Source: Candidatus Thorarchaeota archaeon (GTDB lineage: Archaea > Asgardarchaeota > Thorarchaeia > Thorarchaeales > Thorarchaeaceae). From it: a DNA stretch of 64,000 nt. A model generated the notes under the pieces. The model searched no databases and was not told the origin of the DNA. It was given only the letters and a program-made list of their open reading frames with translations. Both the position numbers and the translations under genes were made by a program. Shown piece by piece: positions 1 to 64,000 of this stretch (within the stretch, counting starts at the first letter, position 1; each line of letters opens with the position of its first letter). The stretch is taken from contig CAVSBO010000018.1 of NCBI GenBank assembly GCA_963726195.1, positions 32,001 through 96,000 of the forward strand, given 5' to 3'.

Positions 1-22
1 GTTCCGCGTTCGAGGACTACGA

Positions 23-209
23 ATGCGTTCTCATCGCAGTGCACTTGCCGGAAAAACTGGTGGACGACATACAACGTCTGGTTGACAATGGTCTCTACCC
101 GAACCGTTCAGAAACGATTCGAATCGCCATCCGAGACCTTCTGAAGAGAGAACTCTGGGTGCACGGCAATGAAGTACGCGAACTGCCGGGCGAGGCTTCC
201 AAACAATGA
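23..209 (+). CDS. CopG/ribbon-helix-helix transcriptional regulator (CdrS-like), apparent 1-nt insertion after codon 2
   Basis: Manual translation gives LIAVHLPEKLVDDIQRLVDNGLYPNRSETIRIAIRDLLKRELW..., an RHH signature (YxNRSExIRxAIR). Stop TGA 207-209 overlaps the ftsZ ATG (ATGA). ATG at 23 is out of frame by one base. Confidence 0.8.
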
Positions 210-1477
210 AGTCACTGGTCGATGATGCAAGGGAACATATCCGCGGAGAGCGGAGCGTGTCAACGGGTCGCGACATGGGACAGGCCAGGATTGTCGTTAT
301 TGGATGTGGTGGAGCAGGAAACAACACCATCAAGCGGCTCATGACCATCGGAGTCCAAGGTGCCGAGTGCATTGCCATTAACACTGACCGGCAGCACTTG
401 GCAGTCACAACTGCTCATCGCAAGTTGTTGATTGGCGAAAGGATTACGCGAGGACTTGGTGCTGGCGGTAATCCACATGTGGGTCAAGCCGCAGCCGAAG
501 ACTCTATTCCGCAGATTACAGAGTTGCTTCGAGACGCGGACCTGGTTTTTATCACAGCGGGCATGGGCGGAGGCACGGGCACCGGGAGTGCGCCAGTCGT
601 CGCCGAGATTGCAAAGAAGAATGATGCAATAGTTGTGGGCGTAGTGACAATGCCCTTTGAGTTGGAGAGAACACGCATAGACAAGGCAAAGGTTGGACTG
701 GCTCGCCTGCAGGAAAACGCCGACACTGTGGTTGTGATTGACAATCAGAAGCTCATGGAACTCGTCCCAGATCTTCCTCTTGAAGAGGCCTTTGGGGTTG
801 CAGACGAGGTGCTTGCAGGTATGGTGAAAGGCATCACGGAAACCATAACCATGCCTAGCCTGATCAATCTGGATTATGCAGACGTCCGGTCGATAATATG
901 CAATGGCGGGGTTGCTCTTGTCGGACTAGGTGAAGCGACTGGTCAGAATCGTTCCGAGACCGCCATCCAGAACGCGTTGAATAGCCCGCTGCTAGAAGTT
1001 GACTGGAATGGAGCAACCGGTGCATTGATTCATATCACGGGCGGCCCCGACATGTCCCTAGCAGAGGCTAACAATGTGGGGGAGATGATATCTCGGAAGA
1101 TGAGTGTCGACGCCAATGTGATTTGGGGTGCTCGTGTTGATCCTCGCCTGACTGGGATGTTGCGCGTGATGCTGATACTCACGGGTGTCAAGAGCCCACA
1201 GTTGCTTCCTCGATCCAAAGAGGAAAGACCGGTTGCCCCCGGCCGGAGGAATCTCGGAGACCTAGGCGTTCTTCCGTCTCAAGCTGGCTCCATAGATCCT
1301 CGGAAGATTAAGGAAGAATTCAGAGCCCTTGGCAAGATTCCTGCATACCCACGTCAGGGGTCGTGGGAGGACCGGCTCAAGCCGATTGACAAGCGGCAGC
1401 ACGAGCACGGATCGGAACGAGACTCTGCCGAGAAGAAGAAGAACTTGGACGAGCTTGGCCTGCGAAGGCTCCTATGA
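206..1477 (+). CDS. ftsZ: Cell division protein FtsZ
   Basis: Motifs GCGGAGNN, GLGAGGNP, tubulin signature GMGGGTGTG and INLDYADV. Confidence 0.98.
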   Translation: MKSLVDDAREHIRGERSVSTGRDMGQARIVVIGCGGAGNNTIKRLMTIGVQGAECIAINTDRQHLAVTTAHRKLLIGERITRGLGAGGNPHVGQAAAEDSIPQITELLRDADLVFITAGMGGGTGTGSAPVVAEIAKKNDAIVVGVVTMPFELERTRIDKAKVGLARLQENADTVVVIDNQKLMELVPDLPLEEAFGVADEVLAGMVKGITETITMPSLINLDYADVRSIICNGGVALVGLGEATGQNRSETAIQNALNSPLLEVDWNGATGALIHITGGPDMSLAEANNVGEMISRKMSVDANVIWGARVDPRLTGMLRVMLILTGVKSPQLLPRSKEERPVAPGRRNLGDLGVLPSQAGSIDPRKIKEEFRALGKIPAYPRQGSWEDRLKPIDKRQHEHGSERDSAEKKKNLDELGLRRLL

Positions 1478-1592
1478 ATGATGCCACGAGCGTAGCTCAA
1501 ATTTGTCCTAAGAAGTCAGACGCCACACTATCTGATTTGATTACATCTATATCTCACTAGAGCTGAGGGAAATCTCTGTCTCGGACTTAGTG

Positions 1593-2048
1593 TCACTCCG
1601 TCTTGCCTGTTTTGCTCTCAAGACCGTGCTCTGTCATCCAGTCTTTGGCTATCGCAGCAACACGTTCGTAAAGTGGACCTGAACCGTCTACGCCTTCAGG
1701 TGTAATGCGTATCTTGTTCATGACGACGATTACCTGTGTATCTGGGAAGTAGCGAACTCCTCCCGGTGGGAAATTCGTCTCAATCTTCTTGGCAAGTCCT
1801 TCTAGACTGATTTCCTTCTCCGCGACGGAAAACGACACAATGCTGCCGCCGTATATGAAAATCTTGGGTATATTCTGTTCCTCACCCTGTATGGTCACGT
1901 CCGACAGCACTATGCTCAAAGTCGCCTGATCGAATCCTTTCAAAGTACCCGTGTATGTCTTCCCTGTAGTCGTGGTCACGTTGATGGTCGACCCGACCAC
2001 AGAAGCAACCTCACGGTTGAAGGCTCTCATTGCTGTGGCATCTGACAT
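1593..2048 (-). CDS. Sm/Lsm-family RNA-binding protein with C-terminal extension (SmAP3-like)
   Basis: Sm1 motif (VTTTTGKTYTGTLKGFDQATLSIVLSDV) and Sm2-like IFIYGGSIV, followed by an Lsm_C-like domain. SD-like AGGTGA upstream. Confidence 0.85.
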   Translation of the reverse strand: MSDATAMRAFNREVASVVGSTINVTTTTGKTYTGTLKGFDQATLSIVLSDVTIQGEEQNIPKIFIYGGSIVSFSVAEKEISLEGLAKKIETNFPPGGVRYFPDTQVIVVMNKIRITPEGVDGSGPLYERVAAIAKDWMTEHGLESKTGKTE

Positions 2049-2254
2049 CTCTAATCACCTTCAAGAGGTAATACTAGAACGAGCCATCCCTATGCCGTTG
2101 TCTTAAAAGTGATGCTCCCTGTCAGCGATTGTCCCGCGTAGCTCATGGATGAGCTCCCGCGGTGCATACGGACCGTCCAATCGTGTTGCCGCGTAACAAT
2201 AGGTTATTAGCCCTACACTGAGTCAATCCCTACGGCCGAGGTGACTGATACAGC

Positions 2255-3094
2255 TTGACCACTTCTGCAAGGCACTTTGCTCTTCAGTACATCCGTGAAG
2301 AAGCACTTCCCACACCCTTTTGCCCAGGATGCGGCAATGGAACAATCATGAACGTCTTTCTCAAAGCAGTGAAGGACTTGGGGCATGAAGATCTCAGGGG
2401 GTTCGCATTCGTCTCAGGAATCGGATGTGCCTCGTGGACCATTTCTCCTCACTTTCTTGCAGATACGCTGCACACGACACATGGCCGTGCGCTTGCCTTT
2501 GCTACTGGATTGAAGCTTGCTCGCCCCGAGCTCAAAGTGGTTGTAATAAGCGGCGATGGCGACTTGGCTGCAATAGGAGGCAATCATCTCATCCATGCCG
2601 CACGCCGCAATATCGACATGACCGTGATATGCAGCAACAACTACAACTACGGAATGACAGGCGGCCAAGTTGGCCCGACCACTTTCACAGGCGATAGAAC
2701 AACGACGAGCCCCTATGGTAACCCTGAGCGGCCTTTCGATTTGGCACGGCTCGTGGCCGCGGCTGGTGCGAACTATGTTGCCCGGTGGACAACTGCTCAC
2801 CCAATTCAAGCCTCACGATCCATCAAGAAGGCGCTTGAACGCAAAGGATTCTCTTTCATTGAAATGCTCAGTCAATGCCCGACTTCGTATGGTCGTCGGG
2901 TCAAGATGCCAGCTCCTACGGACATGCTCCAATGGTTCAAGACTCTGCCTGTGAAGAAACCCGATACTCCAATCGAGTACATGGTTCCCACGAAGGAAGG
3001 ACAGGATCTGGGAGAGTTCGTTGATAGGGAAGAGATGGACTATGCCGAAGCCCTGAAGCAAATGGCTGCACGCATAGGAGGCAAGTCAGAGTGA
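2255..3094 (+). CDS. 2-oxoacid:ferredoxin oxidoreductase beta subunit
   Basis: FCPGCG, SGIGC, HGRA, TPP motif GDGD...NN, GMTGGQ. Confidence 0.95.
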   Translation: MTTSARHFALQYIREEALPTPFCPGCGNGTIMNVFLKAVKDLGHEDLRGFAFVSGIGCASWTISPHFLADTLHTTHGRALAFATGLKLARPELKVVVISGDGDLAAIGGNHLIHAARRNIDMTVICSNNYNYGMTGGQVGPTTFTGDRTTTSPYGNPERPFDLARLVAAAGANYVARWTTAHPIQASRSIKKALERKGFSFIEMLSQCPTSYGRRVKMPAPTDMLQWFKTLPVKKPDTPIEYMVPTKEGQDLGEFVDREEMDYAEALKQMAARIGGKSE

Positions 3095-3618
3095 GGGTGG
3101 AAATACGCATCGCAGGCACTGGTGGGATGGGAGTCGTTCTTGCCGGTGTGCTTGTTGGTCATGCGGCAGTGGTCCACGCGGGTCTTGATGCCATTCAGAC
3201 ACAGAGTTATGGTTCTGAGGCGCGAGGAACTGATGCCAAGAGCGAGGTAATCGTAAGCGACCGGCCCATACATTATCCCAAGGTCCTGAAGGCAGACTAT
3301 AGCGTATTGATGTCACAGAAGGCTTTCGACACGAATATTGACGGAGCCAAGCGGGGGAGCACGGTCATCATTGATCCAGACTTGGTGAACGCTGAGGACT
3401 CCACCGCGGAGTACAGCATTGTGCCCGTGAAAGCAATGAGCATCGCTGACGGTCTTGGTCAGCGGGTGGTCTCAAATATGGTGATGCTGGGTGCTCTAGT
3501 GAAGATGTCTGGAGTCTTTCCGATTGAAGCACTTGAGAAGGCCATGGCCGACATGTTGCCCGCCAAGGCACAGGCACTTAACCTGCAAGCCGTGCATGCC
3601 GGTTGCGATCAGGTCTAA
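3091..3618 (+). CDS. 2-oxoacid:ferredoxin oxidoreductase gamma subunit
   Basis: IRIAGTGGMG, YGSEARG and NMVMLGA motifs. GTGA overlap with the beta gene. Confidence 0.93.
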   Translation: MRVEIRIAGTGGMGVVLAGVLVGHAAVVHAGLDAIQTQSYGSEARGTDAKSEVIVSDRPIHYPKVLKADYSVLMSQKAFDTNIDGAKRGSTVIIDPDLVNAEDSTAEYSIVPVKAMSIADGLGQRVVSNMVMLGALVKMSGVFPIEALEKAMADMLPAKAQALNLQAVHAGCDQV

Positions 3619-3917
3619 CCACCGTGCACTAGAGGAAGTATGACTACGCTATCTCCGTTGCTAAGAGGAGTCTGAAGGCCGCCGGTCAGTTCCACATCTA
3701 CCCCATTCCGAAGCAATAGGGTGTTCTGGTTGACTTGTTCAGGGCTAGACCATACCCCTCTGACTTCCTCTCTAGCGTCAATGAGCCTCTGCAGCAATTC
3801 ACGCAAACTGACGTTGCCCTCGAAATCCAAGCTAGTCTCAGTCATGCCCATTCTTCCGGCAATTGGCCCCCTGAACCTAACGCTGATTCTCATGGCAATC
3901 GCCCTCACATATGGCAT
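3615..3917 (-). CDS. MoaD/ThiS/SAMP ubiquitin-like small modifier
   Basis: Beta-grasp size, ends GDSVVILPLVHGG with a C-terminal di-glycine. Confidence 0.9.
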   Translation of the reverse strand: MPYVRAIAMRISVRFRGPIAGRMGMTETSLDFEGNVSLRELLQRLIDAREEVRGVWSSPEQVNQNTLLLRNGVDVELTGGLQTPLSNGDSVVILPLVHGG

Positions 3918-3960
3918 CTTGAAGATAAAAGAATCAAGTTACCTTGCAAACGGGCAATCT

Positions 3961-4920
3961 CTAGCCAATCGCCAAGGACTGCTTCAGAACATCAGGGTTC
4001 ACTCGTCCAGCTTTGAGTGTTCTGCCGCTGGTTACGTCATTGACAGTGATTTCAGCAGGGCCCAACAGAGCGGGATCTAGTTTGTCAAGATCAAATGCGA
4101 CTGACTTGAGGATGTTGTAGAGGGGCCGCCCGTATGCTGACGATGCGGATGATGAAGCTCTTTCCACCAAGGCGTCTAGATTATCGCTCTCATCTGCCTT
4201 TACGAAGAAGAAGACTTTTCCACCATAAAGAATGCAATCATTGGCCATGCCCGTCGCTTTGTTGCTGTCCTTGTTGACCGGAGCGACCGGAGCGATACCA
4301 TGACCCGTCCTAATCCCTGCTGGTTCGAATCCAAGGGTCATGAGTCTGTATACACCGGTATCGACCACTCTTGCAGACATCACCAAACAACCAGCAATAC
4401 TCGTAGTAGGCGCAAGAATGCAGTAGAGATCAGTTGCGGAGATGCCGCACGAATCCGCAATTGATTGTGTGACGCTATCGGAAGGAGGTTCCCTTGTTTC
4501 TAGGCAGATTACTCCAACTCTGGAATCATCCCTGTAATCCAGCCTATCAAACAGCTCTCTCTCGGCACTTGCCAATGCCCTTGCGGGACCGGAGCATCTT
4601 GCGACGTGTTCACCAATCCTAATCTCCCAACCAGCATGCTGCGAGCCCAGCGTAGCAAGCTTGGGCTGGTCCGTCCCGACGACCACCGAGGGCAGAGTCA
4701 TGTCTCCTATGTGCATACTAGTGACTCTCACTGCTCCGAGTCCTCCTAGACAAGCTTCGGCACAAAGTCGGCCTGCTTCGATTCCGCCAGGCACCTTTAT
4801 TCCCGCATCAATCAAAGTTGTCCCGTTGGCCTGTACAGTCACTGCACATTGGAGTTTGTCTTTTCTGTCTATGATTTCCTGGACGATTTCCATGGCTTGC
4901 TCGTTGATGCTCGTCCTCAA
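3961..4920 (-). CDS. mch: Methenyltetrahydromethanopterin cyclohydrolase (or paralog)
   Basis: CLGGL, LGSQxAGW, SGPARAL, APTTSIAG, NDCILYGG and YGRP motifs of Mch. Confidence 0.88.
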   Translation of the reverse strand: MRTSINEQAMEIVQEIIDRKDKLQCAVTVQANGTTLIDAGIKVPGGIEAGRLCAEACLGGLGAVRVTSMHIGDMTLPSVVVGTDQPKLATLGSQHAGWEIRIGEHVARCSGPARALASAERELFDRLDYRDDSRVGVICLETREPPSDSVTQSIADSCGISATDLYCILAPTTSIAGCLVMSARVVDTGVYRLMTLGFEPAGIRTGHGIAPVAPVNKDSNKATGMANDCILYGGKVFFFVKADESDNLDALVERASSSASSAYGRPLYNILKSVAFDLDKLDPALLGPAEITVNDVTSGRTLKAGRVNPDVLKQSLAIG

Positions 4921-4924
4921 TTAG

Positions 4925-5653
4925 TCAGTCCCCTACTACGGTCATTCTGCGGCTGAGCTTCTTCAGAACTCTTCGAGCTTTTGTGGCCACCGAGCTTATC
5001 TCACTGAGAGTGTAGGGCTTCACGAACTCCACAGCAGCGGACACAGTCTCTCTTCTTCCTTTGAAAACCTCCATTGCATCGATGATGAAACCAACCCTGT
5101 TGCCGGGGAACTTGTCCTTGGACGCAATGAGAGTCTTCTGTATCCTTCCTGCTTCATCCGGGAATGCTGCCGCGATTTTCGAAAGAGCCCTAACCGAGTG
5201 CCCTTGTAGAACTATGCTCTTATCGCTGAGAAAAGCGCTCATTGAGCCGATTGCGGATTTGACTTTGCGGTCTTTGTCAGCCTTAGCCATGTTACCAACG
5301 GTGCAGACCGCTTCCCAGCGGAGAACTGGTTCCTTTGCAGCAAGGTTAGCCAAGAACAGATCGAGATATGGAAGCAAGAGATCCGGGCTCACCTCCGATA
5401 CTAATGATGCAATCTCCGCACAACCACTCTGAACTCTAGTGATGTCTGACTGCAGGCCGGCAACAATCGCATCAACATATGCAGAAGGATCCTTCGATAT
5501 GTACAGGGTGAAGATATCCTTCGGCCGAGTGCCATCTTCCCATTTTCCAGCAAGAATCCTGTGGATATCCTTGACAGCCACCGCGTTCGCACTTCCGTTT
5601 GCATCGAGGACGTAGTCATGCATGCACTCCTGTATAGAGGTTTGTCCCAGCAC
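4925..5653 (-). CDS. HEAT/ARM-like repeat protein
   Basis: Helical repeats (EPVLRWEAVCTVGNMA, DKSIVLQGHSVRALSKIA). Confidence 0.65.
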   Translation of the reverse strand: MLGQTSIQECMHDYVLDANGSANAVAVKDIHRILAGKWEDGTRPKDIFTLYISKDPSAYVDAIVAGLQSDITRVQSGCAEIASLVSEVSPDLLLPYLDLFLANLAAKEPVLRWEAVCTVGNMAKADKDRKVKSAIGSMSAFLSDKSIVLQGHSVRALSKIAAAFPDEAGRIQKTLIASKDKFPGNRVGFIIDAMEVFKGRRETVSAAVEFVKPYTLSEISSVATKARRVLKKLSRRMTVVGD

Positions 5654-5734
5654 AAATGACGAAACGTTTATCTCTCGTCATAAGGCCAACAGCGCGGAAA
5701 ATGCGTCTGCCGGGCGATAGACGCATTCATGAAC

Positions 5735-5809
5735 GCCCGAGTAGCTCAGTGGAAGATCGCCTGCTTGGTAAGCAGGAAGTCGCGGGTCCGATCCCCGCCT
5801 CGGGCTCCA
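5735..5809 (+). tRNA. tRNA-Thr(GGT)
   Basis: Acceptor GCCCGAG/CTCGGGC, anticodon arm CCTGC-TTGGTAA-GCAGG, T arm GCGGG-TCCGATC-CCCGC, encoded CCA. Confidence 0.95.
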
Positions 5810-5867
5810 TATTCTCATTCTAGACTTCTGGGTGTTGCAGCGGCATTAGGGATTCCGTCGATTAGAA

Positions 5868-6110
5868 CTAGTCCTCTCGCAATCGGTCTTCTTGTATTGG
5901 TCGTCTCCTAGTTGTCCGACGTTTGGAAACCAAGCGCTTTGCTTCCTCTGGGCCTAGAATCTCTGTCAGGCGTTCCATGGCAGCGGGGTCATCTATTCTC
6001 TCCAACCAGCCGTCAATCTCTTTCTGAAGTGCGGGAGACAAATCCTTCGAGAGTTTCTTGGCTCTGTTCTTCCGGTCCAGCCCGAAGTCGTCAGGTCCTA
6101 GTAGGCTCAT
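5868..6110 (-). CDS. Small hypothetical protein
   Basis: 80-aa ATG ORF with protein-like charged helical composition. No recognised motif. Confidence 0.5.
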   Translation of the reverse strand: MSLLGPDDFGLDRKNRAKKLSKDLSPALQKEIDGWLERIDDPAAMERLTEILGPEEAKRLVSKRRTTRRRPIQEDRLRED

Positions 6111-6310
6111 CTGTTACCGTCGAATGCTGTCGCAGCGAACAGTTATGGCTTTTCGCCCGAGGGGAGTTGACATTCGTCTCGATGTCGAACGATGCCGACA
6201 CAAGCATGTCTGGTATTCCAATCAGATAGTCTCTTCTGATAGCCTCCAAAAAGGTCCCCTCGTAATCGACAAAAGGAGCTTTGCATTGACCATGTCTGGA
6301 GTGTCCGAAG

Positions 6311-8697
6311 TTGCATGAAGCCCTTGGCCGAGTCATCCACTCAGGCCGTCGTGACAACGCTTTCGAGTTCTTCTGTGAGAACGGTAAAGCAAGAATAACG
6401 ATAGTAGGACCCAAGGTCATAAGAGTTCAGGCTGCTAGAGACGGCGAGTACAGGCATCACGATTCATTCGCCAGAGTGCCTTATGAAGAGCAGGTCTCAG
6501 TCAGACAAGAGGGGTCTGCGCAACAGATCAATCTCGTTGCTGAACATTTCAGCGCGAAAGTGTTGCTCAACCCGTTTGGTTTAGAGATTCTAGATTCGTG
6601 GGGGAACATGCTTCAAGATGATGCATCTGACGGCGGACTGGTCTGGGATGGCACTCGCTTCGAATGCAGAAAACACGTGCTCGGTGAGGAGCATTTCTAC
6701 GGCCTCGGTGAGAAGGCTCACGGGTTGGATAAGAAAGGACTGCACTTGGAAATGTGGAACACTGACAACGGAGACTATGATTCCGCATCCGACCCACTGT
6801 ATCAGAGCATTCCTTTCTTCATCGTGTTGAACAGAGACATAGCATTTGGCGTCTTCCTAGACAATACGTACCATACAGAGTTCGATTTCGGTCATCAGGA
6901 CCCTGACATCTACTCGTTCGGCGCGCCGGACGGCCCGCTGGATTATTACATATTGATTGGCCCCAAGATTGCTGACATAATTGATGAATACACTTCGCTT
7001 ACCGGGAGGCCTTGTTTCATACCACGATGGGGACTTGGCCATCAGCAGTCGCGTTTCATGACCTACGAGAGTGAAGACGACATTCTCAGCATAGGGCGCG
7101 AGCTTCGTAACCGAAGGATTCCGTGTGACACACTCGTGCTTGACATCGAGCATATGGACGGATATCGCGTATTCACTTGGAATCAGAAAGTGTTCCCCAA
7201 CCCGAAGGCATTCACTGCCAAGCTAGCAAGAATGGGTTTCAAAACCATGACCATCATCGATCCCGGAGTGAAGCTAGAGAACGGGTTCTCTATGTACGAC
7301 GAAGGAATGGAGGCAGGGCACTTCTTAGAGAAGAAGGACGGGTCGACCTACGTTGGGCTAGTTTGGCCCGGTGAAACTGTGTTTCCAGATTTCTCTCGTT
7401 CCGAGGTGAGAGAGTGGTTCAGTTCGAAATACGGTGCGCTCGCGGAATGTGGCACGAGTAATAGCAGTTGGATTGATATGAATGAACCTAGCAACTGCAT
7501 CTATGATGGCCTGAAGGCCGACTACTCCATGACTGATGTAGTAGATGGCGAAGGCAACCTCTGGGAGCCACGCCTGCGCAATGTCTATGCTCTCGGAATG
7601 GCAGTTGCAGTCTTCGACGGTTTGAGAGAAGCTTTCCCTAAGAAGAGACCGTTCATACTGACCCGGTCCGGTTTTGCGGGATACCAGCGCTATGCCGCAT
7701 CATGGACAGGCGACAACCACTCAACCTGGCCAATGCTTTGGCTTTCGATTCCCATGCTCCTTGGTCTTGGCTTGTCAGGAGTACCATTCTGCGGCGCTGA
7801 CATCGGAGGTTTCGGCGGAGATACTTCGCCCGACTCTTGGCCCGCTGGTATCAGCTCGGGGCCTTCTATCCGTTCTCTCGCAATCACTCCGATTTCAGAT
7901 CGATAAGACAAGAACCTTGGGTGTTTGGTGAGAACACGGAGCGTGTTGCACGAGAGTCCATTTCGCTCCGCTACCAATTGTTAAGGTACCTGTATTCCCT
8001 CGCAAAGATTGCGAGCACGGTTGGTCTCCCTATCATGCGCCCATTGATACTTGAATTCCAAGATGATCCTGCTACCTTCGAACTTGATACGCAATTCATG
8101 ATAGGGCCATTCATGATGATAGCCCCTGTTCTTGAGGAAGGTGCAAATTCACGTGAAGTCTACTTCCCTCGTGGGATTTGGTACGACTTTTGGGCAGATG
8201 CTACTGTCAAGGGGCCACAGAGTCTGAAAGTGAACGCACCGCTCGACAGAATTCCCATATACATGAGAGAAGGGTCTATCATACCAGTGGGTCGTATTGT
8301 CCAGAATAGCGATGAAGACCAAGGCGATCTCGTTCTGTGGGTGTACCCCGGTACCGCTAGCAGCATCAGGCTCTACGAGGATGATGGAATATCCGACGCA
8401 GGACCTTCTGCTGAGACCATGATTCTACAGGAATCTACTAGTAACAGCGTAGTCATAACTGTCAACAAGAGGGTTGGCACCTGGAAACCAACAAAGCGTT
8501 CGGTGGTGATTGAGTTGCGCGGACTCGCAACACTGCCCAAATCCATCAACATCGATGGCAGGCGCAGTGCGCAAGTCGAATCATCGGCGGAATTTGAAAC
8601 GCTGAAGTACGGGTCGTACTACGATTCCATACAACACCGCTGCTATGCGAAATTCCCCGATGATGGTTCAGCTCACAACGTCAGGATTGGCGTTTGA
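6311..8697 (+). CDS. Glycoside hydrolase family 31 (alpha-glucosidase-like), frameshifted near 7830
   Basis: YGLGEK, WIDMNEP nucleophile, WTGDN and GADIGGF in ORF 6311-7906. ARWYQLGAFYPFSRNH and GLPIMRPL continue in ORF 7837-8697. Confidence 0.93.
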
Positions 8698-8742
8698 TAT
8701 CCCGTCATTCTTATAACTTGAACAAGCCAACAGCGACGCCGC

Positions 8743-8852
8743 GGGTCGGTAGTCTAGCTTGGCTATAGTGGCTTTGCCTCACACAGGCCAGCGGCTAAGA
8801 TTCTTGGTTTGGGTCCAAGAGATCGCCGGTTCAAATCCGGCCCGGCCCACCA
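8743..8852 (+). tRNA. tRNA-Pro(TGG) with ~32-nt intron at a non-canonical D-arm position (~8767-8798)
   Basis: Acceptor GGGTCGG/CCGGCCC, anticodon arm CTTGG-TTTGGGT-CCAAG, T arm GCCGG-TTCAAAT-CCGGC, CCA. An extra hairpin lies within the D arm. Confidence 0.92.
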
Positions 8853-9055
8853 AATACCATAACTCCTTCTTTGCCACACGGGGTCGTATGAATGCTTTTC
8901 GGTTCGTTTCAAGATGTACTTGGTGCCGTACGGCGGTGACCGCCTTTGGAATCGGTCCGTCCTGCAGGTCTGAAAAACCAAGTTCTCCGTAATCGTCGAC
9001 CATCACAAGGGCTGTTTTCATCCAGAATCGGTGAAGTGGAGTCAAGAACTGCTTT

Positions 9056-10057
9056 TTGCGTATTCAGAATGCGTTCAGTCGCCAAGTTCTTGAATGCCTT
9101 CGGGCGATGCGCTCATATGAGCAGATTTCCTCGATGTATCTCGAGGGTGTGCACTCGGTGGCTCAGGCCGCTCCGGAGGTTGCGTTTGCTGTCAGCGTAT
9201 TGGGTTTGGATGTGCTTGTATTTGGCACTGCGATACTCCTGTCGGCATTTGGCACCTCAGAGTTTGTGTATGCAGTTAGCGCATGGAGCGTACTAATCAT
9301 AGGGTTAGGCGTCGTAGTAGTATTGTTAGGACTTGCTACGAAAGAAAGAGAAGACATTGCCAAGAGAAGATTGTTGACCAAAGCGGGTCTCGTCCTTTCC
9401 GGGCTCATGATTATCGTAACTCCGTCTTCATTGCTCATGTATTGGAGAGGGATGTGGCTTTCCCCCCTGGACTGGCGCTTCTGGTCTTTCGGGATTGCAG
9501 TGGGTTGGCTTCACCTGTTGCTGTTGGCCCTATTTGCTGCAATCGGAGGTTCGATCATTGAGCGAGCGCGATTATCAACATACCTCGAAGGTGTGCATTC
9601 GAAGATGCACAGTACTTCGGAACTTGTGCTTACTGCTGCCCTAATGAGCCTGCTAGTGCTCGTCTTCGGCACTGCAATAATGTTGTCGGCTGATAGTCTG
9701 AATTTCATGCGTGCTGTCAGCGTATTCACCGTGCTAGTGGTGGGATTCTGTGCCGGAGTGCTCTTGTTGGTACTTGGTTACAGGAAGAGAGGAGACATCG
9801 TTATGAGTAGACTGCTGACCAAAGCAGGTCTTGTCCTTTGTGGGCTCATGATTACTGTAACTCCACTTTCATTATACGAGTACTTGGCATTTCGGATTTA
9901 CCCCTTCTCGGGGTGGGGAGACTGGAGGGTTGAGGGTGCTCCAATGACATTGTTCAGTTGGCTGATAGTGGCCCTATTTGCCGTACTTGGAGGGACCATT
10001 ATTCAGCGAGCTCAGTCTGCACAGGAAAAGGCCAAGCCAGATAAGCCTGCTGAGTAG
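9056..10057 (+). CDS. Multi-pass membrane protein of two tandem ~150-aa repeats (likely start GTG 9158)
   Basis: Hydrophobic segments with the internal repeat DIxxRRLLTKAGLVLxGLMIxVTP twice. Paralog of 10223-11236. Confidence 0.8.
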   Translation: MRIQNAFSRQVLECLRAMRSYEQISSMYLEGVHSVAQAAPEVAFAVSVLGLDVLVFGTAILLSAFGTSEFVYAVSAWSVLIIGLGVVVVLLGLATKEREDIAKRRLLTKAGLVLSGLMIIVTPSSLLMYWRGMWLSPLDWRFWSFGIAVGWLHLLLLALFAAIGGSIIERARLSTYLEGVHSKMHSTSELVLTAALMSLLVLVFGTAIMLSADSLNFMRAVSVFTVLVVGFCAGVLLLVLGYRKRGDIVMSRLLTKAGLVLCGLMITVTPLSLYEYLAFRIYPFSGWGDWRVEGAPMTLFSWLIVALFAVLGGTIIQRAQSAQEKAKPDKPAE

Positions 10058-10222
10058 CGCTATTCATTCCCTGTCTTGCGGGATTCGTCTGCGGAGCAGA
10101 ATGGTGCAGTTGAAACGGTATCCACTTGGGAACCCAGAGAGAGCGTCTTGATGGTTGCCCCTCACGAGCTCGCACCCGAAAGACGGACCTGTTTAGTTCA
10201 TGGCTAGCTCAACCCTCGAACA

Positions 10223-11236
10223 GTGTCCATCATGCGAGGTTTCTCCCCAAAAGCCGGCATATCACCCGGATGCTTTCGGACGATATGCTTATGTGAGCAA
10301 ATTCCATCAATACACCTTGAGGGTGTACGCTCGGTGGCTCAGAGCACTTCGGAGGTCGTGATCACCTTTAGCCTATTGGGCATGCTAATAATGGTATACG
10401 GCACTGCAATAATGCTGTCTGCTCTAATGCCTGAATACTCCCAATCCGCTGTCAGCCTATTGAGCGTGCTAATCGCAGGATTTGGCATCGCAGTGATGAT
10501 GTTGAAACTGGGTTACAGAGAAAAGGCAGATATCGTTAGAAGAAGACTGCTAATCAAAGCGGGTCTTGATCTTTGTGGCCTCATGATTATTGTGACTCCA
10601 CTTTCATTGTACGGGTACTGGGCACTCCCGGTCCCCGCTCCACCATCCTGGGAGCAGTGGCTAGAATCTTGGACAGCATCTTGGTCCTATATGAGGTGGG
10701 ACGAACTTCTGATACTGGCGCTATCACCCGCACTTGGAGGGCTCGTTATTGAGCGAGCACGGTCATCAGCATATCTTCAGGGTAAGCGTTCGATGACCCA
10801 GAGTACTTTGGAAGTTGTGCTCACTCTTAGCCTCATGAGCGTGCTAGTGGTTGGATTCGGCGCCGCAATACTGCAGTCGGCAGACACTCCGAATTTCATG
10901 GGCGCCGTGAGCGTCGTGGGCCTGCTGTTGGTGGGACTAGCCATTGCAGTACTCCTGTTGGCACTGAGTCGCAGAGATGGACCAGACATCGCCAAGAGAA
11001 GACTGTTAATCAAAGCGGGTCTTGTTCTTTGTGGCCTCATGATTATTGTGACTCCACTTTCATTGTTCGAGTATTGGGCATTGAGGATTTACCCCGTATA
11101 CTCTGGGTGGACAGACTTTGGGCTTGTGGGGGCTCGGATGACATGGTTCAACTGTTTAGTACTGGCAGCGTTTGCCACACTTGGAGGGGTCATTATTCAG
11201 CGCGCGATGTCTAGGCAGTACGAGGCCGGGTCGTGA
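10223..11236 (+). CDS. Paralogous two-repeat multi-pass membrane protein (likely start GTG 10334)
   Basis: Same repeat (DIxxRRLLIKAGLxLCGLMIIVTPLSL) twice, with DNA-level similarity to the preceding gene. Confidence 0.8.
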   Translation: MSIMRGFSPKAGISPGCFRTICLCEQIPSIHLEGVRSVAQSTSEVVITFSLLGMLIMVYGTAIMLSALMPEYSQSAVSLLSVLIAGFGIAVMMLKLGYREKADIVRRRLLIKAGLDLCGLMIIVTPLSLYGYWALPVPAPPSWEQWLESWTASWSYMRWDELLILALSPALGGLVIERARSSAYLQGKRSMTQSTLEVVLTLSLMSVLVVGFGAAILQSADTPNFMGAVSVVGLLLVGLAIAVLLLALSRRDGPDIAKRRLLIKAGLVLCGLMIIVTPLSLFEYWALRIYPVYSGWTDFGLVGARMTWFNCLVLAAFATLGGVIIQRAMSRQYEAGS

Positions 11237-11666
11237 ATCGTTACTGAATGCCAATTCCCCTTTGTGACCCTGCTAGATTCGTCGGCTAGACCTTAGTCAC
11301 ATGTGCCTCTTCTTATCTCACACCCAAGATCTCGCTAGTTCCAGAATGTGAGCAGTCCAGCTGCACACGCGCGAAACAGCGAACATCTAATTCTGCTGCT
11401 GATAACTGCTACCTTGCCGACAGTATGGCGGGACATCACACAATGAAAAGCAAGTTGCTATAGACACATGCTAGGTAATGCATAATGAGTTGTGTGAGTG
11501 GCACGAAAGACCAGAAGGTAACAAGTCGGCTCTGATATGGCCGGCTCTAGCCAGACGGCAGGAACAACGGAGGGAGTCGGTGGTGTATTCCGCTATGTCA
11601 ATGTGGCTTTCCAGACACAGACTGAGGCTCCCTCCGTCAGTTTCTGACAGCAAATCACGAGGTGCT

Positions 11667-14081
11667 TTACCCTCCTCGCCATCTGTGCTGTGACCAATGG
11701 TGCTGGCAGTAATAGGGGTACTGCCACAGAAACGTATATTGCATGGCGCAGTACGAGTTGATGCATGGCGCCTCCGTCCATACGTATGCATACACCCACC
11801 AGTCTACGATTCCAAGGTGATGACCGAACTCGTGCATCAGAAGCGACCTTCGCCATCCGGCACCACCAGGACTTGGGATGCGGTCATCTAGCACGAATAT
11901 GCCATAGCACGTATTGATGGGCCAAGGTCGCCCGTCCTGGAGTTTTGAATAATAGCCCGAGGGCCAGTGGATAGCTTAGTACCCTCCTGAATATTCGGCC
12001 CCAAGAACAAGTGGCCATAGAGCACCCATTCCCATTTCGGATCATTACTGTGTCCACGATAGGTGTTATAGTAGGTCCAGTAGTCTGTGTCAGGCACGAC
12101 TAACCCGTTTTCAACCTTGGCCAATAGGAATTGCTGTTTGTAAGTTACCTGTTGGTCCAGATAGAACTCGACTCTGTCATACCCCAGGTTTATGTAATAG
12201 GATGTGAGATAGTTCAAGTCGTCCTGATTAGGAACTGATTTGAGTTCTGCCATGTAGTCGATCTCAACTCCAGCGCGAAAGTAGCTGGCTCTGTTTATGG
12301 TGAGGATTTTTCCCCATTCCTTCCACCCACCGTATTCAAGCTCCAACTTGACTTCATGAGTAGAACCGTCTGAGTAATTCCCTAGTTCCCATTGCCACGC
12401 CCCGTCTCCACCGGGGCCGTTGTCTGCCTTGAGTTGACCGTCAACGTAGACCCTAAGAAACCTTGGGTATGTGTCTTGATCGGATTCCATCTTCAGATTG
12501 ATGTGAGAATCTGTTCCTAGGATTGCTCGATAGGTCAGCCACGACTTCTGTCCTTGTTGGGGGAAGTACTCGCCTAGGATCTGAAGCGGTTCACCAAACC
12601 ACCGCTCTGGATAGAAATACACCAGTTTCCAGCCCTTTTCTACGTTCGCGCCCCAGTTAATCTGAAGTATCACTTTCCTAGTATTGAGCAGTGGATAGTT
12701 GACTCTTATTCCCCCATCGAAGCCCGCTGCTACTGTGATTACGTTCTGATAAACCATGGTGTCATCAACGTAAACTGTGAGGAATCGATCGATAGTGTCC
12801 TGATCGGCAACAATATGTATCTTAAGAGTCCAGTATTGGTCTGGGTTCGGATTGCTAACCTTGAAGTACAGACGGGAGTAATCCATTCTCGGGAACCAGT
12901 GTCCCTCCATTGCTGGAGTGAGGTAGTGAGCCATGAACCCAGTGTAAGACGACGACCTGTCCGTGAGTTTGATGTAGTCAATGAACTTGGAATCGTATCG
13001 AAGATCCTGATAGTTATCGAAATAGACGGCCACGTAGCGGGCAACACGGTCAAGTTCGTATTCCGGCGGATTCGTGGCCAGTGTCCAAGACCGACCGGGC
13101 ACGGTGGCCTTTATTGCGTCCGCATCCTTGTCGTACCACATTCGAAGCGTCCCGCTCCAACTGCCCGTCTTCTGTTCCGATTGATAAACTGCGGCAGCCC
13201 CAAGAGGGTAGTAGGCTACATAGGCATAGCTCGTCGATGAGTACCAAGCGTCCAGTATCCATACTTGGTACATGAGGCTCTTGTTCGCGTCGTATACTAC
13301 CACTCCAGCGTCCCCCGTCTTCTGGTCGACCCAGTCTTGCATGAGTACCGCTTGAAGGTCAAGCCCTTCTCCAATCTGGCCGGAGGACAAGTAGCCTTCC
13401 AAGTTTCTTGTCCACATTGCCCCGTGCGTATATCCTGAGTGGGGCGGTATGTCCCCGCTTTCAAAGCATGTGCCCCCTGACACAGTGAGGGATATGCCTG
13501 GTTGGAGTTCACTGAAAGGAAGCTGACCCGTCGGCCATGAAGTTACGGGAGCCCAAGGTTGCGTGGAGGTGCAATGGTCCTCCAATAGCGTCGTCACAAA
13601 ATCGTTTCCATAGTCGCCGTACCCGGTTGTGGCTGGCGTTGCCGTTGAGGAGCTGTTTCCATCTATTGGAGGAACGACCGAGGCAGTGACCAAACTAGGA
13701 AAACTCGGAGGGTCAACTGCGGGCCAGTCAATGGTCTTGTTATCCCTGACGAGTCTGGCTTGCTGTTCATCCTGAGTATTCCAATTCGTGTTGGCAAAGT
13801 CATAAATCGTTGCAGCAGTCGGTGGGAGTTCGGTTTTGTTTCCCGCACCAAGTTCGGTTGTCAGCAGCTCCGAAATGGAGTCTGCGTTTTCAGAGTCCTG
13901 CATTGCTGTGCTGCACTGATACGTCGATGTCAGAGTATTTGCAGATGCGGTTTTGTATGCTGACGTGACTTGGTTCTCTCCTGAGTCACTACCAACAGGT
14001 AGACCCGCAACAGGAAGAGGATCTCAGGAAGCAGAATACAATCAAGACACTGACTAAAGCATATACAAGTCGCCTGTACAT
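11667..14081 (-). CDS. Large secreted beta-rich protein with C-terminal zincin (HExxH) domain, two apparent frameshifts
   Basis: Signal-like MYRRLVYALVSVLIVFCFL from ATG 14081 shifts into the 671-aa frame. The C-terminal frame 11667-11894 has LLMHEFGHHLG followed by CINSYCAM (Met-turn-like). Confidence 0.7.
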
Positions 14082-14299
14082 TATCACTGACCCCTCTCGA
14101 GCATGAACGACTCCGCGCCGCCTTAGAATACAAGGCAGGCGTTATTTATGAGTTCCGACAAATTGATGGTCATCCTCCTTGAGGGCGAAAACAGCACCTT
14201 GACCTTTCATGAACATCCACCATTCATTTCTTCATTGTCTTGTTCTTGCCCGAAGTTCGGCAATAGTCGAAATACTTATCTCGCAAGCGTCGTAGTCAG

Positions 14300-15034
14300 T
14301 TGGGCGAAATGTCGGCTCAAGCGTCTGTCCGGGAGCAGCTCGCACGTCGGATGGCTGGCGAGATTGCCCTATCTGATCACCCCGGACAGGCAATGAGAGT
14401 CTGGCGAGAGCGTTTCAGGCTCCCTCAGATTGTGCTGGCTGAGTTCATCGGAATAAGCCCCAGCGTGATCAGTGACTATGAGTCTGGTCGACGCAAGTCT
14501 CCCGGCACCTCCACCATAAGACGGTTCGTGATGGCTCTCCTTACTCTCGACGAACGGAATGGTGGTCAGGTCGTTTCAGGTTTCGCACGCTTGATGGATG
14601 TCAGCCTTGTCGATCTCAATATCGTTCTTGCAATGAGCGAGTTCTCTTCTCCCATGACCTGCAGTGAATTCTGCAAGAAACTGAAGTGTGATGTTCTAGC
14701 AGGAAAAGACCTGATGGGCAGGCAAATCTACGGTTACACACTCGTTGACATAGAGCGGGCAGTAAGAGAGTTAAGCACTGAAGCATTCCTCAAGTTGTTC
14801 GGGGCTACAACCGAACGTTGTCTCATATTCACGAAAGTATCGACTGGCCGTGCGCCCATGATAGCGATAAAGTCTCAAGAATTCAAGCCAACACTCGTGA
14901 TATTTCACGGGGTTCCCGATGCTGACCGCTTGGCGGTTGAACTCTCAGAACAGATGAAAATACCTCTAGCTGTAACAAGAATCAGTTTGCTGGACAATCT
15001 CATCAAAGAGCTACATGACATCAAACCCAGTTAG
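14300..15034 (+). CDS. Conserved archaeal XRE-family HTH transcriptional regulator (COG1709-like)
   Basis: MAGEIALSDHPG...SPSVISDYESGRRKSPG and VSTGRAPMIAIK. Confidence 0.88.
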   Translation: MGEMSAQASVREQLARRMAGEIALSDHPGQAMRVWRERFRLPQIVLAEFIGISPSVISDYESGRRKSPGTSTIRRFVMALLTLDERNGGQVVSGFARLMDVSLVDLNIVLAMSEFSSPMTCSEFCKKLKCDVLAGKDLMGRQIYGYTLVDIERAVRELSTEAFLKLFGATTERCLIFTKVSTGRAPMIAIKSQEFKPTLVIFHGVPDADRLAVELSEQMKIPLAVTRISLLDNLIKELHDIKPS

Positions 15035-15945
15035 CCGAGTATCAGTCTCAGAAGCGCCATTCTTGTGATAACGCCATTGTAGACTTGGTCAAAGTATTTG
15101 GCCTGAGGCGTCTTGTCCACTTCCTGTTCTATCTCATCAACTCTCGGCAATGGGTGCAGAATGATTGCGTCCTGACGCATTAGGCTCACATCTTGAAGTC
15201 TAAGTTTGAACTTGCCCTTCACAGCATCGTAATCACGAGAGTCTGGAAACCTCTCCTTCTGGATGCGTGTCATGTACACGACATCGACATCCTTCACGCC
15301 CTCTTCAAGTGTGTCAACTTCAGTAACATGAAGTCCAGCTTTCTTCATCTCGTCGATTATCGCAGGTTTCATCCTCAACTCTGGGGGTGCTGCTAGCTTA
15401 ACGGTCACATCATAATGCGAGAGGGCCATACCCAGTGAGTGGACTGTGCGGCCATATTTGAGATCGCCACATAGAGAGATAGAGATTCCATCGATTTTTC
15501 CCTTGAGCTTCCTGATTGAATACAGGTCGAGCAAGGCCTGTGTCGGGTGCTCTTCTGAGCCACTGCCAGCATTGATAACGGGGATGCGTGAGAATTCTGC
15601 TGCTACTCTTGCAGACCCGTCGAGGTTGTGTCGTATGACTATGACGTCAGCGTAACGTTCCACCGTGCGAATCGTGTCGGTAAGGGTCTCTCCCTTTCCA
15701 CCCGCACTGGAGGTCGCTACGTCAGCAAACCCGAGAACACTGCCCCCAAGTCTAATCATTGCGCTCTCAAAGGAGAGTCTTGTACGGGTTGAGGGCTCAA
15801 AGAACAAGCAGGCCATTATCTTTCCTTCGAGTTCCTTGCTCCGCTTGACTGCGACTGACTCCATCTTGGCGGACGTATCGAGTATTAGGTCAATATCCTC
15901 TCTTGTCAGGTCCTGAATGCTGATTAAATTGCGGAGACGGCCCAT
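15031..15945 (-). CDS. pyrB: Aspartate carbamoyltransferase catalytic subunit
   Basis: FFEPSTRTRLSF, HPTQALLD, GDLKYGRTVHSL, HPLPR. Confidence 0.98.
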   Translation of the reverse strand: MGRLRNLISIQDLTREDIDLILDTSAKMESVAVKRSKELEGKIMACLFFEPSTRTRLSFESAMIRLGGSVLGFADVATSSAGGKGETLTDTIRTVERYADVIVIRHNLDGSARVAAEFSRIPVINAGSGSEEHPTQALLDLYSIRKLKGKIDGISISLCGDLKYGRTVHSLGMALSHYDVTVKLAAPPELRMKPAIIDEMKKAGLHVTEVDTLEEGVKDVDVVYMTRIQKERFPDSRDYDAVKGKFKLRLQDVSLMRQDAIILHPLPRVDEIEQEVDKTPQAKYFDQVYNGVITRMALLRLILG

Positions 15946-16028
15946 CTCATGTCACTTCTCAAGTATCTGGGCCAAAACATGAGTGGCCCACATTTTAAGG
16001 TTTCCAGCGATACTCGACCAAGTCCGAC

Positions 16029-16508
16029 CTATGCCTTTGCAGCATTCCGACCATAGTTTCTTTTGATGTGTAGTTGTCGCACTACGATGCCGGCTTCCTC
16101 CGCGAGCTGGGCTGCCAGTTCGTCTTCATACTCTTCGATATACACTATCTCGACAATGCCGGCATTGATGAGCATCTTTATGCATATGCTACAGGGTCTG
16201 GTCGTACAGTACATGCTGGCACCTCTGACGCTGATTCCATGGTATGCTGCTTGGATTATCGCGTTTTGTTCTGCATGTAGTCCCCGACACAGTTCATGAC
16301 GTTCTCCAGGTTTGACCTTCAGTTTTTCTCTGATACACCCTATGTCTTCGCAGTGCGTCAGACCTTTTGGTGCTCCATTGTAACCTGTTGACAGAATCTG
16401 TGATTCCTTTACGACTACCGCGCCAACCTGATTTCTCAGGCACGTGCTTCGTGATGATACAAGATCAGCAATTTCTGCAAAGTATTCATCTTTGCTCTTT
16501 CTGGGCAA
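16029..16508 (-). CDS. dCMP deaminase / ComEB-family cytidine deaminase
   Basis: HAEQNAI and PCSIC zinc motifs, TGYNGAP. Confidence 0.93.
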
Positions 16509-16611
16509 TGTTGGTCGGTCTCCAAGTCATGAGCTGCCCAATCGGCCATCTCGAAACTTATGAAGCTCGTGATTATGAGTCGTCGGGACATGGGCTCCTG
16601 CGTCTCAAACA

Positions 16612-17043
16612 ATGGCAAAGGTAAAAAAGACCACCCGCCTCTTGTCGGGGGACCTTGTCCGCCTACGACCAAATGGGAGTGACACAGCTGTGAGAAAACG
16701 CAAGGGTGCAATAAGGGTCTGGCCAGCATACCTCGACTCGAATCTGTCTAGAGGACAGGGTCGTAGGATTTCCATCAACCTAGCTGCACCGGATGTCACA
16801 ATTGATGTATTGGCGGAAGCTGCAGCAGCTGCAGGCCTTGAGTCTGAACTTGAAAACGACAAGCAGTACCCTCGGAACTGGTCGGGAATTGGTGGTTGTG
16901 TTGTCTTAAGTAACCCTGAAGGACACAAGAAGAAGCGGGTTCTTCTGATGCTCGCAAAGGGCGTCCGCAGAATCGTGGCCCAGCGGGAATCTGAAAGACA
17001 GGCTGCCGAAGCAAAGAAGGCAGGAAAGAAGCGGCGGAAGTAG
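16612..17043 (+). CDS. srp19: Signal recognition particle 19 kDa protein
   Basis: VWPAYLDSNLSRGQGRRI and KQYPRNW motifs. Confidence 0.92.
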   Translation: MAKVKKTTRLLSGDLVRLRPNGSDTAVRKRKGAIRVWPAYLDSNLSRGQGRRISINLAAPDVTIDVLAEAAAAAGLESELENDKQYPRNWSGIGGCVVLSNPEGHKKKRVLLMLAKGVRRIVAQRESERQAAEAKKAGKKRRK

Positions 17044-17070
17044 GCGCTAGTTACTGGAGCTGGTAATCAA

Positions 17071-17301
17071 TTGAGACGGCTTGGCAAGGTTCTGCATATT
17101 TCAAGACGTGGTGCCATTATTCTCCGGACAGAAAAGACTCCTCCAATAGGGGCTGAAGTGGTCAACAAGAGCGTTGAAGTAATCGGCACCATAGCAGACA
17201 TCTTTGGCCCAGTGAAGGAGCCTTACGTTGCGATTCGCGCTAAACAGGGTGTGGACACCACCAAGCTTGTCGGGCAACCTGTATACCTCTATAAGACGTA
17301 A
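17071..17301 (+). CDS. gar1: H/ACA RNP subunit Gar1/Naf1
   Basis: MRRLGKVLH...IGTIADIFGPVKEPYVAI. Confidence 0.92.
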   Translation: MRRLGKVLHISRRGAIILRTEKTPPIGAEVVNKSVEVIGTIADIFGPVKEPYVAIRAKQGVDTTKLVGQPVYLYKT

Positions 17302-17409
17302 TGTACACATTAGTACATCGATGTCATTTGCCTTACATCATTCATGGGCAAATGAGTGCAACATCCGAACACTTAATTTGGCATGGTGCAGTTACTTTGA
17401 TGTTATCTT

Positions 17410-17781
17410 GTGCCAACCCCAAAGGTCGTTTCAATGAGCAATGTATTTGACCTCGTCCGCAGTGCTCTCCAAGCAGCAGCTGGTTCGGGTGTCTTCCCTG
17501 AAGAATTGGCGCATAGGTTAGGCATCGAGTATCAAGTAGTAATAGAAGCCATTCAACACATGATATCTGAAGGAATAGCGATGGAAGAACAGCATGCAGA
17601 AAAGCCGCGATACTTCATCAAGGCAACAGAAGAAGAGGTCAGCCAACATCAATTGTCAGACCTAAATGGGTGCCCCTGTTTTCACTGCCTTAAGATAGAC
17701 AGATGCGGCGTCAGACAGCCAGATTCTCCAGTCATATGTAGGAGTTTAGAGGAGTGGGTCACGAGCTCCGAGTCCTCTTAG
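17410..17781 (+). CDS. Archaeal RPC34/C39-like protein (winged helix plus 4Fe-4S Cys cluster)
   Basis: N-terminal wHTH. C-terminal CPCFHCLKIDRC...PVICRSLEEW matches the RPC34-type FeS motif. Confidence 0.75.
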   Translation: MPTPKVVSMSNVFDLVRSALQAAAGSGVFPEELAHRLGIEYQVVIEAIQHMISEGIAMEEQHAEKPRYFIKATEEEVSQHQLSDLNGCPCFHCLKIDRCGVRQPDSPVICRSLEEWVTSSESS

Positions 17782-17786
17782 GACAT

Positions 17787-18413
17787 CTATTTGTTACTTC
17801 CCGTTCGCACAGGGGCTTCAGCTAGAACATAAATCTCAGCGCTTGCTCTTCTCGACGCTTCAGGCTTTACGAGCCTGACGAAGCGGAATCTCGCGCGCAG
17901 AGACTCCATGATCTCTTGGAAACCTCTTCCTTGGAAGACCTTGGCTAAGACCTTGCCCTTTGTGGTCAGGAGATCCGAAGCGATTTCGAATGTCTTTTCG
18001 ACAAGGAATAGTTGTCGAGCCACATCCATGTCCCAAGCTCCACTGACTTTGGGCGAACAATCTGATAGCACTAGGTCCACTCTTCCTCCTGTCAGACTCC
18101 TGATTGTCTCGAACGTTTTTGGCTCTGTAATATCTCCATGCAGAAACGTAACCCCGTCTATGGGAATCATTGATTCGATGTCGACTGCTACGATTGCTAG
18201 ACTACTATCGATTTCACGCAAAACCTGTGTCCACCCACCGGGGCAGCAGCATAGTTCCAGAACGACATTGACTCCTCTCAAGAGCTTGTACTTCGCTATG
18301 ACCTGTTTGAGCTTGTACGCTGACCTGCTACGATATCCGTGCTTCTTAGCGGCCCTGTAGTACTGCTCTCTCTTCCGTTCTTCCTGAGTTCTAACCATTC
18401 GCCTTGCACACAC
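17787..18413 (-). CDS. rlmE: 23S rRNA Um2552 2'-O-methyltransferase RlmE/FtsJ
   Basis: GYRSRSAYKL, xCxPGGW, SDCSP, KVFQG, KPEASR, EIYV. Confidence 0.93.
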   Translation of the reverse strand: MCARRMVRTQEERKREQYYRAAKKHGYRSRSAYKLKQVIAKYKLLRGVNVVLELCCCPGGWTQVLREIDSSLAIVAVDIESMIPIDGVTFLHGDITEPKTFETIRSLTGGRVDLVLSDCSPKVSGAWDMDVARQLFLVEKTFEIASDLLTTKGKVLAKVFQGRGFQEIMESLRARFRFVRLVKPEASRRASAEIYVLAEAPVRTGSNK

Positions 18414-19607
18414 CTAGTGTCGTCGAATCATTTCCACCAGTTCTCTAATGGGGGCCGTTGTTCGTATTGCTGTGGGCCTGAAGTGCGTTCTACTCACTTC
18501 GTAACCCGAATCTTTCAGGGTACTCATGACATCGGCAATGGATGGCGACTCAAGACCGTGCAGATCACAAAGTGCGTGAAGGTCCGTATAGATGTAATCA
18601 GTCAGGCTGCATTCCTCTATCATGGTTTCGAGCAGCTTGGGAACGCGCGAATGATACATGCTCGGGCTCTGCCCTAGAGCACGCTTTGCAGTTTCGAGTA
18701 TTGATAAATCATAGAGCTCGCCTATCCAGAGCGGACCGGCGAAGGAAATCCGGCCAGTGCAATCCGCTTTCTGGTGCTCGACCCCCTCTTTGATTGGGAG
18801 AAGTCCCAAGGGCAGGAATCGAGTGGCCATGCAACCCTGACAGTAGATGACATAGCCAATCTTCTTGGTCTGAGAATTGGAGTCCGTGCAGCTGGTCTTG
18901 GTCTCAAGCCAGACTCGTATGTAATGATCTGTACTCAACGAGGCCAATGGTTTGATTCCTGAGTCGTTCATGGCCGCAATGTTGAACGCACGCCCGATGA
19001 GCAGCCTAATGGCCATTTCATGGGAGAAGGGTGCTCTAATTGATAGCCCTCCATATTTCCTCAAGGCGATTCTTGGTTGAGCCCCACACAGGACCGGCAT
19101 GTCAGTTGCGGTCAGACCCAGAAGGGCTCCCCGAGGGTCAAGTGATTGTATGGCCGCAGTCATGTAGGGCGCGGGAGTGCCAAAGGGATCCACGTCAATG
19201 AAATCGAATCTCTTCCCGCGAGATTCTGTCAACAGCAAGACCTTTGCATCTCCCTTCTTTACTGCGACTCTCTCTTGAAATCCGAGCCGCCCAACATTCT
19301 TCTCTATCATTTCAACAGCGTATGGGTTTGCATCTGAAATGACGGCATGGAAGTCTCCTGAGCACTCATTGAGGTACCTCAAGGTTCTGACACCACACCC
19401 TGCGAGGGGTTCACAGATTTCCTGTAGAGGATTCCTCTCCATGTATGCCGACAGAAAGAGAACCGAGAGATCTCTGTTGATGCGCATACGCGGATTGTAG
19501 AAGACGGGCAAGTCTGTTTTCAACTGGCGCTGATTACCTGCATAGTGCTCCAAGTCAGCACTCAGGAATGTTGTTCTTCCTTCCGTGTATTCTCTCTCAA
19601 TAATCAT
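18414..19607 (-). CDS. trm1: tRNA (guanine26-N2)-dimethyltransferase
   Basis: VFYNPRMRINRDLS, DVDPFGTP, TATD, GPLWIG, SRTHF. Confidence 0.95.
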   Translation of the reverse strand: MIIEREYTEGRTTFLSADLEHYAGNQRQLKTDLPVFYNPRMRINRDLSVLFLSAYMERNPLQEICEPLAGCGVRTLRYLNECSGDFHAVISDANPYAVEMIEKNVGRLGFQERVAVKKGDAKVLLLTESRGKRFDFIDVDPFGTPAPYMTAAIQSLDPRGALLGLTATDMPVLCGAQPRIALRKYGGLSIRAPFSHEMAIRLLIGRAFNIAAMNDSGIKPLASLSTDHYIRVWLETKTSCTDSNSQTKKIGYVIYCQGCMATRFLPLGLLPIKEGVEHQKADCTGRISFAGPLWIGELYDLSILETAKRALGQSPSMYHSRVPKLLETMIEECSLTDYIYTDLHALCDLHGLESPSIADVMSTLKDSGYEVSRTHFRPTAIRTTAPIRELVEMIRRH

Positions 19608-19626
19608 GGGCAGGCAACCACAGCCT

Positions 19627-19729
19627 TTGGTCTGCTAATAAGCCGATAGGGTTGCCCGATACAGGGATACTCCGCCGTGGATGCGACCCCATGCCTATCC
19701 GGTTTGTTCGTCCCCTGTGTTCAGACCAA
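19627..19729 (+). ncRNA. Candidate structured RNA with pseudoknot (unassigned)
   Basis: Nested complementary segments TTGGTCTG/CAGACCAA, ATAAGCCG-ATAGG/CCTAT-C-CGGTTTGT and GTTGC/GCGAC, plus crossing ATACAGGG/CCCTGTGT. G-U pairs favour the + strand. Confidence 0.4.
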
Positions 19730-19806
19730 TCGTTCTTGGCAGTATCCAGAACAGATATGTGTGCTTCAGAGGTTAAGGATTAGCCATTGCACGTGGAGAG
19801 AACCTC

Positions 19807-20698
19807 ATGAGATTCGGACTACAGCCACTTGATTTTCAGCCCATTGTTGGACAGATACTCGTGAACGGTGTACCGGACTTTTCGAGATTCACAATCGACA
19901 ATCTCGTCCGTCTGGCGCTTAAGATGGGTCACATGAGGGCGGTCGAGGTGACAATGGATATTGAACGTTTGGTACCGGGCTCACTCACTCCGGAGTCTGT
20001 CGCGAAGTTAGCAAATCTCAAGGAGGAACTTGGGAATGCGTTCACGGTTCATCTTCCTTTCTACTCGCTCGAACTGGCGAGTTTCAATGAGCACATACGG
20101 CAGGCTAGCGTCGAGACCGTAGTGAGAGCAATAGAGCTGGCTGCGCCCCTTGAGCCGGAGGCATACGTGCTGCATACTACCGGTTCATTGGCTGCAGAGT
20201 TCTCGCGGCTCACTCTCGCAGAAGACATGGTGACTCTGATCTGTCAGCTACATGAGCATATTCGCCGCACGCAGTTTGGAGGAGATTCTTACAAGAAGCG
20301 AAATCGACCCGAGGAAGATTGCAGTCGAGAATGTGGAATTTCCGTTCGAGATTACGCATGAGCTTGTTGAACAGTACAACACGAGCATATGCTTTGACAC
20401 GGGTCATCTGCTGACCCACTACTCAGGAACCGAGTCTGTCATAGAGTTCTACAGACAGCATCGAGACAGAATAGTGGAAATTCATCTTCACGATGGCAGT
20501 TATGAGAAACGGGATGATGTCGTGGTTCACAGAGACCATATTCCACTTGGGCGCGGCGTGATGCCAGTTAGGGATTTTCTAAGAGAGCTGCTCAAGAGTA
20601 AGTTCAACGGTCCGATTATCTTCGAGCTGAGCAATGACGAAATCAAGGAATCGTTGGACTACATGCGTAAAGTTGTCCCTGAGGTATTGGCTCGATAG
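19807..20698 (+). CDS. Xylose-isomerase-like/AP-endonuclease-2 TIM-barrel metalloenzyme (CbiR-like), frameshift near 20250
   Basis: TVHLPF, YVLH, VENV, CFDTGH, EIHLHD, DHIPLG and IIFE metal-binding motifs spread across two frames. Confidence 0.8.
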
Positions 20699-20771
20699 AA
20701 GCCCTGTGGTCATAACGTTTAAATCACAGTCAAAGGTGTAGCCGTTTGAGAGCCTCAGTTCTCAAAAAGCT

Positions 20772-20880
20772 GGGCCCGTAGCATAGGCATTCAACATGAA
20801 TTCCATGTACCAACTAGAGTGGTTAATGCGACGCTCTGATAAGGCGTAGATCGCGCGTTCAAATCGCGTCGGGCCCACCA
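20772..20880 (+). tRNA. tRNA-Ile(GAT) with 31-nt insertion in the D loop (~20787-20817)
   Basis: Acceptor GGGCCCG/CGGGCCC, D stem GCAT/ATGC, anticodon arm ACGCT-CTGATAA-GGCGT, T arm GCGCG-TTCAAAT-CGCGT, CCA. Confidence 0.9.
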
Positions 20881-20963
20881 TCCCTTCCTGTTCTGGAATG
20901 TACTGATAAGATGGTGTCCGCGAGGAGCTGTCTGAATTACCTTCACTTCAGTGTTCACTCGGA

Positions 20964-22895
20964 TTACAGTTTCAGAGTGAAAATATACTCGTCGTCCTGA
21001 ATGCTGAGCTTGCTTTCGACGACCTTACCCGTTCTGTGAATGAAGGAAATCATCTTTCTGTTCGAGGGGTGCACATAAGCAATGAACGCATCAACGCCTT
21101 TGCTCTTTGCAATGCGCATTAGATGATTCAGCATGAACGTGCCTATCCCTCTGTTCTGATACTCATCCTGAATGAGCAGTGCGAACTCTGCTTGGTTTGT
21201 ACTCCTATTCAGCACGTAACGGCCAGCGCCAATTATCTTCTCCGTTTCTTCATCTTCTGCGCCCCTGACCACCGCTACAATCGATATGTCTCTGTCTTGA
21301 TCAACAGCATAGAACTCCTGCAATGTCTGGCGGCGTAGACTCTTGAGTGGTGTCAAGAAGCGGAAATAAATCGACTCCTCGCTGAGGTCGTAGAAGAGCT
21401 CCTTGACTCGGTCAGCATCATCAGGGCGAATCAATCTGAAGTACACGGTGATTGGTCCTTCAGGGCCCTTGAATGATTCTTGGACCTCGTATTCGGTCGC
21501 GAAGTATGTTCCTTTAGCAAGGAATGGCACCTGATCCTCGAACACATAGCGCATCTTCTTCGCAGCTTCGAGGAGCTCGTTTCTGAAGTCGGGGTGGGCA
21601 ATTGCAATCAGTGAGAGTACTCTTTCTCGTATCGTCTTGCCGTGCAAGGCAGCCAAGCCATACTCCGTGATTACTATGTCCACGTCACCTCGGGTTGTGA
21701 CCACTCCTGCGCCTTCGCTTAGCCTTGGTACTATCCGGGAAACCTTTCCTTCCATGGCTGTCGACTGCATGCATATGATAGCCTTACCGTCCTCTGACCT
21801 CGATGCGCCACGGATGAAGTCGACTTGCCCGCCAATCCCGCTGTAGAACCTGTGACCTATCGAATCTGCACAGACTTGACCTGTCAAATCAATTTCCAGT
21901 GCCGAATTGATGGCGACCATCTTACGATTCTGACCAATCACGTAGGGGTCGTTCACGTACTCGCTCGGATGGAACTCGAAGAAGGGATTGTTATTGACAT
22001 AGTTGTACAGCTTCTCGGAGCCCATTGCGAAACTTGCTACAACCTTGCCTCTGTGCAAGGTCTTCTTCTTGCAGGTAATTACCCCGTTGTCTATGAGTGG
22101 GAGCAGGCTATCGCTGAACATCTCAGTGTGTACGCCCAGATCTTTGATGCCTGTCTCGAGTAGGTTGTTACAGACAGCCTGCGGTAAAGCACCAATGCCA
22201 AGTTCGAGCGTAGATTCGTTCTCTATCAACCTGGCTACATAAGAGCCTATGAGATCGATTGTCTTGTCGACTTCAGCGGACTCGAACTCACGAAGTGGTT
22301 CGTCATATGGAACGAGATACTCAATATCCTTCACATTGATGAAAGAGTCTCCAAGAGTAACTGGCATCCTCTCATTGACCTGTGCAATTACAAGGTCTGC
22401 GTTCTCCGCGGCAGACTTGGTTATGTCAACTGAAATACCCAAGGAACTGTAGCCGTGCTCATCTGGAGGACTCACCTGTATGAGAGCTACGTCCAGCGGC
22501 ATTATCTTCAATCTGAACAGCCGGGGTATGTCTGAGAGCATTATGGGCGTGTAGTCTGCTCGACCATCAGAGACAGCATCCCTCATGTTATCGGAGATGA
22601 AAAACGAGTTGTGCCTGAACTGTGCCTGGAACTGCGGGTCTGCAGAAGGGGTGTCTCCTAGGGTTAGCAGATGTACAATCTCATTGTCGGCCATCCGGCT
22701 TGCGCTATTAGCAAGTTCCTGTACGAGATGATACGGGACGCCACAACCGGTCCCGAGAAAGATGCGGCTTCCTCTCTTTATCTTCCTGATTGCATCAGGC
22801 GCATTCAAGACCTGTTTCTTGTATCTTTCAGTCCATCCTGTGGTAACCATGGTCTTGCCCCTCAGGCCTCCTGAGCTAGCGGTCGTGCACGACAT
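20964..22895 (-). CDS. Acetyl-CoA hydrolase/4-hydroxybutyrate CoA-transferase-like domain fused to a C-terminal GNAT acetyltransferase
   Basis: LGIGALP, GVHTEMFSD, SGIGGQVDF and TEYG, followed by FRLIRPDD...YFRF...AEFALLIQDEYQNRGIGT (GNAT motif A). Confidence 0.92.
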   Translation of the reverse strand: MSCTTASSGGLRGKTMVTTGWTERYKKQVLNAPDAIRKIKRGSRIFLGTGCGVPYHLVQELANSASRMADNEIVHLLTLGDTPSADPQFQAQFRHNSFFISDNMRDAVSDGRADYTPIMLSDIPRLFRLKIMPLDVALIQVSPPDEHGYSSLGISVDITKSAAENADLVIAQVNERMPVTLGDSFINVKDIEYLVPYDEPLREFESAEVDKTIDLIGSYVARLIENESTLELGIGALPQAVCNNLLETGIKDLGVHTEMFSDSLLPLIDNGVITCKKKTLHRGKVVASFAMGSEKLYNYVNNNPFFEFHPSEYVNDPYVIGQNRKMVAINSALEIDLTGQVCADSIGHRFYSGIGGQVDFIRGASRSEDGKAIICMQSTAMEGKVSRIVPRLSEGAGVVTTRGDVDIVITEYGLAALHGKTIRERVLSLIAIAHPDFRNELLEAAKKMRYVFEDQVPFLAKGTYFATEYEVQESFKGPEGPITVYFRLIRPDDADRVKELFYDLSEESIYFRFLTPLKSLRRQTLQEFYAVDQDRDISIVAVVRGAEDEETEKIIGAGRYVLNRSTNQAEFALLIQDEYQNRGIGTFMLNHLMRIAKSKGVDAFIAYVHPSNRKMISFIHRTGKVVESKLSIQDDEYIFTLKL

Positions 22896-23015
22896 ATAGA
22901 GCTTTCCAAGTGGAACGAGTCAAAGTCACTGAGTCGGGAGATACATTGTTGGCGGAAGCCTTTTAGTCACGGATACTGCCGGCCCCTTAGTGCTCGACAC
23001 ACAATTGGTGAGTGC

Positions 23016-24305
23016 TTGATGTCAGAAACAAAAGTAGGCAATCGCTATGTCGTCGTACTTGGCGGTCTGCTGGTTCAAGTCTGCCTCGGCAGCATCTATG
23101 CTTGGTCGTTCTTCCAGACTGCACTGGGAAAGGTGTCTGGTGCGTACCACTGGCCAACGCTGTACACACAGTTGCCCTTCGCGACAGGTCTTGCTTCGTT
23201 CGCTTTCTTCATGGTCATTGCTGGGAGATGGCAGGATCGTGCGGGTCCTCGCAAGGTGGCTACTTTCGGAGGCATTCTACTGGGAGCCGGTTACATACTG
23301 GCATGGCTGGTTGATGTAGTCGCGGCCGGTGATGCCACGATGGGCGTCGTGTACCTCGTCATTACGTACGGAATCATAGGCGGAGCTGGCATCGGATTTG
23401 GGTACGTTTGCCCGATAGCATCTCTTGTGAAGTGGTTCCCTGACAAGAAAGGCACAATCACAGGAATCGCTGTTGCCGGATTCGGTGCAGGCGCGCTGAT
23501 AATCGGATATGCAGAAGACTATCTCCTCAACGTGTTCCAAGCCCCGGTCCATCTTACAATTGGAAATCCTTTCCTGATATTGGGTATTGTATATCTCATC
23601 GGAGTCACTATCGGTGCTCAGGTTCTCAAGAACCCACCACCGGGATGGGTTTGTCCGGGCTATACTCCTCCAACAACCACTGCTGATGGTAAGGGCCTGA
23701 ACATCATGCCTGGGCAAATGGTCAGAACTGGTGGTTTCTGGCTTCTCTGGCTGATGTTCGTTCTTGCAGCGACAGCAGGACTGATGGTCATCGGAAACAT
23801 CAAGAGCGCCGCTATCGCGATTGACGCCTCTGCCGCCGCTTGGGCGACTCTGATTGTCGGAGTTTATTCACTCTGCAATGCAGCAGGGAGAATCGTCTGG
23901 GGCGCAGCTTCAGACCGCCTTGGGCGCGAGAACACAATGTATGCGATGTTCTCGGTACTTGCATCAGCAATGTTCGTCTTTTCAATCATTTCAAGTCCGT
24001 TGATTGAGGTGACTTGGCCCATAGTGTTGGCTGTTGGCTCTGTGGTTGGATTCTGCTTCGGCGGCAATTTCGCATTGTTTCCGGCATCGACTGCCGACCT
24101 CTACGGTTCAAAGAACGTGGGCAAGAACTACGGTGTGGTGTTCACAGCCTATGGAATTGCTGGAATTCTAGGTGGACTCGTAGCTGGCTTGTTTGTTCAG
24201 TGGACCGGTGGCTACAGGACGGCATTCCTCATAACAGGACTTCTAGCTGTTATGGCATCGCTCCTGACTTTCAAATTGAAGTCGGTAAGGAAGAGAAGAC
24301 AGTAG
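23016..24305 (+). CDS. MFS transporter, oxalate/formate antiporter (OFA) family
   Basis: About 12 TM. GSIYAWS, GRWQDRAGPR, KWFPDKKG, GRIVWGAASDRLGR, YGSKNVGKNYG. Confidence 0.9.
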   Translation: MMSETKVGNRYVVVLGGLLVQVCLGSIYAWSFFQTALGKVSGAYHWPTLYTQLPFATGLASFAFFMVIAGRWQDRAGPRKVATFGGILLGAGYILAWLVDVVAAGDATMGVVYLVITYGIIGGAGIGFGYVCPIASLVKWFPDKKGTITGIAVAGFGAGALIIGYAEDYLLNVFQAPVHLTIGNPFLILGIVYLIGVTIGAQVLKNPPPGWVCPGYTPPTTTADGKGLNIMPGQMVRTGGFWLLWLMFVLAATAGLMVIGNIKSAAIAIDASAAAWATLIVGVYSLCNAAGRIVWGAASDRLGRENTMYAMFSVLASAMFVFSIISSPLIEVTWPIVLAVGSVVGFCFGGNFALFPASTADLYGSKNVGKNYGVVFTAYGIAGILGGLVAGLFVQWTGGYRTAFLITGLLAVMASLLTFKLKSVRKRRQ

Positions 24306-24318
24306 TATATCGTAGCTT

Positions 24319-24361
24319 GAGGTCAGAGGGAATCAGTGCCTTCTGGCCTCTTCCTCTTTTC
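24319..24361 (+). terminator. Hairpin plus pyrimidine/U-rich tail after the MFS gene
   Basis: GAGGTCAGAGGG...CCTTCTGGCCTC (12 bp including G-U) followed by TTCCTCTTTTC. Confidence 0.55.
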
Positions 24362-24455
24362 GATTTCATTAATTCTTATAGGACGCCAAAGGTACTCAGG
24401 CGAGTGCTAGACAAGCTTTATAATCAGTCAAAAGGGGTCGGCCGTCAAACTATCG

Positions 24456-26464
24456 ATGGTACCGGTGACCACCTTGTCTGTTGAAAAGAAAATCACAGTT
24501 TACAGCCATGAGGCCAGGCAGTTCCCACCTCCTAAGGGCTTTCCAGAGAAGGCGTACATCAAGTCCGCCGAGGAACGAAAGAAGCTCTGGGAGGAATCAA
24601 TCAAGAACCCTGACAAGTTCTGGCTTGATATCGCAAAGAAGCTTTGTTACTGGAAGAAAGTCCCGACCAAGGGATTCGACTGGAAAGATCCCAAAGGCGC
24701 TCGTTTCACTTGGTTTGAGGACGGCATCACTAACATGGCCTACAACTGCCTCGACAAGCATATCGAGGCTGGCAAGGGCAAGCAAGTTGCTCTGATCTGG
24801 CAGGGCGAGCCGGAGAAGGACTCATTGACCTTCACATACGAACAGCTACGGGATGAGGTCAACAAGCTTGCTAATGTCCTCAAATCCTTCGGTGTCAAGA
24901 AGGGCGACAGGGTCTCAATCTATCTGCCCATGATTCCTGAGCTTGCCATTTCCATGCTGGCTTGCACTCGAATTGGCGCTGTTCACAGCGTGGTATTCGG
25001 CGGTTTCAGCTCAGATGCACTGAGAGAGCGGATTGATGACTGCAAGTCCAAGCTCCTCATCACTTCTGACGGCAGCTACCGGAGCGGAAAGGTAGTGCCA
25101 CTCAAGGACAATGCTGACATCTCTCTTAAGGACACACCATCCATAGAGAAGGTCATAGTCGTCAAGAGGACTGGCTCAGAGATCAAGATGACCAAGGGCC
25201 GTGATGAGTGGTATCACGAATTGATGAAGAAAGCCTCTCCAAAGTGCGAAACCGAGTGGGTAAATGCCGAGGACCCGCTCTACATTCTCTATACATCAGG
25301 TTCGACCGGCAAGCCAAAGGGCGTGCTCCACACGCTAGGCGGTTACATGGTCTATTGTGCCAAGAGCTTTTGGACATATTTGATTGGCATCAAGGTGATA
25401 TTTACTGGTGCACCGCCGACATCGGCTGGGTCACAGGACATAGCTATATCGTGTACGGTCCACTTTGCGCAGGCGCAACTACTCTCATGTTCGAAGGAAT
25501 TCCGACCTATCCTGACAACGATCGTTTCTGGCAGGTTTGCGAGAAGTTCAAGGTGAACGAGTTCTACACTGCACCAACTGCCCTCCGTTCCCTGATGAAG
25601 TTCGGCGACGACCCGGTCAAGAAGCACAAGCTCACGAGCATAAGGCTCTTGGGCACAGTGGGAGAACCGATTAATCCTGAGGCCTGGATCTGGTATCACA
25701 AAGTCGTGGGTGGCGAGAGATGCCCTATAGTTGACACGTACTGGCAGACCGAGACAGGCGGAGTAGTGATTACTCCTCTTCCGGGAGCGACAATACTGAA
25801 GCCCGGTAGCGCGACTCTGCCCTACTTTGGAGTCGATCCCATAATCGTTGCAGAGGATGGCAAGCCAACAGGTGTCAACGAAGGCGGATACCTCTGTATC
25901 AAGAAGCCGTGGCCCGGTCTCATGAGGACTGTATACGGCAACCATGAACGGTTCATCAACACCTACTGGGTCCAGTACAAGGATCCCAAGACAGGACTGC
26001 CCATGTACATGACGGGCGATGGCTCGCGACAGGACGAGGATGGCTACTTCTGGGTAATGGGTCGAGTTGACGACGTTCTGAAGGTATCCGGTCACAGGCT
26101 CGGAACTGCCGAGATAGAGTCCGCATTTGTGAGTCATCCTGCAGTGGCAGAGTCTGCAGTTGTCGGATTCCCACATGATATCAAGGGCGAAGCAATCTAT
26201 GCTTTCGTTACGCTCAAGTCCGGTGTCGCAAAGAGTGACAAGCTGAAGGAGGAACTCCGACAGCACATCCGCAAGGAGATAGGTCCCATTGCCACTCCCG
26301 ACAAGATTCAATTCGCCGACGCTCTGCCCAAGACTCGTTCAGGCAAGATCATGAGGCGGATTCTGAAGAAGATTGCTGCGGGAGAAATCAAGGATATAGG
26401 TGACACATCGACTCTTGCAGACCCTTCTGTCGTGGACACGCTCGTTAAGGACCGAGTTCCATAG
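24456..26464 (+). CDS. acs: Acetyl-CoA synthetase (AMP-forming), frameshift near 25360
   Basis: [11 protein letters not shown] in the first frame. [29 protein letters not shown] and [12 protein letters not shown] in the second frame. Confidence 0.96.
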
Positions 26465-26475
26465 GCTTAGTACGT

Positions 26476-26516
26476 GGAGAGAAGCCCGCGAGGACTCTCT
26501 CCTTTCTGTTTCTTTT
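26476..26516 (+). terminator. Hairpin plus U-rich tail after acs
   Basis: GGAGAGA...TCTCTCC stem followed by TTTCTGTTTCTTTT. Confidence 0.6.
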
Positions 26517-26837
26517 GTCGGCACCTTGATCGAATTATCAGCTGGCTCTGTGAGTGGTTAAGGCACGGGGTCTGTCGGACCAAGCTCCATCGAGCCCATC
26601 TCCGCAAGCTTGAAAGCATTTCAAAGCTATGATATCCTCTGAGATTCGGGACCATAGAAGCCAATCGTGCTGCGAATGCTGAGACTGGCTGGTGGTGCGC
26701 TTCATGTTTCTGTCCGGATTGAGGCTCGCGTGGTAATAGGGATGAATGCTCGGCGAATCATTGGTCACCATCTTGTCTCTGTTGTTTGCATCACGGCTAT
26801 TGGCAATGGCACTGATGCAAGGGGTTGATCTTATAGC

Positions 26838-27655
26838 TTGAGCGCAGATGATTACTATGACAGGGTGGTGGCAGCCCTCAAGATTGAAGACGAAGGTGAG
26901 CGTGTAACGAAAGCAAACGAACTGGGCTTCGAAGTGACAAGGGAGAAGATCAAGCTGAATGATGAGCAGGGCAGCGCTCTATGGAAGACTGCGGTTGAGA
27001 GCATCGGTTCGGGTGACCCATTCGTCTTTGGATTCCTCACGCACATTATCAGCATTAGTTGGCAGAACAAACCCACTCTTGAGGTGTCGATGACTCAGGA
27101 CTCTGGCAGTCTAAGCAGGAAATTCAACATTCCCGGTGCTGAGGCAAAGCTACTCCAGGAGGCTGGGATATTTCAACAAGATGAGTCTGTGTCTTATTGG
27201 GACAGGGCACACTTGTACGTCGGTAACAGAGATATCGATCGCGTTGGAAGCCTATTTCTGACCGACGAGAGAGTAGTGGTGGTTGGGGAGCTTCTCTCGA
27301 CTGCGGGGCAAGGAGGGACCTGCTACAAACTCTGTTATGACAACTGGAATCAGCAACCATTCCTTGACGCGGTTGACTACGTATACATGAGCCAGGTTCG
27401 ATTGATTAGCACCGAAGGAGATTGGCGTTCACACGGTATCGAGCTGACGGTCGTAACGAAGCATTACGAGGACAAGAGAGAGAAGTCTGTCAGACCCGAA
27501 CTTCTTCAGGACGGGCTCTCCCTCCAAGCTCAAAGCCACTGAGGGACCCATCAAGATTGTACTTGAGGCAAGAAAGTCTGTCAGGCGCGGAAGATCCGAA
27601 GGTTCGTCATGAAGCGCTCTTGCGCAAATTGAAGCAACATACTAGTCTCAAGTAG
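26838..27655 (+). CDS. Hypothetical protein (possible PH/GRAM-like segment), probably frameshifted near 27480-27540
   Basis: 234-aa ORF containing GSLFLTDERVVVVG, reminiscent of GRAM/PH folds. The downstream frame stays open to 27655. Confidence 0.5.
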
Positions 27656-27827
27656 ATGTCACTCGTCAATCAGTCATGGGCATTGCTATTGTGAGCTACC
27701 TGCAGACGCGAGTCTATTGAGTACTTGAATCTAGGTGTGCGAAGGAGTCTGCGCTCCTGTGGGTCGAGATGTGCTTGTGACAGTCCCGGTTCTCCGGCGA
27801 GCCCACCATGACTGCACTTGGTCGACT

Positions 27828-28697
27828 TTAGTCGACGAAGCTGAGCTTGATGAGAACCACTAGAGTCACCAGAAGGAAAATGAATGTGATACCCATGAGG
27901 GTGGGGCCTGTAAATGTGAAATCCGGGCCTTGAGTACTTAATGCAGGACCGAGCTTCAAGTCCTCATTGAGGAAATTGACCAGAGTGTGAATCGTAATCG
28001 GGCCGGCCAACGTAGCTCTTGAGCTGAATTTCTCATAATATGTACCGAAGAACAGCCCTAGGATCGCCGTAAAGACGAGCATTGAAACTGCTTGTGAAAG
28101 TGAGCCGTTGCCGGAAAGTGCATCTACGGCCGGCCAGCAAAGATGCCATATCCCAAAGGCCAATGCGGAAATCATGATTGCTCTGTTAGGTGTGAATCGA
28201 GGCCTAAGGCCATTCTGAATCAGACCACGGAATAGAGTCTCTTCGAGGAGGGCATTTGTGAAGAAGAAGATGAACTGGTACCAAAGGATGTCGGCATAAA
28301 GGACAGTGAGGTTGAGAGGGTATGATTGATTGAAGAAGGTCTCAAAAACCAAGGGCGGGACAATCTCAATCAGAACATACATGGAGCAACCAATTATGAA
28401 GCCAATCAACACTTGGATTCTGAGTTGTCTGCGATTCAATCCAAGTACTGTTCCAACCTCTGCTCTCCGGTACTTCAGAAACAACCCTAAGATGATGAGA
28501 AAGGGAAAAAGCTTCGAGGGCATTATGTTAATCCAAGTCGCTCCAAGTCCAAGTACGAAGACATCAACTACTCTCCATATGACCGCCATAACAAGTATAA
28601 GTCCTGCTAGCGGCAACAGCCCGATGCGAGACCAGAACGGCTGCTGTCTAACAGCAGGGTGCGAAGATGGTCTCTCGACAGACTGAGTCGTGGTCAT
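27828..28697 (-). CDS. CPBP/Abi-family intramembrane glutamic protease
   Basis: EETLFRG, FGIWH and ITIHTLVN motifs. Likely start at ATG 28697, overlapping the upstream stop. Confidence 0.88.
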   Translation of the reverse strand: MTTTQSVERPSSHPAVRQQPFWSRIGLLPLAGLILVMAVIWRVVDVFVLGLGATWINIMPSKLFPFLIILGLFLKYRRAEVGTVLGLNRRQLRIQVLIGFIIGCSMYVLIEIVPPLVFETFFNQSYPLNLTVLYADILWYQFIFFFTNALLEETLFRGLIQNGLRPRFTPNRAIMISALAFGIWHLCWPAVDALSGNGSLSQAVSMLVFTAILGLFFGTYYEKFSSRATLAGPITIHTLVNFLNEDLKLGPALSTQGPDFTFTGPTLMGITFIFLLVTLVVLIKLSFVD

Positions 28698-29548
28698 GGC
28701 GAAACCCTCGTGCGTGTGGATGGCTCTACGAGCTTCGGGGCTGCAGGGCGTCCTCGTCTGAACCATGGGTTGATGAGAGCCAGAGTCGTTATTCCACTAC
28801 TGAGAGCGACAAGGATGTTGTCGACGATCACTGAGCTAGCGACCAGCTGACTTATGAAAGCGAGGACGAAGGCAAGAACCATTAGTCCGCTCCTGACCTC
28901 TCTCAAACGTCCTGTTCGCCAAGTTATTGAGAAAGTTACAATTAAGGCTATCATGAAAACAAGCAGTATCGGAATGCAAAGCAGCATGACCAAATTGTCT
29001 GACGGTGCAAACAAAGTCACGATAGCCCAGTACAAAGCGAGCACGCCGAGAATCCTCGAGTACCTGCGATGCAACCTAGGCAACCAGACGTTCAACACAA
29101 TCACTGCCAAAGGAAGGACAGTTCCGAATATGATAAGCGCTCGAACTCGGAACAGGGCAGATGAGGCTTCGACAATCCCTAGGTTTGGAAGAAGTTTGAT
29201 GATACTGTTCACAGCTTGCGCTACGAACATTATTCCAAACATCAGGGGCAAGTCGGTGTAGAGGTGGTTCTTCTGTCTAAGCCACAGTGAAATTAGAAAC
29301 AGTGCTAATACAATGGAGAACACTGAAGAAGACAGAGTCGCGAACGATGCTAGGTCGATGGTGAGCTGCATGCAATCTCTTCCTTTCTTTGATTTGACGC
29401 ACTGTCCGGTACTATACAATAAAAGCACCAACAATTTCCGTGCACACTCGCAGGCGTCGGCTTGACTTGTTCTTGTTGAGTTCTGGTAGTCAAGGACGCA
29501 GCGCCGCCCGTCGTATGCGGTCTGTACTGCCTTTGCGTAGTTATCCAA
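28694..29548 (-). CDS. 7-TM-like membrane protein (likely start MQLTIDL ~29371)
   Basis: About seven hydrophobic helices. No recognised catalytic motif. Confidence 0.7.
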   Translation of the reverse strand: MDNYAKAVQTAYDGRRCVLDYQNSTRTSQADACECARKLLVLLLYSTGQCVKSKKGRDCMQLTIDLASFATLSSSVFSIVLALFLISLWLRQKNHLYTDLPLMFGIMFVAQAVNSIIKLLPNLGIVEASSALFRVRALIIFGTVLPLAVIVLNVWLPRLHRRYSRILGVLALYWAIVTLFAPSDNLVMLLCIPILLVFMIALIVTFSITWRTGRLREVRSGLMVLAFVLAFISQLVASSVIVDNILVALSSGITTLALINPWFRRGRPAAPKLVEPSTRTRVSP

Positions 29549-29643
29549 GAAATCGGGCTTTCGTCGAAAAATATCGCGCCGTACTCGCGACCCTTAAATA
29601 ACCCATCAGGATGCTCTGCTGATTCACAGACAATCAAGAAACG

Positions 29644-30523
29644 GTGATCCCCTTGTGTGACTGGTGCATGAAGCATGGCGCGGGCGGCAAGTGGTACATG
29701 AATGCCCGCAATTACTCCTACGAGCTGGCAGACGAGTACAATATGAAAGAGTACTTGGAAGAGCAATGGAAGAACATGGAGACTCTGTTCATCCGAAAGA
29801 TTACGGGCTTCAGTTCCATTGGTCTAGGGTACAAAATGCAGATGCCGCTTATTGGACGTTATCTAAGGTCAAGTGCTGAGAAGATGATACACAGTGAGAA
29901 GCCAGGGCGAAATCCGGTTAGAGCTGATGGTCACTTCGGACAAGTCATTCCGCTTGAGGATGCTCAGCACATTCTTGGCAACTTGGCGGCTGAGCCTATC
30001 ATAAAGAACTATTGTGTGTGCAGGTGGATGCAGAGGGGTGTGAAAGATGCCGTATGCATTAACTTCGGGTGCTTGAGCCAAATCATCCCAAAGCTCACAA
30101 GATACATCCCGCTGGATGAGAAATGGCAGCTGAGATTGAGAGGAAGCAATCGCAGCCCTTGAGACACAGAACAAGAAAGGATACGTAGCGTCTGTCTGGT
30201 TCCAGCCAGTCCCTTACATCAATGCGATTTGCTCGTGCGAGAGTCCGGAGTGTGGAGGTCTGCGCCTGAGGAATGATTTTGGTCTGAGGACAGTCCTGAA
30301 AGGAGAGTATCTCATGACAGTCAACCGAGATAACTGCCAAGGCTGCAAGGCGTGTGTAAGGATGTGTCAGTTCGGGGCTCTCAGATATCTCCCATCGATC
30401 AACAAGGTGATAATCAATCACGACAAATGCTTCGGCTGTGGGGTTTGTCGTCACGCATGCAAGAATGATGCCCTTCAATTGGTACCGAGGGAGTCCGTGC
30501 CAGGACAGGCCAAGAATTTCTAG
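29644..30523 (+). CDS. 4Fe-4S dicluster-domain protein, frameshift near 30135
   Basis: N-terminal CDWC and CVCR. The shifted frame reads ICSCESPEC...KGEY into the two CxxCxxCxxxC motifs of ORF 30314-30523. Confidence 0.8.
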
Positions 30524-30528
30524 GAGAG

Positions 30529-30822
30529 GTGGGTCGAATGGGCAAGACGAAGATTAAGATTGACTACAAGAAGTGCGGACCTAAAGGCACGATGGATCCC
30601 AGAGAGTGCAGGAAGTGTTTGAACGTCTGTGATCCTGCAGTATTCCTGATGCATCCAACCCTAGAGAAGCATCCTGATCCCTACAATCCGGAGAAGTGGG
30701 TTGTTACTCCTGTCTGGCCAGACGTTTGCACTTCCTGCGGGAAATGCGTCTCATCGTGTCCGGTGGAGGCTATCAAGGTCTCGCCTGGGGACTCACTATA
30801 CAAGATGCGCATGCATGGTTGA
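30529..30822 (+). CDS. Ferredoxin-like 4Fe-4S protein
   Basis: C...CRKCLNVC and CTSCGKCVSSCP. Confidence 0.85.
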   Translation: MGRMGKTKIKIDYKKCGPKGTMDPRECRKCLNVCDPAVFLMHPTLEKHPDPYNPEKWVVTPVWPDVCTSCGKCVSSCPVEAIKVSPGDSLYKMRMHG

Positions 30823-30872
30823 TAGAGCAGAAGGGCACGCTGGATGTCTCCCTTCTCGCCCTTGTCTCAATG

Positions 30873-31889
30873 TTAGCATTGCTTCATTGTCGTCACTGGT
30901 CTTGCTTGAAGCACAATCAGATGTGAGTCTTTCATACACCACTCTATGTCCTGTGGGCCGCCCAGTATATTCTCCACCTTCGTACCCATCTTGGCTAGGT
31001 TTAGCAGATCGGCATCGTCCAATGTGAAGGCAGTTCGCTTACTTGGAGGCGTATCCTGAAGCACGATTCCATGTTGTTGCTCGGATGCGCTCACAGCCGC
31101 GAATGTAACCTTTGACCCAAGCACACGCTGCACGACTCTCAAAGGGTCTCTCTGGATAAAGAACGTATCCGGGACTACCTTCCCTGAGACCAACGGTTCT
31201 CCCAAACCCCATGTGGATTCGATGATGATTTGTGACGGATCATTCGTTACAGTGTTGACGGTGAACATGACACCGGAGACATCCGCACCAACCATCTCTT
31301 GCACGATTACGCCCATCCTCACCTTGCTTAGGGGAACACCCATTTCGTGCAGATAAAGAGCCGCGCGGAAGGAAACCGCCGACTGCCAAGTTCTTCTCAC
31401 AGAATCAATGATATTCTCAATTCCATTGACACACAAGAAGCTCTCTGCCTGACCTGCAAACGAGATTTGGTTACCGTCCTCGACATTTGCTGATGACCGA
31501 ATCGCATATCCTGCACCATGTTCGTGCGCCATCGATCTCAGCCGCGTAAACGCATCCATAATCTGTTTCTTGGTTTCACCGGGCATTCTCCAAGACGAAC
31601 CAAGTCTTTCAAGATCTGCGGCGTAGTTCATGGTTTCTTCTATATCCGTAGGCGATTCTAGCCGCTGTAGTATTCTGTCCGACCCCTCCAGACCCGCAAG
31701 GAATTCAGAGAAACAATCTGATGATATGGAGAAGCCGATTGGGACTTTCAGCCCTGCCCTGTGCAGCCGAGCAAGATTCACTGCCTTACCGCCGAACCTT
31801 TCCAAGTCGTCCTCGCCTATTGCCTCAAAGAAAGAAACGCATGACTGTGTTGGTGCTGATGACTTGGTTGGTGAGTGATGACGAGCCAA
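30873..31889 (-). CDS. Stand-alone PEP synthase/PPDK N-terminal ATP-grasp domain
   Basis: GGKAVNL, AIRSSANVED, SFAGQ, VQEMV, GLGEPLVSG, PQDIEW and LQARPVT, then stop. Confidence 0.92.
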   Translation of the reverse strand: MARHHSPTKSSAPTQSCVSFFEAIGEDDLERFGGKAVNLARLHRAGLKVPIGFSISSDCFSEFLAGLEGSDRILQRLESPTDIEETMNYAADLERLGSSWRMPGETKKQIMDAFTRLRSMAHEHGAGYAIRSSANVEDGNQISFAGQAESFLCVNGIENIIDSVRRTWQSAVSFRAALYLHEMGVPLSKVRMGVIVQEMVGADVSGVMFTVNTVTNDPSQIIIESTWGLGEPLVSGKVVPDTFFIQRDPLRVVQRVLGSKVTFAAVSASEQQHGIVLQDTPPSKRTAFTLDDADLLNLAKMGTKVENILGGPQDIEWCMKDSHLIVLQARPVTTMKQC

Positions 31890-31929
31890 TTCATCTTGCT
31901 CCGGACGCGATTGTTAGGTGATCTCTCAG

Positions 31930-32304
31930 TCAGTCAGATACCAGAAGGACACCACCAATACCTTCTTCGGGCTTGATTACGACTCTGCGTCTGTCCAAGC
32001 TCTCTGACGTCTCAAGCTTAGTCCCCATGAGTGCGGGAATCTGGAATTCGCGTGTAACAATAGTTAGATGTGAGCCAAGCGCCCCTGATGTACAGACCAC
32101 ACCTGCGAGTTTGGACAGTACTGGTGCAAGAGTCGTTGTACCTGCGTCTTCAACAAGAACTATCTTGCCTTCTGGTCCCTCTTTCCAAAGCCGGACGACG
32201 TCTTGGATTGATTTGATGACTCTCATCTCCCCTTCAGCACTGAGCTTCAGGGTAATCAATCCCTGTCCGACTCTCCTCAAAGCAAGCAGTTCCACCAAAT
32301 CCAT
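31930..32304 (-). CDS. Stand-alone PEP-utilising swivel (phospho-His) domain
   Basis: GVVCTSGALGSHLTIVTREFQIPALMG motif with the catalytic His. Confidence 0.88.
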   Translation of the reverse strand: MDLVELLALRRVGQGLITLKLSAEGEMRVIKSIQDVVRLWKEGPEGKIVLVEDAGTTTLAPVLSKLAGVVCTSGALGSHLTIVTREFQIPALMGTKLETSESLDRRRVVIKPEEGIGGVLLVSD

Positions 32305-32504
32305 TTTTTGCGCAAAACGCCTGAAGGCATCTTAAAAGACTGGTGCATTCTTGGTGCCATATTATCACTCGGATGCCAAGATGCAGTTGATTATCGAAAC
32401 CCGCCGATATACATCCTTTGAAGGTCTGAAACGTTTAATATTGCCTAGGGGATGGGGCGCTGTTTCAGAAAGCGGCTACATTTCTTCACGGAGTTGTGAT
32501 TTGA

Positions 32505-33662
32505 TTGCAGGTTCGAGACGCGAACAAACAGATTGCTCATCTTTCTACAGTCTTCTCAAACATCCTACTGGAACGGGGTCTGCTCGAGTCCAAGCTCTTC
32601 CCTGTCAATGCCTACATATGTGTTGCATTCTACCAGACATATGCATGTCTCTACGATGTGATGAAACAGGTCTGGCAGAAGATATCGCCTGAAGAGCTTG
32701 CCAAGAGAAGCAAGACGCTGCTCTCAGAGGTTCAGGCACTATCAATAACCTACCTGTGGCTCTACTATTCGCTTGCAAGAATGGGGGTTATCTTCAACAA
32801 GTCCGAGAGTGACGCATCAAAGGAGCCGAAGGAGAAACGTGAGCAGTGGCTCTTTATGCTGGACAACTGGTACAGGCTCGCCACCAATTACTTCAATACA
32901 GGCAAGCCGACGGTCTCAGCTTCGGGCGGCACGAACTTAGCATTTGACAAGAAGACTATCGGCTGGTTGCTAGACCGGATGCAGCCAGTGAATGAAGCAC
33001 AAGTCAGCAAGGTCAGACGTGCTATAGGCTCTGTAGACCTGTACGCATTCATGGACGAATGTGAAGCACGAGCGAAGATCATCGACCATGGTCCATATCC
33101 ATTGGGCAAAGACGAGTCTCTGGTCGTTTCAGAGTACACGAACCTGCACGACGGAAAAGGCGAGTTGTGGATGCCGTGGTCCAATACTGAGGCCAAGCTC
33201 CCTTCATCCACATTAGGTATTGCCATGGTCCTGAAGGGTGCGACTGCGACGTTCAATGATGTCGGCACGATGACGATTGAACCTACTGAGTACGCAGGGC
33301 TCGTAACGAGGATGATGGCGTACACGAAGCGAGGCGGCAAAATCGTTCCATTGGGTCTCGATGAACTTCCTTCGTATGGCGATGCTGCCGATAAGGCTCA
33401 GGCTGAGCTCTACATGAAGTTCGCAGAGTGGGACAGAAAGCAACTCCTGACTGCTGGAGCCATAGCGTATTGGAGGGGCTTTGCTAGATACACGAATCAG
33501 GTTGGCATAACTCAGAAGATGGACTGGGGCCTTTCACCCAAGGTACTGGACGAGTATCTACCGACCTTCATGGAAGTCGACGCGGACCCTGCATTCTTCA
33601 GGATGTTCCGAGAGCAGGAGGAGCAGGACAAGGATCCCACACTCTATTTGCTTCCAGAGTGA
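32505..33662 (+). CDS. Hypothetical protein (385 aa, mostly helical)
   Basis: Long ORF with normal codon usage, divergent from the His-domain gene. Confidence 0.8.
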   Translation: MQVRDANKQIAHLSTVFSNILLERGLLESKLFPVNAYICVAFYQTYACLYDVMKQVWQKISPEELAKRSKTLLSEVQALSITYLWLYYSLARMGVIFNKSESDASKEPKEKREQWLFMLDNWYRLATNYFNTGKPTVSASGGTNLAFDKKTIGWLLDRMQPVNEAQVSKVRRAIGSVDLYAFMDECEARAKIIDHGPYPLGKDESLVVSEYTNLHDGKGELWMPWSNTEAKLPSSTLGIAMVLKGATATFNDVGTMTIEPTEYAGLVTRMMAYTKRGGKIVPLGLDELPSYGDAADKAQAELYMKFAEWDRKQLLTAGAIAYWRGFARYTNQVGITQKMDWGLSPKVLDEYLPTFMEVDADPAFFRMFREQEEQDKDPTLYLLPE

Positions 33663-33682
33663 TGCACGGATAATGCACAGCG

Positions 33683-34589
33683 GTGACCGACATGAGTTCA
33701 CCTGACGTCGCTGACGAGTACGCTCACAAGCCCTCTGAGCAAGTGGATTGGCGAGAAAGCTTCTACTTCAACTTCGTGGACCCAGACAGAGGAGTATCTG
33801 GTTTCACCACCATTGGTCTGCTCCCAAATGCTCGCAAGAGAGAATTTGTATTCGCCCTATTCCATGACGACAAGCGCGAAGCATACTTCGTTGAGCCAGA
33901 AGGACCGGTTCCGGAGGGTCTTGCAGAGTCCCTCACAGACGGTCACCTTGCCTATGAGATGATAAAGCCGCTCAGTGAGTGGAGAGCTGACTTTCCATGG
34001 AGAGAAGATAGCAGTTGATCTAAGGTGGAAAGCCCGATTTCCAGCGTACGACTTCGGCACCGGAAGCGGTACGTCATGGAGTGGCCACTTTGAGCAGTCA
34101 GAGAGCGTTACCGGCACAATCCAGTTTTCTGATGGCCCGCGGATCAAGATTAATGGGCTCGGGCAGCGTGACAAGAGTTGGGGTGCTCGCGACTGGCACA
34201 TCGAGGGTTGGTACGCACTTCATGCTCAGTTCGATACATTCTCCATTGGACTAAGGCGCGACACTGTCGCAGGGCAAGTTCACTCTTCTGGATCTATCTC
34301 GTCGCGACGCGGAAACGTACCGATTTCGAATGTTGAAGTGGAGACTGGCTTCTCTGGTGGGAAGGAACAAATGCCGGTCCGGGCCACCACTCATGTGTCC
34401 GGTGTCGATGGGTCCGACTACACACTTGAGTCTACGCTGATATCACCGACTGCCTTTGTCAGATTCTCAAGACAGTTCCCAGGTGGCTCAACGGATCTTT
34501 TCGAGAACATGGCGATGCATGAATACGGGAAGCAGAATAAGAAGGGGACGGGTCTGACTGAGTGGCTTTTCACACATAGAGGCTCGTAG
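33683..34589 (+). CDS. Lipocalin-like/CrtC-tocopherol cyclase-like beta protein, frameshift near 33980
   Basis: WRESFYFNF, GHFEQ and GQRDKSWGARDW, resembling AttH/CrtC-like folds. Confidence 0.65.
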
Positions 34590-34663
34590 AACTCACCGCA
34601 CTCTGTGGGTGGGGATGGAAGGCAGGTCCCTTGCAGGGCCTGCCACGTAATGTAGTCACCCTT

Positions 34664-36382
34664 CTACAGAGGCAATGTTGCCGCCACAATCCATGCAAAC
34701 AGCATGGCATTGAGCATGGCTCCTAGGTAGTAATGGTCTGTTACCCTGTATCCCCAAGCAGTGATGACTGTGCTCACTGCGAAATAGGGCACGAATGCAT
34801 AGAAGAAGAGGAGCGAGAAGCCCAGCAGAGTAGGGAAGAGCGGCCTTCCAGTAGCCAAGCCCACACCGTAGTCAATTGCTACCACGGCAAAATAGAGTAT
34901 GCACTTGATGAACATCGACTTCAGTGTCCACTTGGTCTGCGTGATTTTCCAGCTCTCCTCGGACCTAGTTCTCAGAATGCCCATCAACCACATTCCATCA
35001 ATCAGGAAGTAGATGAAGAACACGACACAGAACAGCGGGAATATCAAAGCGCGTGTTGGTGTGAGCAGGTTCAACCCGGGCATGAAACACCTGAAGTCGA
35101 GTGCCATGCCGAGGTCGACGAGTGCTGTCCAGGCGTAAAGCCATGCAATTACCCCCAAAGCCACCAAGAGGGTCCTGAGAAACCTGCGAATCGGTTTTTC
35201 GGCGCCATCGCCGATGCTAACCAAGCTGTCGATCGTGACACCGTTTTTGGGGCGAGCACGAAGAAGAGCATAGAGAACAAGCAGTGCAATCAATGCGCTA
35301 CCGAGGTTCCATAGACTGACAGCCAGTCCATAGTGCCCTGGAGAGGGAAGCACGTACTCGAGGACCGAACCAATCCCCAACAGAGGAAAGAACGTTCCGA
35401 GGCCAATTGCTCCATAGATGAGTCCTAACCCCAAGTATGACTTGTTATTTGCCGCATACTCAGAGCTCGGTCTTTGCTTCAAGACTCTGAACACTGGTAT
35501 GTCGATGAGTATCGCGAGGACAGGGAAAATCGAAAGCAGGACCCCAAAAAGACCTACGAAGCCACCGAAGAGCCAGTATGGGTAGATCAGGTCGGTGCTT
35601 GGCAGCCAGTGCGAGTCCTCTACTCCTCCCTTTAGACTTTCTTTCATCCACTCAACACTTTCGCTTATGATTGAGGGGTATATGGTCTCCAAGAGGTGGT
35701 TCGTGGGAGCAATTACAATCTTGCGAGCCGTTCCAGTGCTGAAGCTACCATATGTAATGCCGGCTTGGACGTTTGTAACTCCAAATGCAGTATCTAGCAA
35801 AGTGAGATTCCCGGGGTAGGAAGATAGAGAATCGAACTGACCAACCTCAACAAGTAAGTTGTGCGGATAGGTTGCGTTCGCAGTGGCGACCCAACTACCA
35901 ACTAACACGAACGCATTCACAGTTATTCCCGAGGTTTGGATTGCTTCCCATGCGATTCCACCGCCCATGCTGTGTCCTATGATGCCGAGGTCGGACGAGT
36001 TGACGTAGTCCAGAGTGGTCAAATACTTGAGTGCAGCGGCGCCCGAACCGCTGCCAGCATCGGAATCGCCATGACCATTAGCGTCGATGGTCAACACAAC
36101 GAATCCGCGTCGGGTCAATTCGATTCCAAAAGCCATCAACCATTCCTTGCTCTGCATTATACCATGAATGACAACGACCCCGGGTAGCGGGTTTGAAGTC
36201 GTAGCGTACAATGGTCTCTGAAGGGTTGCATGAATGTTGGAACCGTCAGCCGCTCTGAAATCAACTTCAGACACGGCGACTCTACCAAATCCTCCTTGGA
36301 CTACCGAGGCAGTTCCTGTGCCAGCCAGAATTAGCACAATACTCAGTATGAGAATCAGATACCTTGGGCGGAGAAGCCGCAT
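34664..36382 (-). CDS. Membrane-anchored alpha/beta hydrolase
   Basis: Signal/TM, VVIHG and the GHSMGG nucleophile elbow, then multiple C-terminal TM helices. Confidence 0.88.
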   Translation of the reverse strand: MRLLRPRYLILILSIVLILAGTGTASVVQGGFGRVAVSEVDFRAADGSNIHATLQRPLYATTSNPLPGVVVIHGIMQSKEWLMAFGIELTRRGFVVLTIDANGHGDSDAGSGSGAAALKYLTTLDYVNSSDLGIIGHSMGGGIAWEAIQTSGITVNAFVLVGSWVATANATYPHNLLVEVGQFDSLSSYPGNLTLLDTAFGVTNVQAGITYGSFSTGTARKIVIAPTNHLLETIYPSIISESVEWMKESLKGGVEDSHWLPSTDLIYPYWLFGGFVGLFGVLLSIFPVLAILIDIPVFRVLKQRPSSEYAANNKSYLGLGLIYGAIGLGTFFPLLGIGSVLEYVLPSPGHYGLAVSLWNLGSALIALLVLYALLRARPKNGVTIDSLVSIGDGAEKPIRRFLRTLLVALGVIAWLYAWTALVDLGMALDFRCFMPGLNLLTPTRALIFPLFCVVFFIYFLIDGMWLMGILRTRSEESWKITQTKWTLKSMFIKCILYFAVVAIDYGVGLATGRPLFPTLLGFSLLFFYAFVPYFAVSTVITAWGYRVTDHYYLGAMLNAMLFAWIVAATLPL

Positions 36383-36493
36383 TCGGATTGTTCCTCCTAA
36401 GTGAAATCCTGCTCCTGTGAATAGCTCCCTTTATGTCATACGGAACTCGGAGAGATTACGTCTTATCACGAACTAGCAAGGAGATGCACGGCG

Positions 36494-37132
36494 ATGCCCG
36501 ACTGGGAATCAATCTTTGCTGAGCAAGGCAAGGTCTTTACAGAGCCTCACAAGGACATGCCTAGAATCTCTCAGACCTTCAGCGATCGAGGGGTTCAGAA
36601 GATTCTCGATGTTGGCTGCGGTACTGGGCGTCATCTCGTGTTTCTTTCCAAGCTTGGATTCAAGATGTACGGGTTCGATGCATCGCCAAGGGCACTGGCC
36701 ATGGCCCGGAAGTGGTTGTCAGAGAGCGGTCTCGAAGCAGACCTCAAGTTACACAAGATGGAGGAACCCTTTCCTTACACTGATGGTTTCTTTGACGCAG
36801 TCATAGCGATACACGTTATACACCACAATCTGGTCCGCGACATTCTGAAGACAATACATGAGATTGAGAGAATCCTCAGGCCTTGGGGTTTGATATTCAT
36901 CAGCGTGCCAACTGATGGTTCTTCCAAGCAAGGTGACTGGGACCTTCAAATGGTTGAGAAAGGTACCTACATACCCCGCAAGGGCCGAGAGTCCGGTGTG
37001 CTGCATCATTATTTCACAGAGCAAGAAATCTACAGCATGTTTGATTCTTTCGACATTCTTGAGATGTACATAGATGACACAGGGCACAGGTGCTTTCTCG
37101 GGACGAAAAAGAAAAGCCGTAGAAGACAATGA
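36494..37132 (+). CDS. Class I SAM-dependent methyltransferase
   Basis: ILDVGCGTGRH, PYTDGFFDAV, ERILRPWG. Confidence 0.92.
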   Translation: MPDWESIFAEQGKVFTEPHKDMPRISQTFSDRGVQKILDVGCGTGRHLVFLSKLGFKMYGFDASPRALAMARKWLSESGLEADLKLHKMEEPFPYTDGFFDAVIAIHVIHHNLVRDILKTIHEIERILRPWGLIFISVPTDGSSKQGDWDLQMVEKGTYIPRKGRESGVLHHYFTEQEIYSMFDSFDILEMYIDDTGHRCFLGTKKKSRRRQ

Positions 37133-37201
37133 CTTGCGAGGAACATCTTCAGAGCCGAGAAACCTCCTGTGACAGTAGGAAGCCACCGAACGTTAAGGCT
37201 G

Positions 37202-38419
37202 TTACAGCCCAAATATGGGAAAGACCAGCTTCTTGACGGTCTCTATGGTCTCTCCTACTGCTCGGTGGACGTTCTGACGATGCTCTGCATCTGTGCACAT
37301 CGGTCTGTCAGTCCATCCTGTTCTTGCAACATCAAGACCGTGTCTGTGACACAGTTCAATCCAGCTTGCTGGCAGTGTTGGCGGTAGCGGTATCTCTGCG
37401 AGGTCAGCTAGTATCATCGTCCAGATCTTGGCGGTAGCAACCGGGTCGTATCCACCGCCTCCTACGACCACCAGCTTTCTGCCGCCAAGATGTACTTGTT
37501 CTCTGACAGTCTTGGAGAGTCGCTGATAGGTATCAAGCGTGAGCATTAGGTCAGTGAGTGGGTCCTTTTCGTGCGCATCACCCCCGACTTCCCAGAAAAC
37601 GAAATCAGGCCTGTAGGCTTTCCAAATCGGGGGGACCAATTCCTCAAAGGCCCTCCAATACTCGACATCGTCTGTCAGGGGCGGCAAGGGGATGTTCACA
37701 GAGTAGCCCTTTCCTTCTCCCTCGCCGATTTCTTCAGCTTGTCCTGTGCCGGGGAAGAAGCCCATGCTGTATTCGTGGGTTGATATAGTCAGAACATTAG
37801 GGTCTGAGTAGAATGCCTGCTGAGTTCCGTCACTGTGATGCGCATCAGTGTCCAGATACAGGACTTTCTTGTTTGGGTAGGCTCTCCTGTACTTCCTTAT
37901 TGCAATGGCACAGTCATTGTAGTAACAGAAGCCTGCCGCCATGCTTGGCATTGCATGATGGAATCCACCAAAGAACGAAATCGCGTTCCTGAACAGTCCT
38001 TCAGCCACTCCTGTCACTGCATCGATTGTTGCGCCGACGGGATAGCTTGCATACTTGTCGACGTCCGGGAAAATCGGGCAATCATCCGTGTCCAAGCCAA
38101 AGCGAGAGGAAAAGGCAGAGCCCATGTTTCCGAACAGTTCGAGTGTTTCGATATACGACGAGTCATGATAGAGTCTGAGTTCCTCCCTAGATGCAAGTCG
38201 CATAGGCTGCAACGAAATATGTTGGTTGTTGAGCAGGCCCAACGTAACGGGGAGTCCCCACGTTATGTCCAGTCTGGCCCTGTTCCAAAAGGCGTTAGGT
38301 TCGGTCCTCAGTCTGTCGAGCTGGTCAACTCCTCCAAGTCTCAAGAGCGCCTGAGGGTCAAATAGGGCAGTCAACTCGGACATCTGGTGTCCTCCTTTTC
38401 TATAGGGACCGGGTTCCAC
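37202..38419 (-). CDS. AcuC/histone-deacetylase-family Zn-dependent deacylase
   Basis: GGFHHA, GFCYYND, DTDAHHSDG, FFPGTG, NIPLP, DAHEKDPL, GGGGY. Confidence 0.93.
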   Translation of the reverse strand: MEPGPYRKGGHQMSELTALFDPQALLRLGGVDQLDRLRTEPNAFWNRARLDITWGLPVTLGLLNNQHISLQPMRLASREELRLYHDSSYIETLELFGNMGSAFSSRFGLDTDDCPIFPDVDKYASYPVGATIDAVTGVAEGLFRNAISFFGGFHHAMPSMAAGFCYYNDCAIAIRKYRRAYPNKKVLYLDTDAHHSDGTQQAFYSDPNVLTISTHEYSMGFFPGTGQAEEIGEGEGKGYSVNIPLPPLTDDVEYWRAFEELVPPIWKAYRPDFVFWEVGGDAHEKDPLTDLMLTLDTYQRLSKTVREQVHLGGRKLVVVGGGGYDPVATAKIWTMILADLAEIPLPPTLPASWIELCHRHGLDVARTGWTDRPMCTDAEHRQNVHRAVGETIETVKKLVFPIFGL

Positions 38420-38503
38420 AGATTTCCCGATGCTCTTATTCTTGGCGTCTAGGCCTTTGAGAGGGCCTATACGGTATCCATTGAATAGCCCATTCTCTTC
38501 GCA

Positions 38504-39601
38504 TTGGCCTCGCGCATCTGCGGTTCGAGATTCGAAAGCCTCATTATTGTCGATGTGGTTTCGATTAGGCAGATGTCACGATTTGAGCTTGTCAAGCAGA
38601 CTCTTCTAGGGAACATCGGCGATAGCATACCGATCTCCGTCTGGAAACACCATCCTGAGATTGACCGCACTTCAGAGGGGCTTGCAGAAGCCGAGATAGC
38701 ACTGCACAGAATGTTCGACCATGATATAATCAAGATATCCTTCCATGGTTGTTACCCGGCCGTGGACTGGGGCTGCGTACCAGTTTATGATGGGGCGGTC
38801 TCGGGATCTACCAAATGCGCGAGCTGCGTTGTCTGTTCATTGGCTGACTGGGAGACACTTGAACCGTTGGACGTTAATGCTGGCGAGTTTGGCAGGCAGG
38901 TCCGTGCAGTACAACTCGTGCACGAATATGCGCAAAGTCTTGTGCCCACCATGGCCACTGTGTTTGATCCGCCAATGGTAGCAGACATACTCTGCGACGG
39001 AAGGCTCAAGGAGTATATGGACAAGAATCCGGACATTGTGAAAGGTGCGCTCGAACTGATAACGAACGTGATGGTTGATTTTGCTCGGGCTGCACTTGAC
39101 GCGGGCTCAGACGGTATTTTTCTGGCCTCACAGCATGCAACCTATGAATCCGTATCTGACAAACAGTACGAGGAATTCGTCCTTCCATATGACCTGAAGG
39201 TGTTGTCCAGACTGAGACGCAAAGCCGGGTTCGTTCTCATGCATCTTCATTCCGGAGACGATGACAAGCGAATTCGATTCGAGAAGATTTCGCGAATAGC
39301 TGCTCTGGATGGCTTGAACTGGGCAGATCAGAGCGTGGCTCCAACGTTGAAACAGATGAAGGACCAGACAAGAATGGCTGTCTTCGGTGGAATTGACCAT
39401 AATGGCGTATTGAGGACCGGGACTGCTGATGAAGTGAAGGAAGAGGTCTTGGAAGCAATACGAGCTGCCGGTCTTGAGCGGCTGGTCGTTGCGCCGGGCT
39501 GCGTAATTCCTATTGACGCACCCGAGGAAAACATTCATGCTGTAGTCGATGCAACGAGGTCCATAGTTCCTTGGGACAAAGAGTGGGAGGCCTACAGATG
39601 A
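38504..39601 (+). CDS. Uroporphyrinogen decarboxylase/MtaA-CmuA family protein
   Basis: TIM-barrel features: YEEFVLPYD, MHLH, VFGGID, APGCVIP. Confidence 0.8.
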   Translation: MASRICGSRFESLIIVDVVSIRQMSRFELVKQTLLGNIGDSIPISVWKHHPEIDRTSEGLAEAEIALHRMFDHDIIKISFHGCYPAVDWGCVPVYDGAVSGSTKCASCVVCSLADWETLEPLDVNAGEFGRQVRAVQLVHEYAQSLVPTMATVFDPPMVADILCDGRLKEYMDKNPDIVKGALELITNVMVDFARAALDAGSDGIFLASQHATYESVSDKQYEEFVLPYDLKVLSRLRRKAGFVLMHLHSGDDDKRIRFEKISRIAALDGLNWADQSVAPTLKQMKDQTRMAVFGGIDHNGVLRTGTADEVKEEVLEAIRAAGLERLVVAPGCVIPIDAPEENIHAVVDATRSIVPWDKEWEAYR

Positions 39602-41312
39602 AGAACAACGAGGTTGTACAGGTACTCAACGAGATGGCAGTCCTTCTTGAAATACAAGGGAAGGACAAGTTCAAGCCGAAGGCATACAGCAGGGCTGCAC
39701 GTTCTATATCCTCTCTTGGTGAGGATATCGAGGCCATAGCCGCACGTGGCGAACTAACGGGAATTCCGGGAGTTGGCAAGTCGCTGGCAGACAAAATCGA
39801 TGCTTATCTCAAGACGGGCTCGATTGCCCAACTCGAGCAGTTGCGAAAGGAAATCCCTGTGAAAGTGAAGGAACTCGACGCTATTCCCGGTGTCGGCCCG
39901 ATGACGATGAAACTGCTTTTTGAGAGCATCGGCATAACAGACCTCGAGTCTCTGGAGAAGGCCGTCAAGGAGGGACAGCTTACGGGCTTGAAAGGCATTG
40001 GACAAAAGACGGTCGACCAGATAGACTCAGGGCATCCAGCTTGCGCGTGCTGGTCTTGGCCGAACCCTCTTAGCGAATGCCTTTCCTATTATTGAGAGTA
40101 TTGAGAGTTCGTTGAGACGGGTCCGGGGCGTGCGGCGAAATCACAATTACAGGCTCATTTCGTCGTAGGAAGGAGACCATTGGTGACATTGACGTACTGG
40201 TCGAGGCAGATGATGCAGAGCAGTTGATGGACTCATTCGTTCGTTTTGAGGGTGTTGCCGATGTTCTTACTCATGGACCAACCAAGTCCTCTGTGCGTCT
40301 CACCAGCGGCATTCAGGTTGACGTTCGTGTGCTTCCGCCAGATAGCTACGGAGCTGGTCTTCAGTACTTCACTGGTAGCATTGACCACAATGTGCATGTG
40401 AGGACGATTGCCCAGAAGCAAGGTCTCAGACTCAGCGAGTACGGTCTCTACAGAGGGGACGAGCAAATCGCGGGCAAGGAGGAGGAAGGCATCTATAGAG
40501 CATTAGGTCTGGACTATATCGAGCCGGAACTCAGGGAAGACAAAGGTGAGATTGAGGCAGCACAGCACCACCAACTTCCTGATTTGGTGTCGTTAGGGCA
40601 AATACGGGGTGACCTGCACACTCATACTGACAAATCAGATGGTGCCAACTCGATTGAAGAGATGCTGGAGGCCGCATCCGCAAAGTCATACGAATACTTC
40701 TGCATATCAGACCACACAAAGAGCCTGACCATAGCCGGCGGCATGACAGAGGAACAGATACTTGCTTCAATTAACGAGATTGATGAGATCAACTCGTCAG
40801 GCAAATGGAAGATGAGAGCCCTAAAGGGTGCCGAGGTGGATATACTTCCCAATGGAGACCTCGACATTAGCGACGAAGTGCTTCGACAGCTGGACATTGT
40901 GACGGCATCCGTTCACTCAAAGATGAAGGATACCAAGGAAGCAATCACTGATCGGGTCTGTGCAGCAATTCAGAATAGGCACGTGGACATCTTGGGTCAT
41001 CCTACTGGCCGGCTCCTGTTGAAACGTTCAGAGTACGAGGTGGATCTTGAGAGGATATTCGAAACTGCGCGCACTGGGGGTGTCGTTATGGAGCTTAACA
41101 GTCATCCAGAAAGGCTTGACCTCAATGATGGGAATCTCAGAGCAGCTAAGCGGTATGGATTGAAGATTGCGATAAACACAGATGCTCATCGTATAGGAGA
41201 GCTTGACAACATGCAGTTCGGTGTGTTCCAAGCGCGGCGGGGGTGGCTTGAAGCCAAGGATGTAATTAACACATACCCACTGAAGGAAATGATTAAACTG
41301 CTGAGGAAGTAG
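39598..41312 (+). CDS. polX: DNA polymerase X with PHP domain, frameshifts near 40030 and 40140
   Basis: AYSRAA, HhH GIPGVG, GSFRRRKETIGDID (intermediate frame), YFTGSIDHN, and PHP motifs GDLHTHT, SDH, GHPTGR, NTDAH. Confidence 0.93.
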
Positions 41313-41905
41313 ACGCGCCCATTCGCATTCCTAGATGGCGAGTAAAAAGGCTCTATTTCTGATTTCGTGCCACCTTAGTGCTCGTCTCAGTCACGACATG
41401 TGACTCTCTCTTGTGACCCTGAGACGTGGCTCCGCATTATATACTGAACCTGAGTGGTGTTGCTTGTGAAATAACATGGCACACGAAAGCAATTCCCGAA
41501 ACATCTCTGTGACGAAGAACACCAAGTACCAGTCCACCAATGCAGTGGCCTACGGATACCTTACATCAATTCGAATGAGGTGAAAGAATGGCTCAGACAA
41601 GAATCGCGAACAGAATTCGAAGGCCAGCAGCCCTCAAGGTCCAAATGACAACTGAGGCAATCGCTCAAGCCTACTTCTCTAGGTGAACATTGATGAGCAC
41701 ATCATCGGATGAGCGCTCCCAGACTAATCCCGAGAGTGAACACGTAGTCGACTCGGACTCACCCACTGAGCGTGGGCTTACGCTAGAAGAGGTGCTCGCG
41801 TTGGAGGCGACGTGAGCCCCCTCCTGTTTTCATTTTGAATCGCAATCTATACTGAGTGTCTTTGCCTGGGGGACCCAGACATTCATCATCATCCAAAAGA
41901 ATGAA

Positions 41906-42019
41906 TGGTGCCGAGGGCGAGACTCGAACTCGCGTACTCCTACGAGAAAGGATTTCTCATCCGAAGCTTGACCAATGATCTTGAGTCCTTCGCCGTTGGC
42001 CTAGCTTGGCTACCTCGGC
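41906..42019 (-). tRNA. tRNA-Leu(CAA) with canonical 37/38 BHB intron (26 nt)
   Basis: Reverse complement GCCGAGG...AAGGA-CTCAAG|atcattggtcaagcttcggatgagaa|A-TCCTT, long variable arm, TTCGAGT, CCA. BHB central helix CTCA/TGAG with AGA/AAA bulges. Confidence 0.95.
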
Positions 42020-42157
42020 ACACTGGCTGCAATCTCCCCAGTTGGTATATAGCCGTTTTCCCTTGTAGTTCTAGTTCGACACATCTGAGCGAGAGAATCC
42101 CCTTTCTTAGTCAGGCTTATCAGGAAGATCTCAAACCGTCCATCTTGGATTCCGTGC

Positions 42158-42958
42158 TTGGAGCCGAAGAGTATGCCATATCTCACGATAGAAGACTTCT
42201 CGATGTTCTATGATGTCTGTGGCAAAGGCAGATCTGTGTTACTGATACACGGCTTAGGATCAGATCATCGTGGCTGGGAGTATCAGGAGAACGACTTGAA
42301 GAGGCATTTTCAGCTAATAATCCCCGACCTTCGCGGGCACGGGCACTCGAGAGGTGGTATCTCTGACTTTGTTCCGGCGCGGCGGTTCGCAGAGGATCTA
42401 GATGCACTGCTGTCGCACCTGCAACTTGACAAGGCACATGTCATAGGTGAGTCTATGGGCGGTATCATAGCTCTTGAGTTTGTCCTAGATTTCCCTGAGC
42501 ACGTTGACAGACTGGTGCTCGTGGATACCACACCCAGAGTAACCGAGGAGACAGCTGATGTTGTTTATAGCTGGCGCGAGGCACAATTGGCTGGTGGAAA
42601 TGACGCATTCTTCTGGGCCTCGTTACGAAGCGGCTTCTCGCCTCAGTGGATTGAGAAGAACACAGAAACCGTCCAACACCTCAGACAGAAAGCCCAAAGT
42701 GTGAATGCAGAAGGAGTTGTCGCTGCTGGTCTCGGTCTTGCGACAGCCGACGTAACTGAGCGTCTTTCCGAAATCACTGCACCTACGCTCGTTATTCACG
42801 GTGATTCTGACAGAATAATCAACATTGAGATGGGGCGGCTCATCAACAAGGGCATAGGGAATTCAAGGCTAAAGGTTCTCAAGGGGTGTGGCCATTCCCC
42901 GACCGTACAAAAAGCCGAGGAACTCAATCGTCTTCTCATTTCGTTCCTCAGGAGTTGA
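42158..42958 (+). CDS. Alpha/beta hydrolase (enol-lactone hydrolase-like)
   Basis: LIHGLG, DLRGHG, GESMGG, HGDSD, GCGH. Confidence 0.9.
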   Translation: MEPKSMPYLTIEDFSMFYDVCGKGRSVLLIHGLGSDHRGWEYQENDLKRHFQLIIPDLRGHGHSRGGISDFVPARRFAEDLDALLSHLQLDKAHVIGESMGGIIALEFVLDFPEHVDRLVLVDTTPRVTEETADVVYSWREAQLAGGNDAFFWASLRSGFSPQWIEKNTETVQHLRQKAQSVNAEGVVAAGLGLATADVTERLSEITAPTLVIHGDSDRIINIEMGRLINKGIGNSRLKVLKGCGHSPTVQKAEELNRLLISFLRS

Positions 42959-42998
42959 ATATCTCGGACGGAAATTGGGAATGTCGTTCTGTGAGAAT

Positions 42999-43328
42999 CT
43001 AGGATGTACTCTTAGACTTCTCTTCTAGGAAGGGTCTAATCTCTTTATAGAAGTCGGCAATGATTTTGTTCTTGGTGTCCTCCGTTTCCAAAATGAAGAG
43101 ACGAATCTGCTGACCGACCCTTATCTCCTTAACGAAGCCAATGTCAACGAGAGGCTGCATGACCCTGTGTATTGTCGAGTGAGCTAAGCCAGTGTCTTTG
43201 GCTATTCTGCTCAAGTTGAAGAACTCTTTCGGCCTGTCGAGAAAATGTTGAACCACTCTTGTCTGGGCGCGTGATGCGAAGATTCTCTCAAGCAGCTTGT
43301 GCAACTTCTTTGCCCTCCCTGGATTCAC
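42999..43328 (-). CDS. Winged helix-turn-helix regulator
   Basis: FNLSRIAKDTGLAHSTIHRVMQPLVDIGFV. Confidence 0.82.
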   Translation of the reverse strand: MNPGRAKKLHKLLERIFASRAQTRVVQHFLDRPKEFFNLSRIAKDTGLAHSTIHRVMQPLVDIGFVKEIRVGQQIRLFILETEDTKNKIIADFYKEIRPFLEEKSKSTS

Positions 43329-44020
43329 TACTTCGATGTGGGCACTATGGTGCTCCCGACCCTCTTGCCTTTGAAGAGTCGAAGAAGGTTATCGGGGTCT
43401 GTGCCGTCGAATATCACTGTCTCAATTTTAGAGCGTTCTACGACTCCGATTGCTACTGGATCAAACAGTTCGTATTCACCAGCCCGTGTTCCGCTTCCAG
43501 CGAGTATGGCCCGCAGCTGAGCAACACTGAGCGTATCCAGTTTCTTTGCGCCGGGTTGGCCGGGGTCACGGTCATAGACTCCATCAACGTTTGTAGCGTT
43601 CAGGAGTCTGTCAGCATGCACCAACTCTGCTGCAAGAGCTGCAGCAGCGTTTGTAGACTGCCCCGGAAGTAGCCCGCCCATCAGCACAACCCTGTCAAAA
43701 CAGTTTGCTGTCTCGAGTTCATCTAGGCTCTCGACAACCTTGGGGTACGCCGTGTCTCCTAGTGCGGCGATGAGTAATTCCGCATTGTGTCGGGCCATTT
43801 TGATTCCAAACCAATCGCATTGGGCTTCACTTGCGCCGAGCTCCCGGGCAGCGCTGATGAAGGCCCTTGCAGGCTTTCCACCGCCGATAACTATGATAAG
43901 TTGGTGACCGTCCTTTACGAGACTCTTCACTGCTCCGGCATATTTTTTGATTCTTTCAGTCAGTATGTTGCCTTTGTCATCATAAAGGAGTGAGCCTCCA
44001 ATCTTCAGGACTGTGCGCAT
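43328..44020 (-). CDS. pyrH: UMP kinase
   Basis: VLKIGGS, GGGKPAR, PGQSTN, TNVDGVYDRDP, AGEYELFD. Confidence 0.95.
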   Translation of the reverse strand: MRTVLKIGGSLLYDDKGNILTERIKKYAGAVKSLVKDGHQLIIVIGGGKPARAFISAARELGASEAQCDWFGIKMARHNAELLIAALGDTAYPKVVESLDELETANCFDRVVLMGGLLPGQSTNAAAALAAELVHADRLLNATNVDGVYDRDPGQPGAKKLDTLSVAQLRAILAGSGTRAGEYELFDPVAIGVVERSKIETVIFDGTDPDNLLRLFKGKRVGSTIVPTSK

Positions 44021-44301
44021 GGTGCGTCCCTACCGGGTAGTGCATTTCTGACTTCTTGGTGTCACCTAAAGAAGATTTCTTGAATGGAACGCTTGGCCGA
44101 TATTTCGACCGAACGCTTTTCATCGCTATTCAGGTCAGGCACCGGTTGACTTACCCGAAAATTGACAGAGATCTACTGTGTGACGGGCAAACTTGCTCGA
44201 TGGACAAGCGACGTTGCCCACAAGCCTTTTAGCACCACGGCAATCTGCGCCTTGAACGCGGTCCCAGTCAGGTCCCCACGCATGCCGAGAGGCTTGGTTC
44301 A

Positions 44302-46773
44302 ATGTCAAAGTTCACAGCGAGAATCGAATCTAACCGATGGACTCCTGCGGATGAGCAGGCCCTCTTGGAGACGTGGGGCCAAGAGAACATCTACGCTTTC
44401 GATTCCCACGCAAAGAATCTCTACTCAGTTGACACGCCGCCGCCATATCTCTCAGGGCACGTGCACATTGGTCAGCTTGTACACTATACGCAGATTGACA
44501 TCATCGCAAGATACCGACGCATGCAGGGCCTTGAGGTGAATTTTCCTCTGGGCATTGATCGCAACGGGCTTCCAGTTGAGCTCCGCGTGGAGAAGGAATT
44601 TGGCATGAACATGCGTACTACTCCACGGGAAGAATTCATTCGGAAATGCAAAGAGCAGCTCGACACGTACGAAGAAGAGGTGATCGAGAGCTTCAGGAGG
44701 CTGGGCATCGGTTTCAACACCTACAACGATGATGGAACATACAGAACTGACAGCCCAGAATACAGAGCTGTAACGCAAGCCACCTTCATCGATCTTTGGA
44801 ACCAAGGGCTCGTCTACAGCGACTACAGACCGAACAACTGGTGTCTGGACTGTGGCACGACCATCGCTGACGCAGAGGTGGAATACGAAGAACGTCAAAC
44901 GACTCTGTACTATCTCTATTTTCAAGTGGGTGGAATGGAGCCTATCAAGATTGCAACGACCCGGCCAGAGTTGCTTTGTGCATGCGGCGCAGTCTTCATA
45001 CATCCTGAAGACGAGCGATATCGCAAGTACGTAGGCAAGAAGGCAAGAGTGCCAGTCTTCGATATTGATGTTCCAATCATCGAAAGTGCAACTGCACAGG
45101 TTGAATTCGGTACGGGTGCGTTGATGGTCTGCAGCTATGGTGACATGGCTGATGTGATGGCCTTCCGCAACTTCGGATTGAAGCCCATTCCGGCGATTTC
45201 TCCTGAGGGCAAAATGACAGATTCGGCAGGCAAGTACGCAGGACTCAGTACGAGCGAAGCCAAGAAGAGGATAGTCGAAGACCTGCGAACGAAAGGAATC
45301 CTCTACAAAGAGGAGCAGATCAATCAGAGGGTGCCTATTTGCTGGAGAAGCAAGACTCCCATTGAATTCATTGCGATGGACGAGTACTACCTGCGCCAGA
45401 TTGAATTCACTGACGCATTGATGAGAATAGCTTTGGATATCAAGTTCTTCCCTGATTTCCATAGGCAGATTCTCATTGACTGGATTAACAGGGTCACCGC
45501 CGACTGGCCGGTGAGTAGGAGAAGGTTCTATGGAACGGAGATGCCAATCTGGTACTGCAATGCATGCGGACAGGCGGTCTTGCCCGAGCCCGGCGAGCTC
45601 AGATACTACCAGCCATGGCGAGAAGATCCACCATTCACCAAGTGTCCGAAATGTGGTGCCGAGAAAGGATTCAAGGGCGAAGAACGAACCTTTGACACTT
45701 GGATGGACTCTTCAATTTCCGGCCTGCAAATAATCGGATTCATGCGGGATGACGGTTTGTTCAGGAAAGGTTTTGGGAATGTAATCAGACCTCAAGGGAA
45801 GGACATAGTTCGAACATGGCTCTACTATTCGTTGCTTCGGACATATCAGCTGACAAAGAAGCCAGCCTTCAAGGAGGTATGGGTTTCAGGTCATGTGGTG
45901 GACGAGAAGGGCGAAAAGATGAGCAAGTCCAAGGGCAACTCCCCACCACCAAAGCCCATCATTGACAAGTACGGAGCAGATGCAATGCGTTTGTTTGGAG
46001 TACTGGAAGCTGGACTGGGCAGTGATGTCCGCTTTTCGGAGGACAGACTCGCTGGTGTATCCAAGTTCATGACCAAGTTATGGAACATAAGTCGCTTTGT
46101 TTCCATGTTCCCTATCCCAAGCAGGCTACAATTCTCAGACTTGGCTCCCGTGGATCAGTGGATTCTGGCTGAAACGAACAAAATGATTGAGGGAATTGCT
46201 TCGGACTGCGAGCTACTGGATTTTCACAAACCCGCGACTGATGTGAAGTCCTTTGCATGGAGACTTCTTGCAGACCATGTGGTGGAAATGCTGAAGGCCC
46301 GCTGTCTGAACACTGATGGCACCTTCACCACTGAGGAGCAGCAGTCTGGCTGGTATGCTCTACATGAGACTCTAAAGGTTGTGCTCAAGGCTCTAGCTCC
46401 TGTAACGCCATTCGTGACAGACAGGGTCTACCGGGAACTGTACAACAAGAAAGGAATTCATCGTGAACAGTTTCCGACTCCCAAGACAGAATGGCAGAGC
46501 CGGTTGACGAAAGACACGAACCTCGTCATTCAGACCGATGCGGCCCTTTGGAAATTCAAACGCGACAATGACTTGTCGCTACGGCAGGGAATTCCCGAAG
46601 CATGTATTCCTGGAAAGCTGAAGCCTTGGGCCAAGGATTTCAAAGCTATGCATGGAATAGAGACACTTCGGTTCACAAAGCCCAAGGGAGCAGGCTTCAT
46701 TCAAGTACCTATCCCGGAGACGGACGAAGTCATCTATGTCAAAGGGCCGCAAGTCTCGGCATCATCCAAGTGA
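44302..46773 (+). CDS. valS: Valine--tRNA ligase (archaeal type)
   Basis: DTPPPYLSGHVHIGQ (HIGH), ATTRPELL, DTWMDSS, RPQGKDIVRTW, KMSKS. Confidence 0.96.
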   Translation: MSKFTARIESNRWTPADEQALLETWGQENIYAFDSHAKNLYSVDTPPPYLSGHVHIGQLVHYTQIDIIARYRRMQGLEVNFPLGIDRNGLPVELRVEKEFGMNMRTTPREEFIRKCKEQLDTYEEEVIESFRRLGIGFNTYNDDGTYRTDSPEYRAVTQATFIDLWNQGLVYSDYRPNNWCLDCGTTIADAEVEYEERQTTLYYLYFQVGGMEPIKIATTRPELLCACGAVFIHPEDERYRKYVGKKARVPVFDIDVPIIESATAQVEFGTGALMVCSYGDMADVMAFRNFGLKPIPAISPEGKMTDSAGKYAGLSTSEAKKRIVEDLRTKGILYKEEQINQRVPICWRSKTPIEFIAMDEYYLRQIEFTDALMRIALDIKFFPDFHRQILIDWINRVTADWPVSRRRFYGTEMPIWYCNACGQAVLPEPGELRYYQPWREDPPFTKCPKCGAEKGFKGEERTFDTWMDSSISGLQIIGFMRDDGLFRKGFGNVIRPQGKDIVRTWLYYSLLRTYQLTKKPAFKEVWVSGHVVDEKGEKMSKSKGNSPPPKPIIDKYGADAMRLFGVLEAGLGSDVRFSEDRLAGVSKFMTKLWNISRFVSMFPIPSRLQFSDLAPVDQWILAETNKMIEGIASDCELLDFHKPATDVKSFAWRLLADHVVEMLKARCLNTDGTFTTEEQQSGWYALHETLKVVLKALAPVTPFVTDRVYRELYNKKGIHREQFPTPKTEWQSRLTKDTNLVIQTDAALWKFKRDNDLSLRQGIPEACIPGKLKPWAKDFKAMHGIETLRFTKPKGAGFIQVPIPETDEVIYVKGPQVSASSK

Positions 46774-46814
46774 GGATTAGCTCGCCTCACGTTCCTCTGC
46801 CTGTGTCTATTGAC

Positions 46815-47261
46815 CTACTTCACGGTCACAGTGTTTTCATGCACGACTGGGCATTTCATGCTATTCGACACCAAACAGTATTTGCCAGCTAGGTCGAGTG
46901 CGCGCTCCGCCTTCTCTTTGATGTCCTCGGAGCCCACTGTAACCTTGGTCTTCAACACGATCTTTGTGAACTCGTACCCCTTCTCGACTTTCTCAAGTGT
47001 GCCGAATCCCTGACATGAAAACGAGTTGAAATCGAAGCGGATCTTTTTCGAGAAAGTAATGAACGTCGTCATGAAACATGCTGAGGCTGCCGCAACGAAC
47101 ATATCTTCCGGGGTCAGTATTCCACCGGGGCCCTCAAATTCCGGAGGCGGTGCAATCTGTACCTTCGGCTTTCCCTGAATGACAAGGTCGCCTAGACGAT
47201 CGTGTTTCCAGTCTACCCTTACTTGGTACTCGTGCGTGTCTTGACTCAATGCCTTCGCCAT
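46815..47261 (-). CDS. OsmC/Ohr family protein
   Basis: PPEFEG, TPEDMFVAAASACF, KYCLVSNS. Confidence 0.9.
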   Translation of the reverse strand: MAKALSQDTHEYQVRVDWKHDRLGDLVIQGKPKVQIAPPPEFEGPGGILTPEDMFVAAASACFMTTFITFSKKIRFDFNSFSCQGFGTLEKVEKGYEFTKIVLKTKVTVGSEDIKEKAERALDLAGKYCLVSNSMKCPVVHENTVTVK

Positions 47262-47311
47262 TCATGGATTCTGACACCTAACGAAAAAGCGTTTGGGTGC
47301 GTATGAATGAG

Positions 47312-47743
47312 CTAGCCGACTACGACTGTATTCTCGTGTTCAGTTGGACACTTCATGCTATTAGACACGTAGCAGTACTTTGCACCCAGCTCGAGTGCTC
47401 TCTCAATCTTACTCCTAAGCTCTTCCGAATCTATGACAACTGTCGTTTTCATGTGGATTCCTGTAACCTCGTCACTCCTGTCCACTTTCTCTAGGGTGCC
47501 CTTGGCCTCAACTTCGAAAGACTTGAAGGCGACGTGCATCTTCTGTGTGAACACCACGAAAGAGTTCATGAAGCACACGGAGGCTGAGGCCACGAAGAGT
47601 TCCTCCGGTGAGTGAAACTCAGTTCCTCCGGACTCGGGAGAGTGCCCGGTCCTTATCACCGGCCTATCGGCGACCAGCACATCGCCGGATTTCTCTCCAG
47701 TCCAGACAACCTTCACGTGATACTCATGAGTGTCTTCGCTCAT
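47312..47743 (-). CDS. OsmC/Ohr family protein (tandem paralog)
   Basis: SPEELFVASASVCF, KYCYVSNS. Confidence 0.9.
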   Translation of the reverse strand: MSEDTHEYHVKVVWTGEKSGDVLVADRPVIRTGHSPESGGTEFHSPEELFVASASVCFMNSFVVFTQKMHVAFKSFEVEAKGTLEKVDRSDEVTGIHMKTTVVIDSEELRSKIERALELGAKYCYVSNSMKCPTEHENTVVVG

Positions 47744-48181
47744 TGGATTGACCAGCTTGAGTCTGAGTCTTCTAGCGAATAAGGTTTAGGCAGGAGTTGA
47801 GCTTGGACCCTATGGACATAGTGTCTGAGGCCTTGTTGCCTTAGACCAGAAGAAATGGAGTACGCTTCTCTGGTTCGAAGAAGCAATCATCAGCAACTGA
47901 ACTGGGCTCCTTAGGTCACTCGATGCGTTCGCTAGGAACGCGCCTAGCTCGGAAAAGGATACTGGCAGACGGAGACTTGAAGGGATGTTGGGCTGGTCCA
48001 GACACAGGGTTCACTCCAAGCCTTTTCTACGTGACCTCAGCGAGTCAGCCCAGAAAGTAGCGGGCACTAGCACACTGTAGACCGAGCCGGATTATGCAGG
48101 GAAGAACTGCGCTAGACGTTTGGGCGGCATGACTGGAAGCGCCTTTATTAGGATTGGGCGCTACCTGCCAGTTAATGGTGC

Positions 48182-48895
48182 GTGCACGTGACGGACAGGG
48201 GTAGTAGAAATACACTGCAGCTTCCGTTTGCTGCATTCGTACTCAGCATGATGGTTGTGGTACCAGTATTCGGCATAGTCGACTGCCGAAGCCTTGAATG
48301 GGGTGTTCTAGCAGGGACCCGGATCGATTATACGAGGGCTGGATACTCGGAAACAGGTAGTATTGCGTGGGACTTCTATATGGTCGTTACTTCGGTCCCA
48401 ACTGTCCCTGACTACATCCTTGATTGGACAGGACTGGGCACGCCAGAAGTGCACTTCTTCTGGCTCAATGGCACAGAAATGTGGCCCGAGTACCTGAGCT
48501 ATTACAGCGCTCCTGGCCCGGTCCTGCCAGTCGGCAACTGGACGCTTATGGCGGACTTCGTCAACAGTGGATTCACTGTCAACGTGACTGAGTCGTACAA
48601 CTACTGGGGATACTCATACACGCACCGATACGGCTCTTACGAGACTCGGGACCATGCTGACTTCTTGAAGAGAGACGGCGTACTCGCTCACCTTAATCTC
48701 GAGATTTGGAACACGAGCTCTAATATGAAACTCACAGAATCATCGACAACAAGAGCGGGTTTGCCCATTGACCTTCCCCTTCCTCCAATCATCCTTGATA
48801 ACCTCGTCTACATTGGAGCAAGTGCCGCTGTTCTTCTAGTTGTCATCGTAGCCCTGAGAAGTCGTCGAGGGGTCAGGCTTTCAACTGAATTTTAA
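48182..48895 (+). CDS. Surface (glyco)protein with signal peptide and C-terminal TM anchor
   Basis: Hydrophobic N-terminus, N-X-S/T sites, PVLPVGNWT, terminal TM plus basic tail. Confidence 0.72.
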   Translation: MHVTDRGSRNTLQLPFAAFVLSMMVVVPVFGIVDCRSLEWGVLAGTRIDYTRAGYSETGSIAWDFYMVVTSVPTVPDYILDWTGLGTPEVHFFWLNGTEMWPEYLSYYSAPGPVLPVGNWTLMADFVNSGFTVNVTESYNYWGYSYTHRYGSYETRDHADFLKRDGVLAHLNLEIWNTSSNMKLTESSTTRAGLPIDLPLPPIILDNLVYIGASAAVLLVVIVALRSRRGVRLSTEF

Positions 48896-49052
48896 TGATA
48901 TTCCACGCGTGAAAACCTACTCACGGCAGTATCAGGAATTGTCGACTCCCAAGGTTTCTGAGTGGTGTGGATTCGCTGGAAGATAATTCGACTGCACAAG
49001 GGATGGCTACCGGAAGGAGGCAATCACCCTAAGCACAGCAAGAAAACGCGGA

Positions 49053-49127
49053 TGGTGGACCAGGCGAGAATCGGACTCGCGACCTTCTGAATGCGAATCA
49101 GACATTCTACCACTGAACTACTGGCCC
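49053..49127 (-). tRNA. tRNA-Ala(CGC)
   Basis: Reverse complement GGGCCAG/CTGGTCC with G3:U70, anticodon arm TCTGA-TTCGCAT-TCAGA, T arm GCGAG-TCCGATT-CTCGC, CCA. Confidence 0.95.
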
Positions 49128-49188
49128 ACTTGTTACGGACTGGCCGTTACTCGGTGACCGATGGCTGGCATCTTAAAACCTTGTCTGA

Positions 49189-49482
49189 TTAGATTTCTAT
49201 CCCAAAGGCTTCAGAGAAGTGCTCCACCCTCGCGAACTCTTTCAGGAACTCATGCCCCTTCTCTGTTAGCAGATAAGTCCGGTTGTTCTCGTTGTCATCA
49301 GTCGGTTTGATCAGTTCCTTCTGTACCAGCTCATCCAGATACTGTGTAAGTCTGTCGTGTGACAGGTTAGCAATGTAGAGAATCTTTGTCGGGCCTGCTC
49401 CGTTATCACCTTCGTCCTGTATGGCGCGCATCATGTCAGTGAGGATGCGCATCTTGGAACGATAGGTCTTCTTCGATTTCAT
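49189..49482 (-). CDS. Archaeal winged-helix regulator (ArnR1/HTH_45-like)
   Basis: YRSKMRILTDM, PTKILYIANLS, YLDELVQKELI, YLLTEKG. Confidence 0.85.
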   Translation of the reverse strand: MKSKKTYRSKMRILTDMMRAIQDEGDNGAGPTKILYIANLSHDRLTQYLDELVQKELIKPTDDNENNRTYLLTEKGHEFLKEFARVEHFSEAFGIEI

Positions 49483-50099
49483 GTCTCCCGGCCCGCCCTA
49501 ATCAGCATGACCAGGAGCGCAATGAACCCTAGGAACTGAAACACCTGACTCAACACATATCCTCTTTCAGCGTATACGGCTGAAATATGGCTTAGCAAGA
49601 GCAGACAGAAGCCCACCAATACGTAGAGCGCATAGCGGCTTCTTACTGCGAGGTAATTCATTGCTGACTGCAGCACGACCACCACGAGTATTATTATAGC
49701 AACCACGTCCAGTCTTGGGTCGATGAGTATCGGCAGAGCCATGAAGAGGCCTAAGGTTGACGAATGGCCACCGCCTGTGGGTCGGGTGGAGATTGCAAAT
49801 AGAATGTAGGCCATAATCTTCATTGTGCCGTACGCTATCCTAACTACTGCAAAGAGAGTGTTCCCCTCGAAGGAGCTTACATCCCCTCCCTGCAGTACGA
49901 AGAAGTACCACGTTCCAATGACATGCCCAAACATGGCTGCTGAGAGAACAAGGAATCCGGTGGAAAGGTCTGAAAGCTTCTTCTGGCTAGTCAGTCTGAA
50001 TGCCTTGTTCGCATAGTGGCTCACAGCTAGAGCAATGAAGCCAGCGATAGATTCCAGCAGAAGGTCCAATCTTATTGGTGCAAGCGCAAGGTTCTGCAT
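49479..50099 (-). CDS. 7-TM membrane protein
   Basis: About seven hydrophobic helices. ATGA overlap with the wHTH gene. Confidence 0.75.
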   Translation of the reverse strand: MQNLALAPIRLDLLLESIAGFIALAVSHYANKAFRLTSQKKLSDLSTGFLVLSAAMFGHVIGTWYFFVLQGGDVSSFEGNTLFAVVRIAYGTMKIMAYILFAISTRPTGGGHSSTLGLFMALPILIDPRLDVVAIIILVVVVLQSAMNYLAVRSRYALYVLVGFCLLLLSHISAVYAERGYVLSQVFQFLGFIALLVMLIRAGRET

Positions 50100-50144
50100 G
50101 GATCATCGCCTCTTCTGGGTTCGTGCTCTCTGGTCTTATCGTCA

Positions 50145-50840
50145 TTGTATGAATCATCTAGTCTTTTTGTCCAAATCGGTGACGGAGCAAGTCAGCTCAG
50201 GATGCATCTAGCACACTGTACGAATCGTCCAGAGGCTTCCTTCATCGACCCTTTATATATGCCAAGCAGTGTAATCATTGTGTTCCACATGACGCACGCC
50301 AAGGAAGTAGTCATCGCAGCATCGGTTGCGGTCTTCGTCTTACTCTTAGTTTTGCCATCTTTGGCTGTCCCGGCGGACGCCGCCGCAGTGCTTGACAGAC
50401 CTCAGACTGCAGCAGTGCAGGCTGGAACCGTCCTTCAGGTCGATGCACGCGGAGAAGGAAGCGCTAATGCCAGCGGTGGAATTGTGCGTGCACTAACTTC
50501 CATGAGCTTGGTCTTCGAGCTGAGCGAGAGGGGTCCTCGTGGCGCTTCGTTCAGAGTGATGTCTGGATCTTTTGCACTCAATTCAACAGACTTTGTTATC
50601 ACTGGAGGAACGGGAGTTGCTGGTCGCCCTGAGATGGGCAGGTTAAATGGTACTATTGTCTTCCTGTTCCATTTCAATATGACCGGACCAAATGATACTA
50701 TCACCGAGGTCGCTCTTCTCGGTATTGTGTTGAGACCTCAAGGGCGTGCCCCAGTCTTGGCGATGAGAGTGACGATGTCAATTGACGGCCTGAGCTGGCT
50801 TGTGAGACAGAGTGGCCGTATCCATATCGTGAGCAAATGA
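50145..50840 (+). CDS. Secreted beta-rich hypothetical protein (likely start MTHAKE ~50289)
   Basis: Signal-peptide-like segment followed by a beta-strand pattern. Confidence 0.6.
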   Translation: MYESSSLFVQIGDGASQLRMHLAHCTNRPEASFIDPLYMPSSVIIVFHMTHAKEVVIAASVAVFVLLLVLPSLAVPADAAAVLDRPQTAAVQAGTVLQVDARGEGSANASGGIVRALTSMSLVFELSERGPRGASFRVMSGSFALNSTDFVITGGTGVAGRPEMGRLNGTIVFLFHFNMTGPNDTITEVALLGIVLRPQGRAPVLAMRVTMSIDGLSWLVRQSGRIHIVSK

Positions 50841-50992
50841 TGGAAGAGACCGAGAACTGCAGGCAGCTGATATTGAGAATAATATCTCTGCCAGAGTGGC
50901 GGGGTCCAACCCGCCCTTCCATCACCTTTTATTGGTCGTTCACGGTGGACAAAGCACGTGGCTCGGCGAGTCCAAGGAGATGATCAGTTAAG

Positions 50993-51439
50993 TTGGACAA
51001 ATGCTCAGTTTGTGGGAAACCGATTCCTCCCCTTGCAGCCCAGAGACTGAGACAGGCTCTCGGTGACAAACCACTGATGTGTCGACGGTGCATGGCGATG
51101 AAGATTCGGTCAGGGCAGGAATCCGTTCTCGTCTGCAAAAGCTGCGGCGCGTCCATCGAACCCAATATCGCCCAAAGGATACTTGCAGCAAGGCGAAGAG
51201 GAATAGCTGCACCGCTGCTTTGTAAGAACTGCTACCTACGTCGCAGACAACGCACGACGATGCCTGAAGTGCCTACTCCAGATGCAGCAGCCGTCAGTGT
51301 CAGTGAATGGGCCTGTATGAAGTGCGGAGCAGCGCTTGAGCCTGAAGAGGTCGACCAGATTAGGCACGGGAAGACGGTTGAGTGCGTTTACTGTGGAAGT
51401 GCCATAACTCTGGATCTCTTTAGGCGAGGGCAGAAGTGA
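50993..51439 (+). CDS. Triple zinc-ribbon protein
   Basis: Six CxxC motifs (CSVC, CRRC, CKSC, CKNC, CMKC, CVYC). Confidence 0.75.
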   Translation: MDKCSVCGKPIPPLAAQRLRQALGDKPLMCRRCMAMKIRSGQESVLVCKSCGASIEPNIAQRILAARRRGIAAPLLCKNCYLRRRQRTTMPEVPTPDAAAVSVSEWACMKCGAALEPEEVDQIRHGKTVECVYCGSAITLDLFRRGQK

Positions 51440-51529
51440 ATCTGCTTTGGCGTTTAGGTCTGCATGACATCATGTACCGTGCAGAAACAATGCCTTGGCG
51501 AAAAGAGCACCAGCAGCCTAGGAGGTCCT

Positions 51530-54160
51530 CTACTTCTGCTCTTCCTTCTCCTTCAGAATTGCCTCTACTCTAGATAGCCTATCCTTCAGCTCCTTGTTCT
51601 CCTTTTCGAGTGATTCGACGGACTTCCTTATTGAGTCAAGCTCTGTGACGTCCTTCTTCTTTCCGAGCGCTCTGATCGCCTCTCTTGCAGAGCGTACGAC
51701 GCGTCCCTCGACTTGGCTATCGGAGATGTTCTGCAATGTAGGAATAAGGGCGGCATCACCGTATGCCTTGGCGGCACGAAGTGCACCTATTACGACACGG
51801 AAGGACTTGTCCAGAAGGAGTCTCTCAAGGTCAGACTTTACTTCGGGCCGCTCTTTCTTGTATCGCTTGCCCAGACGTGCCAGCAACCCGGGGATGATCC
51901 TTCTGATTTCGTCGGGGTTGCCGGGCTCTAAGAAGGGCTTGATGATATCGATTACTTCCTCTTTCTCAGTCTCAACAAGACCATTCAGATACCCTTGCTG
52001 TACGGTGTACTGCCAGCCCGGTTCAGCTGTTTTCAGGCCATCTCTAAGCAATTCAAAAGCATCATCATGTTGAGTCTTGCCTATGGATGTTGCCGCGGCT
52101 GCTACAACGAAGTAACTCTCCTGATCTTCGAGCATCTCCTTCAGTGCTTGGAATGCCTTATCGCTTCGATAGAACTGGCCCAAGGCGGTTGCCACCGCAG
52201 TCCGCGCTCTCGTGTTTGTCAGATTGGTAGCCTTTAGGAGCTCGTCAAGTGCTGATTCGGTCTTCAGGGAGCCGAGAACCTTGGCGATTTCGAACTGTAC
52301 ACCCCAGAACTTGTCTTCACGGAGTGCCTTTCCGAGTGCTTCTATGCTCTTGGGCGATGCCTTCTTTCCAAGAGCCTGTGCAGCCCTAATCCTCTGCATT
52401 ACGCTAGTCCCGTTCAGAAGCTGCTCAATCAACATGGACTCCGGTGCATCGATAGTCGCATCCATCAGGACGGAATAGTCGGGATCAACCACTATCTGCT
52501 TAGGTTTCTTCTTCACCGGATAGTAGAAGGAGTGAATCCGTTCAGTTACTTGCATGGTGTATCTCACACGGTTATTGTCATCGTCTACGAATTCTACGAC
52601 AAACGGAAACATGAAGACATCCGGCGTCATGCCATCTCCTTTCTGGGTTTGTTCGATTTTGACCAAAGCATGACCACTCTTCTCATCATGCGAACAGGTG
52701 ATCTTGCATTCAGGATAACCTGCCTTGTACAGCCACTGCTCGAAGAACCATCCAAAGTCCTCTCCGGTCATCTCCGAGAAGAGTTCCTCGAGGTTGTGAG
52801 TGTAGACGGAGTGAAAGGAATAGCGGCCCAGCCATTCCCCAAGAATCTTCCACCATCTCTCTTCTCCGACAAGATGCTTCAGCATGTAGTATCTCCAAGC
52901 CCCTCCCGGGTAAAGGTGTCTGTCAAAGACATCTCCTCCTCGTTCCCATTCGTTCTGTACTATTGGTCGTCTGTAACTCTCCTTGTCTTCTTCGAAGTAG
53001 GATAGCTGCTTACCGTACTGCTCGTACAGATACTCGTCGTCTCCCTTGTCATGGCGCTTCCATTCGTTCTGCATCTGAGTAGCCCAACCTTCGTTGAGCC
53101 AACCGTGAGACCACGTACGGCAGGTAACAAGATCGCCGCCCCACGTGTGCGCGAGCTCATGTGAAACCAGACCATCCGAATCAATATCCAAGTGAGCTTT
53201 CTCATCATGTAGTGTCGCGTCCGTGAGAGTCGTGGCGCTCACGTTCTCCATACCGCCGTAGATGAAATTCGCCACGACGACCTGAGCATACTTATCCCAT
53301 GGGAATTTGACACCGAGTTTCTCGCTAAAGAACCGAATCATCTCGGGTGTCTTTTCAAACGAGCGGTATACGGTCTCCCTGTCCCACTTGGAATGTGCAT
53401 AGTAACTTACTTCAAGCCCATCGAGGTCCTCCTTGTACTCCACAAACTGGGAGACCGCGATTGTAATCAGATAGGCAGGCATCCTTTTCTCGTTCAGCCA
53501 GTGAAATGTTTCCGTTCCATCACCATTGTTCTTTCTGTCCATGAGGACCCCGTTTGACATTACATAGAAGCCCTCAGGCACTGTCACGAAGGTCTCGACG
53601 GAGTGCTTGTGGCTGGGGTTATCATAAATGGGTACAACATAGCGGGCGTAATCATCCTGTAGCTGGGTCCACGCGCTGGTCTCAACACTGGGAAACTCGG
53701 GGCATGGCTTGGTGAAGAACAGACCGGCCCTTGGATGGTCTATGGTGTAGGTGAATATCAGTTCCTCCTTCTCTCCCTCTGAAAGGTGGTTGGTCAATAG
53801 CACCACTAGGTGCTCGTCTTCCGCTCGAAGCTCCCACTCCAACTCGTTATCCTGTGAGTCCCTCACTCCACTGACATTGAGTTCTGCTGCGTGTAGAACT
53901 ACTTGGCCCAAATCGGGCACAATTGATTTGATTCTCAGCTTGGATATAGCATCTACATGCTCTCTCTCTAGGTCCATTTTCCAATCTATGACAAGATGCT
54001 CCACGTCGTAATGGCGTGGTGGAGCCCATTGGGGATGGGCCGTGGGAAAGGCAAAGGGCTCGCGATCTGCGAGCAATTCCATTTCTGCTTCACGGATATC
54101 ACCACGGATTAAAGATTCAAGATAACGATGGAAGTCGGTCATAGTACTACACCTATTCAT
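51530..54160 (-). CDS. M1 family aminopeptidase with HEAT repeats and C-terminal coiled coil
   Basis: GGMEN and HELAH-x18-E (WLNEG), HEAT repeats, terminal heptads. Confidence 0.93.
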   Translation of the reverse strand: MNRCSTMTDFHRYLESLIRGDIREAEMELLADREPFAFPTAHPQWAPPRHYDVEHLVIDWKMDLEREHVDAISKLRIKSIVPDLGQVVLHAAELNVSGVRDSQDNELEWELRAEDEHLVVLLTNHLSEGEKEELIFTYTIDHPRAGLFFTKPCPEFPSVETSAWTQLQDDYARYVVPIYDNPSHKHSVETFVTVPEGFYVMSNGVLMDRKNNGDGTETFHWLNEKRMPAYLITIAVSQFVEYKEDLDGLEVSYYAHSKWDRETVYRSFEKTPEMIRFFSEKLGVKFPWDKYAQVVVANFIYGGMENVSATTLTDATLHDEKAHLDIDSDGLVSHELAHTWGGDLVTCRTWSHGWLNEGWATQMQNEWKRHDKGDDEYLYEQYGKQLSYFEEDKESYRRPIVQNEWERGGDVFDRHLYPGGAWRYYMLKHLVGEERWWKILGEWLGRYSFHSVYTHNLEELFSEMTGEDFGWFFEQWLYKAGYPECKITCSHDEKSGHALVKIEQTQKGDGMTPDVFMFPFVVEFVDDDNNRVRYTMQVTERIHSFYYPVKKKPKQIVVDPDYSVLMDATIDAPESMLIEQLLNGTSVMQRIRAAQALGKKASPKSIEALGKALREDKFWGVQFEIAKVLGSLKTESALDELLKATNLTNTRARTAVATALGQFYRSDKAFQALKEMLEDQESYFVVAAAATSIGKTQHDDAFELLRDGLKTAEPGWQYTVQQGYLNGLVETEKEEVIDIIKPFLEPGNPDEIRRIIPGLLARLGKRYKKERPEVKSDLERLLLDKSFRVVIGALRAAKAYGDAALIPTLQNISDSQVEGRVVRSAREAIRALGKKKDVTELDSIRKSVESLEKENKELKDRLSRVEAILKEKEEQK

Positions 54161-54410
54161 GCATTTAATTCATCGAGCTGCTAGGAAGGAATACCGCTCT
54201 GGATGTTAATCTAGCCTGTCTCGGGCCTGAAATAAACTCTATCATCTCTGTTTGAGGCTCGCGTGCCTGAATTGCGGCTCTTGTGAGGAATGAGAAGGCC
54301 TCTAAGGCTCCCTTCAAGGAGCATTTCTTAGGCGAATGCCCTCTCCGACAATCCTGAGCACAGATGGACCAGCCACCACGGAAAGGCATGCTCCGGACTT
54401 CAAGCCACTT

Positions 54411-54425
54411 GGAAAGCTTTTTATT
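54411..54425 (+). promoter_or_regulatory. Putative BRE/TATA promoter of the 16S transcript
   Basis: GGAAAGCTTTTTATT (purine-rich BRE plus TATA-like box) about 310 nt upstream of the mature 16S. Confidence 0.55.
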
Positions 54426-54588
54426 GTATCGGGGGATTGTATGGTTGCTTCGCGTCATACGGTGTCAGGTCTGATGCAGAAGGCGAATGCCGAGCGATGA
54501 TGACCGGTGCCTCCAAGCGCGATCAAATGATGCGGACCGGAGATAGACCGGCGCACGGTTGTGCCGGAATGCCCTCGGGTCTAAGACA

Positions 54589-54647
54589 TGCTCAACAGTG
54601 TGCAGGCTAGATGGGTAGGCTCTCCTAGCTATCCACTACGCCTGTAC
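54589..54647 (+). other. 5' strand of the pre-16S processing stem
   Basis: TGCTCAACAGTG, GGGTAGG, TCTCCT, GCTATCCAC and GTAC are complementary to CACTGTTGAGCA, CTTGCCC, AGGGGA, GTGGATAGC and GTAC at 56356-56411. Confidence 0.85.
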
Positions 54648-55611
54648 TTCATCAAGCTCACTCAAAGTGTGCATAAACGTGCATGACGGTCGAACCTAGT
54701 TCGATTTACCTTGCCGGTCATGTGCGATATCGGGATGACTCTAGTCGATCCTGCTAGAGGGCACTGCTATCGACTTGGGGCTAAGACATGCAAGTGGAAC
54801 GAACTCGCATCCGAGTTCGTCGCGAACGGCTCAGTAGTGTCGTTAACTTACCCTGTGGAGGTGGATAACGCCGGGAAACTGGCGGTAATACACCGTAGGA
54901 GCGTCGTTCTGGAAATGATGTTGCTCTGAAATGGCGGTCCTAGGCATGTGGGATCGTCCGCCGCAGGACGGGACGGCACCGGATCATACTTGTAAGTGGG
55001 GTAATGGCCCACTTAGGTTTTGACCCGAACGGGCGATGTAAGTCGTGGCCCGGAGAGGGGCACTGAGACAAGGGCCCCAGCCCCACGGGGTGCAGCAGTT
55101 ACGAAACCTCAACAATGCGCGAAAGCGCGATTGGGCCAAGTCGAGTGATGGGGGATAACTCCATCTGTAGTGGATCCTTAGTACGGACCACCAGAAAGGA
55201 GAGGGCAAGGCTGGTGCCAGCCGCCGCGGTAAAACCAGCTCTTCGAGCGGTGCCCACAATTATTGAGCTTAAAGCGTCCGTAGCCTGTTTGGTAGGTCCC
55301 TGCTCAAATCCGGCCGCTCAACGGTCGGACTGGTAGGGATACCGCCTTGCTGGGGGACGGGAAACGGCGACGGTATTCCACAGGTAAGGGTGAAATCTTA
55401 TGATCTGTGGAGGACCACCAGTGGCGAAGGCGGTCGCCGAGAACGTGCCCGACGGTGAGGGACGAAACCCAGGGGAGCAAAGCGGATTAGATACCCGCGT
55501 AGTCCTGGGCGTAAACGATGCCCGTTAAGTGTTGCATTGGCCACGAGCCACTGCGGTGCTGAAGCGAAAGCGATAAACGGGCCGCTTGGGAAGTACGGTC
55601 GCAAGGCTGAA

Positions 55612-55681
<70 letters not shown>

Positions 55682-56243
55682 GCTTGCGGTTTAATTGGAC
55701 TCAACGCCGGAAAACTTACCCGGCCAGACAGCCGAATGAGAGCCAGACTGACGATCTTGCTCGACGAGCTGAGAGCTGGTGCATGGCCATCGCAAATTCG
55801 TGCCGTGAGGTATCAGCTTAAGTGCTGCAACGAATGAGATCCCTGCCACGTAGTTGCCAGCCGGGGGTACAAACCCCGTCGGGGCACACTACGGGGACCG
55901 CCAGCGATAAGCTGGAGGAAGGTGGGGGCCACGGTAGGTCAGTATGCCGCGATATGGCCGGGGCCACACGCGTGCTACAATGGCAGCGACAATGCGTCAC
56001 AACACCGAGAGGTGAAGTCAATCGCCAAACGCTGCCGTAGTTGGAATTGTGGGTTGGAACTCATCCACATGAACCTGGAATCCCTAGTATCCGCGTCTCA
56101 CTACGGCGCGGAGAATATGTCCCCGCTTCTTGCACACACCGCCCGTCGCTCCATGCGAGCGGCCTTGGGGTGAGGCGGCGTCCATAGGATGCTAACGAAT
56201 CTTGAGGTCGCAAGTAGGGAGAAGTCGTAACAAGGTATCCGTA

Positions 56244-56439
56244 GCGGAAGCTGCGGATGGAAGAAGATGAGATTTCCTCACCTTCCATCAATCACCTCCT
56301 ATGCTTTCTACCATAGAGGTAGAAGCGGCTTGTTTCTGCTCTTCGGAGCAGAGGGGTACTGGCGGGTGGATAGCGTACAAGGGGACTTGCCCTAACTGGC
56401 ACTGTTGAGCACCCTATTTCTTTCGCACAGGTTTGTCAT
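56244..56439 (+). repeat. Repeat copy R1 (native 16S 3' end plus trailer/processing strand)
   Basis: 196-nt block repeated at 58778-58973. Confidence 0.95.
56262..56291 (+). other. 30-nt BHB intron in 16S between GGA and UCACCUCCU (E. coli ~1531/1532)
   Basis: G-GATG-[GA|A]-GAAG...CTTC-CATC-[AA|T]-C. Removal restores GCGGATGGATCACCTCCT. Confidence 0.85.
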
Positions 56440-56494
56440 GTCCAGTGCAGGAGCTGCTTGATTCTTCGGGGTGCTGTTAGCATAAAGCCGCTGG

Positions 56495-56959
56495 TTATCC
56501 TTCTGTTGCGATTCGCCTGCTCAATGCTCGGGCTCTTGCCAGTTCTTCCGTTGGTGAGTCGTCGTTACAACTGTCCATGTAGTGTTGGTAGGCATCGATG
56601 CTTTCCTTGATGTAGTCCCCTGCCTCGGCGAGGTCTTTCTTGCGCTTGGTAATCCTTGCGAGTTCGTACGGGGTCCTAGCCAGGTCGAGTTCCAAGATTG
56701 GGTCTTGCTTGATTAAGTCCCTAATCAATGTCAGCTTCTTTTCGAGGTCAGTACGAGTTGTCCCGAGCTTCATTATGTCTTCAAGCTGAATTTCATGCAG
56801 AATTCGTGCCAGACTTGCAAGAAGCTGGGGGTAGTTCTCGACCCTTTTCTTGGTTGCATGCTCTTCGAAATAGTCTTTGGCGAAGTTGGAAATAGCGATC
56901 TTTGCTTCTCTCGTGGCGCTCCTCATTGTCCAAGAGTGTGTGGGGTCGACTTGATTCAA
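56495..56959 (-). CDS. Helical hypothetical protein (TPR-like), possibly N-truncated
   Basis: ORF with LARTPYELARI...AGDYIKESIDAY helical pattern. Confidence 0.55.
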   Translation of the reverse strand: MNQVDPTHSWTMRSATREAKIAISNFAKDYFEEHATKKRVENYPQLLASLARILHEIQLEDIMKLGTTRTDLEKKLTLIRDLIKQDPILELDLARTPYELARITKRKKDLAEAGDYIKESIDAYQHYMDSCNDDSPTEELARARALSRRIATEG

Positions 56960-56979
56960 AACCGCGTATCGCAGACGTT

Positions 56980-57621
56980 TCAGAGTCTTCTTCTGAGGTA
57001 CGCGACCGATAATACTAGGACAACAGCCCCGGCTAGCACTCCACCTGCCAAGAGGTTCACTGGCATACCTTCTGAAGTTGAGGTGGGAGTCGAGGATTGT
57101 GTACGATACAGTGCACAGTAGGAGTAATTGACAGTATCAGATATGCTCCATCTGCCAAGGCTGTCCTGTGCATAATACTCCACGTTCCACACTTTCAGCC
57201 TGTGATCTGGGTCTAAGACAAACGTGGTAGCATTCGCATAATACGAGTATACTTCGGTATACTTGGAATTGTTGACGGCCCAGGTGCCCATGTAGGTCAT
57301 GGTAACGTTCGTCCAAGTGGGGTCAGCATTGTCCTTGTAGCTGCCTATGGTCAAGTTCATCCCATTTGAATCCCCTATCCACACGGAAAGTTCGAGGACG
57401 AAACTCCAGGGAAGGGGTCTCGTATCTGCAGTCGTATCAACTATCAATCCAGAAAGGTCGACGAAGATAGGGCCCTCAGAGTTTGAACAGGCAAATGCTT
57501 TCGCATTTGTTGCAATAGGGGGCGCAACGAATAGGAGGGAGACGAGGACTGGTAGAACAAACATCGCGCACCTGATTCCACTAGCATAGATTCGCATGTT
57601 TACCACCGTTGCACTACCCAC
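56980..57621 (-). CDS. Surface protein with signal peptide, S/T linker and C-terminal TM anchor
   Basis: Hydrophobic N-terminus, YYAQDSLGRWS (Ig-like strand), STPTSTS, TM plus RRRL. Confidence 0.75.
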   Translation of the reverse strand: MGSATVVNMRIYASGIRCAMFVLPVLVSLLFVAPPIATNAKAFACSNSEGPIFVDLSGLIVDTTADTRPLPWSFVLELSVWIGDSNGMNLTIGSYKDNADPTWTNVTMTYMGTWAVNNSKYTEVYSYYANATTFVLDPDHRLKVWNVEYYAQDSLGRWSISDTVNYSYCALYRTQSSTPTSTSEGMPVNLLAGGVLAGAVVLVLSVAYLRRRL

Positions 57622-57802
57622 GCAAGATGAGTAGTCCAGCTGCTTGCCGCATAGTGCGGCGTAGCCCAGTCTCTCTGATCAATTGTAAAGTACATATCAG
57701 TCTTGTAGCCACTATGTATGTTCGTGCGCTTTGATATACATTTGTCGATTTGCGAAGGCTTGGCGCGTCTCTTGTATGAAGCATGTGCAGTTAAGATTGG
57801 TA

Positions 57803-57859
57803 GTACTGGCGGGTGGATAGCGTACAATGGGACTTGCCTAACTGGCACTGTTGAGCACC
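57803..57859 (+). repeat. Repeat copy R2 (16S 3' processing-stem strand)
   Basis: GTACTGGCGGGTGGATAGCGTACAATGGGACTTGCC-TAACTGGCACTGTTGAGCACC matches 56356-56413 with 1 substitution and 1 deletion. Confidence 0.95.
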
Positions 57860-57953
57860 TGTTCGTTTTCCTAGGAACCAAACTTGCTCCTGTGCATGTT
57901 GGGAGCGCTTCTTTCGCATGGTTAGTGCCTGAGTCTCTCTATGCTATGCACGC

Positions 57954-58371
57954 TTACATCGCAGTCGGGTCGAGCCGAGTCAACCCCTTTATTCTGTCAT
58001 AGACCTGATCCGTGGAGGCAATGGTATGGTCTGGATTGTCTTCGCTGAGTGAAACTGCTGCGTAGATTGCATCAAAGATGGATGGCAATTGGTAGTTCTC
58101 CAGAAGAAACAATGCGGCTGAGCTGATGGTCAATCGTTGTCGGAACAACTGATAGATTGGGGAACGCCACGATGTGACTCATGACGTCTCGAACTGAGGC
58201 CACGCCAGTGATGTTCCTCAAGACGTAGTACAGCTCAATCGAGAAGGCACTAGGGATTACGACATTGCCTAACTCTCCATTTCTTATCTTTGAGAACAAG
58301 CGAATTGCATGGGGCTTGAGGTAGTCTTCTTTCTTGTAGAAAGCCAGAATCATATCATTCTCAATCAACAC
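57954..58371 (-). CDS. vapC: PIN-domain toxin VapC, frameshift near 58130
   Basis: LIENDMILAF...IELYYVL in one frame, then SIFDAIYAA...IASTDQVYDRI in the next. Confidence 0.85.
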
Positions 58372-58636
58372 TCCGACTCTTCCTCCGCCATCTCTTGGAC
58401 ACATCCTTGGTAGCCTCAGTTTCTCCCTGTTGGAGAAGCTCAGCAATGGAACCCTGAACATCCAATTCAGGCTTCTCAGAGGGCACCGGAAAGAGAATAT
58501 GGTAGGCTCCGAGACTGAGGAGAAGGAATGTATCTCCCTCTAGTGCAGCTTTCTTTGGGATTCTGATGCGTCTCTGACCATCCATTCGAACTCTTGCTAT
58601 CATAAAGAACATCTCGAATAGTGATATAACTGACAT
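58361..58636 (-). CDS. vapB: AbrB/MazE-type antitoxin VapB (likely start ~58603)
   Basis: VRMDGQRRIRIPK swapped-hairpin motif. Overlaps the vapC start. Confidence 0.8.
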   Translation of the reverse strand: MSVISLFEMFFMIARVRMDGQRRIRIPKKAALEGDTFLLLSLGAYHILFPVPSEKPELDVQGSIAELLQQGETEATKDVSKRWRRKSRSVD

Positions 58637-58777
58637 GATATAAGGATGTGGATGAAATACGCAGTTTGTGGACGAAATGCCGCTTTTTCACCAATCTATC
58701 GTCGTGCCAGAAATCAACGCTGCCAGAACATGAAATGTGGTACGGTCTAGGCCGCGCGAAGGGCCACTCCTTTTGCT

Positions 58778-58973
58778 GCGGAAGCTGCGGATGGAAGAAG
58801 ATTAGATTTCCTCGTCCTCCATCAATCACCTCCTGTGTTTTCTACCATAGAGGTAGAAGCGGCTTGTTTCTGCTCTTCGGAGCAGAGGGGTACTGGCGGG
58901 TGGATAGCGTACAAGGGGACTTGCCCTAACTGGCACTGTTGAGCACCCTCTTTCTTATTCACAGGTTTGTCAT
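58778..58973 (+). repeat. Repeat copy R3 (16S helix-45 3' half, intron, anti-SD and trailer)
   Basis: Direct copy of 56244-56439. 58839-58949 is identical to 56305-56415. Confidence 0.97.
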
Positions 58974-59016
58974 TCTTAGTGTGCAAGCTGTTTGATGTCT
59001 GTAGGCGATGTTGACG

Positions 59017-59301
59017 TTAGGGTACCGGTTGGCTTACTCTCTCGATTGCCTGAAGTACTTCGTCCACCTTCTTCTGAGAGAGAATCGTTCTGACCGCATC
59101 AAGTTCGAGCCGATTTCTTATTATGACACCTATCTTATTGATTGGATTTCCGCTCTTGTCAATCGGATTGACCTCAATAGCTAGATAGGCTGGTTCATCC
59201 TTTGATTGAGGTATCTTTCTGATGAATATCCCGGGCTCGGTAGTCCTCATGCGTTCGAATCTTCTTCCGTGCTTGAGCATATCTCTCAGTGATTCTTCCA
59301 T
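59017..59301 (-). CDS. Small hypothetical protein (94 aa)
   Basis: ATG preceded by the SD-like GGTGA. Protein-like composition (GIFIRKIP...YLAIEVNP). Confidence 0.75.
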   Translation of the reverse strand: MEESLRDMLKHGRRFERMRTTEPGIFIRKIPQSKDEPAYLAIEVNPIDKSGNPINKIGVIIRNRLELDAVRTILSQKKVDEVLQAIERVSQPVP

Positions 59302-59390
59302 TCAAATCACCCGGTCATCCTAGTTGTAAGGTGTGCGCAGAGCTCCGACTCTCTTGTACCATTTGGTATATCGACTCAGGTCTTAGTCTT

Positions 59391-59408
59391 ACTGTCACTG
59401 TTGAGCAC
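59391..59408 (+). repeat. Repeat copy R4 (short core)
   Basis: ACTGTCACTGTTGAGCAC matches ACTGGCACTGTTGAGCAC at 17 of 18 positions. Confidence 0.75.
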
Positions 59409-59495
59409 TGTCTATGTTCTTGTGCATTGAATCAACATTAGTCCATGTCAGAAGGTCTGCGTAATGCAGCCATGCCTTGAGCTCTGGCGGACTCT

Positions 59496-60938
59496 CTAGC
59501 TCAGCTTCTTGGCTCTCTGCTTGATTATGTCCCTCATCTTGGCCTCAACATCTTTGTCCAGCGGTGGTATCTTATGGGTCTCAAGAATCCTCTTGACTTT
59601 CTCCTTGGCTCGCTGGACTATGTCTTTCGATCCTTTTGCTTCCCAGTCTGGTCTCGAAGTCCTATCAGTAATCCAAGGTTGCCAGTATTCCTCTCCGACA
59701 TACTTCCTAGAGAACTCAAGAGCATCATCGTTTGTGAAATGATTGCTATCGTGTCCGACTTTGTCTATGATATCGACCGCTAGAGTCTCTTTCGTTACTT
59801 TGATGCCCTCTGCAATTCGTTTGATTGCCCCACAGATTTCATTGCTGATTGCGAACTGCTCATAGGAAGCAGTTATTCCCGTCTCGACGATTCCATAGAC
59901 TGCGTCATGCACGACATCGGCACCGGCCAGAGTGGCAACGAGCACATTCAGAGCATTCTCGTATGCGGCTTGGGAATCCGGAACCTTCGAGTCGCTAATG
60001 CCACAGGCCCCGTAGTATGGAATGCCATAGTAATGGGCCATTTGACACATTGCAGCATGAATCAGACCATTCTCTGGTGCCCCATACGCGGCAGTGCCAT
60101 GTCTCTGGTCTAGGATTGTGCCGCCTGAGCCCCACATGATAGGGGTTCCAGAACCGACGAGTTCTGTAATCACGACGACCGTATGATTCTCTGCTATGCC
60201 CTGTACGATTGATCCTGCAAGCGTAGCCGGAGCACTTGCGCCAGACAGCAAACCTGTGCTGATGTCAAATGGAATTCTGTATTTCGCGCATTCAAGGATT
60301 ATGTCGATAATGTTTGCGGTATACTTGAGTGGGGGAACACTATTGAGACCCGTGTCAATCCAAATCGGATTCCTGACGAATTCCTCTTCTCCGCCGACGA
60401 ATATCTTCGCCATTTCAATGATGTCTCTGAATGCCTGTAAGCTTGTTGCAAAGAAGCTGCTGTGCTTCTCAGTGTTCTTGAGCATCGAGAGAGCCATCGT
60501 TTGTTCCTTTATGCCATCGGGTACGTCCTGCGGGATTATGTTCGCCTTTACATAATCGACAGTAGGGAAGTAGTCTGAGAGAAGCGTAAACTCCTCCAAG
60601 TCTTTCAATGTCGAAGGCCTGCGTTCACCGGTCTCCAAGTCATATGTGTACTGTGCTCCGAAGGCGTTCGTGTAATAAGAGCCGCCGTCACCTACCACGA
60701 AGTTGTGTTTCGGGTTTCGCGCCTTCATGAGATGACGACTCGGGGTCTTCTTGAGGGCTTCGCGAACGAGGAATTCCGGGATTTTGGCCACTTTCTTCCT
60801 TTCATCAATGATTGCTCCGGCTTCCCCAAGAATCCGAAGAGCTTCTTCGTGTTGAATCAGTATGCCAGTTCTTTCAAGAACCTCCATCGCAGCCAAGTGT
60901 ATTGCATGAATGTCGTCACGACTCATCAGTTCAAACAT
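59496..60938 (-). CDS. Trimethylamine methyltransferase (MttB) superfamily, non-pyrrolysine member
   Basis: PATLAG, GAPE, SDSKVPDSQAAYE, GIVETG. No in-frame TAG (Ile at the Pyl-equivalent site). GGAGGAG SD before ATG 60938. Confidence 0.9.
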   Translation of the reverse strand: MFELMSRDDIHAIHLAAMEVLERTGILIQHEEALRILGEAGAIIDERKKVAKIPEFLVREALKKTPSRHLMKARNPKHNFVVGDGGSYYTNAFGAQYTYDLETGERRPSTLKDLEEFTLLSDYFPTVDYVKANIIPQDVPDGIKEQTMALSMLKNTEKHSSFFATSLQAFRDIIEMAKIFVGGEEEFVRNPIWIDTGLNSVPPLKYTANIIDIILECAKYRIPFDISTGLLSGASAPATLAGSIVQGIAENHTVVVITELVGSGTPIMWGSGGTILDQRHGTAAYGAPENGLIHAAMCQMAHYYGIPYYGACGISDSKVPDSQAAYENALNVLVATLAGADVVHDAVYGIVETGITASYEQFAISNEICGAIKRIAEGIKVTKETLAVDIIDKVGHDSNHFTNDDALEFSRKYVGEEYWQPWITDRTSRPDWEAKGSKDIVQRAKEKVKRILETHKIPPLDKDVEAKMRDIIKQRAKKLS

Positions 60939-61003
60939 AGATTCTCCTCCTGTTCTTTCGTCACCCTTCTCTTGCGCCCGCAGTTTGGCAAAACAGACCG
61001 GAA

Positions 61004-61654
61004 TCACTTCTTCTCCACAAGTCGCTTGGCAAGACTTGCCGCTGTTACGGCGTCACCCGCCCATCCATCAGCTCCGATGTCTCTCGCCCACTTTTCAGTA
61101 GTAGGAGCTCCTCCGATTATCACTTTGACCTTGTCCCGGAGTCCAGCTACTCTGAGTTCATCAATAATCTTCTTCTGCACTGGCATGGATGATGTTATCA
61201 GCGATGACATCCCAACGATGTCGGGTTTCTGTTCCTTCACGTTCTTCACGAACACCTCAACTGGGACGTCTTCGCCTAAGTTTATGACCTCGAAGCCATT
61301 GGCTTCAAGCATTGTTGCTACAATGTCCTTGCCTATGCTATGGATGTCTCCTTGGACTGTGCCTATGATGACTTTCCCAACAGTCTTCATTTTCCCCTTT
61401 GTCGCTTTGAGTTCCCCCAGAAGCACGGCCATACCAGCTTTCATGGCCTTGCCCGACGCCATTAGTTCCACGAGGAATACCTCCCCTTCCCCGAACTTGT
61501 CACCGACTTCTCTGACACCCTTTGCCAGTCCGTTTGTGATTGCTTCAAGAGGTGGAATCTTTGCTTCCAGCGCCTTCCTTGCGGCTTTTTCTGCCTCATC
61601 CTTCTTTCCTCGGATGACTGCCTGTCTTAGTTCTTCAAGAATCGCGGATGACAT
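61004..61654 (-). CDS. Cognate corrinoid (B12-binding) protein
   Basis: GTVQGDIHSIGKDIV, DIVGMSSL, IIGGAP, GADG. Confidence 0.93.
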   Translation of the reverse strand: MSSAILEELRQAVIRGKKDEAEKAARKALEAKIPPLEAITNGLAKGVREVGDKFGEGEVFLVELMASGKAMKAGMAVLLGELKATKGKMKTVGKVIIGTVQGDIHSIGKDIVATMLEANGFEVINLGEDVPVEVFVKNVKEQKPDIVGMSSLITSSMPVQKKIIDELRVAGLRDKVKVIIGGAPTTEKWARDIGADGWAGDAVTAASLAKRLVEKK

Positions 61655-61702
61655 TCTGCTTTCTGCCTCAATCTTTGAATGGTTTTCAGGTTTCAATGTT
61701 GG

Positions 61703-62245
61703 CTACGTTTTTGACTCGATTGCTGAGACGATATCTCCATAGAGTAGATGAATGAAACCCTTGTCGAATTCGTACTCTTCATTCAGCATAGCATCTAGTT
61801 CTGCTTTGGTGAAATACTTCATGACGGGCTTAAAGAAGCCCTTGTCTTCTTTCGCTATGTGTTTGGGATAGAACCCCACGAGATCAGTCATCAATGCCAT
61901 GATATCCTTCATTGCTTGATTTTCACCCGAGAGGTATCTGGTCTTGGCTTCAACGAGGCTCCTTGTTGTCTTTCTCCCCCGGATGTGCTCCTCAATCAGC
62001 TCTTCCATGATGCGCCTGTGATCTTCTTCAAGCCGCTTCTTCTTCAGTTCGCGAAAAAGTATCTGTTCTTCCTTACCGTGATGACAGCGGTCGGCATAGC
62101 TTCTGAAGAAGTCAACTGCCACATCAATGAATCCAGGATCTACTTTGCCCGTCTCTTGCATTCTCTTGACTTCTCTGTCCATGACTGCAATCATTCTTTC
62201 TATGAGCCTGTGCTCCACCATTAGAGGACCAATAGGAAGTACCAT
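61703..62245 (-). CDS. Hemerythrin/HHE domain protein
   Basis: EHRLI, HHGKEEQILF, EEH, HIAKED. Confidence 0.9.
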   Translation of the reverse strand: MVLPIGPLMVEHRLIERMIAVMDREVKRMQETGKVDPGFIDVAVDFFRSYADRCHHGKEEQILFRELKKKRLEEDHRRIMEELIEEHIRGRKTTRSLVEAKTRYLSGENQAMKDIMALMTDLVGFYPKHIAKEDKGFFKPVMKYFTKAELDAMLNEEYEFDKGFIHLLYGDIVSAIESKT

Positions 62246-62357
62246 CTCATCATCTCTCCCTGTCTGTCTAGTCTGGTCAAGTTATTTTCAACTTTACGTC
62301 TGTCTGCTCTTAAAACGTGTCGAATTCAGATAGCTTCATCAGAAGCAACTCTTTCTC

Positions 62358-63365
62358 GTGGCTGCGTCCAAATCAGTACTTGGATTCGCTGCAGGCCCGT
62401 TCAGTACGGGCTTCTGGAGATGCCAAGCAATGGATCAGGTCGATGTGAAAGAGAAGGCAACGCTTGTGGAGGTGAAGGGCGCCTCAGCTCGGCGGACCCG
62501 CGTGCTACGTGTTGAGAGCGATTGCTTGTTGTCCAACACCTACATTATTGAATCTCCCAGTGCCCTTCAGATTCTTCTACAACCTTGGATTGTCGGAGCG
62601 AGGCTCGCTGGCCTTGCGCGAATCAGCAGTATTGACTTCCTTCGTATTGCCTATCATCTATGCCCCGAATTGCATGATTCTCTGCTTGGAAACATAACTG
62701 AAGTTGTTCCACTTGCAGGGTCCCTATACTACGGTATTGCAGAAGCGTTCGAAGCAGTCTTTGGTGAAGCTGTCAGTCGTTCGTTTATTGGTGCGAAACG
62801 CCAATTGTCCCCGAGCGGCTGGATAACGGAGCTTGCGTACGAGAACTTCGAGGCCTTGGCACCCAATCCCGTTATTATCATCGGAGATACAATAGCAACC
62901 GGAGGTACAATCGAGCGCATCGTGGAGACTACACTCACTCAGGCTTCGCGTGTAAGAGCAATTATCATATACGCGATAGCCGGGGGCTTGACCGGAGCAA
63001 TCCGCATAAAGCAGCTTGCCAATCGAATTGGCATTCCAATCTGGCTCTTCTGCTCCAATGCGATATTTGGAGTCGAGGATAATGGAACCGACATGCCTTG
63101 GTTACATCCGGGAACGATTGCATCTCCGAGAAACAGAAAGCAAGCAGTTATTGCTTACGGCCCTGACCTCGGACGCCGCTGGTGTTCCGTCTGGGATTGG
63201 GGCGAAAGAGCTAAGAATCCATCAAAGCATCTCGAGAGGCTTTTGGAAAGGTGTGATGTGGAGCTCTCGTCAAACGTCACCGGTCAAACCAGGACCATAG
63301 TCGGTCGCATGCAAACAGAGACAAAAAGCGTCCTTGACAAATGGAATAAACCCCTGACCATGTGA
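62358..63365 (+). CDS. Type I phosphoribosyltransferase-like protein
   Basis: PRPP-binding loop IIIGDTIATGGT. Confidence 0.7.
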   Translation: MAASKSVLGFAAGPFSTGFWRCQAMDQVDVKEKATLVEVKGASARRTRVLRVESDCLLSNTYIIESPSALQILLQPWIVGARLAGLARISSIDFLRIAYHLCPELHDSLLGNITEVVPLAGSLYYGIAEAFEAVFGEAVSRSFIGAKRQLSPSGWITELAYENFEALAPNPVIIIGDTIATGGTIERIVETTLTQASRVRAIIIYAIAGGLTGAIRIKQLANRIGIPIWLFCSNAIFGVEDNGTDMPWLHPGTIASPRNRKQAVIAYGPDLGRRWCSVWDWGERAKNPSKHLERLLERCDVELSSNVTGQTRTIVGRMQTETKSVLDKWNKPLTM

Positions 63366-63452
63366 CCACCACGCCTGTGATTTGAGGCGCATTTCTGATA
63401 TGCCTAGCGGGCTCCTTAAGAGTCTCCGCTTCCCCCGCATACTGGATGCCTG

Positions 63453-64000
63453 ATGACACTCACAAACGAGCAGAAGGAAAGATACTCGCGTACGCTGGCC
63501 CTGAAAGATTTCGGGGAGCAGGAGATGGAGAAGGTCGTGCGTGCCACAGTCTCCGTCGTTGGTGCCGGCGGACTCGGTAGCCCTGCTCTGCGGCTTCTGA
63601 CCGCGTTGGGGGTCGGTAAGATAAGAATCATTGATCGCGATATTGTGGAGTTGTCCAACCTTCAGAGGCAGACGGCCTACAACACGAGCGACATCGGGAA
63701 ACCCAAGGCGGAGGCCGCCGCGGCCAATCTGGGGTCCTTGAATCCTGACGTGAAATTCGAACCCATGTCCATATCCATTGAAATGAACAATGCGGCTGAC
63801 CTACTGAAGGGGTCAGACGTTATAGTTGATGGACTCGATACCATTCATTCCAGACAAGCAATCAATTCAGCCAGTGTGGCCCTGAAGATACCCTACGTGT
63901 TTGCAGGTGCGATCGAGTACTATGCCAACCTGACAACGTTCCTACCCGGTCAGACCGGATGCTTACACTGCATGATGGGTGATGCCCAGGACAATCCACA
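63453..64000 (+). CDS. ThiF/MoeB/E1-like adenylyltransferase (runs off the window)
   Basis: Manual translation: ERYSRTL...VVGAGGLGS...DRDIVELSNLQRQ...GKPKAE...CLHC. Confidence 0.92.
   Translation, partial: MTLTNEQKERYSRTLALKDFGEQEMEKVVRATVSVVGAGGLGSPALRLLTALGVGKIRIIDRDIVELSNLQRQTAYNTSDIGKPKAEAAAANLGSLNPDVKFEPMSISIEMNNAADLLKGSDVIVDGLDTIHSRQAINSASVALKIPYVFAGAIEYYANLTTFLPGQTGCLHCMMGDAQDNP

Follow-up and report, generated by a model that had tools for sequence, protein, structure and literature searches.

The 16S rRNA gene of a Candidatus Thorarchaeota archaeon carries 30 additional nucleotides between helix 45 and the anti-Shine-Dalgarno (anti-SD) sequence, which raises the questions of whether this insert is an intron and how it came to lie so close to the end of the rRNA. 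All coordinates refer to the window, the whole stretch of 64,000 nt that was analyzed. The features of the gene and its flanks are as follows.

54586..54660, plus strand: 5' leader strand of the pre-16S processing stem, pairing with the trailer
54738..56300, plus strand: 16S rRNA gene, single copy, with two short introns, unlinked to 23S
55612..55642, plus strand: BHB hairpin intron after E. coli position 908, 31 nt; 4/4 central, 4/4 inner and 3 outer pairs; a catalogued locus (PMC4496867)
56236..56259, plus strand: helix 45, whose last four bases (56256-59) also serve as exon strand in the central helix of the BHB
56262..56291, plus strand: HBh' mini-intron (the main finding), 30 nt, after E. 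coli A1531; stem 56263-71/56277-85, loop 56272-76, central-helix strand 56286-89
56292..56300, plus strand: 3' exon, the anti-SD end of 16S, as read from the sequence and from loose RNA ends after 56261
56301..56425, plus strand: 3' trailer, its proximal part a hairpin haplotype that is linked to the intron, followed by the 3' strand of the processing stem and a T-rich end

The insert at the 3' end of the 16S rRNA

The Rfam model RF01959 spanned 54738-56270 and was the sole 16S match in the assembly, in which the 23S gene sits on another contig. The leader (54586-54660) and the trailer (56340-56420) folded into a duplex of -84.9 kcal/mol with a perfect core of 12 bp (54589-54600 with 56400-56411). 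No canonical BHB was resolved in this processing stem, and the 23S gene gave no clear BHB intron. At position 908, an insert was present in 13 of the compared 16S genes, some of them 740-900 nt long. Two side observations concern the leader. An 11-base word (54581-54591) recurs exactly at 54781-54791, near the 5' end of 16S, and throughout the Thorarchaeia family of the host a word like it is conserved in the leader. An RNA contig from a relative, in run X3, extended from leader into 16S (window 54469-54864) at a depth of 627, compared to a few thousand for the 16S body, and 5'-extended precursor may be abundant.

Alignment to E. coli rrsB placed the 30-nt insert after A1531. The end of the gene thus reads GGA (56259-61), insert (56262-56291) and anti-SD (56292-56300), exactly where an initial annotation of this DNA had put a 30-nt insert between GGA and the anti-SD. 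In the central helix, GAUG (56256-59) pairs with CAUC (56286-89). The two bulges are GA|A (56260-62) and AA|U (56290-92), and the inner stem (56263-71 with 56277-85) forms 8 of 9 pairs below a 5-nt loop. The outer helix has 1 bp only, which assigns the insert to class HBh'. Excision after the second base of each bulge gives back the universal 16S end exactly, the same as in intron-less relatives, so that both the geometry of the motif and these relatives bear out the annotated BHB intron whose cuts restore the consensus. The combination of 4/4 central and 4/4 inner pairs at the insert borders occurred in 267 per million shuffled inserts. The Rfam scan of the window gave no intron match, and a size of 30 nt rules out a group I or group II ribozyme core, which takes hundreds of bases. 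As in the short-hairpin BHB class, the insert is shorter than 50 nt, forms a hairpin and contains no endonuclease gene (30-33 nt in all 80 copies).

These 80 copies at 1531 include 24 distinct native variants, in all of which the central helix pairs. The inner helix of 9 pairs is 94% paired, and 5 pairs covary with both sides changed, while the final two intron bases, which are bulged, are variable. Overall, 96.4% of the cells paired compared to 30-64% once the partners were slid, a control that flatters the result since the structure was derived from the same sequences. A compensatory change in the central helix, from GAUG to GCUG in the exon with CAGC or CAGU in the intron, was found in two copies outside the Thorarchaeia 16S type, one of them on the chimeric contig L297, the second in a displaced tail from a different Asgard family. 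Of the inner pairs, the first four were intact in 23 of 24 native and 29 of 40 displaced copies, counts that include kin and are not independent, and the hairpin energies of native and displaced copies showed no clear difference (p 0.21). The host genome encodes two EndA paralogs, one with and one without the catalytic Tyr-His-Lys residues (alpha/beta), as well as RtcB; judged from the substrate range of the (alpha-beta)2 type, this is the set expected to splice relaxed motifs. The insert is a real BHB-type mini-intron.

RNA contigs from two studies matched the host species up to 56261, in stretches of 137 and 362 bases, and ran on for a further 10 and 19 bases, loose ends that in both cases read as anti-SD. 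The 1531 insert was absent from the RNA contigs, among those listed. Since intron-less strains give identical RNA, these insert-free contigs fit splicing and intron-less strains alike. The 908 joint appeared in RNA and DNA runs alike and is therefore no proof of splicing either; the lack of trailer cover in RNA runs was not taken as evidence. Considering the motif, its conservation and the enzymes, the 1531 intron is very likely spliced. If the insert were instead kept in the mature rRNA, it would stand between helix 45 and the anti-SD as a small hairpin. The predicted lowest-energy fold, with the whole of helix 45, a separate hairpin and an anti-SD that is about 80% unpaired, could accommodate this, and the region presumably lies at the ribosome surface. 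Retention gives no reason for the conserved exon pairing, the exact 3-nt bulges and the exon-intron covariation, and the RNA contigs listed speak against it as well, so that we consider it very unlikely.

For all 24 native variants, the energy models used predicted a BHB fold at least 3.8 kcal/mol less stable than full helix 45 together with the hairpin. The predicted splice fold and full helix 45 are mutually exclusive, as the base of helix 45 must open. Splicing would have to catch an early or minor fold, a timing constraint that the models would impose on sister introns as well and that gives no sign of regulation. The initial annotation had described a pairing between intron and helix 45. 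This 8-bp pairing is real, but it represents a slipped register in which the 5' bulge is closed; it is one alternative to the BHB and does not belong to it. Its suggestion of competition with helix 45 folding holds insofar as the splice fold can form only with helix 45 open at its base, but the effect is generic, being shared with sister introns at 1499 and in the helix 45 loop.

Patchy distribution among relatives

A scan of 400 Asgard genomes showed that the 1531 intron pattern is almost confined to the Thorarchaeia family of the host. The intron and its flanks in one further Thorarchaeota MAG (L107) were the same as in a family member (G082). In a pattern scan of GTDB genomes, one of at least 118 matches listed was a 16S end, of a Thorarchaeota MAG, and the others were chance matches. 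Two scans of viral contigs gave chance matches only, and no viral carrier of a 16S tail was found.

A native 3' end was visible in 41 family genomes, of which 14 had the native intron and 27, or two thirds, did not; one genome (G034) was mixed, with both forms, and G003, from the same genus as the host, lacked the intron. On the 16S tree, presence and absence required 10 changes compared to 10.7 with shuffled labels, with the metagenome rows having been chosen by their intron pattern. Intron presence is random, that is, unclustered, on this tree.

The variation apparently extends into the species. In the peat run X1, the type of which was guessed, the host species was present at >99% identity. 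A 659-nt contig spanned 55652-56339 with one mismatch and 31 gap positions, equal to the 30-nt insert plus one listed insertion; the position of the 30-base gap follows from length arithmetic. A second X1 contig carried an intron-bearing tail starting at 56244 and joined to other DNA. X1 thus apparently contains a strain of the same species without the 1531 intron. The intron-less allele keeps the intron-type trailer, which suggests that precise loss also occurs and fits such loss better than a swap of the whole tail. Intron gain and loss can be traced here inside one species, beside spare copies that may act as donors.

The initial annotation had proposed that splicing attaches the anti-SD as a maturation checkpoint, and that cleavage without ligation gives anti-SD-less ribosomes favoring leaderless mRNA. 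Two points would agree with this idea: the splice fold excludes full helix 45, so that splicing must precede its locking, and cleavage alone would free the last nine bases. A checkpoint is difficult to reconcile with an intron that is missing from two thirds of the relatives and apparently from a same-species strain, and that is scattered randomly on the tree. The ribosomes also appear to retain their anti-SD. SD motifs had their peak at -15 to -10 and were found in 24% of the 518 starts, compared to 4.6% in a control window, and this strong signal indicates that the anti-SD is in use; RtcB is present, and the RNA contigs run into an intact anti-SD. We find neither part of the proposal sustained and judge it highly improbable, and the intron provides no evidence for specialized ribosomes. 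As a separate candidate, a role as anti-SD decoy was rejected: the host allele contains an anti-SD-like word (-11.4 vs. -15.1 kcal/mol), but most variants do not. The 1531 intron is best read as close to neutral and carried on a swappable 16S tail.

Spare 16S tails and the downstream cassette array

Behind the 16S gene lie three spare tail copies, each of which closes a small gene block.

56495..57621, minus strand: cargo of cassette 1, two ORFs (154 and 213 aa) without Pfam match
57803..57859, plus strand: displaced copy of the distal trailer, 57 bp, 96.6% identical
58072..58636, minus strand: cargo of cassette 2, a small gene pair without Pfam match of its own, with homologs recurring in cassettes of other genomes
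58778..58973, plus strand: displaced 16S tail copy, 196 bp, 94.9% identical, reaching from the loop of helix 45 to the end of the trailer
59017..59301, minus strand: cargo of cassette 3, a 94-aa ORF also found in a cassette of L242
59388..59408, plus strand: trailer stub closing the array, 21 bp

The displaced 16S tail contains a second intron allele at 58796-58825, which differs from the first in 4 of 30 bases and which the initial annotation had not linked to it. In the family as a whole, arrays of this kind are common: 107 displaced tails and 78 cassettes with a median of 1.5 kb were found, and the cassettes are rich in PIN-type toxin-antitoxin pairs. The gene pair of cassette 2 reads like an antitoxin and a PIN-type gene in two frames. 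The PIN-like gene (57954-58461) itself seems split between two reading frames near 58084. Ras/Roc-type small GTPase genes were also observed as cargo (L225, L244, L240), and beyond the array, at 59496-61696, lie the trimethylamine methyltransferase gene mttB and a corrinoid protein gene, with an Rfam PYLIS_3 match just above cut-off at 59900-59999. Displaced 16S tails were seen in two other Asgard families as well (L265:5008-5121, Atabeyarchaeia; L280, family f21), and the array habit may be wider than Thorarchaeia.

The near-copy of 196 bp only 2.5 kb away raises the concern that the assembly joined an intron-less 16S gene to an intron-bearing spare tail, all the more since X1 (host species) has an intron-less gene together with an intron-bearing spare tail. 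Against such a chimera, the same join was found in 30 independent native places, including the close relatives L216 and L242. Between unique 16S sequence and the intron lie just 18 shared bases, and the native and displaced alleles differ. An assembly artifact is accordingly most improbable.

Intron presence goes with one trailer haplotype. One proximal trailer motif followed 74 of 80 intron tails compared to 2 of 29 intron-less tails, across genera, while the distal trailer stays matched to the leader of its own host. Three genomes (G069, G081, and G028) resemble X1 in that the gene lacks the intron and the array behind it contains a spare tail with the intron. The displaced tails have a common 3' end, and their 5' starts are scattered from about U1498 to the stem core.

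Taken together, we consider it probable that the insert is a non-coding BHB intron that is spliced by EndA and RtcB, is near neutral, and is gained and lost by recombinational exchange of 16S tails. In the pre-16S RNA, the bottom of helix 45 would open and GAUG would pair with the intron CAUC; (alpha-beta)2 EndA would then cut both bulges and RtcB would join A1531 to U1532, giving the normal anti-SD end. The weak outer helix is probably offset by the processing stem, the observed duplex of which may still tie the 3' exon to the 5' leader. The intron would come and go because recombination exchanges the whole tail (helix 45, intron, anti-SD and proximal trailer) with spare tails, either incoming or already resident, which bound the gene cassettes behind the 16S gene in the observed pattern. 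The ragged 5' starts would be consistent with a cut near 1499 that was repaired from one side.

Alternatively, the spliced intron could have been spread by homing-endonuclease cutting and co-conversion near 1499-1531. Co-conversion is the published route for hairpin introns, as at the Pyrobaculum loci 1205 and 1213 (PMC4496867). Break repair would also displace the old tail and leave its 5' end ragged, the displaced tails start no further upstream than about U1498 and scatter downstream as expected after a cut with resection, and the long introns at 908 in relatives also favor this route. On the other hand, the 80 copies at 1531 all have the short length given above, none at 1499 is long, and no homing nuclease family was among the best 25 of 100 cargo families. 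We regard homing as unlikely. No recombinase or nuclease that would drive the tail swap was found either, with no integrase among the same best 25 of 100 families. A tyrosine integrase (PF00589) was matched on other contigs in G000 and G005, and in none of G032, G069, and G081; near the arrays there was none. The repeat core contains GTTGAGC, which resembles the attC motif GTTRRRY, but this core is a strand of the processing stem.

A broader reading, which we put forward tentatively as somewhat short of probable, is that the 16S 3' end of Thorarchaeia is an exchangeable module and the joining site of an integrase-free cassette array. With each cassette gain, helix 45, the anti-SD and the proximal trailer could then be replaced and a spliceable intron brought in or removed, and one family of ~30-nt introns, often with an AYUUC loop, would have moved among at least seven 16S sites. 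If true, it would be a visible route for the spread of BHB introns without a homing nuclease.

Sister introns and comparison with known systems

Similar BHB inserts of ~30 nt were found in Thorarchaeia 16S genes after about positions 696, 908, 1339, 1346, 1363, 1375, 1386, 1499, and 1531, numbered by alignment, with 1499 and 1531 verified by motif. The 30-nt introns after A1499, in the decoding region, occurred in L014, L017, L019, L025, L027, L029, and L030, with 27 distinct variants. In G022 (L020, minus strand), the loop of helix 45, where the two dimethylated adenines are located, contains three tandem hairpin inserts of ~30 nt, 89 nt together. An AYUUC loop of five bases, with G-C or C-G as the closing pair, occurs in many of the sister introns. 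Between the 1531 and 1375 families, 16 bases are identical, compared to at most 10 in shuffles. The 16S introns showed no similarity to the tRNA introns of the host genome, in a low-threshold tRNA list that was mostly noise. Other Asgard lineages (L022/G040, L023/G048) have BHB inserts after about 1527, 1513, 1397, and 1057. A chimeric 16S (L297/L326, on contig C82 of G093) combines a Thorarchaeia 5' part, a 617-nt insert near 975 and the 3' part of another archaeon, which carries the 1531 intron.

With these results, the known range of short BHB rRNA introns comes to include Asgard archaea and the final bases of 16S. The introns at 1499 and 1531 fall within what we take to be the binding sites of the common primers 1492R and 1525R/1541R, and full-length 16S surveys may consequently under-count Thorarchaeia. 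Automatic annotation would report a missing anti-SD.

The 13 catalogued archaeal 16S intron loci run from 374 to 1391 and do not include 1531 (PMC4496867). The site was likewise not found in the literature searched, which excluded most subscription papers, so that absence there does not mean that it is unpublished; to this extent the annotated status of an undescribed site stands. For Asgard rRNA introns, the literature searched gave only a passing mention of insertions, in a partial Helarchaeota 16S (PMC9723726), and tRNA studies.

The closest known elements are the small (<50 nt) BHB introns of Thermoproteales, Desulfurococcales and Aigarchaeota reported by Jay and Inskeep in 2015 (PMC4496867), which are likewise short non-coding hairpins with BHB borders at conserved 16S sites and a patchy distribution. 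Locus 908 is common to both sets, whereas 1531 occurs only here, the host belongs to a mesophilic Asgard class, and the spread is linked with a trailer haplotype and with spare 16S tails instead of a neighboring homing intron. The non-canonical tRNA introns of Asgard archaea (PMC11291895; bioRxiv 10.64898/2026.10.13.758758) share the phylum, the EndA type, an HBh' motif scored as canonical and repeated gains with the 1531 intron. Both studies cover tRNA only, and the preprint, which does not mention rRNA or Thorarchaeia, names the arrival of such introns as the central open problem (bioRxiv 10.64898/2026.10.13.758758).

The array resembles two known kinds of system. As in the Islander genomic islands at tRNA and tmRNA 3' ends (PMC4383910), incoming DNA restores the 3' end of the gene and leaves a displaced fragment, with tandem build-up. 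In contrast to those islands, the target here is 16S rRNA, the fragments have a common 3' end and scattered 5' starts, and the cassettes are about 1.5 kb, without integrase and without a single fixed crossover point. Integron cassette arrays and CALINs, including archaeal ones, similarly form rows of small cassettes with repeats between them and many toxin-antitoxin pairs; they are enriched in Asgard genomes, and rRNA is unmentioned in that report (bioRxiv 10.1101/2022.02.06.479319). In contrast to these, the repeat here is an rRNA tail, the cargo lies on both strands, and no integrase is adjacent.

Follow-up and report, generated by a model that had tools for sequence, protein, structure and literature searches.

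A variable cassette array bounded by truncated 16S rRNA tails in Thorarchaeota and its link to a 16S-aimed aCas1–TnpB element

In a 64-kb stretch of a Candidatus Thorarchaeota genome (contig CAVSBO010000018.1; hereafter the window), the 16S rRNA gene is followed by a variable array of cassettes bounded by truncated copies of its own 3' end. In relatives, a giant aCas1 gene lies directly behind the 16S trailer, beside a TnpB with guides that match intron-less 16S sites. The link between the 16S-tail array and a 16S-aimed aCas1–TnpB element is new; the literature searched describes neither an array of 16S tails nor a 16S-aimed TnpB. With modest confidence, we favor a model in which an RNA-guided cut, one-sided homologous repair and illegitimate rejoining, then shuffling between copies, would generate the array.

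Repeats and cargo behind the 16S rRNA gene

The single 16S rRNA gene of the window (54738–56300, plus strand) is the homology anchor of the array; a 30-nt hairpin insertion (56261–56290, plus strand) precedes its 3' terminus, which lies at position 56300. As in the preliminary description, four direct plus-strand copies share a core: R1 (56244–56439), which is the native 16S end with trailer, core and T-rich tail; R2 (57803–57859), which starts inside the stem; R3 (58778–58973), which starts in h45 past the 1498 TAM and also carries the hairpin insertion; and R4 (59391–59408), which is the core only. R1 and R3 are identical at 186 of 196 positions, and a weaker likeness runs ~70 nt beyond (84% over 270 nt); R2 is 96.6% identical, and R4 matches at 17 of 18 positions. 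The 18-mer core occurs four times, always on the plus strand, versus 0 of 100 shuffles, and the genome-wide search proposed earlier found no copy beyond R1–R4 in the 2.9-Mb genome. R1–R4 are real, and the displaced ones are 5'-truncated versions of the 16S 3' end and its processing-stem trailer. In a cofold the trailer (56353–56410) pairs with the leader strand of the stem (54590–54650, plus strand), in agreement with the earlier assignment of the repeat to the 3' strand of the pre-16S stem; native and displaced trailers could not be told apart by their duplex energies with the leader.

The units between the repeats measure 1363, 918 and 417 nt and carry their genes on the minus strand, as the first estimates (about 1.4, 0.9 and 0.4 kb, minus) had indicated. 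The gene behind R1 (56495–56959, minus), initially taken as TPR-like, is instead an aCas1 C-terminal stub, being the best match in the genome to an HMM built from 12 relatives (homology at 56507–56944, E 8e-24). It is followed by an orphan gene (56980–57621, minus) whose product, probably a surface protein, has hydrophobic stretches at the N- and C-terminus, no match in Pfam or NCBIfam, and a weak Atlas lead (0.86–0.89) to archaeal hypothetical/PGF-CTERM clusters. The vapBC pair reported for the second unit stands only in part. A vapC-type PIN gene (57954–58371, minus) is 75% identical to its intact homolog in G032, which Pfam recognizes as PIN, and beside it lies a putative antitoxin gene, AbrB-like by eye (58361–58636, minus), with 63–74% identical partners in the G005, G032 and G069 arrays and no match in HMM searches. 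Relative to three relatives, one extra base near 58115–58121, due to mutation or assembly error, breaks the toxin frame, and the second unit does not qualify as a type II VapBC pair, which calls for a small antitoxin gene followed by that of an intact PIN toxin. The third unit holds a 94-aa Thorarchaeota-specific gene (59017–59301, minus), which in other genera is found elsewhere than in arrays. After R4 come the genes of an mttB-family methyltransferase and a corrinoid protein (mttB–mttC; 59409–61657, minus). The segment 59333–61657, with R4 and both genes, is missing at the corresponding place in same-genus G003, and a homolog of the mttB–mttC unit sits behind a trailer copy in G014, indicating that the variable region extends past R4 as a fourth unit.

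Our comparison across the family reveals 155 displaced copies in 39 genomes, two of them single-contig, and multiple 16S-end copies are restricted to the Thorarchaeota family. Variable genes lie between repeats in the window and in relatives, and different relatives have cassettes in common, but in a different order. The comparison of 16S-downstream regions that the preliminary description recommended thus bears out its variable cassette array, in content and in order, whereas its antisense cargo does not hold as a rule (135 plus versus 89 minus over 117 units). G003 is colinear with the window on both sides of the array, and array growth next to 16S is supported because the 94-aa gene immediately follows the native trailer in G003. 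Furthermore, the 5' part of the G003 16S groups with G001 and its 3' part with G000 (max-chi permutation p 0.0005; the genomes are related, so this and all other p-values overstate), indicating that the 16S genes are mosaic. This mosaicism supports homology-driven exchange, one of the uptake routes first suggested. In G014/G028 and G006/G035, the stretches shared between genomes end at the core or close to it, and units move together with the downstream truncated copy in G032/G075 and G012/G026.

aCas1 genes, TnpB guides and their 16S targets

A full aCas1 gene occupies the spot behind the native trailer in nine genomes, and ten aCas1 stubs lie 55–104 nt past a trailer core in nine genomes. 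Judged by its profile match and its position behind the core, where relatives have intact genes, the first cargo gene of the window is identified as a leftover of a 16S-guided aCas1–TnpB element; the stub as a single-sequence query for longer homologs and one pairwise BLAST were both negative. The ~1,700-aa protein of the relatives combines a Cas1 fold, a PD-(D/E)xK nuclease and a RecA-like fold. It escaped identification in Pfam, NCBIfam, PADLOC, PDB-sequence and Atlas searches, and it is recognized by its modeled fold only (VIA Z-scores of 13.3 against Cas1 and 11.0 against casposase). The catalytic E/H/D residues of the Cas1 fold (E91, H156 and D167) are conserved in the G005 protein, on which the fold was assessed, the window keeping the C-terminal stub only. 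The C-terminal half of the giant protein folded confidently (pLDDT 89), but Foldseek returned nothing for it at E ≤ 0.001. aCas1 relatives occur in 28 of 43 family genomes versus 1 of 157 other Asgard genomes, and an intact 1,722-aa paralog with intact motifs is encoded elsewhere in the genome of the window.

In relatives, the adjacent tnpB has a downstream GTTCACTCA-type motif; such a gene is absent from the window. The guides match 16S for 11–27 nt at 16 loci, with four main sites (~1340, 1391, 1498 and 1530) all preceded by G[GA]AT as the 5' TAM, and no 16S-matching guide was found at ~22 related TnpB loci elsewhere. The host's own 16S bears an intron at the guided site in 12 of 17 cases, versus ~4 expected, and five guides match an unprotected 16S of their own host. 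By guide match, the TnpB of relatives would be a free-standing nuclease with a target spanning the intron insertion site. The RuvC residues D260/G359/E413/D447 are conserved, and the rearranged RuvC site of such TnpB is predicted to be active (PMC10691335). The window 16S contains an intact TAM and target for the relatives' 1340 guide (56077–56092) and 1498 guide (56223–56240), both intron-less, as well as a 1391 target with two substitutions and a 1530 target interrupted by the 30-nt hairpin insertion, which is probably a mini-intron. No 16S-guided TnpB was found in the assembly of this genome (88.9% complete).

The starts of the displaced copies fit the cut geometry of TnpB, as judged from ISDra2 TnpB, which cleaves 15–21 bp from the TAM (PMC8612924). 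The starts of short copies set in sharply at +19 to +23 from the 1530 TAM, with 13 starts in +15 to +23 versus five in −12 to +14; the +19 onset lies near a trailer hairpin, and alignment ends blur the start positions. At 1498, 31 displaced copies keep at most 9 nt of the protospacer, and none holds an intact target. An intact 1530 target is found in only three displaced copies, all from genus g10, in which no 16S-aimed guide was found. The 1530 intron is present in 26 of 31 h45-bearing displaced copies versus 13 of 39 native genes. None of the displaced copies begins at the cut expected for 1340 or for 1391, and long displaced copies may have been lost or collapsed in assembly.

Proposed origin of the array and alternative explanations

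In the model that we favor, the array would arise as a by-product of an RNA-guided homing element and serve as its vehicle. The sequences themselves show the repeats, the variable cargo, the mosaic 16S genes, the agreement of guides, targets and introns, the places of the element and its stubs, and the starts of the copies. The donor allele would consist of a 16S gene with one or more spliced mini-introns, the trailer, the aCas1 giant gene, tnpB with its guides, and more cargo. Where donor and recipient DNA meet, TnpB would cut the intron-less recipient 16S near its 3' end, at one of the four sites behind the TAM; the left end would be repaired by homology within 16S, and the donor intron, trailer and variable downstream DNA would be copied. 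The copy would then be joined to the trimmed right end of the recipient, either illegitimately, possibly by the nuclease and integrase domains of aCas1, or via homology to a donor trailer copy. The old tail of the recipient would remain with its cargo, forming a direct repeat that is truncated at its 5' end. Stubs of aCas1 such as 56495–56959 would result where little was copied or where a deletion followed, and ordinary recombination between copies would shuffle and delete units. R3 would need a later exchange of the 16S end, because the 1340 and 1498 targets of the window are intact and intron-less and the assembly shows no 16S-guided TnpB. This, the five guides that match an unprotected 16S of their own host, the missing starts at the 1340 and 1391 cuts, and arrays without the element and without introns at readable sites in G027, G029 and G012 speak against the model. 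A bolder form, which we offer tentatively and with more doubt than belief, is a natural RNA-guided gene drive on the host 16S that builds a gene-capture array: TnpB would cut, the aCas1–nuclease–RecA-like protein would trim and join, mini-introns would immunize, and each round would leave an rRNA tail as a boundary. If true, this would be a gene-capture platform without an att site or a classical integrase.

A nuclease-independent hotspot is a serious, if unlikely, explanation. DNA would recombine in the conserved 16S and join illegitimately or at a trailer copy, introns would stop strand exchange and set the 5' limit, and aCas1–TnpB would have joined later as a passenger, skewing transfer in its own favor and eliminating copies that are targets. 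The 16S mosaicism, the breakage of shared units at or near the core, the travel of units with a truncated copy, and the arrays without element or introns all agree with it. Alone, however, it predicts neither the +19 to +23 onset, which lies off the intron site at +2/+3, nor the element and stubs in first position.

A casposon-like route is improbable; in it, aCas1 acting in cis or in trans would place new units at the trailer core, with the 13–18-bp core as the duplicated target. The Cas1 fold with its conserved catalytic residues, the intact paralog and the core-only copies (R4, and 4085 in G035) point this way; by comparison, most copies reach 40–210 nt upstream of the core from variable starts, and conservation of the core is expected anyway because it pairs with the leader. 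In addition, no conserved end or terminal repeat was found between the core and the aCas1 stop, and no terminal inverted repeats or target-site duplication beyond the core in three modules and the C16 element, the latter having no flanking repeat. No family B DNA polymerase neighbor was recognized in the ORF lists.

An integron-like or tRNA-island-like array with a tyrosine or serine recombinase in trans is very improbable and largely refuted, despite the repeat-unit layout, the many TA pairs and one GTTRRRY-like heptamer in the core. On neither strand do the repeats fold better than their shuffles (z −0.5 to +2.3), they are not attC-like, the heptamer is broken in many relatives, and gene orientation is mixed. 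Tyrosine and serine recombinases, RT and IS110 are all missing from the window, in line with the first report of no integrase or transposase there, and the one resolvase and one tyrosine recombinase of the genome lie on other contigs. Across the family, tyrosine recombinases occur in 29 of 86 genomes, never on an array contig and not in single-contig G027; with 57 of 86 genomes lacking one, the in-trans recombinase once envisaged finds no support in its classical site-specific form. Three further candidates were rejected: retro-copying (no RT in the genome, and copies only at the 16S flank), an IS110-driven origin (no IS110 found), and LAGLIDADG homing, protein-guided rRNA intron homing having been judged by a PF00961 search (0 of 86 genomes above the cut-off). 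Misassembly beside the rRNA gene is scarcely credible: a metagenome pattern scan and an exact-protein look-up found no independent assembly of the species and faulty assembly may explain the vapC frameshift, but the copies differ from one another, the same layout recurs in 39 genomes including the two single-contig ones, and G003 is colinear on both sides.

Relation to known systems and implications

Tandem islands at the 3' ends of tRNA and tmRNA genes likewise have inserts bounded by a duplicated 3' part of a stable-RNA gene. By comparison, the present array has no linked integrase and no fixed crossover, and the 5' ends of its copies are staggered over ~200 nt. Integrons and CALINs, including archaeal ones (bioRxiv 2022.02.06.479319), share the row of small, variable, TA-rich units with the newest near one end, whereas here there is neither an IntI nor an attC hairpin with conserved core sites, the repeats are host rRNA tails of variable length, and genes lie in both orientations. 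In collaborative homing (PMC2790892, PMC13565253), the nuclease gene also lies outside the intron and its product targets a conserved gene in its intron-less form, and in both systems the nuclease would spread with flanking DNA by co-conversion. The candidate activity proposed here differs in being RNA-guided, aimed at as many as four sites within a chromosomal rRNA gene with ~30-nt hairpin introns, and in one-sided homology that would leave a repeat-and-cargo array.

The Asgard aCas1–TnpB loci (Cas1H-Asgard-1/-2; PMC10691335) have the same Cas1-fold giant gene beside tnpB with a GTTCACTCA-type motif downstream. They were proposed as a transposon with no target named, and 'rRNA' is absent from that text (PMC10691335); the clade found here lies behind 16S, has guides that differ from the element flank, and is tied to a cassette array. 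Restorative homing by IS200/IS605 TnpB (PMC8612924) shares the 5' TAM ending in AT and the guide immediately after the scaffold, and there as here the break would be repaired from a homologous copy. Unlike in IS200/IS605, the predicted target is not the excision joint but an essential gene of the host, at a distance of hundreds to thousands of bases, with several guides and no Y1 transposase. HeimM2, a nuclease-bearing element beside the Heimdallarchaeum 16S (PMC8813620), is by comparison a single element; it has a homolog of protein-guided homing endonucleases, and no array has been reported for it.

The Asgard aCas1–TnpB loci, known computationally, thereby gain a concrete target, a TAM and a cut-site prediction, and the very small introns without ORFs in archaeal rRNA receive a testable explanation. 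A protein that fuses Cas1, PD-(D/E)xK and RecA-like folds beside a multi-guide TnpB bears on the origin of CRISPR adaptation and arrays. Throughout an Asgard family, an essential rRNA gene appears as the place where accessory genes enter, and the implied movement of 16S 3' halves between Thorarchaeota species is relevant to 16S phylogeny and primer design.

Displaced 16S tails within the genome and the family

The sole 16S gene of this Thorarchaeota genome (54738–56300) carries a 30-nt hairpin insertion (56261–56290) ahead of its end at 56300, and a second insertion of about 31 nt lies at 55617–55647, near position 908, for which no guide was seen among the TnpB guides examined. The positions assigned by the preliminary description to the native tail and trailer (R1) and its three displaced copies (R2–R4) were borne out by our alignments: R3 is identical to R1 at 186 of 196 nt, R2 shows 96.6% identity over 58 nt, and R4 matches at 17 of 18 nt. 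Their common 18-mer, the core, occurs four times, always on the plus strand (0 in 100 shuffles), and the rest of the genome contains no further trailer copy of it. As had been proposed, the 3' strand of the processing stem is part of the repeat.

Among 39 genomes of the family, two of them single-contig, we scored 155 displaced copies, which share a 3' end at the core plus a T-rich tail and begin at staggered positions. By comparison, 16S ends outside this archaeal family are single or, at most, two. The units between copies have a median length of 1.5 kb, and their genes are of mixed orientation (135 plus, 89 minus), so the wholly antisense cargo described for this array is not general. The anticipated variability of content is evident among relatives. 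In G003, a genome of the same genus, the native trailer is followed directly by the 94-aa gene and then by a hemerythrin gene; G003 thus lacks units 1 and 2 as well as 59333–61657. In other genera, the 94-aa gene is located outside arrays. The toxin–antitoxin cargo held up in part: the vap pair, whose toxin is a PIN protein, recurs in arrays of G005, G032 and G069 beside other neighbours, but the toxin copy in the window has one extra base. Units common to different genomes have breakpoints at or near the core, and some keep the same truncated copy at the far end.

Two further features were noted. An Rfam PYLIS_3 (mttB) match lies within a methyltransferase gene (59900–59999, minus strand), with no in-frame stop in its frame. 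At locus L010 of G015, the DNA downstream of the 16S has no likeness to the trailers of the family and looks like the beginning of a 23S; this contig is possibly chimeric.

A giant Cas1-fold protein and a 16S-guided TnpB

Many arrays contain a 560–650-aa TnpB (PF07282) whose RuvC site is rearranged (D260/G359/E413/D447); activity has been predicted for sites of this type (PMC10691335). Behind tnpB come short units that follow a motif resembling CAGGTCGG. Over 11–27 nt, these units match the 16S near 1340, 1391, 1498 and 1530 (positions approximating E. coli numbering), and G[GA]AT precedes each guided site in the 16S. Such guides are present at 16 loci and absent at about 22 related loci elsewhere. 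The guided sites are the places of ~30-nt insertions in Thorarchaeota 16S genes, and of 17 guided sites, 12 carry an interruption in the host's own 16S, where about 4 would be expected.

Divergent from tnpB is a 1,500–1,750-aa gene, whose product was modelled with a pLDDT of 92. In the model, residues 1–230 adopt a Cas1 helical-domain fold (Z 13.3, rmsd 3.4, 177 aligned), a Z of 13 being borderline by itself for a helical domain; Cas1 entries account for five of the top ten structure matches, and the casposase aligns with Z 11.0. Residues 580–810 form a RecA-like fold, and a PD-(D/E)xK/QxxxY motif between the two parts is invariant, with E91, H156 and D167 nearly so. The motif and the linkage to tnpB agree with the aCas1-TnpB loci described in PMC10691335, and the protein family scarcely occurs outside this archaeal family.

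With a profile built from the last 330 aa of 12 giant proteins, the window's own genome being left out, the ORF at 56495–56959 matched at E 8e-24, far above every other sequence in the genome. In nine genomes, the end of the full giant gene lies 50–105 nt behind the native core. Ten stubs of differing length are found, again in nine genomes including this one, with the same spacing behind a core, be it native or displaced. Given the profile match and the position shared with full genes and stubs, this first "cargo" gene is, judged by sequence, the remnant of an aCas1-TnpB element. The assembly contains no 16S-guided tnpB and carries other-clade aCas1 genes, one of them intact. At C16:221692–223383 (L130) on another contig, an other-clade tnpB adjoins a broken aCas1 gene immediately upstream of a tRNA-like gene, and its guide position holds merely flank.

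Several further loci show additional features. At L113 and L112, an extra unit upstream of tnpB, with aCas1 on its other side, matches 12–14 nt located behind TAAT in the element's own promoter region and likely serves autorepression. Behind tnpB at L116 (G066), a 17-nt plus-strand 16S piece between two unit-motif copies begins at the predicted 1498 cut and resembles a freshly integrated spacer. L120, L123, L126–L129 and L144 belong to one TnpB clade with the common guide start TGCATGCA. The aCas1-TnpB pair L132 (G012 C2:477–480 kb) is near the 16S clade by sequence, lies 110 kb from the 16S and has no 16S-matching guide.

Copy starts and the origin of the arrays

In all 31 h45-bearing copies, the 1498 protospacer is reduced to 9 nt or fewer, and 26 of the copies contain the 1530 intron as compared with 13 of 39 native genes, kinship of genomes inflating all copy-start statistics; intron-bearing copies occur also in hosts whose native gene has no 1530 intron. 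Copies without h45 start abruptly 19–23 nt past the 1530 TAM, which matches the cut of ISDra2 TnpB at 15–21 bp (PMC8612924). We infer that this asymmetry is as cutting predicts: the right end of a 1498 cut would retain the TAM and remain targetable until trimming reached the seed; that of a 1530 cut would have no TAM and could be joined at the cut point.

We consider it somewhat probable that arrays arise by cutting, then copying from a donor through homology on one side, and finally rejoining of the old tail, and that recombination between copies reshuffles the units. The array would then work like collaborative homing (PMC2790892, PMC13565253), but coupled to tandem accretion. The main rival, appreciably less probable, is a hotspot independent of any nuclease, of which the element simply takes advantage; in favour of this rival, arrays exist without element or introns, the 1340 and 1498 targets are intact in this genome, and five guides are self-matching. 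Casposon-like insertion at the core fits less well and appears improbable.

A classical recombinase acting in trans, as previously suggested, is very unlikely: tyrosine recombinases are present in 29 of 86 family genomes, never on an array contig, and no attC-like folding of the repeats was found. Searches for RT, IS110 and LAGLIDADG found none. The array is not an integron, and the literature searched contains no description of such an array or of an rRNA-aimed TnpB. Homologous exchange, in place of a classical recombinase, is visible in the 16S itself, where G003 groups with G001 to about position 510–550 and beyond that with the window's genome (76:16 vs 10:26 informative sites, permutation p 0.0005). 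Misassembly fits worst and is scarcely credible.

A possible parallel in tRNA-Pro genes

The relation between guides and introns may extend to tRNA genes. A probable tRNA-Pro with a ~30-nt D-arm insertion lies at 8743–8849 on the plus strand, not called by ARAGORN and under the Rfam cut-off. Another TnpB clade (L118, L122, L150) has guides that match the form lacking the insertion, and a second copy in the same genome (C16:188552) has this form, with GAAT just before it.
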